Below are positions 1 through 64,000 of a stretch of DNA of 64,000 nt, piece after piece. The number at the start of each line of letters is the position of its first letter. Position 1 is the first letter of the stretch. This DNA comes from Zootoca vivipara (taxonomy: Eukaryota): positions 21,638,001 to 21,702,000 of the forward strand of contig NC_083284.1 in the NCBI RefSeq assembly GCF_963506605.1, written 5' to 3'. The translations under genes were made by a program, and so were the position numbers. The notes below the pieces were generated by a model that was given only the letters and a program-made list of their open reading frames with translations, was not told where the DNA came from and searched no databases.

Positions 1-43
1 GCGAGGCGACGTTGCCGCCAGGAATCCCGCTCGTCGGCCCGAG
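1..43 (+). other. NFKB1: NFKB1 exon 1 (5'UTR, non-coding; 5' boundary unknown)
   Basis: Strong donor GAG|GTGAGC at 43/44 inside the CpG island. Vertebrate NFKB1 has a non-coding first exon. Confidence 0.7.
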
Positions 44-300
44 GTGAGCCCCGCGGGGAGGCGGGAAGCGGCGCCGCGTTCGCACGAGACGACAACGCCG
101 CTAGCTCGCTAGCTGACACGCGCGCGCGCTCTCTCGCTCTCCGCGTTGCCACGCGGGAATGTTTATGGATGCGGCAACAAGAGGGACACGGGGCGGGAGG
201 GGGGTCCATTTTGGCTCCTTCCAGGCGGTCGGAACCCCAGGGGCCAGATTGGAAAGGAGGAGTCTGCTGCTGGTTGGCAGAGGCGGTTTCCGAGGTGCTT
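1..300. promoter_or_regulatory. CpG island over exon 1 and the start of intron 1
   Basis: Very GC- and CpG-rich (gcgaggcgac...cgcgcgcgct) against a CpG-depleted background. Confidence 0.8.
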
Positions 301-1820
301 CTGTGTGTACAGATCAAGTGGCGCTAGTCTGTGAAAACTTGTGCCTCAGTCAACCTGCTTGTCCCTCAGGTGCCATAATAAGACACTCTGTTTCCCTGCG
401 GAGCGGCAAGGAAGAGAGACGGCATTTTTATTTCTATTCCGCCAAAGCTGATTTCCCACAAGTCATCATGTGCGAGTGATTTAAGGGAGGGAGGGAGGGA
501 GGAGTAAGTAGATTTTAGTTTCCAGGTGTGGACATTTTCAGAGCTGGCCTGAAGCCCTTTTAGGTACGGGTTAGCTGGGGTGGACCTCTCGGGGGAATTA
601 CATTTGAAGAGCGGAGTTCTGCATTTTACTCTTTTCTTCTTCTTCGCGCTGTGTGTGCTCAACAGCTCTTTCTACTTCCTCATTCTTGCGCAAAACGAAC
701 ATAACATGCCGCTCCTCGTGCTCGGGAAAGCAGTGCTGGGACTCGGGAGAGAGAGAGAGGCGCACATGGCGAGGCCTTCTCCCTACCCAGAGCTTGGAGT
801 TGCCCCTTTTTCTTTTTGGGGCAAGGCTTTCCTGTGCCTTTCGCTCTGGTGTCGAAGGCTGGTGTTCAACCGGGCAAGCCTCTTCCTCCCCCGCCCCTCA
901 TCACTTCCTCTTTGTCCCAAGAGCAGTCTCGCTTGCTAGCTACATGGCTGCCTGGCATAGCACAGCTGTTGCAGACACAGGAGCTCTGCTGCTGGGTTGG
1001 GAGAGAGAGGTGACAGCAGCTGTGGAACATCTTTGCATTTCGCAAAAAGGTGCAGGCTGCTTGATTGCCTCAAACAAACATACAGACCTCAAAGCGGTTT
1101 GCCAAAAAGATTAAACAATAAGAAGAACCAGCAACAAAAATTTAAGAACAATAATTTAAGACATTTGAAAAGTTAAAATAGCAAGAGATTGACATTTACA
1201 CCACCTTTCTAAGCAATCGGGTAGGCTAAACAAAAAATGTTTTAAGCAGAATGTTTTGTGTGCAGAAGGTACCATGTTCAATCACAAGTCTTCCCAAGTA
1301 GGGTTGGGAGAGACCCATGTCTGAAATCATAGAGAGACGCTGCCAGTCAGTCTGGACAGCACTAAACTAGATAAGCCAATGGTCTGATTCATTAAAAGGC
1401 AGTTTCCCATGTTACCATTGGGGCAGAAAGGAAAAGAAAAGGTGATTTCATACTGAAAAGGTGGGGTGGTGAAGGCAATATATTCACCCCCTGCTGCCAT
1501 TCTGGAATTTGTACAATATTTGTACAATTTGTACAATATTTGAGCGAGTCTCTTTCATGCTATTGGAAGTATGTTTTTGGGATGAAGCTGGTTTTCCCCA
1601 CAGTTAAGTTTATAGTCATTCAGCAATGCCAGGGCTCAGCCTTGAATTGAGGTATACTCCTAAAATAAATAGATCTAAAGCATGTGCAGAGTGCATCCCT
1701 CCCTCAACTACTAGGTTATTTGTTTCACAGTAATCAGGGGGCAGGATTTTCCTGTTGAAAGTTGTGATTTTCATATTTCCATTTTTCATTGTTATTTGTG
1801 CTCAGGTATTAGGAACCTAA

Positions 1821-2040
1821 GAGAGCCTGTGTGGTGTAGTGGTTTGTGTGTTGGCCTGGGAGACCAGGGTTCAAGTCTCCACTCGGCCATGAAGTTCATT
1901 GGGTGACCTTGGGCCGTTCACTGCCTCTTGGCCTAACATAACAGGGTTGTTGGGATTGAATGAGGGGGAGAAGAACCATGTATCTCACCTTGAGCTCTTG
2001 AGAGAAAAAGGTAGGATAAACATGCATGCAATAAATTAAA
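1821..2040 (+). mobile_element. tRNA-derived SINE with CORE-like body and L2-type tail
   Basis: A box (gtggtgtagtgg), B box (ggttcaagtctc), gggtgaccttgggc core, tail ccttgagctc...aataaa. Confidence 0.7.
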
Positions 2041-2876
2041 ACAGCCATAGGAAACAATATAGGAAGCCACCTTATATTGTGTCAATCTTTAACACTGTTT
2101 GTTCCTGCAAGAGCTTCAGGGCAGACACCCTACTTCCATTGCCAATACAGTATGTGAATGCCCCATAGCTTTCTGCTGAAATTCTCTTAATCATTCGTAT
2201 CACAAATATTTCAGGTGTGTGTTTTTGTCCCAATTTTGTTGTCCAAATTTTGTTGCTCTGTTGAGCGAGAGTGTGCCTTCAGAGGGCAATAATGTAGTGA
2301 CAGTGGAGAAACATTGCAGAGCAACTAATACAGTGGTATAAACCCACCACTGATACACTAGTATTGCATCAGTGACATATTGCAGAATGCATCCACTAAA
2401 AATACCACTCTGGAGAGGCCACTGAGTTTGTTACCTTCCCCATTGCATCCTATGCCAATGATGTGTGTGTTGTTGTTTTTTCTTCACTTGGAAGTGTAAT
2501 GTTTCTCGATGTTGATATGGTATCTCCCATTTGTAAGACTGAGGTCAGCTGTCCCTGTTTGCCCCCCCACTTGCCACCCAGTGATCTGTTCTCAGACATT
2601 TGAATGTGGAACAATGGGAGGGGAGAGGGCAGCAGTACCCACCAGGATATGAGCCTAGGATCTCCTTCAGTGCCAAAGTTTTGCATTGGAATATGTTAAT
2701 AAGATTTCTGCATGTGCAGAGTGCACCTTGTTAGGTGGAATGAAGAAGGTATTTCTCTTCCGAGGCTATGATGGACCTGAGTCCCAGCAACTTTCACATT
2801 AAGAATTGTAGGAGTGCTTGCAACGTGTGTTCGTAGGGCCAATGAAGCACCAATGGCCAATGTGTGTGTGATTTTC

Positions 2877-2966
2877 CATAGCTGCCAAGTTTTCCCTTTT
2901 CTCGCGAGGAAGCCTATTCAGCATAAGGGAAAATCCCTTTAAAAAAGGGATAACTTGGCAGCTATG
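2877..2966. mobile_element. 90-bp hAT-like MITE (copy 1)
   Basis: TIR catagctgccaagtt / aacttggcagctatg; flanking direct repeat gtgattttc on both sides; second copy at 49709. Confidence 0.85.
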
Positions 2967-4842
2967 GTGATTTTCTGTGAAATGTAAACACTGTGAGTTG
3001 TTTGAGATCCTTTTGTTTTCAGTACTTAGACTGTGTGTTGCTTGATTGTTTTGGTTTAATTATTTCAGTTCCAATTTTAACTTGTGCCATTCATGCACAA
3101 ATTGAAAACCAAGCTGATGCAGGTGTAGGGGGGATAGATTTCACTATACACAGATTATTATTAGATTTTGAGACATTTTGTTGTACTCACTGTGGGAATG
3201 CTTTACTAAATTGCCTGCAGTGATGTTGGGTGACTGTGCAATACAAGGGATTAAACTTGTCACATAAATATTGTCCCAGAAAAGAATAGCTGGGCTTTGT
3301 GCTAGAGAAAGTGGGTTTTCTAAAGGATTCACTTATGAACATGCAAGTTGAATTTCCTCAGAAATATGCTGAATTTCCTCAGAATAAGGCCTTTTTCAAG
3401 GGAAGGGAGGGGAGGTTAGGTTGTGACTCAGTAATTTTCTTAGGAAGAAAGGTGTAATATGGTACAGTGCAACACTCTGCCCCACTCAAATTTGTTGCTT
3501 CTAATAGCAGGTTTGTTTGTTTTTCATTATACGCAGACCTTATCAATGTAGCGAATTCTTCACTTTCCTTCCTCTTCAGCTGCTTCTTGCATAATTGCAA
3601 GATTGAGTTCTAAAGGTGTTTTTAGCTGCCTTTCAGTAAAATCACAGAATCATAGAATGGTAGAGTTGGAAAGGAATGCAGGAATCTCAGCTAAAGCATC
3701 CATGTATTTTTCCTGAGTAAGGATGCTCAGTAAAAATAAACAACCCTAATTATTAGTGGCAGATTTTGTTAACTTTCACATGAAATGTTAAGCAATTGTA
3801 GAATTTCCCCATTTCTGTTTGTTCACTATTAGCAGGCAATATAATTTCGGTTAATAAAAGCCCTCTGTTGATACTTCTTAGATCGCTTCTAGAAGTAAGA
3901 AGCAGGCTGCAGGGTTCAGCCTAGGGATGGGTGAAGCAGACAATTTCTGGTTTCTTTCAGTTTCTCGTTTTTCCAATGAAAATTCAGTATTTTGGATGAA
4001 TTTATGTGTGTGCATATTTTTTGCAAACAATGTCCCATAATTTGTGTATGTTATTTTGATTAATATATGCATTCATATGAACACTTAACCCTAGTTTGTG
4101 CATTTTGTACTCATTACTTGGTTTGAGAACAGCACTGCAAAATGTGGAGCTGCATGATTTTCAAAGGATGGCTGTGTTTCAGTCTGCATATTATTTTAGA
4201 AAGTGCAGATTAGATAGTGTCACCTTTAAATGCAAAGTGAATTGAATTTCAACCCCATCCAGAGCTTTAGTCATCTACAAGCCAGATAAAAACCATAGAA
4301 TAAAGTGTTTGCTAACCTTAGAGTAGACACAGATTATTGCTTTGCAGTGATGTGGTTTTTAACAACACCTTTCTGCCCTTCCTAAAAAGAAACCCACCGC
4401 CTAATCCTAAAATGGATTTTCTTCTTTTTTAAAGCTGAAGAGTAAAACAAACAGTGTGGAGCTGTTACTGTTATGTGAAGTAAGATTTGTGCCAAGATCT
4501 TAACCACTTAACTCATTCTTCTACTTGGCAACTAGAGTATTTTGTTTTACAACCCTAATTTTAAGAAGCATATGGGATGGAGATATTTCTAAAGGGCTCT
4601 TCACTCATTGTAGCTTTCTACTCATAAAATGGTACATAGTGCCCTGGGTACATTGCACTGCCATGATTTACCTTTATATAAGCACAACACCAGCTGGAGC
4701 ATCCTGCCTTAGTTATGTATGAACAGCAGTGAAATAAACAAGGTGCATTCATGGTTTGTTGGCAATAAGAACAGTGTTGCAAGGGTAAACAAAGGTCCAG
4801 CATCTTGTTCTTTTTTTTAAGCAGCCAGTAAGATGCTTCTCT

Positions 4843-4987
4843 GGGGATGCGGGTGGCGCTGTGGGTTAAACCACAGAGTCTAGGGCTTGCCGATCAGAAG
4901 GTCGGCAGTTCGAATCCCTGCGACGAGGTGAGCTCCCATTGCTTGGTCCCAGCTCCTGCCCACCTAGCAGCTTGAAAGCACATCAAA
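4843..4987 (+). mobile_element. Sauria SINE, 5' part
   Basis: gggtggcgctgtgggttaaaccacagag...ttcgaatccc head shared with six other copies in the window. Confidence 0.9.
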
Positions 4988-5745
4988 CATACTAGGTGGT
5001 TTGTGGGGAGAAATGGAGCAACGCAGATGCCTTCATGCCCTGTTTGCAGGTTTCCTTGGAACACCTGGCTGGCCACTGCTGGTATTGGTATCTAGGTAGA
5101 AAGTTCTTCATATACCAAATGCCCTTGCGTGCTTGTCAGCACTGTGGCTTTTGCAGGGTTGTATACATATCCAGTTAATATCCAGCCCCTGCAGTCAATA
5201 TATGCAATGATCTTTTCTTGCCTCTTCATTATGCAATAACCCACCAAGTATGATGATGTTATACATACACCATGTTGTATCTGAACTTTTGTGTGTGCAC
5301 ATGTGCAACTTTTTCTAGTCTAACACTATGGTAGCAGATTTGACAAACATTTGATAACTTATCCATTTTAAGTGTAGGAGTTTAAGAAGCTACAAATTGC
5401 CTTATGTGCAAAATATGATACATGTAATAACTACTAATGGTGAGAAATAGGGCCAGCCTCCCCATGAGGTAGAGTGAAGCAGCCAACCTTGGGCAGCATA
5501 ATTCTTTGAGGGTCATGTGGCTGCAGCAGCTGCAGCTGTTTTCAGCAAGATCTCATGGAGCTCGCAAAATATATTGTGAAATCTCTGCAAGATCTCATGA
5601 GATCTTGCCAGAAGCTGCCACCAAGTGACCCCGGTAAGCAAGGCTTTGCAGGAGGGGCAGCAGTTTCCAGTTTTGCCTCCGGCAACAAAACAAGACAGGC
5701 CTCCCCTGGTTATACATAGAGCTTTTGCCACTGTAAGCTCTAGGT

Positions 5746-6099
5746 CAGGGGTCCCCAAACTTACATCACCGAGGGCCGGTGCCGCCAGCGCCGATTGCGC
5801 TGCGGGCCGGAGCATGCACCCATACATGTGCACACACGTGATTTCCGGTGCACTTCTGGGTCGCTGGAACACCGGAAATAGCTTGTGCGCATGCGCATGG
5901 GCCTCCTCCGGCATGGAAGTGCGCCAGAAATGATGCTTGCGCATGCGCACAAGCTATTTCTGACACTCTGGCAACCCGGAAGTGGGCAGCCGCGCCGCGC
6001 CATTAAGAGCAGGCAGTGGCAGTGGGGGGTCACCGGGGGCCACATAAAAAAGCCTCGCGGGCCGCATCCGGCCCCCGGGCCTTAGTTTGGGGAAGCCTG
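5746..6099. mobile_element. hAT MITE with palindromic GC-rich interior
   Basis: TIR caggggtccccaaact / agtttggggaagcctg; 8-bp TSD ctctagg(t/c). Confidence 0.85.
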
Positions 6100-8259
6100 C
6101 TCTAGGCTTTGCAATAAGCGAGGAAGCACTTTTCTCTATCCTCCTTTCACAAGGGTTGCAAATCCCCTTCTATTTCAACTTGTGTCCAGTTGATTTTCTG
6201 GCATACTTAGTGATTCTTTTTACTAGCTTTTGAATTTTATTGCTATTCAATTTGCTTCTTGTATAATTTACTTATAACCCTCTTTGGTCAGTTTGAGAAG
6301 CCCTGTTTGTTGAGCATTCAGCCTGATTCCTTTATACAAAGTTTTCTGGGAGGTTATATGAAGCCAGCAGTTTATTCATTTGGATCTGCTTGCAGGGAGG
6401 TTATATGAAGACACACCGAGGAATTGCTTCCCCACACTTTCCAGCACATTCCCCATCACTTTCCTAGCTGCAAAAAGTATTGCTTTTCTTTAAGCAGGTT
6501 TGTTGTGCAAGAGCCAAAATCCATATGAATTGTGCAAACTGAATTTGGTGTCATGCATTTAATCCCATCTGTAAACATACCAAGAAGTGCCCTGAGCACA
6601 GCATCTGTTGTAGGTGTTTCTTTGCAGAAGGATGGGACAAGCTTCATTGGATAGACTATAGAATGTGGGCATTTTTTAGCTGTCAATCCACCATTTCTCC
6701 ATTCAAATTAGATGGGAGTGGTCCACACCCACACATACTTGAATTTGTATATGAAGAGCAAGCTTGGGCTTTCCCATTCATTACAGGCATTTTCTTTTGT
6801 GCTTGTTCCTGCATTCTAATTTGTTGCTTCTGTTACGCCAGTTAAGTACCAGCAGGGAAGCAGGCAGATAGCAGTGTGCTCATCTGCAGTGTAGAAAATT
6901 TTAATACTGATTTGACCTTGTGGTAGTGATTATTGAGGCAAGTACCCGGTATCAGTTTCACACATAATGCTAAACTATGGTTCCTTTTTGCGTGGCTCCA
7001 CCTCAGCAGACTAACTATGGTTTATTTCAGGGCAACAAACCATGATATGAAACCATGGCTTGTTCTTGGCTTATGACCCATGGGTTGTTTTAACTGTGGT
7101 ATGGTGTTATATCTGAAACCAACAGCCTTGCTTAACCACAGTTTGCTTGGCTGCCCCACACCAGGTGGTCACCAAGCTACAGAGACATGGGGTAAGAGCA
7201 GCTTAAAACAAGCCAAGATTTGGAGAAACAAAAAGCCAGTTCAATTGCGAGGCGGCTCATGTTTTGCTGAACAAATAATCATGGTTGCATTTACAAATAA
7301 CATGAAATCACATTTGAAATGTGATATCACAAATGCTTATTATTTGGTTGTATTTGAAGAGGCATTGGCGCGTTTATCCCTGCCATAACTTGTTTTGTTT
7401 TATTGACTCATAGATAAGTAACTGCCAGAAAAAACTATTGAGCTGAAGAACTAGTTATTGTCCCTTGAAAGTATTTTACCCCCTCCGTAGATAATCTTTT
7501 GCAATATGCTTGGCACAATTATGTCCATTTCCCTTTAATACAGCAAGAGCAATTCTGGGAAGAATTTGTTTAGCTTTAAGTGATTGGATAATCACTTCTC
7601 CTATACAGGCTGAGGTTTCTTTCATGGAACTGGGGATAATTCGTTTTTCTTTTTGCGCGGATTTTAATGTTTTGGCATTCTTTGGCTTAGGGAAGCCAGA
7701 GCAACTCTAAAACCACATGATTCCCTTGGGAAGTTTTATAAAACATGAAGTGCATAAATGAGAGGCCCATAGAGTGAATGGTTTTGATTGAGAACTGGGT
7801 GCATAAAGTCTTCCCTTCCCTATGTTCTCTACACGATTTTAGACTGCATTATTTTAAAAAAGAACATAGGAAGCTGCCTTGATACCAAGTCAGACCACTC
7901 AATATTGTTGATCACCAATTGACAGCAGCTCCCAGGGATTTCCGGCTTGAAGGAGTCTCTTCCAAACTTACCTGGAGATGCCAGAGTTTGAACCTGACAC
8001 CCTTTTCCATGCAAAGTATGTAGGGTACCTCTAAGCTATGGCTTTCCCCCAATATTGTATTCTTTTTTGAAATAGGAGACTGCCTTCCCAATCTTACAAC
8101 AGGTAAATTCTCAGGGGAACAAACTCAAGTTTCTCTTTTGATTATGTCCTCTTTGCGTATATGCCTCGTTTGCAAACAAAACTTCTTAAATGCAATTCTC
8201 AATTACTGTGAGTGTTTCACACCTCAGGGTTGTTTCTGTTTTAAGGGGGTGTTGAAATA

Positions 8260-8503
8260 CAGTGGACGCCCGGGTTGCAAACGTGATCCGTGCGGGAGGC
8301 ACATTCGCAACCCGCAGCGCTGCGTTTGTGCATGCGCTGGTTGTGATTCAGCGCTTCTGCGCATGCGCAAAGCGTGATTTAGCGCTTCTGTGCATGTGTG
8401 AGTGCTGAAACCCAGAAGTAACCCGTTCGGGTACTTCCAGGTTCACGCGGTGCACAACTGGAAAAGACACAACCTGAAGCGTCTGTAACCCGAGGTATGA
8501 CTG
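8260..8503. mobile_element. Tc1/mariner-pogo (Tigger-like) MITE
   Basis: TA|cagt...actg|TA termini, imperfect TIR. Confidence 0.8.
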
Positions 8504-9648
8504 TACTTTTATTAAATGTCTTTAAGCTTTCGATTCGTGTTACATTTTATGACTTTCTTGATATACATTGTAATCTTTAAAGTCGCACAAAAAAGATACA
8601 CCGCATCTCTTCTTTTACTTGTTGTTCATGAGATACATATTAAAAAGTTGTTTCACCCAGTGTCTGCAACACTATTTAAACTAGGCTTCTATCAGCATAT
8701 TATCATGCAACATGTATTACGGGCAATTAATGTAATTTAGGAAGGATAGTTTCATAGTGATACCTACTCCCATTTCTTTCACTTGCTCCCTTTAGGTGGT
8801 GATATTACCATTATTTACACCCAGAAATTACTACGTTAAGCAATTCCTGATTTCTTAATGGTCTCTCCAATTGCTTTTTGTGCCTAATGTTTCAGTGCCA
8901 ATATGTGTGCAGAAATGCCACCTAGCAAATACTGCATTCCTGAAAGCACATTCTCATAACAACTGTGTATTGTTGTTGTTGTTTTCTGCATGCAAACTGA
9001 ATTACTGGATTTCCCACACAGTTTTGTGACTGTGCTGTGTGTAAGTTTAGACTGTGGTATTCGATGAAGAAGTCACCATCCTAATAGTGGGTAGTTCTAA
9101 CCACTAAAAGCCTTTAAAGCCGTGCTAGTCATTCAAGGCCTTGTCAATCTTATAATTTTAGGAGCTGGGAAGTGCAGGTGGCTGAATTTCAACGTGCAGG
9201 ATTTCCCCAGAACAAGTCTTTAATTTTCTGCCTAATTCTCTTCCCAAATGACTAATAGAGGAGGAGAATAAATTATGTAAATAAGCAAATATTTTAATAA
9301 ATAAAAAATATGCAAATATTTGCACAGAATGCTTTTCTTTGCATCATCTGCATGGGTTTTAAAAATGAATACTATATGGGAAGTTTGCCCTCCCTATAAC
9401 TGGCACTGTCTGATACAGGCTGAAACAGTTCCTTCAATGCTCCAGAATTTGCTTTCCCCAGAACAGAATTGGTATTACCTCCATTCATAGGTTTTATTTC
9501 ATTCCTCTCTCAATCTCTAATCCAGGCAATCAGGTGTAAAATTCCCCTCCAGGTTAAGGTTGCTGTAGTTCAAAAAGTAACAAAATGGACACATAAGATG
9601 CGGTTTAAGCTATTTTTAAGGGAAATGGGCAAAAACGACATTGCCAAC

Positions 9649-9764
9649 ATGGGTTGTCATACGTCTGGATTTTCCCGAACAATCTGCCAATTTCCTCCCA
9701 GAAACTGTTTCCGACTGAAGTATTCCAGGTATGTCTGGAAAATTCCTGATGTATGGCAACCCTA
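9649..9764. mobile_element. Short palindromic hAT (Blackjack-like) MITE
   Basis: gggttgtcatacgtc / gatgtatggcaaccc inverted termini. Confidence 0.65.
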
Positions 9765-11805
9765 CTCCAGGTGCACTTTTCATTGTAGGGTTTACACAGA
9801 TGTAGACCTATAATGCAGTTCTCATGAAGCATGCCCCCAATTTCAGCCATTTACAGTTTTCCTTCTTTGCAGAAGAAACACTCAAGTATCCCAATAAAGC
9901 CAACTGAATTTTGTATGTGAGGTGCTGTTTTGTCCCAGCTAGTGAAATGTGCCAGAGTGTTTCTTTTTTCAAAACAACAACAACAACAACACAAAACTTA
10001 CTTGACAACCTTTTGATAGGTTCATTTGCTTGCTTGCTTGCTTGCTTGCACTGTGAAATATCCCCATTTGAAAAATATAAGGCTATTTTAGTCATTTAAT
10101 CTGGTGCTGTGAATCATCGGCAAATGCATGAAACTGCAGCTTGCATGCATTTGTTCTTGGCTTTTGGGGGTGGGATTTTCTTTGCATGTAATAACACTGT
10201 GGGAGTCCTCCTGTTGCTTTCCTCCTGGGTATGAAGGAATTTTGCATATGCCCTGTGGAATATTGAAGTTCCCCCTCAGCATTAGCCACCTAAACTGATT
10301 GTAGTAGCCTTAGGTTTGCAAATCAATTAGTGGTTTGGTTGAGGTAGTGGTCTGTGTTTTAACTCTTGATTCAGGCTTCACACAGGTGTTTGTAATGTAA
10401 TTGGGTTCTGTTATATTACACACACACTCCTCTACCTGGCAGGGCTCTAAAAACATGCCTACCTCAGAGTTTTATTGAGTGCCAGGGAGGAGAGAAGGAA
10501 GAGGTTTGATCACTGTCTGCACTTACTGCTCACTATTAATTCACTGTGCCCTGAGTACAGCCCAGAGATGAAATAAAAGCGAGTGGGTGTGCACAGTTTG
10601 TGATATGCTGGATTGTGGTCTGGGTTTATTTGATAGACAAAGGTTGTGATACAGTTCTGCAAGGTTTAATCAGTATTATCAGCTCTGGTTGATTGGTGAC
10701 AGGAAATACGAATCTGCGGGGGCATATTTATTTGTTTTTTAATGCTGTGTTAATTCTAAAGAATTGAAAATAAAATATTTAAAAAGAACCCTTCCCTTCT
10801 AACAAAAAGTGGTAAATTTTGGTAATATAAATTCACCTTAAACTTTTACTAATATTTGAGGTCAACCCCACACTATACTTTTAAAGCACATTTAAAATGC
10901 ATGGGTTCCCCAGAATGTTTGACATTGTAATTTGCTAAGGTTGCTGGGAATTGTAGCTCTGTGAGAGGTAAACTACACTTCCTTTAAAAGCATGGTGTAC
11001 ATGTGACCTTTTGCATCATTCTGTTTTGCATCAACCAATATAAATAAAATGATACACAGGTCAGATATGTATGATGCAAAGTTCAATTATGTATTTCAGA
11101 TCACATTTACCATAGCAAGCAAAAGTCTGTTTCTAAGTAGCTGCCAATGGAAAATCCAGTAACAGCCAAACCTTCCTTCTTCTGAGTCACATTTGATGCA
11201 TTCAAAATAGAGTTTCATCATATCATACATGCTTAATAGAAGCTAAAAGGGCTGTGAAATGACCAGAGTTCCTCCAGAAAAAATGAATAATGTTGTTGTT
11301 CATCATCATCATCATCAAAAATGAGGTTCCAGTACTGATATATTGATAAAAGCGCCATGGGTTCCAGCATAAAATGCCTGAAACGACCATTAAAAAAAAG
11401 TACCAGCGAGTACTATCACACACAAAAGAAAGCCCTGAGTAACGGGAGGGCGAGAGGGAGAGGAGTGGGAGAGAGAGGGCTTATTGGTAAATCTGTTTTG
11501 CAAAGGAGCTGTGAACCTTGCTTGACAGGTTTCTCTAGGCAATTGACAATGTAGTTAAGAGGAAGGTCTCCTTAGCTCAAGTCATACGGGAAAGGCGAAG
11601 AAAATTTAGCGATGCTTTTGTTATACCTCAGCTAACCAGCTTGCATCGTGCATTCCTGGTCAGCTGATATTGTGGTAAAAAGGGAATGTTGCTGATATCT
11701 AGCAATTAAAGGATTTTGCTAGGGATGTATGAAACCTCTACCTCTCCCATATTCCAACTAATGAAAGGTTTTTTTGGGGGGGGGAGAATAGGAGGAAGAA
11801 TAAAG

Positions 11806-11941
11806 CAGGCATCCCCAAACTTCGGCCCTCCAGATGTTTTGGCCTACAATTCCCATCATCCCTGACCACTGGTCCTGTTAGCTAGGGATCATGGGAGTTG
11901 TAGGCCAAAACATCTGGAGGGCCGCAGTTTGGGGATGCCTG
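11806..11941. mobile_element. 136-bp fold-back hAT MITE
   Basis: Long inverted arms; perfect 8-bp TSD gaataaag; near-identical copy at 49294. Confidence 0.92.
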
Positions 11942-12737
11942 GAATAAAGCTTCAAAATATGGTGGTTGATTATTTATTTATTTTAAAGCATTTCTTGCCC
12001 CCTTAATATTTTAAATCTCTGTAAAAAGGGGGGGGGAATTAAAACTGTAAAAGAACAGGTGGTTGCTGTTGTTGGTTGTTTTTTTTTTTAAAAAAAGCAC
12101 CCCCCTAATCTAGTAATAATAGAGTCCACTTATGTGGCGGGGAGGCATGCAAAATGATTTGTCTTTACAAGGTGTCTGAAGCGACAGAGCTCTGCTTATC
12201 CTGACATTGCCTTTTCTGAAGACAAGCAAAGGTATAGCAGGCTGCAGCCCACCATTTTTGTTTTTGTTTTAAAGTTGATCATACAATGTCTTCAGATCCC
12301 TTTTTTTAAAAGCAAAAAAGCCCCCCCACAAAAAACCACAAGTAGAACATTATATAAACAGAATTATAAAAACAGTTGAGCAGCATGAGTTCTGCAGGCA
12401 TTATGAGAATGACGCCCCAGTTTTCAGTTTCCAGCTTGCCAGATATCACTTCTGAGCTGGTTTATTTAGAAACATTTCAAAAAACAACAACAATCAACTT
12501 CATCCCTAGTTATTATAACAATAAAGGACTGAACTTGATCTAGAGATGTCATCCTTTCTAAAACTTTAAAAATACTGCTGTATAAAATACCATCTGAAAC
12601 ATTTTGTATCTCACATAGTCAGATTATTTTCCTTAGAGATTTTGGTTCAACTTTATTGGGTGACTTTATGGACTCAGTAGCTGTTGTAACTATGCTTTGA
12701 CTTGCAATATATGGTTTTAATTGTTTCAGCTCTCAGA

Positions 12738-12782
12738 ATGGCAGATGACAGTGCATATCTCTTGGGAGTGCCGGACCCTCAG
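12738..12782 (+). CDS. NFKB1: NFKB1 exon 2 coding part, MADDSAYLLGVPDPQ (exon starts 12730)
   Basis: ttgtttcag|ctctcagaATGG; donor CAG|gtgagc; phase 0; resembles the avian/mammalian N-terminus. Confidence 0.92.
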
Positions 12783-12959
12783 GTGAGCATATACCCTACG
12801 ATAGTAACATGCTGCTAAAATGTGTGTAAAGCATTATGTGTGAAGTTGTGTTTCCTACTTTAAAAACTAAGGGATGTTTGAGCCTATATAAAACAAATAG
12901 GAAGGGGAGGACGGGACGGAACCCCACCTCATATTATGTGGGGACTTCATCCCTGTCAG

Positions 12960-13448
12960 TTTCTGAATTCAATTAAGTGGTGATTCAGACCTTTTAAAAG
13001 CCCTTCACAGTGTGTTACCATTTTTTGAAAAATTGCCACTTCTTACCTAAACCTTGAGATCATAATCTCTGCACCCGCTACTTTGCAAGGTGAGGTATAG
13101 TAGCTACAAGAAAAAGGGCGTCTCCAGTACTGGTACGGTTACCTTCCCGAGACAGGCTCTCCTGGTGCCTCCTGTAATTTATTTTTTTGGCACCTTAGTT
13201 TATTTTCCCAGGCATTTTAAACCGTTGTGGATTTAAGATTGTTTTGCTCTTTTGTGTTTTTATTCCTTTGCTCTGCTTTAAAAGTGGTCTGGTTCTGCGG
13301 TTTTATTTCTCTTCTCTCTGTTTTGAATTGACTGTTTTGAATGTACTATTAGGCTCTTCTTTGTCGTCGTCATGTGTTAAGTTGCCAAGAGTACTGTTGT
13401 TGTGTGTAGGGCAACATATAAAGATCGCAAATAAAATAAATAAATAAA
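12960..13448 (+). mobile_element. Degraded L2 LINE 3' fragment
   Basis: L2-like aattcaattaagtg...ccttttaaaagccctt body, T-rich 3'UTR, (aaat)n tail; boundaries approximate. Confidence 0.55.
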
Positions 13449-13553
13449 TCATTGTTATGCTTAATTCAGCTGCAAGTCATCAAACATGAGTGGAATCATG
13501 GCGGGACTGCAAAACGGTATTAGCGGTTGCTATCCAGCTGCTCTTCATTCTCT

Positions 13554-13719
13554 CTGTTGATTGAATGTGTTATTTGAGGACAGAGTACTTCTAATATTGC
13601 TGTGTTACTTTATTTTTAAGATAACTTTCCCTTGAGGACTGTTGATTGAATGTGTTATTTGAGGACAGAGTACTTCTAATATTGCTGTGTTACTTTATTT
13701 TTAAGATAACTTTCCCTTG
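13554..13719. repeat. Perfect 81-bp tandem duplication with a 4-nt spacer
   Basis: 13554-13634 is identical to 13639-13719; spacer agga. Confidence 0.95.
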
Positions 13720-14769
13720 GGTGTATTCCTTTATATGATCCTGTTCTCCAGTTTCTGTTTCAAAATAATTGCAGACCTGTGTAAGAAAGTGCTAGAAATA
13801 GACAGTACTGTAAAAGGAAACTAGATTTTGGACACAAATAATGAAATCTATTTTCTATCCATATTGTTAAGAAAATGCAAAGTAAGCTTTGCGAATGAGA
13901 GACCAATAGTTTACTTGGTATTGCATTTTTAGGTTAGTGTATCCTGTATGAGTCATAACTATGGTTTTGTTGTTGCTTCATTTGCTTTTAATGAGTGGGT
14001 GTTGCAACTTTTTGACATTCACTAAGGTCTTTGTGTTACGCCCATGTTCAAATTAGCAAAAAGTAAAATTTCCAGATATGATCATCCACCCACTGCGAAT
14101 GGTGAAGCATGAGCAACTTTACATTTTTATTTTTATTTTAAATATACTTGTCAGGTTGGACTGGCAATTCTACAGATGTTAGCACTGTGTGTTCATTAGT
14201 CACTTATTAGGTATTATCTGGGTCTTCTGTGAAAACCCTTATACGGTTGAAATAGTTCAGATGTTGGGAACTACAACTCCCATCATCCCTGACTATTGGC
14301 CATGCTTGGTTGGGTATGATAAGAGTTTGCCATCTGGAGGGTGCCTCATTGGATGCGCCTGAGATATGCTATAGGAACTAGAAGTTTGCCCTAATGTCAT
14401 CTTTTCAAAAGTGGGCTACGTGATGGTTTTGAAGGAAGAGATCGCACACGTGATCTGGGAGACTTCTTGCAATGAATGTGTGCAATATTATGTATTATTG
14501 CAGTTCCATATACCCGTGCTTGTGCTTCGCCTATGGACTGCAATCCTCTACCACATGTTTAGCACCATTGAAGCCTGTATGTAACAGGATACAGGACTTC
14601 AGCTACTGATTGCAATCCTGAGCCTCCCAATATATTTGTGGCTCTCATCATTATATAGACGGAGCTCTTCTTTTCCTTGCATGAGAAGCAGAAGGGAAAC
14701 TCTTGCTGAACAAGGCTACCTTCCTATGAAGAAATGTTAGCCTAACATTTGGGCCTTTTTTTGTTTAGG

Positions 14770-15300
14770 AAAAAAGTGAGTAAGAGGGACTATTATATAT
14801 GTGTATAAAATTGTACGCATGGTGTGGAGAAAGTGAATGGAAAGGTTTCCTCCCTCTCTCCAATAAAGCTGAATATTGAAAGTATCGGAACAGACGAAAG
14901 CACATACTCACACAGCACATAGAAAACCATGGAATTTGTTTCCTGCTAGATGTACATGACAGCCACCAACTTGGATGGCTTCATTTATTTACGTACTTAT
15001 TAAATTTATATCCCACCCTTCCTCCCAAAGGAGCTGTAAGGCAATACAAATTAGAAAGCATGCAAGTGAAACTCCTCACAGGTAATTAAGGGCTTTTGGC
15101 AAATTCATGGAGGCCAAAGCTATCTTTTTCCTCCACTCTGTGGAGGCAGTATGCCCCTGAATACTAGTTCTTGGGAATCACAAGCGAATACCATTGCACT
15201 TCACGTAGGTATCTAGTTGGCCACTGTCAGAAGAGGATGCTGGCCTAGATGAGCCTTTGGCCTGATCTAACAGGGATCATGTTGGGTTCTCATGTTAGGG
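14770..15300 (+). mobile_element. Degraded CR1-type LINE 3' end, interrupted by a short L2-type tail
   Basis: ggtgtggagaaag...ttggatggctt...aaattcatggagg...ggcctgatct; related tail at about 53300-53515; boundaries approximate. Confidence 0.5.
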
Positions 15301-15363
15301 TCACAGACATTGTATGCAATGTGGAAAAAGTGGGATACACATTTGCTGGTAGTTCATCAAATA

Positions 15364-15689
15364 GTAAAAGGTAAAGGTAAAGGGACCCCTGACCATTAGG
15401 TCCAGTCGTGACCGACTCTGGGGTTGCGCGCTCATCTTGCAATATTGGCCGAGGGAGCCGGCGTATAGCTTCCAGGTCATGTGGCCAGCATGACAAAGCT
15501 GCTTCTGGCAAACCAGAGCAGCACATGGAAACGCCGTTTACCTTCCCGCTGTAGCGGTTCCTATTTATCTACTTGCATTTTGACGTGCTTTCGAACTGCT
15601 AGGTTGGCAGGAGCTGGGACCAAGCAACGGGAGCTCACCCCGTCACAGGGATTCGAACCGCCGACCTTCTGATCAGCAAACCCTAGGCT
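15364..15689 (-). mobile_element. Sauria SINE (5'-truncated)
   Basis: Reverse complement of the Sauria SINE with (aaaggt)n tail. Confidence 0.93.
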
Positions 15690-15852
15690 AATTCAACCCA
15701 GTTATTGAAAAGAGTTCGTATACTTAGGGTAACTGCAGAACAAAATTGGGCGAGGAAGCAAGAGCTGTAAAATTAGTATTTTTGTTACTAGAGCCTGAAA
15801 TAAGTTACTAGAGCCTGAAATCTATTAAGAAGCACAGATATTCTCAATGCAG

Positions 15853-15937
15853 GTGTATGGAATGGACCACAACTTTGGGATGAATCAGCTGATCAATAGT
15901 CCAAGCATGATTACATCTGATCTTCACCTGCACACAG
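15853..15937 (+). CDS. NFKB1: NFKB1 exon 3, VYGMDHNFGMNQLINSPSMITSDLHLHT(G)
   Basis: tgcag| acceptor, AG|gtaaaa donor, 85 nt, phase 0 to 1; ITSDL motif as in avian p105. Confidence 0.9.
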
Positions 15938-17568
15938 GTAAAAATCATTTATGCTTGACTGAGATGGTTTTTAAAATTGCTTCATATTCAGAGACTTACA
16001 TTTGTCTAAAACAGTTATGGATTATAGTTTTAAAAAATCCTTCTCTGACAGCCATTAATGTTTATAAGGACAGCTTCTCCCATTATGGTATGGTAGTACA
16101 GTAATGCGAGAATCTGTTTGTGCCTAAATTTTCCGTTCTAAATAGCTTTGAAGAGCTCAAGACCTTTGTCCCATATTGAACTGGGAAATGCCAGCTTCAG
16201 TGTTTTGACAATCAGATGTTGTGTTTTTACGGAACATGCTAGCATAAAAAGGATTAGTGCAGTACAGTTGATTCTTCTTTTCATTATATGGATGTGAAAT
16301 GTTTGGAAAGTCTGGGGACTTTCTGTCAATAAATGCCCTGTTTGTTTCTTGCAACTTTTCAAATATGAAAAGAGTGTTGTTGATATAGTCTTATAAATGG
16401 ACTTAAGCTGCCTTGTGCTTTTTCCTTCTTGCACATCATGGATGATTCATTACAAAGTTTGACATCACATATAAGTAGAGAAAGGGGAAGTACGAATGAC
16501 TTGCTCTCCCTTTTACTGTGCTTCCTAAGCTATGTGCAAAGGAGATCTCCTTTTCTCTGCTTTGATGTGTGTGAACGTGGCACGCACCACGACTCCCACT
16601 TTAATTGACATGCATTTCCCCTCGCTGTTACGTTTGAAGCTGCTGTTGAAAATTGGCTGTTAGTTATTCTGTATATTTACCCTGGTCCAAGGAAGCACAA
16701 GTGGGTGCACAAACCACTCACATCTCCACACTGTATGCAGAGGACATTTAACATACATTCAAAGCACATGGCTTCCTCCCCAAAGTATCTTGGGAACTGT
16801 AGTTTATCCCTCTCAGAGCTACAGTTGGCAGCACCCTTAACAAATGATGGTTCCCAAGATTCTTTGGGTCATGTGCGTTAACTGTGCTATAAATTCATGG
16901 TGTGAATTCCCAGGGATTCATGGGAGGGTTCCTGATTGCCTGACTCTTAACGAAAAGACACACATTATTAACGAAAAGACACACATTATTTCACAAGGGA
17001 CAACCTTATTATATACTTTGATAATCACTGCAGAATTGTTTTAGATAACTTATTTTCAGAAAATTGTGCTTTTTATAGTAGGGGAACTCAAGGCTATTCT
17101 CAGCTGATCTTGGTGCTCCTTGGATCTGTTAAGATTCTTCTTTGATAGTTGAGCAGGATTAAAGTAATATAATACAAGTATAACCAAAAAGGTTTTCAGG
17201 TCAATGTCGTACACTGGCCCTCATTTTCTTAAGGCATCATATGCAAAATTGTGGCTTTGTAAATATAACATTTTATTTTTATAAATATAGAGGCAGTAAC
17301 ACCTCTTTTACTAACTCCTTGTGCTTTTTTGGGATATATAGATTATTCAATCCTAACTGAAACTTTTTCTCAGACCAGAATGTGCCCACCTGAGTATACT
17401 TGAAGGGGGAAGGGTAAATTCTGCAGGGAGGGGAGGAGGAGGGAGTGACAAAGGGGAGAAATTGAAAAGTGAACTGTTATCCTAAAAAAGCAAAATAGGA
17501 AAATCTTAGAATACTTATTTTTTAAAAAACAAAAACAAACTATCTTCCTTTCATTTTTTTGTAACAAG

Positions 17569-17609
17569 GTGATGGGCCATACCTTCAAATCGTTGAACAA
17601 CCTAAGCAG
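17569..17609 (+). CDS. NFKB1: NFKB1 exon 4, (G)DGPYLQIVEQPKQ
   Basis: 41 nt, aag| ... CAG|gtaaga; start of the Rel homology domain. Confidence 0.97.
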
Positions 17610-18278
17610 GTAAGAGAAGACTATTGATGTTTTGAAATTACCACAACATTATTTCAGTTAACTGCTGTAATACTCGATTTAGAAATGTCGAACAACATTT
17701 TGTCCTCTGGTTCCATATCTAGCCTGTCTTGTTATGGGTGACTTAATATTGTTGTTTTTGCTTTGTTTGAACCTGTTGGGCATCTAAATGACATGAATAA
17801 AAATATATTCCTTTAAACAAGAAGATTCTCAATGAGGATGCCTTGTTTTGGCAGGGTAGCTGTAAGCTGTCCCTTATAAGACGTAAGGGAGCCCATAAGG
17901 CATGTGTGGTACTTATACAGTGTGGAGTAGCCCGTGTGGTTCCCTCCAGATGTTGGTCTGTGACTCCCAGAATCTCTGTCAATTGGCCATGCTAGCTTGG
18001 GCAAATGTACAACACCTGAAATTTCCATATTGACCATCCCATCACTACAATGTAGAATACATGTTTTCCCCAAAGGAGTATAGAATAGTTTACAAAGGAA
18101 AGCAATGGAAGAAAAGACCCTAAAATAAGAGCCAGTCAAGAACCGCGAATATTCTAGGGCTCAAGTCTTTGTTTTTTTATACTTTATTTCAGCATTGCCA
18201 CCTAGATCTTTATCATCCATACCTTGTCTTGTTATGCAAATATCCCCCCTCCCCACCATTGTGGCAACTTTGGAAAGT

Positions 18279-18634
18279 AAGGTAAAGGGTAAAGGGACCC
18301 CTGACCATTAGGTCCAGTCGTGACCGACTCTGGGGTTGCGCGCTCATCTCGCATTATTGGCCGAGGGAGCCGGCGTATAGCTTCCAGGTCATGTGACCAG
18401 CATGACAAAGCCACTTCTGGCAAACCAGAGCAGCACATGGAAATGCCGTTTACCTTCCCGCTGTAGCGGTTCCTATTTATCTACTTGCATTTTGACGTGC
18501 TTTCGAACTGCTAGGTTGGCAGGAGCTGGGACCAAGCAACGGGAGCTCACCCCGTCACAGGGATTCAAACTGCCAACCTTCTGATCAGCAAGCCCTAGGC
18601 TCAGTGGTTTAACCCACAGCGCCACCTGGGTCCC
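18279..18634 (-). mobile_element. Sauria SINE, full length
   Basis: Full head and tail; TSD ttggaaagta; junction repeats extend to 18710. Confidence 0.95.
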
Positions 18635-19135
18635 TTGGAAAGTACCACCTGGGTCCCTTTGGACCCAGCGCCCTTTGGACCCAGCGCCACCTGGGTCCCT
18701 TTGGAAAGTATGTTGTTATGATTCTCTTTTTCTTTCTTTTTGAACGGGTGGTTAGTTGATCTTAAGAACAATAGTGGTTCCAAACTTCCATGCCCCACTT
18801 TTTTCTGGTGCCCCCTACCCTATAGCAAGGTTCTCAGCACGGCTCACACAGCCTGGCTCCCTACTTTTGATTTTCCTTTTAGGCAAACCACCTTGCCATC
18901 AGGCAACTTATGGATGGTTTGTCCTGCAAATCTTGTTATTCAATCCTAGTCTACAGGACAGGTACGAACCCTACTTTGCCTGGAACCAGGATCAGTGGAA
19001 GTAAATTATCACAGATGAGGAAGACAGGTACTAAAGACATCTAGCCACCTGCTTTTCTATTGTCAAAACAAAGCTTGACGTTTTTGTAACACTTTAGGAA
19101 GCTGTCTCAGGCTTCTTGTCCATCTACCAGTAGCC

Positions 19136-19271
19136 CAGGCTTCCTCAACCTCAGCCCTCCAGATGTTTTGAGACTACAATTCCCATCATCCCTGACCACT
19201 GGTCCTGCTAGCTAGAGATCATGGGAGTTGTAGGCCAAAAACATCTGGAGGGCTGAGGTTGAGGAAGCCTG
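19136..19271. mobile_element. 136-bp fold-back hAT MITE, variant arms
   Basis: Perfect TIR caggcttcctcaacctcagccc; same core as the 11806 copy. Confidence 0.88.
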
Positions 19272-19584
19272 ATCTAACCCCATGAAATATTCAATGACTG
19301 CTCTCTGCAGTCTCAGGAAAAGCTTTTTCCTATCACCTGCCATCTGCTGCTTTTAACTGGAGATGCCTGGAACCCTCTGTATTCAAGGTATGCTTCTTTG
19401 CTACTTAGCTCTCGTCCCTCCCAATAATGATGTCTGAACCACTATACTGATGTAGGTTGCTCACAGATACAATTCCCAGCATTCTACAGTTCCCAGGATT
19501 ATGTGGGGGGGGGGGGGATGAGCCAGCTATAAGTAAGGCAAGCACTGTTTGAGCAAATCCAGCACCGCAGGAACGAATTAAGCC

Positions 19585-19834
19585 CAGGGGTCAGCAAACT
19601 TTTTCAGCAGGGGGCCGGTCCACTGTCCCTCAGACCTTGTGGGGAGCCGGGCTATATTTTGAAAAAAAATATGAACGAATTCTTATGCCCCACAAATAAC
19701 CCAGAGATGCATTTTAAATAAAAGCACACATTCTACTCATGTAAAAGCACGCTGATTCCTGGACCGTCCACGGGCTGGATTTAGAAGGCAATTGGGCCAG
19801 ATCCAGCCCCTGGGCCTTAGTTTGCCTACCCATG
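19585..19834. mobile_element. hAT MITE (caggggtcagcaaact family)
   Basis: TIR-bounded; aattaagc on both flanks; other copies at 33492 and 36766. Confidence 0.88.
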
Positions 19835-20625
19835 AATTAAGCTATGCACCGTGTAAGCCCTGCATCATAGCCTCAATGCCTCCAATATGAAGTTGTATCT
19901 TAAGAATTGCCCCAGTGCTGCTTCTTGCACGAGCAAGGTATGGTTTCCTCTCCTGAGAATGTTGAAGCATTTGCAGCAAATTCGGAGTGAAAGTCGAACA
20001 TCCGTTGTAGTGCTAAAATGGAAAAAGATCTGGACAGAATAGCTTTGCGGTTGCTTACTCATTTTGAGAGCTATTGTTTTGAGTAGGATGGCTAGCTGTG
20101 GGCTGAAGATGATTAGAATTTGAGACAGCCTCTAAATGTTGGAAACATGTGGCCTGCTTATTTGTTTGTTTTACTGTAGATATCTTGCTTCATCACATCA
20201 AGGGCTATGGGTACGATAAGGTTATGTATCTTTGTATCAGTGCAACAGTTTGGCGAGGTATGTTACACTTAAAGCAAGTGACTTACTGAAGGCCAACTTT
20301 GCAGTGGCCATGTTAGTGTGTTGCAGCAAAAATCATGGTGTTTCCTTGCCATGTATACGATTAGATAACTGTATAATTTTTAAATATTAGTTATGTTAAT
20401 GTGATGTATGAGGTGTCATATTACAGTGTATGGTCAGCTGTAGTTGTATTTTAAGGTTTTAGGGAGGAACAAACCGAGTGAATACATCATTATAACTTTT
20501 GACCTGTCCCATTGTAGTTTTAAAACTTTATTTATTTCAAGATCTACAACTATCAAAAGAGAACACAGATTCATGACACATCAATTACTCTTAAAATACA
20601 ACAGGCATTATACAATGAATTAGAT

Positions 20626-20759
20626 ATGGGTTTCCCAAACCTGGGTCTCCAACTGTTTTGAGCTACAACTCCCATCACCCTTAGCTAGCAGGAAAGTAGT
20701 GAGGGATTATGGGAATTGTAGTCCAAAAACAACTGTAGACCCAAGTTTGGGAAACCCTG
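20626..20759. mobile_element. Fold-back hAT MITE, third arm variant
   Basis: gggtttcccaaac / gtttgggaaaccctg; TSD (a/g)attagat. Confidence 0.8.
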
Positions 20760-21110
20760 GATTAGATTCACTAGCGTAAGGCTTTCCATTTGCACAATGC
20801 CCTCCCCAAATCTGCTCCAGAGATTTGAGGGAAGACCCAGAACAGATTTGCAGGATGCAAGGAGACCGAGAGTAGAGGTAAGGAAAGTTCCATTGCATAG
20901 CCAAAAGTTTTTGCGCTAGCAGATCTACTTTGTTGGAAACCACCCAATGTTCATAATAGCTACATTTAAAATGCCACTCTATCTAACAGCTCCTCCCTAA
21001 CTCATCATGTAATTCCATTTCCTTTTAGTCCTACTTAAGAAATACATTCTCGTTATCTCTCAGTTTTATCCAATCCACAATTTATTGCATTTTAAGGGAG
21101 ATTTATTGTA

Positions 21111-21344
21111 TAGTCGTACCTTGTTTCTTAAATGGAATCCGTTCGACTTCCAAAAATGTTCGAAAACCAAGGCTCAGCTTCCAATTGGCTCCAGGAACTT
21201 CTTGCACTCAATCAGAAGCTGCGTAAGCCGGATCCGACCACATCCAAAAAATGTTCGCAAACTGGAACACTCACTTCTGGGTTTGCGGCGTTTGGGAGCC
21301 AAAATGTTCGAGTCGCAAGGCGTTTGAGAACCAAGGTACAACTG
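21111..21344. mobile_element. Tigger-like MITE
   Basis: TA-flanked; agtcgtaccttg / caaggtacaactg termini. Confidence 0.8.
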
Positions 21345-21547
21345 TATTGCCTTTCTTTCATTGTGTTACTCACTCTGGGGTCACTATGTGATGAAGCGTG
21401 GCACAGAAATTCAATAAGCAACATAAAATTAGTATGGAGCAGAGAAGAGTGAAGTAAAAAAATAATAATGCATTCTCTTTACTCGCCAGTGTAGTAAAGA
21501 AGCTGGCGCTGTGTGAGAAGTTAATTCATTAACCTTTTAAAAACTGA

Positions 21548-21664
<117 letters not shown>

Positions 21665-21825
21665 TAATTTACTTGTCATTTATTTTGTTGGTTATGATTA
21701 TTAAACCATCGATTTGCTTGCTGCTTTATAGCAGTCTTCTCCAGCCTGATACTCTCCAGGTGTTGTTGGACTAAAACTCCCATCAGCCCCAGTCACCATG
21801 ACCAATGGCCAGGAATGGTGTGAAA

Positions 21826-22526
21826 GGCACAAATACAGGATGGGTGACACCTGGCTTGAGAGCAGTACATGTGAAAAGGATCTAGGAGTCTTGGTAGACC
21901 ACAAACTTGACATGAGTCAACAGTGTGATGCAGCAGCTAAAAAAGCCAATGCAATTCTGGGCTGCAGCAATAGGAGTATAGCATCTAGATCAAGGGAAGT
22001 AATAGTACCACTGTATTCTGCTCTGGTCAGACCTCACCTGGAAGACTGTGTCCAGTTCTGGGCACCACAGTTCAAGAAGGATACTGAGGGCAACCAAAAT
22101 GGTCAAAGGCCTGGAAACAATGCCTTATGAGGAACGACTTAGGGAGCTGGGTATGTTTAGCCTGGAGAAGAGAAGGTTAAGGGGTGATATGATAGCCATG
22201 TTCAAATATATAAAAGGATGTCATATAGAAGAGGGTGAAAGGTTGTTTTCTGCTGCTCCAGAGAAGCGGACACGGAACAATGGATTCAAACTACCAGAAA
22301 GAAGATTCCACCTAAACGTTAGGAAGAACTTCCTGACAGTGAGAGCTGTTCGGCAGTGGAATTTGCTACCAAGGAGTGTGGTGGAGTCTCCTTCTTTGGA
22401 GGTCTTTAAGCAGAGGCTTGACAGCCATCTGTCAGGAATGCTTTGATGGTGTTTCCTGCTTGGCAGGGGATTGGACTGGATAGCCCTTGTGGTCTCTTCC
22501 AACTCTATGATTCTATGATTCTATGA
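21826..22526 (+). mobile_element. CR1 LINE 3' fragment (RT C-terminus plus tail), nested in an older MITE
   Basis: [35 protein letters not shown] and [21 protein letters not shown] motifs; (attctatg)n tail; internal deletion near 22087. Confidence 0.96.
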
Positions 22527-25500
22527 CCTGTGGTCGAAATATCTAGAGGGCACCAGAGCTAGGATGGTACTCACATTTTATTTTATTTTATTGTATGTAC
22601 TGCTGCTGCTTGCTTTGGGTATAACAGGAATGGAGGTTGCAATAGAAAGAGGAAAGTCTTGCCTAGAAACTTCCCAACCAAAGCAGTGTGAAAATGACTG
22701 AAAAAGTATAATCTGTTACTGGAAGGGTGGGCAAAGGAATATTTATAAAATGTCAATTATACAGTTATACAAGCGGTTTGGTTTTGTTCCACATTAGTTC
22801 ACAAATTTCACTTTTTGAAAAGAACTGTAGTAGCAGGAGCTCATCTTCGCTAACTCTCAGCCTTCCCTACCTTCTGATGATAAAATGGGGAGGAGAAGAC
22901 CATGTGCACCAACTTGAGCTCCTTGGAGGAAAGGTGGGGTGCAGCAAATGCAGGAAATAAATAAATAAATAACCAAACCCTTGGGTGGGGTTCCCTAAGG
23001 ATTTTGATTAGAAAAATGAAAAGTGTGCTACAGTTGTATGTACTTGCTGATGTGAAAGGTCTAAAGGGCTAATTCAGTTGGTTTGTTTTTATAAAAGGGA
23101 GAATTGTATATGCAAGGCTGCCATTTTTTATTTATATATGCTGGAGTCAGAATGCACAAAGCAATGGATAGCAAATTGCTATTTATTATTTAGCGTCAAG
23201 CTTGTATTTTGCCAAGTAGAGATTTGTGGTCACCTCATACTCCCCAAGCAATGTTAAGCTCCAGGGTAGAACTACAAAGCAAGTCTCATTTGAAGGAGAG
23301 AACTATGAATGCTTATGGTGTTTGTAGTATCTGTTCATTTAAAAAATCTATAGTTTGAACAAGTGCTGAGCAATGTTGCGCAAGTAGGCAATGTCGTTTC
23401 CAAAGCAATAGTGGCAGCCTGATCGAAATCCAGCTCTGAAAACTTAAGACCACTTTCTTTCTGCATGAATTAAAAAAATGCCTCCTTGGAAACTCCTGGC
23501 ACACATCCTTTTTTTCCCAGCAGCAAAGACCAGTCTGGACTTTTTCAGCCCTTCCCCATCCTGCCAATAGACATAATATTCCAAGCAGGCTTTTTTATAC
23601 AAAAGGCAGCTTTAAAGGCTCACATCCCACTTTGCATGAATAAAGTATATCTGCAACAGTACTCTACAATCTTTCTTGTCAACTTCTTTCTAAACTGCAT
23701 TGTTCCAGTTGCATTTTGATTCTGCAAAGACCAAAGTCCTAGGCTGACTGTTGAGACTATGGCCTGATTTTCACTGAGGTGGCAAACCTATGTCTGGGCT
23801 GCACCCCTTCCGACTACATTATTTAATATTGTTCCTAATGTCTTTTATCCATGCAAAAGCAAGGCCAGAACCCGCCTCCCTTAAAACTAGTAGTCTTTTA
23901 TGTACAGGGATTATTTATTAATTTTTGGTATGGAGGAACATTTAGTTATCTCACTCCCTGCTTGCATTCTGCAGTGTTAGAGGCTAGACAAGGATTTAAC
24001 ATCTCTTGTGACAAGTCTAGATTTGAAGCATGTATTCTGTGGTAGGTCAAAGGTTGTTTTGGAGTGCACACCCAATTTTCTTGTTCTACATATTTTAGCT
24101 GTTATTGGCATGGGAGTGCCATGCTTCATAGTGCCATGTGTCAAAATGAAGAACTGGGCCAGATGCAATTCAGTTCTATCTTGTAGAGGACATTCTCCCC
24201 TGAAGGACAAAGGGATGGGACTATGAGATCTGGGGCCTGTCCCCATCCATTTCCTTATTATTGCACTCTGTTGCTGCAGAAACATTTCTCTCCAGTCTGG
24301 CTCCATTGTGGGAAGTGAACCAGGCTAGAGAGGCAAGTGCTCAAGTGGAGTGCAAAGAGGGAAGGGAGCAGGTCCCAGCTTTATATCTAAACAGAGCTGA
24401 TGCACAGCAAATGAATGTCACATCTATTTTGACCTTTAGTGTGTTACCTAGAGCTCACTGGCGAATAAAATATATTTATTTAAATGAATTTTGAAAATAT
24501 GACATCAAAAATGTTCCCATGGTGTTTGTGGAAAGGGTAAGGTGTGGGGTGTCGTCCCCCCTTTCTTAACATTTCACCCATTTCATATTTTGTCATAGTT
24601 TCATTCCTTAAGCTGCGATCCTATATTTGCTTACCTGAGAGTCCCATTGAACTTGGTGGGATTTTGCTTCTGAGTAGACAGGTTTAGAATTCCACTGCCA
24701 GCCTTTCTTAAGTTTTTTATTATTATTGTCTTAATGTTTTGCTTTTTATAAATCTTCCTATGGCAACACCTGTTAGGAGAGGCTGGCAGATAAATATAGG
24801 GAAGTTCCTCAAGGCTACTTCACTGGCTTGTTAGTGCCTGTTCATGATTTCAAGTTTAGCCAAAAGGAAAGAGAAATATTTTGCATTCAATTACCCTTCT
24901 GTCAGCCTACCCTAGCTCCAGGTGCCTCCTTTTCATGAATGGCAAAAATTTTCAGTATGTTTTAACAGATCGTTCTAACAAATGATTTGTTAGAATGGAC
25001 CTTGTGGCAAAATATATTTTACTCCATGGGTAACTGGAGATTTCCAACACACCACACCCCCACCCCATTTATTGTTATATTTCTGAATAGCAGTCCTATT
25101 TATCCACCAGGCTCCCAGAATAGTTTTAGGTGACATCACTTCAGCTAGGAGCTCAGAGCAGATATATTTTCATTACAGAGTTGAGAGGGAGAGGCAACTT
25201 GCCGCCAGCTCCTTCATCTTGTTAGGATTCAGTTCATTGGCCCTTGTCCAGCCCATTACTGTCTCAGGCACTGTTTCAGCACCAACACAACTCCACGTTG
25301 TTCAGATAATATGAAGGGATGACTCCAGACTCCAAAGCCCCTGGTGACCATAACCAGTGGCTTACAACACATGTTAAATAGCAATGGGGATGGAATAGAT
25401 CTCTGCAGGACTTTACAGCACAACTGTCATGCTAAGCAAATGCCACCAATGCTTTGGGGGGGGGGATGGTACAGAACAGAATCACCGTATCACTGTGGCC

Positions 25501-26057
25501 ACTTTAGAAGGATACCGTGGTTGATGGTATGAAAGGAGATCAAGGAGAGCCACTTGCCTGTCCTCCTCCCAAAGCAAGTCATCAAGCAGAGTGGCCAGAG
25601 CTGGTACTGGTACTGATTTGGAATTGGTCCAGATAATCAGCTTCATCCAAGCATGTCTAAGCCATACAACCATAAGAGCTTGGCTTGTGGAGTGAAGCCT
25701 AAGCCCACCTGTCTCTATGGGGCATGTTTGATGTGTCCCATGCAATATTCAATCTACATAGTACAAGCACACAGTTTGATTCTTTCCCTTTTCAGGAAAA
25801 AAAAATTTATTCAGTGCCCCCCCCCCCCTAGAAATCTATCTTCTTTAAGTGAAGGGGCAGGGCCAGCGCCACAGCCTGTATGCCATTGGCCAAATAAGCA
25901 GGCAAGCTGAGACCCATTTCCCGGGTCTGGGTGAAGCCAAGAAGGGTCCACCCAAGCTTGGGAAAATCCCTCACCTCCAGCATGACTGCTGGATCCAGGG
26001 GGAGGTGTTGTCGCCATCCTGCAACAGTGCCCAGCCTAGCGATAAGTGTCATTACAG

Positions 26058-40248: not shown

Positions 40249-40676
40249 TAAGGGTAGGAGAAGTAATAAATAATTGTACATGCAATTTACATTGCAAAAA
40301 GAGAGAAATCCCACTGAAATGAGTGAAAGTTTCTCTCCCTCTCTGTTCTTTGCAATGCAAATTGTAGACATTTGTGGGTGGGGGTAGAGCGGACTATGTC
40401 TGCAATGTGGTTCAAAGAATGAAAGTGCCTTCCTGTCTTCAGTGGTAGTGTCTTGATCTGGACCCCTCGCTAGCAATTTGTAAGCAGGAAAATTGCACTC
40501 CCTGGCAGAACTATGCAATTGAGAACACATGTAGTTTGGCCCTTAGGTTAAGATTAATGCAACACAATGGTAAGGAGCAGCACCTTGTGCTGTGGGGGCC
40601 TTCCCCCTCCCTTCCCCTGGCCCTCTGGAGCAGATTTGTGGAGGTGGGGAGAGGGAGCAAATTGAAGTAGTAGTAG

Positions 40677-41015
40677 TAATAATAATAATAATTTTATTTA
40701 TACCCCACCCTTCCCAGTCAAGACCGGGCTCAGGGCGGCTAACAACAAAAATATCAAAACTAGCATAAAAGAAACAATTCAATTAAAATATAGATTAAAT
40801 ACAATGTTAAAATTCAATTTTAAAATGGGAATCTACAAGTGGGACCTCATTTAAATATCTGTAGGATAAAACCTTAGGGGAGGGTAACACTGGGGTCAGA
40901 CTGAGTCAGTCCAAAGTCCAAGCGGAACAGCTCTGTCTTGCAGGCCCTATGAAAAGATGACAACTTCCGCTGGCCCCTAGTCTCCTGAGAGAGAGCGTTC
41001 CACCCCATCGGGGCT
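40677..41015 (-). mobile_element. L2 LINE 3' fragment
   Basis: tttatttataccccacccttccc...ggctcagggcggct tail; agtagtagt on both flanks. Confidence 0.75.
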
Positions 41016-41933
41016 AGTAGTAGTTCTGCTCACACATTTATTTAGCTGAATACCACCCAGTAATCATTGGTAAAAGCTGCAGGAGGAATAGTACAATAAA
41101 TTGGATTGTGTATCACATTCTGTTTCAGCAGTTTTACTTGCTTCTAGCTAAAAAAAAATTCCACAAACCTAACGTGGATTACCTAATGCCTTATAATTAG
41201 CTAAGCTAATGGGATACAAATAAAAATTGTTGCTGTTGTTGTTGCTGCTGCTGTTGTTGCTGTTGCTGTTGCATTAGGGCTTCTGATTTGGACTGTAGTC
41301 ATCTCGAATCTTGCATGCATGCTTTTTCACAGCAGAGCTTCTCTGCCGTGGTTCTTTCCCCTGACTTAGGCATTCAATCCTTTATTGGAGGCTGTAAGAA
41401 GGCGCCAGTCACAGGCAAAGGAAGAGGTGCCATTTCAAACCAAATTATTTTCCTCAAATGGTTATTGTTCACTTGGTATCAAGCCACTGTTCCATTTGTA
41501 TTACAGCAAGGATGAGGAATCTGTGGCCTTTCAGAAGATGCCAGACTATAAATCCCATTTTCCCCAACCATTGGCCATACACACTGGAGCTGATGGGACT
41601 TGTAGTCCAACAATACCTGGAAAGCTGCAGGTCCTCCACACCTGTATTATAGGTTGTGTCTGAGTTAGGGATGGGGGAGAACTTGGATTCAGCCTGCATT
41701 TAAAGATACCTGATTCACACTTTCTGAAACAAGACGCAAACTGAAAGACAACCATCTTTTGAAATTCGCACTTCCCTGAATACTGCAACTCCACTCAGTA
41801 GTTTGCAGTAGGAGATTTTGTTTCCTATTTGTTAACCTGTTAGGAGTCTATTGCCTTGAAAACAAAAGTGGACACACCTTAATTTGTTTGGTTAAATCTC
41901 TCTTGCCCCCCCTCTTGCTAAAAAAAAATGCAG

Positions 41934-42077
41934 ATAAAGAAGAAGTCCAAAGAAAACGACAGAAGCTCATGCCTAACTTCTCAGATGGTTACGGCGGAAG
42001 CGGTGCCGGTGCGGGAGGTGGTGGAATGTATGGAGGAGGAGGAGGAGGTGGAGGTGTTGGAGGTGGTGCCGGATCAG
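41934..42077 (+). CDS. NFKB1: NFKB1 exon 12, [18 protein letters not shown] plus glycine-rich region
   Basis: 144 nt, tgcag| ... CAG|gtaaaa; NLS RKRQK and GRR. Confidence 0.98.
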
Positions 42078-42903
42078 GTAAAAACAATTGACAACTGAAG
42101 TGACCAATGAGATGCACATTTTTGAGATGTTCTCCTTGACTAGTGAAATGCCCATCATTATGAGTTGTATAAGGCAGGTGACTTTATACGCTGCAAGGAT
42201 TCTTGGTGGGTACTGTGTATCTCCTTCTCATACAGAAACACATGGTGCTCTCTCCCTTATGTTCCTTGATCCCTGTATGATCCTTTTCTAATCCAGGCCA
42301 ATATCAGGATTAGGAAAGGGGAAAAAAGCTCCTGCTCTCACCACCAGTTTCCCCAAGTGCCAAGCTTTCTCCTTGTAGAGGATGGTTAAGCCCTAAATTG
42401 GGACACTAAATTTATCCACAGTATAAAGCCATGCTTGCTAATGGGGGTTCCAGTATTGTCTGCTGCTCCCAGATAAGTGGGGTGGATTTTTTTAAATATC
42501 TTTTGATGGAAGTATATTCCTCACGTGATTGCTAGTATGGCCAATTCCTAAGAGAAGAGATTGGCTCCCATTCTTACAATTGCATTACAAGCACATGTGG
42601 TTAGTTGCAAGCATTGTATGCTTGCACTGTATATTATTATAAAATACATCGAAGGGGCATTTTCTAGGCATCTAAACATGTGTTAGCTGCCTTGAGAAAA
42701 GAGTTGAGAAAAAATTTAATGGAGCTGCTCAGTTTTTTGGGTTTTTTTGTTTTTTTGAGATAAAAATACTGTTATTTATATCCTACCTTTTCATCCATGG
42801 AATGGAAAGAGATGCATGTAAGAAGACCTTCCAAGCTGCCTATTTAAAACTTGGCATTTTATTGGTTGTTTGCTAGTGAATACTTTTTGTGTATTTATCT
42901 GGG

Positions 42904-43033
42904 NNNNNNNNNNNNNNNNNNNNNNNNNNNNNNNNNNNNNNNNNNNNNNNNNNNNNNNNNNNNNNNNNNNNNNNNNNNNNNNNNNNNNNNNNNNNNNNNN
43001 NNNNNNNNNNNNNNNNNNNNNNNNNNNNNNNNN
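42904..43033. other. Assembly gap (130 N) covering the exon 13 acceptor
   Basis: Run of N directly followed by exon 13 sequence. Confidence 1.
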
Positions 43034-43120
43034 GATACCCATCCTATGGGTTTTCTGGTTATGGGCATTCAATGCACTTCCATTCCAGCACAAACAAGAC
43101 TGGTGCAGGAATGAAGCATG
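43034..43120 (+). CDS. NFKB1: NFKB1 exon 13 (5' boundary in gap), ..YPSYGFSGYGHSMHFHSSTNKTGAGMKH(G)
   Basis: Conserved YPSYG...AGMKHG; donor ATG|gtaagc, phase 1. Confidence 0.92.
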
Positions 43121-43671
43121 GTAAGCATCAAATAGTGTGGGGGGGTTTTATTTTAAAAAATATGTTGAATTCAATTAATTTAATTTAATGCATGCTTTAA
43201 TATCAACAAAATACGTATCACTGCTATGTAGTACTTAAGAAACATAAACTGGATTTCTCATATGATTGGTTTTATATATTTTATTACTACTAGTAGTACT
43301 ACTACTACTACTACTATTTAGTTGCATCCATCTACATTGCCCTTTAGAAAGAACTGGTTTGATAGGTCTCTACCACAAGTGGCTTCAAATCTAAAAATAT
43401 AGACAACGGAAACCAAGAAGGGATGGAATGGAGACAGACAGAAGAGACAGGAAGAATGTGCAAAGATTGCAACAACATGTATTAGAGTTCATTACATGAG
43501 AGTGGGTGGACACAAAGTGTTTCACATATTAATAAATTGCCAGTGTGTGAATTTTCAAGAGTTGGGAAATATTATCAGATGCCTTTTGCTTGTACATGAG
43601 TTTGTTCCCAATTTTAAGCCTGGGCAGGTTGAAGCTGTTTATAAATACATATTCTGATGCTGAATTCTGTC

Positions 43672-43672
<1 letters not shown>

Positions 43673-43712
<40 letters not shown>
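43673..43712. repeat. (TTA)n microsatellite
   Basis: About 13 units upstream of exon 14. Confidence 0.95.
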
Positions 43713-43713
<1 letters not shown>

Positions 43714-43794
43714 GCTTTTTTGTTTTAATTTTGTTTTGTTTTACTTAACTGGTATGGGAAGAGTAAGCTAAATACTAAATACTTCTCTTTTAAG

Positions 43795-43971
43795 GACTGT
43801 CAGGTGGCATGCCAAAAAACGATGGTGAAATGTGCTGCAACAAAAAACGCAGTGTGAAATTCAAGGAAAAAGTGGAGGAGGATGAGAAAAGCAAAACCAG
43901 AACTAGCACAACTCCCAAAGAAGTTGAAGAAGATGCCTTACCATGTTATGATGCAGACATTTGTTTACAAG
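43795..43971 (+). CDS. NFKB1: NFKB1 exon 14, divergent linker LSGGMPKNDGEMCCNK...DADICLQ
   Basis: ttctcttttaag| ... AAG|gtacac; 177 nt, open, phase 1 to 1 as the neighbouring exons require; charged, poorly conserved linker. Confidence 0.8.
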
Positions 43972-44207
43972 GTACACAGTAACTGGCAGACAACTTTTGA
44001 TTTTGTTCTAAACTAGGAAGGAGAAATTTGGGTCAGGCTTGAACTCTTACGTACTTCAAAAGTGGCCATGTTTGATCTGTTTTGGAACTAGTGCGAGAGT
44101 AGAGCTACTCCTGAAGCTCCCCATCATTCTTCTCCTGCTCAGATTAAAATCTGAGCTCAAGAGGAATTCCTAGCAGGGAGGGAATCCTGGAATCTTGCCG
44201 TTCATGA

Positions 44208-44495
<288 letters not shown>

Positions 44496-45542
44496 TAAGT
44501 CTGGGACACCAATCCCCTCTTTAGCATGAGCTTCTGTAACATGATAGAGGACAATTTTGCATAAGAAATTCCCTTCAAGTTCCTGAAAGTGTCCTAGGAG
44601 GGGGGGGGTCCTCTCTTTAGTCTCCAGTTCTGTGCGTGCTTAGCTTAGAGCAAATCCTACTGAATTCAGTGAGATTTCCAAGTAAACATGTGCACTGTTG
44701 TTTTTAACAATTCTTCCTGTGTGATAAATGTCATATTCTACTCCTGAGATGATGCAAGAATGGAAAGTAGAAGTTCCAAAATGAGGATGCATTCCAGTGA
44801 TTTATTGTAGGTGTTTCTCATTTAGAAACAGAAGCAAAATGGTTTGACTCCCCTTTTGACTTCTGGAGCAGATAAAATCCATCCTGGCCCTTTTCCAGCA
44901 TTCCTCAAGAATTCAGGCTCTTGCAGTTCCTTCCCTCACGACTGATTCCAGCCAACTTCTCTTGCAGAATATCTGTTTGGAGAAGAGGCGGGGAATACAA
45001 AGAGAAGGTGGGACTCTCACAAAAACAGCTGTCCAAGGGGGGTGGTAGTGTTGAGACTTGCTTTTACTATCACCATCCTTTGAAAATTTGGGAGGTTCAC
45101 TCTTCAGGAGGCCTGCCAAGTCCTGTGATGAGGAGCTCCAACTTCCCAGGCTACTCCATTAAAGTCATATCAGGATGTGGTCTCAGAAGAAGGGTGACTT
45201 GCCACAGGGATCCTTGTCTGAACCTCTAGAGCAGGAATGGGGGCCGAATTTGTGGGCCAAATGCAGTCCTCCAGGCCTCTTTACCAGGCCTCCAGGACAC
45301 ACTCCTCATGAGCCTTACACCCTTTACCAGCCCTGCTTCACACTGACCTCCGGAATGTGTTGGATGCTCTTGCTTTACTTCATGGAGGCTAGAAAGGGGT
45401 GCATGTGTATAGGAAGTAGCCTACTGTACAAAGTTAAAATCCACATTCATTGTGCTGCAAACTTGGACCTCTGGCCCTGGCTGCCAATGACATTTGCCTC
45501 CCTAGAGTTAAACAGGTCCCTCACCCCTTCTAATGTATCCCA

Positions 45543-45984
45543 TGTCAGGAAAAGGCCTACTTACGAGTAGGACCCTGGCAGAGACACATGCCCGGCTGGC
45601 ATGTTCTCCCCCTCCTGAGCGATCGTTCGGGAGCTTCATAAGCATTCTCCAGCCCGAACATCACAGCGACTGATGTCAGACGAACACCAGCACACTTCAC
45701 AGATACGCAGAGGTTTGTGCAGTTGCATAACAGACTCAGTAGCACAGCATTTGGCTAAACTACTTTATTTACATAGAAACACACTCGGAGCTCCTCATCA
45801 TGGCTTCCTTTCTCTCTAGCATCAGACAGCAAAGAGAAAGAACAAAGGAACAACAGTCCCACTTAGGAACACAGTAAGACAAACATCCTGTTTACGTCAC
45901 TTCCACTCTGTGGAATGAAAACACATACAGTCATATGATACACAATAAACCTATGACTGCACACGGGGAATGAATCTCCCAACA
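45543..45984 (-). mobile_element. Probable solo LTR
   Basis: TG...CA ends (tgtcagga / tcccaaca); flanks tccca / tcccc; AATAAA on the minus strand at about 45764. Confidence 0.55.
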
Positions 45985-46466
45985 TCCCCACTACCCCACC
46001 CACCCGTCATAATTGATTCCTTGTACCAGCCTTCTACAATAATGCTTGCCATGGCAAGCATGACAACACCATCCAGTGAATGTGAAGGACAGCAAGCCTT
46101 CCTTGCAATTTTTTGAAGCTGCAGGGTCTTCACATCAGCTTCCTACCATTCCCCACCCCATTCTTAGCTTCAAGGTTGGCCTGACCCTTTGCTTCTCTGG
46201 GGCAAATAAAGGATATTGGGGGAGCATCTTGGCTACCGCTCAGTGGCCGTTCTCTTAAGAACTGCTGCCACGTATCTGCTAAAGCCTGCACAGCCCCTGC
46301 TGATCTACTTCCTGTGGGAAAAAGAAGCAGGGCAGATTCTCCTTTAGCTGCCCCTCCACAGAGGGACCAGTAGTTCCATGGCTGTGCAATGGCTGATGCC
46401 TGCACATTCCCCGCCTCTTTTCTGTGGGAAGGAGAAGAGGGGAGACTTCTTCAGAAGACAAACTCA

Positions 46467-46608
46467 AGCTCAGTTGGTTAGAGTGTGATGCTGATAACGC
46501 CAAAGTTGCAGGTTCAGTCTCCAGACAGCTGCATAATCCTGCATTGCACGCGGTTGGACTAGATGACTAGATGAGTTGCTTCCATCTCTACAATTTTATG
46601 AACTCTGA
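46467..46608 (+). mobile_element. Short SINE with tRNA-Ile-like head and CR1-type tail
   Basis: agctcagttggttagag..gctgataacgccaa..gttgcaggttc followed by ttggactagatga...ttccatctctacaattttatga. Confidence 0.75.
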
Positions 46609-47232
46609 GCCCCTTTCCTGAGCAGTGTCCAGAGCTGAAATTCCTCCACTTGGCTTTGCAAGGGCTTCCTTTGCTGTTTGTGGGAAGCACTTGGCAGCCC
46701 CAAATTGCATGTCCCTATTGTTTACTCCATGCTTTGGTCCACCAGATTGCAATGCTCTGGGGAGGCAGTTCCCTCCCCTAAGATCCAATGAGATGTATTC
46801 CCAAAGGAAGGGAAAGCATTCACTTAGGTGCAGGGTTTAATTATCTATTGCAGAGGTTTTCAAACTTCCTGTTTTCAGGGATTGCTTTCCACACCGATTC
46901 ATCTGCTGAGGGACCCCTGTGTGTAGGTAGAGGATGTTGCAGACTAACGAGTGTGCTAGGATGCACACTTAGTTCATGTAGGATGGGCCTCACTGTTTTA
47001 CCCCATTTGAACTGATAGTACACTCAAAAATATGCTGGCCACTCCTGTGTGGCAAGGTGATCGTGGCAAGCTTGCTGCCTTTCATGCTGTCTGCCATAAC
47101 TGTGGTCGTTGAGGAAACCCTTGATACGCTTCCATTGAACCTATGGGCTCCCCAGTACATAGTTTCAGAAAATCAGTGGTCTAAACGGGAACTTCACAAT
47201 AACTCTCCAATAGGAGCCCATAGCTCATGATA

Positions 47233-48008
47233 AGAACCTTTTAATGAGGGTGAAAGAACATTTTAATGAGGGTGAAAGAGGAGAGGGCAAAATATGGTCT
47301 GAAGCTCAACATCAAAAAAACCAAGATCATGGCCACTGGTCCCATCACCTCCTGGCAAATAGAAGGGGAAGAAATGGAGGTAGTGAGAGATTTTACTTTC
47401 TTGGGCTCCTTGATCACTGCAGATGGTGACAGCAGTCACGAAATTAAAAGACGCCTGCTTCTTGGGAGAAAAGCAATGACAAACCTAGACAGCATCTTAA
47501 AAAGCAGAGACATCACCTTGCCTACAAAGGTCCGTATAGTTAAAGCTATGGTTTTCCCAGTAGTGATGTATGGAAGTGAGAGCTGGACCATAAAGAAGGC
47601 TGATCGCCGAAGAATTGATGCTTTTGAATTCTGGTGCTGGAGGAGACTCTTGAGAGTCCCATGGACTGCAAGAAGATCAAACATCTCCATTCTGAAGGAA
47701 ATCAGCCCTGAGTGCTCCCTGGAAGGACAGATCCTGAAGCTGAGGCTCCAATACTTTGGCCACCTCATGAGAAGAGAAGACTCCCTGGAAACGACCCTGA
47801 TGTTGGGAAAGATTGAGGGCACTAGGAGAAGGGGACGACAGAGGACAAGATGGTTGGACAGTGTTCTCGAAGCTATGAACATGAGTTTGACCAAACTGCG
47901 GGAGGCAGTGGAAGACAGGAGTGCCTGGCGTGCTATGGCCCATGGGGTCACAAAGAGTCGGACACGACTAAACGACTAAACAACAACAACAACAACAACA
48001 CCAACAAC
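47233..48008 (+). mobile_element. RTE-BovB LINE, 5'-truncated; open 237-codon RT C-terminal frame (47266-47979)
   Basis: GLKLNIKKTKIM, KAMVFPVVMYGSESWT, IDAFEFWCWRRLLRVPW motifs; (caa)n tail; TSD agctcatgata. Confidence 0.97.
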
Positions 48009-48725
48009 AGCTCATGATATGCATGTAAAAGTCCAGCTCCTGGAATGCCCAGATAGAAGAGAGATCCTTTATCTGAGAGAGAGCTACTGCTAATTAGAGT
48101 AGACAGTAGAGAAGGCAAGCAAGAAGTCTCTGACCAGCCCACTTCCTTGCTTTGATTCAAGCTTTGATTCAGAATCTTGCACAATCCTGGGTTGGCTGCT
48201 ACCCTGGGTTTCTGCTCAAGCCTTATCCCACTGACTTCCCTGGGTCTATCCCTGTAATATCCATCCAACAGACTGCCAGTGAATCTCACCACTTGCAGCA
48301 TGGGTTTCTTCCCTGAACACATTCTTGGACAAGGACGGGATGGGAAATTCCCTTTTCTGAGGAAAGAACACCCTTAGTATTAGTCAGCACATCTCTGCCT
48401 AGAGGGATATGTTGCAATATAACTGTGGCTCTGTAGAGCAAGGAGGAAAGCATTTGGTAATAGGTTTCAGAGTACCTATTCTGCAAATTAAAATCTAGCA
48501 CATTGTCCAAGCTCAACCTCTGCGTTCCAAGGTTGTATTAAATTTTCAGGAAGGCTGTGTTACATTCCTGAAATTTCCTTTCACCCTGAAGACTCAGCAA
48601 AGTATAAACCTACCTAAGCTTTTTCCAGAGGCAGTGCAGGACATTTTTAAAAGTTGTCTTGTCTTTTGTATGTGTGTGTGTGTTTAAGTTATTACAAGTA
48701 TTTAAATCAAGCTACAAGTCATACA

Positions 48726-49062
48726 GGGACGCGGGTGGCGCTGTGGTTTTAACCACTGAGCCTAGGGCTTGCCAATCAGAAGGTCGGCGGTTCGAATCCC
48801 CACGACGGGGTGAGCTCCTGTTGCTCGGTCCCTGCTCCTGCCAACCTAGCAGTCCAAAAGCACATCAAAGCACATTTACCTCCGGCAGGGAAGGTAAATG
48901 GCGTTTCCGTGTGCTGCTCTGGTTGACCAGAAGCGGCTTAGTCATGCTGCCCACATGACCCGGAAGCTGTACGGCGGCTCCCTCGGCCAGTAAAGCAAGA
49001 TGAGCGCCACAACCCCAGAGTCAGTCATGACTGGACCTAATGGTCAGGCGTCCCTTTACCTT
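48726..49062 (+). mobile_element. Sauria SINE
   Basis: TSD tacaagtc(a/g)taca. Confidence 0.95.
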
Positions 49063-49293
49063 TACAAGTCGTACAATACTGTTGCTGCCAGAATTGAATT
49101 TAGCACAGCAGTGATCTAAAAGTATCAAATAACTGAAACTTACAAATAGTATCGAACTCTGTGTTATTCAGCACTGGTTGGGGAATGAAAACATGCAGGA
49201 TACAGATGTAGACATGGGCTTACAATGAAAACCAATGTAAAATGAATGCTGCTGTATTTCATGGGGGGGACCTTGATTTCTAAGCTCCTAATG

Positions 49294-49429
49294 CAGGCAT
49301 CCCCAAACTTCGGCCCTCCAGATGTTTTGGACTACAATTCCCATCATCCCTGACCACTGGTCCTGTTAGCTAGGGATCATGGGAGTTGTAGGCCAAAACA
49401 TCTGGAGGGCCGCAGTTTGGGGAAGCCTG
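49294..49429. mobile_element. 136-bp fold-back hAT MITE
   Basis: Perfect TSD tcctaatg. Confidence 0.92.
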
Positions 49430-49708
49430 TCCTAATGTAATTGCTAACCAAATTAAGGCAGCATTCTGCTGGCCAGTCTTTATGATACTCATTGGTGTCC
49501 CAATTGGGGGGTGGCATGGGGGGAGGGGCCCAAATAGGTCATGGGCTGACGTAGGGTGGGTGGGGGAGAGAGGACGGGATACCTCATGGGTCGCTACAGG
49601 ATGGGAGTAAACACAGGGATGAGACACAACCGGGGGGGAGGGAAAAACACATAGTCCAGGGGGAAATGGACACATCCTCCCCCTTTCCTGGGAAACATTG
49701 ACCCTGAG

Positions 49709-49798
49709 CATAGCTGTCAAGTTTTCCCTTTTCTCACGAGGAAGCCTATTCAGCATAAGGGAATTTCCCTTAAAAAAAGGGAGAACTTGACAGCTATG
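49709..49798. mobile_element. 90-bp hAT-like MITE (copy 2), contains GGGAATTTCC
   Basis: TIR catagctgtcaagtt / aacttgacagctatg; TSD ac(c/t)ctgag. Confidence 0.85.
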
Positions 49799-50419
49799 AC
49801 TCTGAGTAAGGCACAGCAACGCGTCATGGATCGTCACAGGGTGGGGGCAGCCACAGGGATAACCCACAGCAATGCATGGGAGGGTCAACTAGTTCTGTAT
49901 AAAAATGGAGATAGCTTCATGTTCAGCCCAAAATTAGCGAATTCCTAAGGGAAAGAACAATTCCTCTGGTACTGTTTAGGAACAGCCGTGAGACTTACAA
50001 AACATGTTTCACTCTAAAACCATGATGCATTGAACACTTTGCAAACCAAAATTGTTTATTATTAAAACTCTGTTTACAAGACAGGCTTACAGTGGTTTTA
50101 CACACACACACACACACACACACGTACACGTACACACATTTCACACAGTTTTCATAACATGCACAAATGTTAGCCACATGTCGATGGTAATGAAATACTT
50201 TTGAAACTGAATTGGTGAGAGCATATAGCCCTCCAGCTTGTTAGTGGACTCCAATTCCCATCATCCATGATCCATTGGCCTTGCTGGATGAGGCTGATGG
50301 AAAACGGAGTGCAGCAGCACCAACACATCCATGCCGTAAATACCTCTTTCCCTATCTGTTTTACATTGTGTAGCTTAATATATATATTTCTTTCCCCATC
50401 CCCCTTTGTTCAATATCAG

Positions 50420-50534
50420 CGTACTTCACTTAGCAATTATTCATCTTCATAAGGAGCTGGTGAGGAACCTCCTAGAAGTGGTAGCAGATCTGAATGCTGA
50501 TGATGTCCTCAATGTGAGAAACGACCTTTACCAG
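50420..50534 (+). CDS. NFKB1: NFKB1 exon 16, [15 protein letters not shown]...RNDLYQ (ankyrin repeat 1)
   Basis: 115 nt, atcag| ... CAG|gtatgg. Confidence 0.98.
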
Positions 50535-51464
50535 GTATGGAAACCGTGGGGAGGACGATCCTCTGCTTTAGCATCTTTTGCTCTTACTGATGACTCTTCA
50601 AGAACCATGCAATGTATTGCAAAATTCGGAGAACGGTGAATTTCAATGGATGCACATGAATATCTGCCTGCGCTTTGTTTTGGAAAGAGTGAATTAGGTT
50701 GATTTGCCTATAAACACAAGCTGGATTCAGTTTCTCCTCCATCCCTACCTGTGGAATGCTTTGACAGACACTGCAGGGAGGCAGTGCTGAGGAGTCAAAT
50801 GACATGGGTCCCAAAGAGTCTAATGAAAGATGCCTCACTATCTAATCTCTCTGGCTGCTCAACTCATGTGAATCAACCCACGTTGCCTTTTGTACTCATT
50901 GTAAGACAGGGATGAGGAAAATATGTATTTTTGCCCCACCCAACGTGGGTGATAATTGGGGATTATCCTTGTTTTAAGTATGACAAGGGCGTATTGAACA
51001 TTGATCAGGTTAATCTGGGGAAATCCTTTTTTTCCCCTTTCTGTATTGCATTTGTTTGTTACATTTAAACTCAGCCTTTCTATAAAAAGATGTCCAGGGT
51101 GGCTTACAAAGTCCAATAAATAAATAACACTACAATAAATATCAAAAGGAAACTGTGTAAGAATCAGGTTAGAGCAAAAAATAAAAATTAAGATTGGCAA
51201 CCAGTTGGGTGGCACTCAACTAAGCTTTACTCAGAGTAAACCCACTGAAATTAATGTTCATGAGTACATTTGGTTCATTAATTGCAATAGATCTGCTGAG
51301 TAAAACTTACTTGAATACCAGCCAATGAAAATAAATGCAGAGCATATTTTGTGGATGTTTTGCTTGGTACTGGGATTTTTTTTTGGTAACTGATACAGTT
51401 GTATGAATGGTGTTTATGATTATCACGGCCTTTGGGTGATTCCTATTTTCTTTTCTTTTTGCAG

Positions 51465-51666
51465 ACTCCCTTGCACTTGGCTGTTATCACAAAGCAGGCA
51501 GGAGTGGTGAAGGACTTGCTTAGAGCTGGGGCAGATGTGAGCCTCTTGGATCGCTATGGCAATTCGGTCTTGCATCTAGCAGCCAAGCAAGGAGACGAGA
51601 AGGTGTTGAGTATGCTGCTTAGCCACAAAGAGACCTCGCTGATGAGAGACCTTCCTAATGGGGAAG
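51465..51666 (+). CDS. NFKB1: NFKB1 exon 17, [11 protein letters not shown]...DLPNGE (ankyrin repeats)
   Basis: 202 nt, tgcag| ... AAG|gtaggc, phase 0 to 1. Confidence 0.98.
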
Positions 51667-52194
51667 GTAGGCAGATGACACGAGCAATTTTTACTATATG
51701 TCTCTCAAACTCTAGGATCTGGCAGCTTATGCAGAACATAGCATTTTATCAGTCACTTCTTCAGGACAGATGTCTGATTCAGTCTCAGTGTTGTCAATCG
51801 GCAGATGGGCTGTTGCATCAAAACACATGCAAATTTATTCCAGATGCATGTTTTATATACTATGTCATCAGTGTACATGGTGATTTTCCGAGTTTTGTAC
51901 ATAAACAGCAGCAGCAAACCAAAACTATAACAGGAAGTCAGGCTTCTGCTCTAAAGCAGCTTGCAACCTAAAGTCAACAGTGGAGAAGAGTAACTGCAGG
52001 AAGGGAGTGGCAGAATCATTGTGTCAATCTCCCACATAAATAACCAGGCAGAAGCTGCAGAAAGCCAAGTACCACTGCCTCTCAACTTATCTCCCCCTCC
52101 CCCTATTACTTTTTTCATTAGGGTTTTTTTTCCTTCATTTAAAAAATGTTACATTCATAGTCCTGGTTTCCAAAAAATGTTTATTTATTAAACT

Positions 52195-52560
52195 TAGAAT
52201 CATAGAGTTGGAAGGGGACCCCAAGGGACAACTAGTCCAACCCCAAACAATGAAGGAATCTCAGCTAAAGCATCCATGAAAGATGGCCATCCAACCTCTG
52301 CTTTAAAACCTCCAAGGAAGGAGAGTCCACAACATCCCGAGGGAGTCTATTGCACAGTTGAACAGCTGTCACTTTTTCTGATGTTTAGACAGAATCTCCT
52401 TGTAACTTGAAGCCATTGATTCGAGTCCTACCCACCAGAGCAGGAGAGAACAAGCTTGTTCTTTCTTCCATGTGACAACTCTTGAGATATTTGAATATGG
52501 CTATCATATCTTCTTTCAGTCTCCTCTTTTCCATGCTAAACATACCCAACTTGGTTTCCA
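52195..52560 (-). mobile_element. CR1 LINE 3' fragment
   Basis: Minus-strand LGMFSMEKRRLKEDMIAIFKYLK; tagaatcatagagttggaag tail. Confidence 0.9.
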
Positions 52561-53552
52561 GATCCTTGATCGTTGGTTGCCCTAGTCGCTTGCCATTCAA
52601 AGGTCTCCAAGCAACTTGGAGAAATATATACAATACATAATACCAGGGGAAAGTGGGGGGGGGGGTTCTATATATATGAAATATAGTATTTCATATAACA
52701 TGACATCCATGGGGGGGGGGGAGAAACCCCAGCTGTATAAATATTAGTGAACAACATTAACAATACTCAAATAATAAAGCAATACTCCAACCCACTAATT
52801 TAGCAAATAAACAAAAGCTCAGCCTCCCCCTAGTCCATAAAACACGCCCAAAGCAGTTAAGTTCACAATGGAAAACACAAAATAAGCAACAGAACCATAT
52901 AAAAATCGACCAAGATCCATTAAAAAGTAAAAAATACAAGGCAGTTTGAAAACAAAACATAATTTAAATTAAATGTGCGGATTGAAACAGAGCACCAGAG
53001 AAATACGGTTCAAAAAGGTTTGCCTCTCTACCCCACCAAGTACCATGCTGTCTGATACTTGGAGGGTGCTATTTGAGTCACTGTTATCTGCCATTCCCAT
53101 TTACAGGTGGCAGGCTGGGGGTATCATGGCTTTTCAGCTGAAACTTCAAAGTTTTCCAGTTTCTCGTTTCCAGAATGTTCTTTTCATTCATGGGTGTTTG
53201 GGGACATGGAAACGCTTGCAAATAGAGCTTAGCTTCAGCCACTTTCCCCAATGACACATGTAGTTTTTAAAAAACTTAATACCTACATGTTAATACACTT
53301 AAAACAGATAAGAGGGCTATCGAGGTGCTACTAGCCATGGTGGCTATGCTAAGCCTCCACAGCTGGAGGGAGCACTGCTGCTGAACACCAGTTGCTGGAA
53401 ATCACAGGAGGGGAGAATGCAAAGGTTTCCCACAGGCATCTGTCTGGCCACTGTGAGAACAGGACTCTGGACTAGATGGGCCATTGGCCTGATCTGACAG
53501 ACTCTTCTTATGTTTTTAATATTTACTTATTTTTGTCACTGTACAAAAAAAC

Positions 53553-53904
53553 ATTACCAAGCTTAAAACCATGGAGCCACCTGGGATGAACAAAGACATT
53601 GGATTCTTATCTCATTATGCATGATCTAGCTTTCTTTAGCGCCTCAGCCCTTGCTCCCCCCCCCCCCCCGCAGGACCAATTGCAGTCATCAGCAGTTGTT
53701 AACAGCCACCTACAGGTTTACCACTCCCATCAGCCCATCACCCATTCCCACCCACCCACCCACCCACCCACTCTCTGTATATACATAAGGGACTGACTTC
53801 TGTTTCAAGTGTATCTGAAGAAGTGTGCATGCACACGAAAGCTCATACCAAAATAAAAACTTAGTTGGTTTTTAAGGTGCTACTGAAGGAATTTTTTTTT
53901 ATTT
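53553..53904 (+). mobile_element. Penelope-like element 3' fragment (ORF C-terminus plus 3' region with hammerhead)
   Basis: 53553-53624 reads ITKLKTMEPPGMNKDIGFLSHYA*, like the C-terminus of the PLE GIY-YIG endonuclease; ttagttggt.tttaaggtgctac tail; tacaaaaaaa..c on both flanks. Confidence 0.85.
53811..53848 (+). ncRNA. Minimal type I hammerhead ribozyme motif (copy 1)
   Basis: GTAT-CTGAAGA-A-GTGTG(CATG)CACAC-GAAA-GC-TC^ATAC: stem I, intact core, stem II, palindromic AGCT stem III; predicted cut after C53844. Confidence 0.85.
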
Positions 53905-54147
53905 TACAAAAAAAACAGTTTTAAAAGGAAACGAAGCCAGCTGCTATGGTAAGCTCTCTTCCCCTACTGTTCTGACATGCATCCCGAATCTGTAGGCCCT
54001 CTCCTTTCATGAATTGCCGCTCCCAAATCATGAGAACCCCAAACCCAGCCTTCCTTTATTGCCCACGTTTAGCTTTTCTGCAGCTAAACGTGGAGCTTGA
54101 GATCTCATTGCACTATTCAGTTGCTGTACTGTGCTTCTTGATTGCAG

Positions 54148-54317
54148 GGCTGGCTGTTATTCACCTAGCCGTGATGGCAAATAGTGTGTCTTGTCTCCGG
54201 CTGCTCATTGCTGCTGGTGCTGATGTCAACGCCCAAGAGCAGAAATCTGGCAGAACTGCCTTGCACCTGGCTGTCGAACAAGGAAACATATCCTTGGCAG
54301 GTTGTCTTCTGCTTGAG
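54148..54317 (+). CDS. NFKB1: NFKB1 exon 18, GLAVIHLAV...[19 protein letters not shown]...LLLE
   Basis: 170 nt, tgcag| ... GAG|gtgagc. Confidence 0.98.
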
Positions 54318-55488
54318 GTGAGCTCCGTGGGGGCCAGAACCACTTTGTTTTCCTGGACAATTTTCCTTGCTTCCTAGGTCAAAGTTGGCCATGTGCAGCC
54401 CACAGGTCGTGCATGGCAATAATGTCACAGAAGCATTTCCTGTCATCCCAAATGTTCACTGTTGGCTGCTCTCCCACCACTGCACATTGAGCAATAAAAA
54501 AAAACCCCAAAGATAATTCTGCTGCTTTTTTGAATGAGACGATTGTAGTATAAATGCATAATTATTTTATACATTTTTAATTAAACAAAAAGTCTCTTTG
54601 ACCTGTCTTTAAGCTCAGGTTTTGTAGATTTGACCCACTGAAAGTTTTCCTTCCTCTGATCTTGGATACTTGCAGTGAAATCCTACATATAGCTACTCAG
54701 ATGTCACATTGAATTTATTGGTACTTACTCCCTGGTAACTGGGAATAGGATTGCAGCTTTAAATGGATAACATTCTAAAGCTATTATTAAGAGCCTAGCG
54801 GGGCTGAGAAGCTGAACCTTTAGAATACAATAAAGTTTTACAATCTAAAAATTGAGTTTAAGATTCTGTGGTGACTTTTCATTTATTTGTTTTTGTTAGC
54901 AGTTACTGAAATTCACTTCCATCTAGTAAGACATGGAGAGCAATGTATATTCTGATGGACCTGGGGGGTTTTTTTTGCAATTCAATAACAGTAAAACCTG
55001 CATAAATGTGTGATCAGATTTCACCAATAATTTAATGTTGTATTAGATCTGGAATGGGTGTGTGCATATGTATAATTTATTTTTATTTATTTTTTTGCAA
55101 AACATTCATTTTTGCAGCTTACTATCCAAGGTATTTTTGGGACCATACTGTTAAATATTTTTTCCCCACATTATTTATCTTTCCTGCTTAATTTGCATTT
55201 GTTTAAATAAATGTGAGTATACACTTAACTCAATATTTAATTATCAGAGTTCATCCAATGCTCTTTTTGTTCGCTTATTCGTTTACAAGTGGCTTCATTT
55301 CGGCTCTAATTTCAGCACTCTTCAGTATCGTTCTCACACAAGCCCATATACAAAAGTAAATGTTCATCCCAGGTCATGAGGCCTTGGAGGCTCTTTCTTT
55401 CAAGCAGGCCCAAAATTGTGTAGAGGCATCAAAATATGGCCCCAGTGTGCATGTAAGGAGCTAAACCAGCATCTCTCTTTTTTTAAAG

Positions 55489-55591
55489 AGTGATGCATTT
55501 GTCGACAGCACTACGTATGATGGAACGACTCCACTTCACATAGCAGCTGGAAGGGGGTCTATGAAAATGACAGCTCTTCTCAAAGCGGCAG
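55489..55591 (+). CDS. NFKB1: NFKB1 exon 19, [34 protein letters not shown]
   Basis: 103 nt, taaag| ... CAG|gtgaga. Confidence 0.98.
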
Positions 55592-55660
55592 GTGAGAAAA
55601 TAACATTAAACTCTTCCTGATGCTTTAGTGCTGTGAAATAGTTTTCCCCCAGCCTTTTTC

Positions 55661-55837
55661 TAGGGCAGTCTCGAGCAGGTCGCGTGCCCTGGTGCTGAGG
55701 GGCAGAGATCGCTCCGGCACCCCCGCCCTCACAGGGCGCAGCATGGTTTCCGCGCGGCTTTGCCACGCGGCGCCTGGCCTACCGGCTCGGCGCCCTGGCA
55801 CACCACGCCACCGGGGGTCTGCCTAGAGCCGGCCCTG
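55661..55837. mobile_element. GC-rich hAT (Tip100-like) MITE
   Basis: tagggcagtctcgag / ctagagccggccctg; perfect TSD cctttttc. Confidence 0.85.
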
Positions 55838-56046
55838 CCTTTTTCTCTTAATTTCCCAGGGGTATTCACAAGTTACATTCCGTGAGTGTATAGTCTTTGT
55901 ACACAAGTAGTAAAACAATACAGTTGCTGACATGCAGTGTAGAGTTTGTGTGCCTGTGTGCACAATGGTTGAACTATACAAATGACTAAGTCACACTGTT
56001 TCACACAAACTTGTGTAGACATGTTCTTGTGTTCAGTGTACTATTA

Positions 56047-56412
56047 GGCACTGTGGTCTAAACCACTGAGCCTCTTGGGATTGCTGATCAGAAGGTCGGC
56101 AGTTCAAATCCCCATGACGGGGTGAGCTCCTGTTGCTCTGTCCCAGCTCCTGCCTACCTAGCAGTTCAAAAGCACACCAGTGCAAGTAGATAAATAGGGA
56201 AGGTGAACAGCATTTTCGTGCGCTCTGGCACTCGTCACGATATCCCATTGCTCCAGAAGCAGTTTAGTCATGCTGGCCACATGACCCAGAAAGCTGTCTG
56301 TGGATAGACGCCGGCTCCCTTGGCCTGAAATCGAGATGGGGGCTGCAACCCCGTAGTCACCTTTGACTGGAATTAACCATCCAGAGGTCCTTTACCTTTA
56401 CCTTACCTTTAC
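56047..56412 (+). mobile_element. Sauria SINE (diverged subfamily)
   Basis: Head ctgtggtctaaaccactgag; (accttt)n tail; ctatta on both flanks. Confidence 0.9.
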
Positions 56413-57484
56413 CTATTATATGCAATAACAACAGACAAAAGCAATACTCCCCACAACACAATTTATAAGACCATAGATTGTTTAATTAGCCAAAGGCCTG
56501 GGAGAAGAGGAATGTTTTTGCCTGGTGCCTAAATATATGTAATGAAGATTACCTCTCTTATAATGTGTGAGGAAGATTCCTGCCCCCTATGCTGCTTTTC
56601 CATCACCAGTGTTGAAAGTAAGATTTAATGACTAGTTTTGTATGTGGAATGTGGTGGGAGTTGCCTCAGGTAGCAAAATGACCCCAGCCAAATCAGTAAT
56701 TTTCCCTTCCCTCCCAGAAGTTGGACTGCAAACCGTTTTGTTCTCTGAGCAACTCCAAGCCATTGCACTGTAGCAAAGAGGCATCTCATCACCACAAGCA
56801 TAATACAATATTAATAACTGGTGCATTTGAATGGATTTAAGCACTTGAGCTCCCCCTTCTGGAAAAACATTTGTAGCAACATTGAATAAGTTGCAGGAAA
56901 AGGCCCTAAGACATTGTTCTAATCATGCAACACTAAATTCTTAAAGAATGAGAAGTTTTTCAATAGGAGAGGGAAACGCGAAGAAAAATGAGAATCCTAA
57001 ACAAAACAAAGACTTCTGTTGATAGGCGTGAACCATGCAAAACGAATAAAAAGGTTCATTTTTTACCCAGTCTAGCATTTTAAATCTATCTTTCTCAGAT
57101 AAAAGTAAAGTAGGCTTTATATATGGCAACCTTTGGTGTGCGACAGATCTTTCCCATTCTGCATATAGAAGCCAAACAGTCTGGCAGTGGAGTCTTACTT
57201 CCAACATTGGTGATGCTTAGGCAGGTCAGATTAGGGGGAACAGGACACACAGTGTGAGGGCAGAGAGAAATGGCAAAGGGGATCAGGTGGAACAACCAGA
57301 GGCTGCCACTGCTGCCCGCCACCCCACATCACGCCACCCAAGGTGGTCGCCTCATAATGTTAGGGCTGGCCCTACACACCGGAATTCCTTTTGGGTATTT
57401 ACTTGACTGGATATTAGAGTAGAAGAGTTTACTGATGTGAAGGTGTTACGATCTTTCACCATGGTGCTTTGCTTCACCTCGCAG

Positions 57485-57609
57485 GCGCAGACCCCCACAT
57501 TGAGAACTTTGAACCATTGTTTGAACAAGATGATGTGAAAGACAAAGATGGTGAAGATGAAGGGGTCATACCTGGAACAACACCTTTGGACATGGCAACC
57601 AGCTGGGAG
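57485..57609 (+). CDS. NFKB1: NFKB1 exon 20, [13 protein letters not shown]...[13 protein letters not shown] (GC donor)
   Basis: 125 nt, cgcag| ... GAG|GCAAGT; only the GC site keeps the frame with exon 21. Confidence 0.95.
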
Positions 57610-58164
57610 GCAAGTGGTTAGGATGAAGGCATCTCAAGAGCCAGTACATCTTTCATTTAAGGCCTGTTTGAGAATATGGACCAGGCCCTCTTTCTCCAAT
57701 CTGTGTATGGGAATGTGGTCTTTAGTGTTAAAAACTATGAGAATATCCAGATATATTTTGCAGTTTGGGGTGACAATCAAAGATGCAGTGGTTGACTTTG
57801 CAGCATTTGCAGCTGTGACTTATTTACATTTAAAATATAATTCTCTTTTCTTTAAAGTATGGCTGCGCAGAAGCAGGGCGGCTTTTTTGTGACAGTACTC
57901 GCCTGTACAGAGTACTGGCACCTCTTTACTTTAAAAATGGAAGCAGTCACTTCCAATTTCTTCTTTGCAGTTATGCTGGAGGAGGTGGGGGAAGTGTGAG
58001 GGCCCAAGGCTCACCTAGGCACCTTCCTCCAGCACTAAAATACAGGTATGCATTATGCTACCAGCTGACCACTAGACGACTATGAATGCCAGACTCTAAA
58101 ACTTAAATGTACAGGATGCAGCTGGATGCTTTCGCGCTATTTAGCTAACTGTTCTTCCTAACAG

Positions 58165-58231
58165 GTGTACGATATCTTGAATGGTAAACCCTCCAAATCA
58201 AAGGTAGCTTCCGAAGATCTATTGATACAAG
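58165..58231 (+). CDS. NFKB1: NFKB1 exon 21, VYDILNGKPSKSKVASEDLLIQ
   Basis: 67 nt, aacag| ... AAG|gtaagg. Confidence 0.96.
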
Positions 58232-59160
58232 GTAAGGGTGTGTATAAGCGGGGGGTGGGGTGGGCTAGCTGAGATTTCTTTCATCTCCAGCTTAGCTTGA
58301 TTGCTCGGTATTATTTTGCAGGAGGTTTGCTGTAGGGCACTTCTTGTCCTTTGCTAAAAGCACACTTGAGATCTGAATTGTACAGTCTGAGCTAGGAGGC
58401 AGCACTTTTTGCCTTCAGCCATCTCAAGGTTTCTTAAACAACACTGTCTATTCTCCCTGGAAACCTCTCTCAGAACAGCCATGTGATGCCACCTCTCTCT
58501 CATCCTTATAAAAACCCTTTCCTGTGCAGCCATTGTCTTAGGCTGCAATTGTAAATGCACTTACCTGGAAGTAAGCCTTGTTGACCTCTTCAGGATGTGT
58601 ACAGTGTTTCACTCTTCACCTCCTAGATTTTATTTCCCAGCTGAAACAAAGACTACAGGAGCATCCTAACTATGGAAGCCAATGTAACCTACACTGACTT
58701 TAATTACCCCTAATTCATACTCTTGTTTTGGAGGAAGCCTGATACACATACACTCACTCCGTTACCCATTAAGCTTGGTGCCCCCTCCCCAACTCCCTGC
58801 CAAAATTTTAGTCAGTAAGCTCTTCAGGTCAGAGATGTTTCTCTTTTGCTATCACTCTGTAAAGTTCCATATTTGGATTATAAAATTCTCGCTTTAATAA
58901 AAATTCCTTAAACACTGGGGGGGGGAGATAGTGGATGTGCAGTGTTTAACTGATAATCAGGAGCAATCCATTTTAATAGACTAAAAAAAGTGTTCTCGAT
59001 TAATTAGGCAGCAGTGTTTTCAAAAACATTTATTAATAATACAAATACATATTTAAAAAGTGCATGTCATCTAAAAACAAAGCATTGTTTCTGTTTCAGG
59101 ACTAATTTTTACCCACTTGAAAACTTTTATAATCTACAGTTGCTCAACTCATTGCAATTC

Positions 59161-59196
59161 TATCTGAAGAAGTGTGCATGCACATGAAAGCTCATA
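59161..59196 (+). ncRNA. Minimal type I hammerhead ribozyme motif (copy 2)
   Basis: TAT-CTGAAGA-A-GTGTG(CATG)CACAT-GAAA-GC-TC^ATA; G-U at the base of stem II; predicted cut after C59193. Confidence 0.75.
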
Positions 59197-59294
59197 CCAA
59201 TGACAAACTTAGTTGGTCTCTAAGGTGCTACTGGAGGGAATTTTTTTATTTTGTTTCGACTACAGCAGACCAAGACGGCTACGTACCTGTAACT
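59164..59294 (+). mobile_element. Penelope-like element short 3' fragment
   Basis: Homologous to 53815-53904; aattctat on both flanks. Confidence 0.85.
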
Positions 59295-59860
59295 AATTCT
59301 ATGCATGTTTACTTTAGAAGTAACTCATGCCAAGTGGTCTTAGGATTGCAACCTAACATTTCTTTTGTCATGCGATAGTCCTAGTTATATAGATGAAAGC
59401 ATCTTTTTATAGCGCCTTTCCCTGTGAAAATTTGTTTCATTTCAGCAGCTAAGAAATTTTGCACATGCAAACCCAGCTCCTTAGCTTTTGTCCCATCCAG
59501 TCCCTAGCAAGAGAAATTACTCCTTGACAGCAACCTAGGCAAATTAATTTACTCACCATTATCTGGCCAGGTAGTGGATAAAAGGCACTAGATCACTGTG
59601 AAGATGAATTTTAACAGTTTTAAACTTTAAATAAGCACTGTCCTTTTGAAGTGTTATACTTGTGCTTTCTCTCTCTTATGGCTTCACTCTACCCATGGGT
59701 ATTATTGCTACGTTTAGTTGAAACAGAACAACATGCCCAGAAGGAAAAAGGAGGCTCACATCCAGCATTCACATTTGCACTAGATGCCCAAGTTCATGCT
59801 CAGTTCTGGCTGTAGTAAACAGTGGGTTTTTAACACTTGAGAAGCAAGGGTTAAAGTATA

Positions 59861-60197
59861 AGTAAAGGACCCCTGACAGTTAAGTCCAGTCGCAGACGAC
59901 TCTGGGGTTGCAGCAGTCATCTCACAGTTTTTCTGGGTTATGTGGCCAGCATGACTAAGCTGCTTCTGGCACAACAGAATACCGAAACCAGAGCAGTGCA
60001 CAGAAATGTCATTTACCTTCCCACTGGAGTGGTACCTATTTATCTACTTGCACTAGTGTGCTTTCGAACGGCTAGGTTAGCAGGAGCTGGGACTGAGCAA
60101 CGGGAGCTCACCCTGTCGCAGAGATTCAAACCGCCGACCTTCTGATCGGCAAGCCCAAGAGGCTCAGTGGTTTAGACCACAGCGCCACCTGCGTCCC
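59861..60197 (-). mobile_element. Sauria SINE
   Basis: Reverse complement of the family; aaagtata on both flanks; ends 60 nt before exon 22. Confidence 0.93.
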
Positions 60198-60257
60198 ACA
60201 AAGTATAGCTAGTGGCGAGTAAATTCACATTAGGTTTTATTTTTCACCTTCTTCCAG

Positions 60258-60430
60258 GAAACATGAAAGAGCTGAAGGAGGATGTCAAGTTACAGCTTTA
60301 CAAGTTACTTGAAGTGCCTGATCTGAATAAAAACTGGTCCATGCTGGCGCAAAAGCTTGGCCTAGGGATACTTAACAATGCCTTCCGGTTGAGCCCCTCT
60401 CCGTCAAAAACCCTGCTTGATAATTATGAG
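60258..60430 (+). CDS. NFKB1: NFKB1 exon 22, death domain [19 protein letters not shown]...LLDNYE
   Basis: 173 nt, tccag| ... GAG|gtaact. Confidence 0.98.
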
Positions 60431-61342
60431 GTAACTCGAATAACGTGCCTAGTGGGCCAGGCCAATGGCCCGTTTGGCCTTGCATCCTGTCTTCAATGTC
60501 TGTAAGCATCTGCCTAGTAAGATCCCGCAATAATTCCCTGTCACAACGACCCTGAGGGTGCCTGTGCCTATGACGACGTTTCTATTGATTATAGAACAGG
60601 AGACAGCCTATCATTTGCACATGGCAAGTTAGTCATTCCAGTGAACTTAACGAGAGGCCTGCAAACACGCAAGTTCTGTGCATTTATCAGTGTGCATATT
60701 GGGCTTGGACTGGGGGATTTGGGACCTGTTGATCATTTCCAACCATATGACGTTTAGAATACCCCTTTGCAGGAGGATGTTTGAAGGATCCAACCCCTTT
60801 TTATGCTGCTGCATTATTTAGAAACGCACTGTAAGGTGAAAGATTCCCTCGGTGTTAATCTCAGAAAAAGTTTGTGTGGTCGTGCCATGCACGTGGCAAG
60901 ACGCAATCATATAGGTCCTTCATTTGTGAATTAAACAATGCTCTCCAACTATTATATATTTTATTCTGTCATGTGGCTGCATGTTTATAAGAATTCTAGG
61001 GGTATCTTGTGTTTGTTTCTGGGCCCAATTGAAGAGGTTCACGTTAAAGAGTTTACTACAGGCTCCCTTGGGTCAGACTAGCAGAGAAAGGCCCCTTGTT
61101 AGTTCCACCACCCTCAGAAGCTGGGGGTTGGCAGCCCCTAAAGCTAGGCTGTGGAATATAACTGGCACAAGCATTGTAGTTTTGTCATATGCTAATGATG
61201 CACCTTGACTTTGACACCTGAGATATATCTATTTTAGGACCCACCCTATTCTTTTGATGGTGATTGGTTTTAACTGATTTTAATATCTTTTTACATTGTT
61301 GTAACCTACCCCAGGACCTTATTATTACCACCTGCCGTATAA

Positions 61343-61373
<31 letters not shown>

Positions 61374-61374
<1 letters not shown>

Positions 61375-61529
61375 AGTGGTACCTCGGTTTAAGTACACAA
61401 TTGGTTCCGGAAGTCTGTACTTAACCTGAAGCGAACTTTCCCATTGAAAGTAATGGAAAGTGGATTAATCCGTTCCAGACGGGTCAGCGGAGTACTTAAA
61501 CTGAAAGTACTCAAACCGAAGTGTGACTG
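61374..61529. mobile_element. Tigger-like MITE inserted in an (AAT)n microsatellite
   Basis: TA|cagtggtacctcggttt...aaaccgaagtgtgactg|TA; (taa)n on both sides. Confidence 0.85.
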
Positions 61530-61728
61530 TAATAATAATAATATACTCACCTTCAGTCAATAAGTGTTGATATTTCTATTCTTTGAAGGAAAACCAAAGC
61601 CAACTGTCAAGTTACCCCTTGCTAAGTTTTTTTGTAGATCTGCACTTGCATAGAAAGCTAATGATCCTCTTTTAATTGGGTGGAAAGCCTGCCTCAGTTT
61701 GTTTACCTTTATTTTAATATCTATGCAG

Positions 61729-61909
61729 GTTTCCGGTGGCACTGTAAGGGAGCTTGTTGATGCCTTGATAGAAATGGATTGTACAGAGGCTGCAGAAATA
61801 ATTCAGAACTCATTATCCATCTCATCGAGCCAGTCCAGCAAAGAGCAGGCAAAGGATGCAAGACCTCCATTATGCGAATCCCCTCCCCCTCCCATGATAG
61901 CACAAACAG
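61729..61909 (+). CDS. NFKB1: NFKB1 exon 23, VSGGTVRELVDAL...PPMIAQT
   Basis: 181 nt, tgcag| ... CAG|gtaaac. Confidence 0.95.
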
Positions 61910-62432
61910 GTAAACTGCTCTATGCCAATCAATGCTCCTGCAATAAAGCAAACATTTTGCAGCTTCCCCCTGTGGCAGAGATGGTAATAAGGACAGAACA
62001 ATGAGGTGTCTAGATTGTTTGATTTGCATGTGACAAACCTAGATTCAAATCCTTTAACAGCTGCAGAGCCCACTGGGTGAGGTTAGGAATTCCCTAACTT
62101 TCGTAGGGGTTCTTCTTAGCCTAAAACACTGCTGTGAAGTTCCTGGAGAAAAAGGCAAGGCACAAATATCCATTCAAGTCTAAGGTGATTGGTCTCAAAG
62201 AGTATTCCCGTGAATTTCAGTGCAAACTTACCTGATGCACACTTCCAGACTAATGTTGCTGATCAGAACATATATTTATCCCTACTCTAAATTTTGCAAT
62301 ACAGTTGTCGGCTCCAAGAAACCTACCCAAATGTGTTTTAAAAACTGTTGGTTTGGAAAAAAAACACATTTTGAATTGTATACATGGAGATTAAATACAT
62401 ATTTGAATGGATATTTTGTAATAACCTATGTA

Positions 62433-62659
62433 CAGTGGTACCTCTACTTACGAATTTAATGCATTCTGAACACACATTTGTAAGTCGAAAAAATTTGTAA
62501 ATCGAATCCCATAGGAATGCATTGGGAGAAAAAATTCGTAAGTCGAAGCAACCCTATCTAAAAATTCGTAAGTAGAAAAAATCCTATCTAAACTGCATCC
62601 AAGATGGCGGACGGAGCTCTGTTCGTAAGTAGAGTTATTTGTAAGTAGAGGTACCACTG
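62433..62659. mobile_element. Tigger-like MITE
   Basis: TIR cagtggtacctctacttac / gtaagtagaggtaccactg, TA TSD. Confidence 0.92.
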
Positions 62660-63903
62660 TATTTAAATATTAATGGGATGTAGAAGAGCGTTATGAATGA
62701 AAACATGCAGAACTGACATGGACCAGGAATTAAATGATCTGTCTCTATTTCAGTCCTCCGCATTTAAAGGTTTTGGAAGGGGAGTGCCATGAATTAAGAC
62801 TGAGGGCACACCTTGTTGAAGTTAAGCAGGCTTGTTGAGTTAGTGGTGATGTGGGGGAACTTTTGCACGCCAGGTATTGCTGAACTATAGCTCCCAGCAT
62901 CCTTGGCCATGCTTGCTGGGACTGATGGAAGTTGTAGTTCGGCAACATTTGGAGGGCCAAAAGCTCCCCATACCTTTGTTAGTGCCTTGCTAGGACAGTC
63001 ATTACACCCATATATGATGCTCTGAGCAACAGGGAGGAAAAGATGTAATAGTAAAATAATAGCTTTGCTTAAAACACCCCACTAGTTTACTAAGAAAAGA
63101 GTAAAAAACAAACATGCATTTGAAATGCAATCCTTAACACAATTACTAGCAAGAAAGTCCTATTGAAATCAACTTGCTTCTGAACCAACTTGCTGAGGAT
63201 TTCACTGTTACTTTGTTCTCTCATTATCTAGAAACACATTCATTGGTTTTTAAAAAATTCTTTAGCCTGGCAGTAGTGCATTTAAGGGACACAACAGAGC
63301 AATCAATAGTTACGATTCTTCAGTATGGGTTCAGATTTATAGAACTGCTCCCTTATCTAGGCGACGGCTTCTTTGCCAGATCTCAGTAATTCCAAGATGA
63401 TATTTAAAAATAGTGCTGGAACCATAGAAAACACAGGTCACCTTCCCAATGTTCTTGCAGCTGGTGCAGCCTTGGCATTTAGTAACATGGTAGGAAGAAC
63501 GAACTTAGCAAAAGGACAACCCAAGACTTCAGGACATGTGATGCTGCCTTATCATATAATACCACTTGGCCATCTATCCCAGCATTTTCTGGATTATCCA
63601 TGTTCCAGAAATCCTTCCTAGTTTTGCCAACAAAGCTCTTTTAATTGGAAGTGCCAAGGATTCAGCCAGAGACCTTGAGTATGCAAAACATGTTGCCTGG
63701 AAACTCAGATTCGTAAAGCTCCTGCCCTGGACTATCCCTTCTGCAGCTGCTAGTAATTTTTTTTTTTTAACCATTGTTTGGGGAACAAAGAGGCCTTTGC
63801 ATAGCTCTTTTGATTTATTTGCTGAACTGGATATATTGCATTGTATTAGCATTTTCTTGAAGCCCTATGAATTATGCAACAGGTTCCTTTCCCCCTCTGC
63901 CAG

Positions 63904-64000
63904 GTGATCTCAAATTCCAGGACGCTGAAAGTATTTGTGACAGCGGCGTAGAGATTTCCCTCCGCAAACTCAGCTTCACATATTCGGAGTCTTTCACCAG
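63904..64000 (+). CDS. NFKB1: NFKB1 exon 24 (partial), GDLKFQDAESICDSGVEISLRKLSFTYSESFT..
   Basis: gccag| acceptor; PEST region with the IKK/beta-TrCP degron; runs off the window. Confidence 0.97.

What the first reader, a model, noticed from the sequence alone, without database searches (positions are those of the whole stretch)
53811..59196. Two sense-strand minimal hammerhead ribozymes in NFKB1 pre-mRNA bracket an in-frame block of exons 18-21
Seen: introns 17 and 21 each contain CTGAAGA-A-stem II-GAAA-GC-TC with a flanking stem I, on the transcribed strand. The predicted cuts (C53844, C59193) are 5349 nt apart. Exons 18-21 total 465 nt, and exon 17 ends and exon 22 begins in phase 1, so losing the block keeps the frame. 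Known: Penelope-like elements carry minimal hammerheads whose short palindromic stem III (here AGCU) works poorly as a monomer and is rescued by pairing with a second copy. Inference: one transcript supplies both partners. A double hammerhead could cut the pre-mRNA downstream of the p50 region, favour an isoform lacking the distal ankyrin repeats, or release a circularisable fragment. The more likely default is that both are inert relics.
Basis: partly seen in the sequence, partly recalled or inferred. Interest (0 to 1): 0.8.

Follow-up and report, generated by a model that had tools for sequence, protein, structure and literature searches.

The report
Two dead Penelope hammerhead insertions, NFKB1
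Two introns of a lizard NFKB1 gene each carry a short leftover piece of a Penelope-like jumping gene that includes a stripped-down hammerhead ribozyme motif; the motifs are real, but nothing indicates that they cut the NFKB1 transcript, so this is an ordinary repeat pattern.

Summary
CTGAAGA-A-helix II-GAAA-GC-TC stands on the + (NFKB1 sense) strand at 53815-53844 and 59164-59193. The predicted cut sites, C53844 and C59193, are 5349 nt apart. Exons 18-21 sum to 465 nt, and introns 17 and 21 are both phase 1.

The two motifs are not independent. They are two copies (86% identity over 103 columns) of one short interspersed repeat. Their architecture matches the published minimal hammerhead of Penelope-like elements. 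Copy B is a discrete 131-nt insertion with an 8-bp target duplication that starts at the C of CUGAAGA. Copy A is a ~91-nt short form beside a (CCCA)n microsatellite.

The case for a functional ribozyme pair is weak:
- No Rfam hammerhead model scores either site, even at E<=10.
- Helix I is only 4 bp (A) and 3 bp (B).
- Copy B carries a CpG-type C11.1-to-U change.
- In the nearest-neighbour model, the helices needed for a double hammerhead add no stability.
- Published work reports very low activity for such motifs even as tandem dimers, and normal splicing after slow hammerhead cleavage inside an intron.

This scan had already noted the same repeat family elsewhere in this genome. My verdict is inert relics of a known kind, with about a 2% chance of a real double-hammerhead role.

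The parts
53815..53844 (+). Minimal hammerhead motif A. It consists of CUGAAGA, a bulged A, helix II GUGUG(CAUG)CACAC with G10.1-C11.1, GAAA, the palindromic AGCU and C17 at 53844.
   Evidence: feature list of PMC4209133
53811..53848 (+). Span holding the possible helix I of copy A: GUAU (53811-53814) pairs with AUAC (53845-48), 4 bp only.
53803..53905 (+). Repeat copy A, in intron 17, 303 nt upstream of exon 18. It is the short form (~91 nt from CTGAAGA to the T-run), without the 3' tail, and has no clear target duplication.
53747..53771 (+). (CCCA)n microsatellite about 45 nt upstream of copy A. Penelope-like elements are reported to prefer microsatellite targets.
   Evidence: PMC8557442
59164..59193 (+). 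Minimal hammerhead motif B. It is the same as A except that C11.1 is U (CACACG to CACATG, a CpG-type transition), which gives G10.1-U11.1. C17 is at 59193.
59164..59294 (+). Repeat copy B, a discrete 131-nt insertion in intron 21. It is the long form, with a ~40-nt 3' tail (59253-59294) that still holds three CpGs.
59156..59163 (+). Upstream copy of the 8-bp target-site duplication AATTCTAT of insertion B. Its last 3 nt, UAU, are the only helix I 5' strand that copy B has.
59295..59302 (+). Downstream copy of the target-site duplication AATTCTAT.
53847..53869 (+). Hairpin ACCAA...UUGGU just 3' of the cut site, conserved in both copies (in B at about 59196-59217). It ties up the helix I 3' strand.
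51465..51666 (+). NFKB1 exon '17' (ankyrin repeats). It ends in phase 1.
54148..54317 (+). Exon '18', 170 nt, ankyrin repeats.
55489..55591 (+). Exon '19', 103 nt, ankyrin repeat.
57485..57609 (+). Exon '20', 125 nt, followed by a GC-AG intron (donor GAG|GCAAGT).
58165..58231 (+). Exon '21', 67 nt, linker (VYDILNGKPS...).
60258..60432 (+). Exon '22', the start of the Death domain. It begins in phase 1.

Best explanation
These are two independent, ORF-less insertions of the hammerhead-bearing end piece of a lizard Penelope-like retroelement (PLE). One landed in NFKB1 intron 17 and the other in intron 21, both by chance in the sense orientation. The ribozyme motif was selected in the parent element, not at these sites. 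Each insertion starts at the CUGAAGA box, so it keeps the catalytic core and helix II but almost none of the helix I 5' strand. Helix III can only form by pairing with a second copy. In the NFKB1 pre-mRNA the motifs are passengers that are spliced out with their introns and have no effect on processing. The in-frame exon block between them is coincidence. What is shown: the motifs, their homology, the boundaries of insertion B, the exon arithmetic, and the weak predicted pairing. What is inferred: the Penelope parentage, which rests on the published motif architecture and on unverified scan notes; and the lack of cleavage, which rests on energetics and literature and not on RNA data from this locus.
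For: The two copies are homologous over 103 columns at 86.4% identity, with unrelated flanks. Copy B is bounded by an 8-bp target duplication that abuts CTGAAGA exactly, giving a 131-nt insertion. [quoted passage not shown] That paper also says most such motifs occur as single dispersed elements from truncated PLEs and are present in reptiles. The long and short 3' ends of B and A fit the optional 30-40 bp PLE 'tail' explained by two reverse-transcription start sites in an Anolis element (PMC11167929). Copy A sits beside a (CCCA)n tract, and PLEs show a microsatellite bias and heavy 5' truncation (PMC8557442). Penelope repeats are annotated in a lacertid genome (PMC9498476). There are signs of decay: C11.1 to U at a CpG in B, and several transitions plus T-run expansion in A. 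No Rfam hammerhead model matches at the gathering threshold or at E<=10, even on 121-171 nt pieces. The active double-hammerhead pairing scores -7.7 kcal/mol, against -8.8 for the two helix II hairpins alone and -29.8 for the competing helix II palindrome duplex. Folds in context have z-scores of -0.40 and +1.68 and do not contain the hammerhead junction. Earlier scan notes describe the same 92-nt and 130-nt classes as very abundant in this genome (leads only).
Against: No RNA data could be examined for this locus. Conservation and cleavage are therefore untested. The hammerhead segment differs at 1 of 30 positions between the copies, against about 13 of 73 elsewhere. This could hint at constraint, but it is equally expected if the core is conserved in the source elements. 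Nearest-neighbour energies ignore tertiary contacts and protein chaperones. No PLE ORF lies in the window, and no family consensus was available to me, so the parentage is by architecture only.
Confidence: 0.88

Rival explanations
1. The two minimal hammerheads on one NFKB1 pre-mRNA pair through AGCU:AGCU (helix III) and swapped helices I to form a long-range double hammerhead. This cuts the transcript at 53844 and 59193 and so favours a truncated RNA, an exon 17-22 isoform without the distal ankyrin repeats, or a circularisable 5.3-kb fragment.
For: Both cores are on the sense strand, and copy A has every conserved core base. Helix III is palindromic, as in PLE hammerheads that are thought to act as dimers (PMC4209133, PMC6765202). 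The bracketed exons sum to 465 nt and both introns are phase 1. Domesticated intronic hammerheads do exist in amniotes (PMC6155905).
Against: The required inter-copy helices (4 + 4 + 3 bp) give no net stabilisation, and the competing helix II palindrome duplex is about 22 kcal/mol better. The partners are 5.3 kb apart, and the intron 17 acceptor is made only 0.3 kb after copy A, so intron 17 can be removed before copy B exists (inference). Copy B has G10.1-U11.1 and a 3-bp helix I. PLE minimal hammerheads cleave very poorly even as adjacent dimers. No RNA-seq ends were seen at the Anolis PLE hammerhead site. Introns cut by a slow hammerhead still splice normally through exon tethering. The same repeat is reported as abundant in the genome, so two sense copies in one gene are expected in many genes (lead only). 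In-frame pairs make up 4 of 10 intron pairs among introns 17-21.
Confidence: 0.02
2. The motifs retain trace self-cleaving activity. This could happen with any other copy of the abundant repeat as a partner in trans, or in excised lariats. It would have no effect on NFKB1 mRNA output.
For: Copy A has an intact core and a 4-bp helix I. An Anolis PLE hammerhead does cleave in vitro, and core mutants abolish that cleavage (PMC11167929). Many potential partner copies exist in nuclear RNA if the family is abundant (lead only).
Against: The energetic and kinetic objections are the same as above. Single minimal motifs showed no detectable cleavage in vitro (PMC4209133). The insertions lack most of the helix I 5' strand.
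Confidence: 0.08
3. Copy A matters through its AATAAA (53852-53857, sense strand) and not through the ribozyme. It would act as an intronic polyadenylation site that yields a p105 mRNA truncated after the proximal ankyrin repeats.
For: AATAAA lies 8 nt downstream of C17 in copy A only. A T-rich run follows at 53888-53905.
Against: A lone AATAAA is common in AT-rich introns. Copy B has AATGACAAA at the same place, so this looks like a chance mutation. There are no expression data.
Confidence: 0.02

Closest known systems
Minimal hammerhead ribozymes of Penelope-like elements (Cervera & de la Pena 2014, PMC4209133; Lunse et al. 2017 as cited in PMC6765202)
   Same: Both are type I layouts with a CUGANGA box, an extra nucleotide before helix II, G10.1-C11.1, and a long helix II. 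In both, helix III is reduced to a palindrome (here AGCU) that can only pair with a second copy, and helix I is short. Both are found mostly as single dispersed motifs from truncated elements, and such motifs are reported in reptiles.
   Different: No Penelope ORF or pseudo-LTR lies next to these copies. Helix I here is even shorter (3-4 bp, against 4-5 bp reported). Copy B has G-U at 10.1-11.1.
Poseidon element of Anolis carolinensis (PAc; Frangieh et al. 2024, PMC11167929)
   Same: Both are lizard PLEs in which the hammerhead sits shortly upstream of the end of inserted copies. In both, insertions end at one of two sites 30-40 bp apart (the 'tail'), which fits the short form (A) and long form (B) seen here. 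No RNA-seq ends were found at the PAc hammerhead cut site.
   Different: The sequence family differs. My two probe words from this repeat were not found in the held supplement. In PAc the start codon is 26 nt before the cut site, which does not fit this motif.
Domesticated intronic hammerheads of amniotes (HH9 in RECK, HH10; de la Pena & Garcia-Robles 2010, as reviewed in PMC6155905)
   Same: Both are sense-strand hammerhead motifs inside an intron of a protein-coding gene, proposed to influence mRNA biogenesis.
   Different: The amniote ones are canonical type I ribozymes with helix I/II loop contacts and a real helix III. They are ultraconserved across amniotes and are recognised by Rfam models. 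The motifs here have none of these features that could be tested.
Animal non-LTR retrozymes (PMC7229834; bioRxiv 10.64898/2026.07.22.740005)
   Same: Both are short ORF-less hammerhead-bearing sequences related to PLE pseudo-LTRs. Monomer copies are dispersed along chromosomes, and many lie in introns.
   Different: Retrozymes are defined by tandem units that are cut into circular RNAs. Here there are two single units 5.3 kb apart, separated by unrelated gene sequence.

Membership tests
Hammerhead ribozyme (catalytic motif) | Conserved core: C3 U4 G5 A6 N7 G8 A9 ... G12 A13 A14 ... U16.1 H17 | tested here: met
   Both sites have CUGAAGA ... GAAA ... UC.
Hammerhead ribozyme (catalytic motif) | Helix II closed by G10.1-C11.1 | tested here: inconclusive
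   Copy A has G-C. Copy B has G-U after a C-to-T change at a CpG.
Hammerhead ribozyme (catalytic motif) | Helix III able to form within the molecule | tested here: not met
   The segment is A15.1-GC-U16.1. A 2-nt loop cannot close, so a second copy is required.
Hammerhead ribozyme (catalytic motif) | Helix I that positions the cleavage site | tested here: inconclusive
   Helix I is 4 bp in A and 3 bp in B. It is not present in the context MFE folds, and its 3' strand is taken up by a conserved ACCAA/UUGGU hairpin.
Hammerhead ribozyme (catalytic motif) | Match to an Rfam hammerhead covariance model (Hammerhead_1, _3, _II, HH9, HH10) | tested here: not met
   There was no hammerhead match at the gathering threshold on the whole window, nor at E<=10 on 5.8 kb, 121 nt and 171 nt.
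Hammerhead ribozyme (catalytic motif) | Self-cleavage after H17 | not testable with these tools
   This needs an in vitro assay or RNA end mapping.
Penelope-like element minimal hammerhead | Unpaired nucleotide between A9 and G10.1, enlarged helix II, palindromic 15.2-16.2 | tested here: met
   There is an A after CUGAAGA, a 5-7 bp palindromic helix II, and AGCU. The criteria are from PMC4209133.
Penelope-like element minimal hammerhead | Lies in the pseudo-LTR or 3' region of an element encoding RT plus GIY-YIG endonuclease | not testable with these tools
   There is no PLE ORF in the window. No other copies were found in the metagenome or viral collections. Earlier scan notes report full elements elsewhere in this genome (unchecked).
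Penelope-like element minimal hammerhead | Dispersed, 5'-truncated multi-copy insertions with target duplications, an optional 30-40 bp tail, and a microsatellite bias | tested here: met
   There are two copies with unrelated flanks. Copy B has an 8-bp TSD and a ~40-nt tail that A lacks. A (CCCA)n tract lies next to A.
Domesticated intronic hammerhead (HH9/HH10 type) | Canonical helix III and helix I/II loop-loop contacts | tested here: not met
   There is no helix III hairpin. Helix I is open and 3-4 bp long, with no loop 1.
Domesticated intronic hammerhead (HH9/HH10 type) | Conservation at the orthologous intron position across species | not testable with these tools
The nearest exon 18 ORF relatives have unrelated upstream intron sequence.
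Non-LTR retrozyme | Head-to-tail tandem units, each with a hammerhead | tested here: not met
   These are single units 5349 nt apart, with exons, SINEs and unique intron sequence between them.

The most novel reading that the evidence does not exclude
Two retroelement-derived minimal hammerheads that are inactive alone pair across 5.3 kb of one nascent NFKB1 pre-mRNA into a double hammerhead. This would excise or disconnect the in-frame exon 18-21 block and so tune how much p105 carries the distal ankyrin repeats.
Probability: 0.02. Interest if true: 0.75.

Novelty: already known. Interest (0 to 1): 0.1.

Why it matters
If the long-range double hammerhead were real, it would be the first case of two dispersed retroelement ribozyme halves cooperating in cis to reshape a host mRNA, and it would occur in a central immune regulator. 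As the evidence stands, the locus is a further example of a known fact: Penelope-like elements scatter minimal hammerhead motifs through non-mammalian vertebrate genomes, introns included. The practical lesson for the scan is that pairs of such motifs in one gene are expected from copy number alone. They should be ranked by conservation or RNA-end evidence, not by exon arithmetic.

Tried and rejected
- Chance motif: rejected. The two sites are homologous over 103 columns.
- Segmental duplication of intron sequence: rejected. The flanks are unrelated, and copy B has its own target duplication.
- Rfam: no hammerhead family was hit at any threshold. This is expected for motifs without a helix III, but it means there is no model-based support.
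- More family copies from public collections: two metagenome scans and one viral scan found nothing. These collections hold little or no lizard DNA.
- RNA and DNA reads: the look-up of sequencing runs offered three raw RNA runs of the same species and one DNA run of a relative.
The one long relative ORF (P0002) does not align upstream of the exon.
- Anolis PAc supplement: my probe words from this repeat were not found there.
- Lunse et al. 2017 is not held in the library.
- A second, degenerate core-like box (CUAAGGU) lies after the ACCAA/UUGGU hairpin. With only two copies I could not tell whether it is a relic or chance.

Full report
**What is there.** The + strand carries CTGAAGA-A-GTGTGCATGCACAC-GAAA-GC-TC at 53815-53844, and the same string with one change (CACAC to CACAT) at 59164-59193. 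In hammerhead numbering these are:
- C3-A9, followed by one extra A;
- helix II (GUGUG/CACAC around CAUG; the whole 14-mer is a palindrome);
- G12-A14, then A15.1-G-C-U16.1, then C17.

A pattern search expects 0.21 matches per window with up to two mismatches and finds two exact ones. The two sites also share 103 aligned columns at 86.4% identity (53803-53905 against 59152-59252, E 4e-27). Nothing else in the window resembles them. They are therefore two copies of one interspersed repeat, not two independently arisen motifs.

**The gene.** The + strand encodes NFKB1.
- Stop-to-stop frames show the Rel homology exons, the glycine-rich region, the ankyrin exons and the C-terminal exons in order (recognised from my knowledge of the human protein).
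- The exon 18 frame hits proteins named NFKB1 or p105.
- Pfam finds ankyrin repeats in exons 17-19 and a Death domain in exons 22-23.
- Reading the splice sites gives exon 17 at 51465-51666, exon 18 at 54148-54317 (170 nt), exon 19 at 55489-55591 (103 nt), exon 20 at 57485-57609 (125 nt, GC donor), exon 21 at 58165-58231 (67 nt), and exon 22 from 60258.
- The sum for exons 18-21 is 465 nt. Introns 17 and 21 both interrupt a codon after its first base.

It is not remarkable, however. Introns 17, 19 and 21 are phase 1 and introns 18 and 20 are phase 0, so 4 of the 10 intron pairs in this stretch bracket an in-frame block. I did not build or search a joined exon model; exons were searched one at a time by reference.

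**What the repeat is.** Copy B is bounded by a perfect 8-bp direct repeat, AATTCTAT, at 59156-59163 and 59295-59302. The upstream copy abuts CTGAAGA directly. This defines a 131-nt insertion, 59164-59294, that begins at the first core base. Copy A shares the same start and runs about 91 nt to a T-run. It lacks the last ~40 nt of B, has no clear duplication, and sits about 45 nt from a (CCCA)n tract.

The motif has the traits that Cervera and de la Pena list for the minimal hammerheads of Penelope-like elements (PMC4209133):
- G10.1-C11.1;
- an enlarged helix II;
- a short helix I;
- a palindromic 15.2-16.2 in place of a real helix III.

They also note that most such motifs are single dispersed copies from truncated elements, and that reptiles have them. 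Penelope-like elements are heavily 5'-truncated, favour microsatellite targets and carry an optional 30-40 bp tail (PMC8557442). In an Anolis element that tail is the stretch between two reverse-transcription start sites a short way downstream of the hammerhead (PMC11167929). The short form (A) and long form (B) fit this picture. Penelope repeats are annotated in a lacertid genome (PMC9498476).

Notes from this same scan describe 92-nt and 130-nt hammerhead-bearing Penelope pieces as very abundant elsewhere in this genome. I treat these notes as leads. My two copies agree with them in length, start point and target duplication.

The parentage is an inference from architecture. There is no Penelope ORF in the window, and I could not obtain a family consensus.

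**Can the pair act as a ribozyme?** Several things speak against it.
- *Models.* No Rfam hammerhead model matches, either at the gathering threshold on the window or at E<=10 on 5.8 kb, 121 nt and 171 nt.
- *Helix III.* It cannot form in a monomer, because a 2-nt loop cannot close.
- *Helix I.* It is 4 bp in A (GUAU/AUAC) and 3 bp in B (UAU/AUA). Because the insertions start at the core, these bases come from the target site or from junction microhomology, not from a designed helix. The 3' strand of helix I is also complementary to a conserved UUGGU about 15 nt downstream, which forms a competing hairpin in both copies.
- *Copy B.* It has U at 11.1, a CpG-type transition, which leaves a G-U pair at the position that is most conserved in helix II. 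From general hammerhead mutagenesis knowledge, this is expected to weaken catalysis.
- *Energetics.* I wrote out the double-hammerhead pairing explicitly: two helix II hairpins, the inter-copy AGCU:AGCU pairing, and swapped helices I. Its nearest-neighbour energy is -7.7 kcal/mol. The two helix II hairpins alone give -8.8, so the inter-copy helices cost about 1 kcal/mol, even before the 5.3-kb separation is counted. The best inter-copy pairing is a 14-bp duplex of the two helix II palindromes at -29.8, which is not the catalytic fold.
- *Folds in context.* They are no more stable than shuffled sequence (z -0.40 and +1.68) and do not contain the three-way junction.

These calculations ignore tertiary contacts and proteins.

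**What the literature adds.**
- Single minimal Penelope hammerheads showed no detectable cleavage. Dimeric and trimeric constructs showed low cleavage, mostly at non-physiological Mg2+ (PMC4209133; summarised in PMC6765202).
- For the Anolis element, no RNA-seq reads begin or end at the hammerhead site (PMC11167929).
- A hammerhead that cuts inside an intron co-transcriptionally does not prevent splicing, because exons stay tethered to the polymerase. Only a fast ribozyme aborted splicing (PMC2995048, reporting Dye et al. 2006 and the Bentley laboratory).
- The intron 17 acceptor is transcribed 0.3 kb after copy A, whereas copy B appears 5.3 kb later. Intron 17 can therefore be removed before a partner exists (inference).
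- The known functional intronic hammerheads of amniotes are canonical, ultraconserved motifs (PMC6155905), unlike these.

**What could not be done.**
- The look-up of sequencing runs listed raw RNA-seq runs of the same species and a DNA run of a related species.
The only long relative ORF does not align upstream of the exon.
- Metagenome and viral pattern scans found no further copies.
- Cleavage, exon 17-22 joining and conservation therefore remain untested at this locus.

**Verdict.** The best explanation (about 0.88) is two independent, dead mini-insertions of a Penelope-like element's hammerhead end piece, which are passengers in NFKB1 introns 17 and 21. Trace cleavage without consequence is possible (about 0.08). 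A functional long-range double hammerhead is unlikely (about 0.02). An effect of the AATAAA in copy A is equally unlikely (about 0.02). The kind of element is already known, and the scan had already met this family on other DNA of the same genome. Interest is low.

Noticed in passing
window 57609-57615 (intron 20 donor): Intron 20 appears to be a GC-AG intron. Exon 20 ends ...TGGGAG and is followed by GCAAGT, and only this border keeps the frame into exon 21 (GTGTACGAT = VYD).
   Followed up: partly
window 55600-55880 (intron 19): This is a 250-300 nt GC-rich, CpG-rich island (GC 0.62-0.64, CpG observed/expected 0.82-0.84) inside an otherwise CpG-poor intron. Its function is unknown; it could be a repeat or an internal regulatory element.
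   Followed up: partly
window 56047-56409, 59852-60197 (-), 39898-40244, 48726-49065, 18274-18634 (-), 15368-15686 (-), 4844-4985: There are at least seven copies, at 72-85% identity, of a ~350-nt SINE-like repeat scattered through the NFKB1 introns on both strands. This is far more than the two Penelope pieces.
   Followed up: partly
window 47254-47976 (+): An open frame of 241 aa in an intron looks like the C-terminal part of a LINE reverse transcriptase (RTE/Bov-B-like, judged by eye only).
   Followed up: no
window 53852-53857: An AATAAA on the sense strand lies 8 nt after the predicted cut site of copy A, followed by a T-rich run. Copy B has AATGACAAA at the same place.
   Followed up: partly
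window 53866-53892 and 59214-59240: After the conserved ACCAA/UUGGU hairpin, both copies continue with CUAAGGU..GGAAU. This loosely resembles a second, degenerate hammerhead core (G5 and A9 positions changed). With two copies, relic and chance cannot be told apart.
   Followed up: no
window 42904-43033: A run of 130 N lies next to the exon that follows the glycine-rich region of NFKB1.
   Followed up: no
window 53803-53814 vs 59152-59163: The 11-12 nt upstream of both insertions match at 8 of 11 positions (TTCAAGTGTAT / TGCAATTCTAT), although in copy B they are part of the target duplication. This may reflect a target-site preference of the endonuclease or microhomology at the junction.
   Followed up: partly
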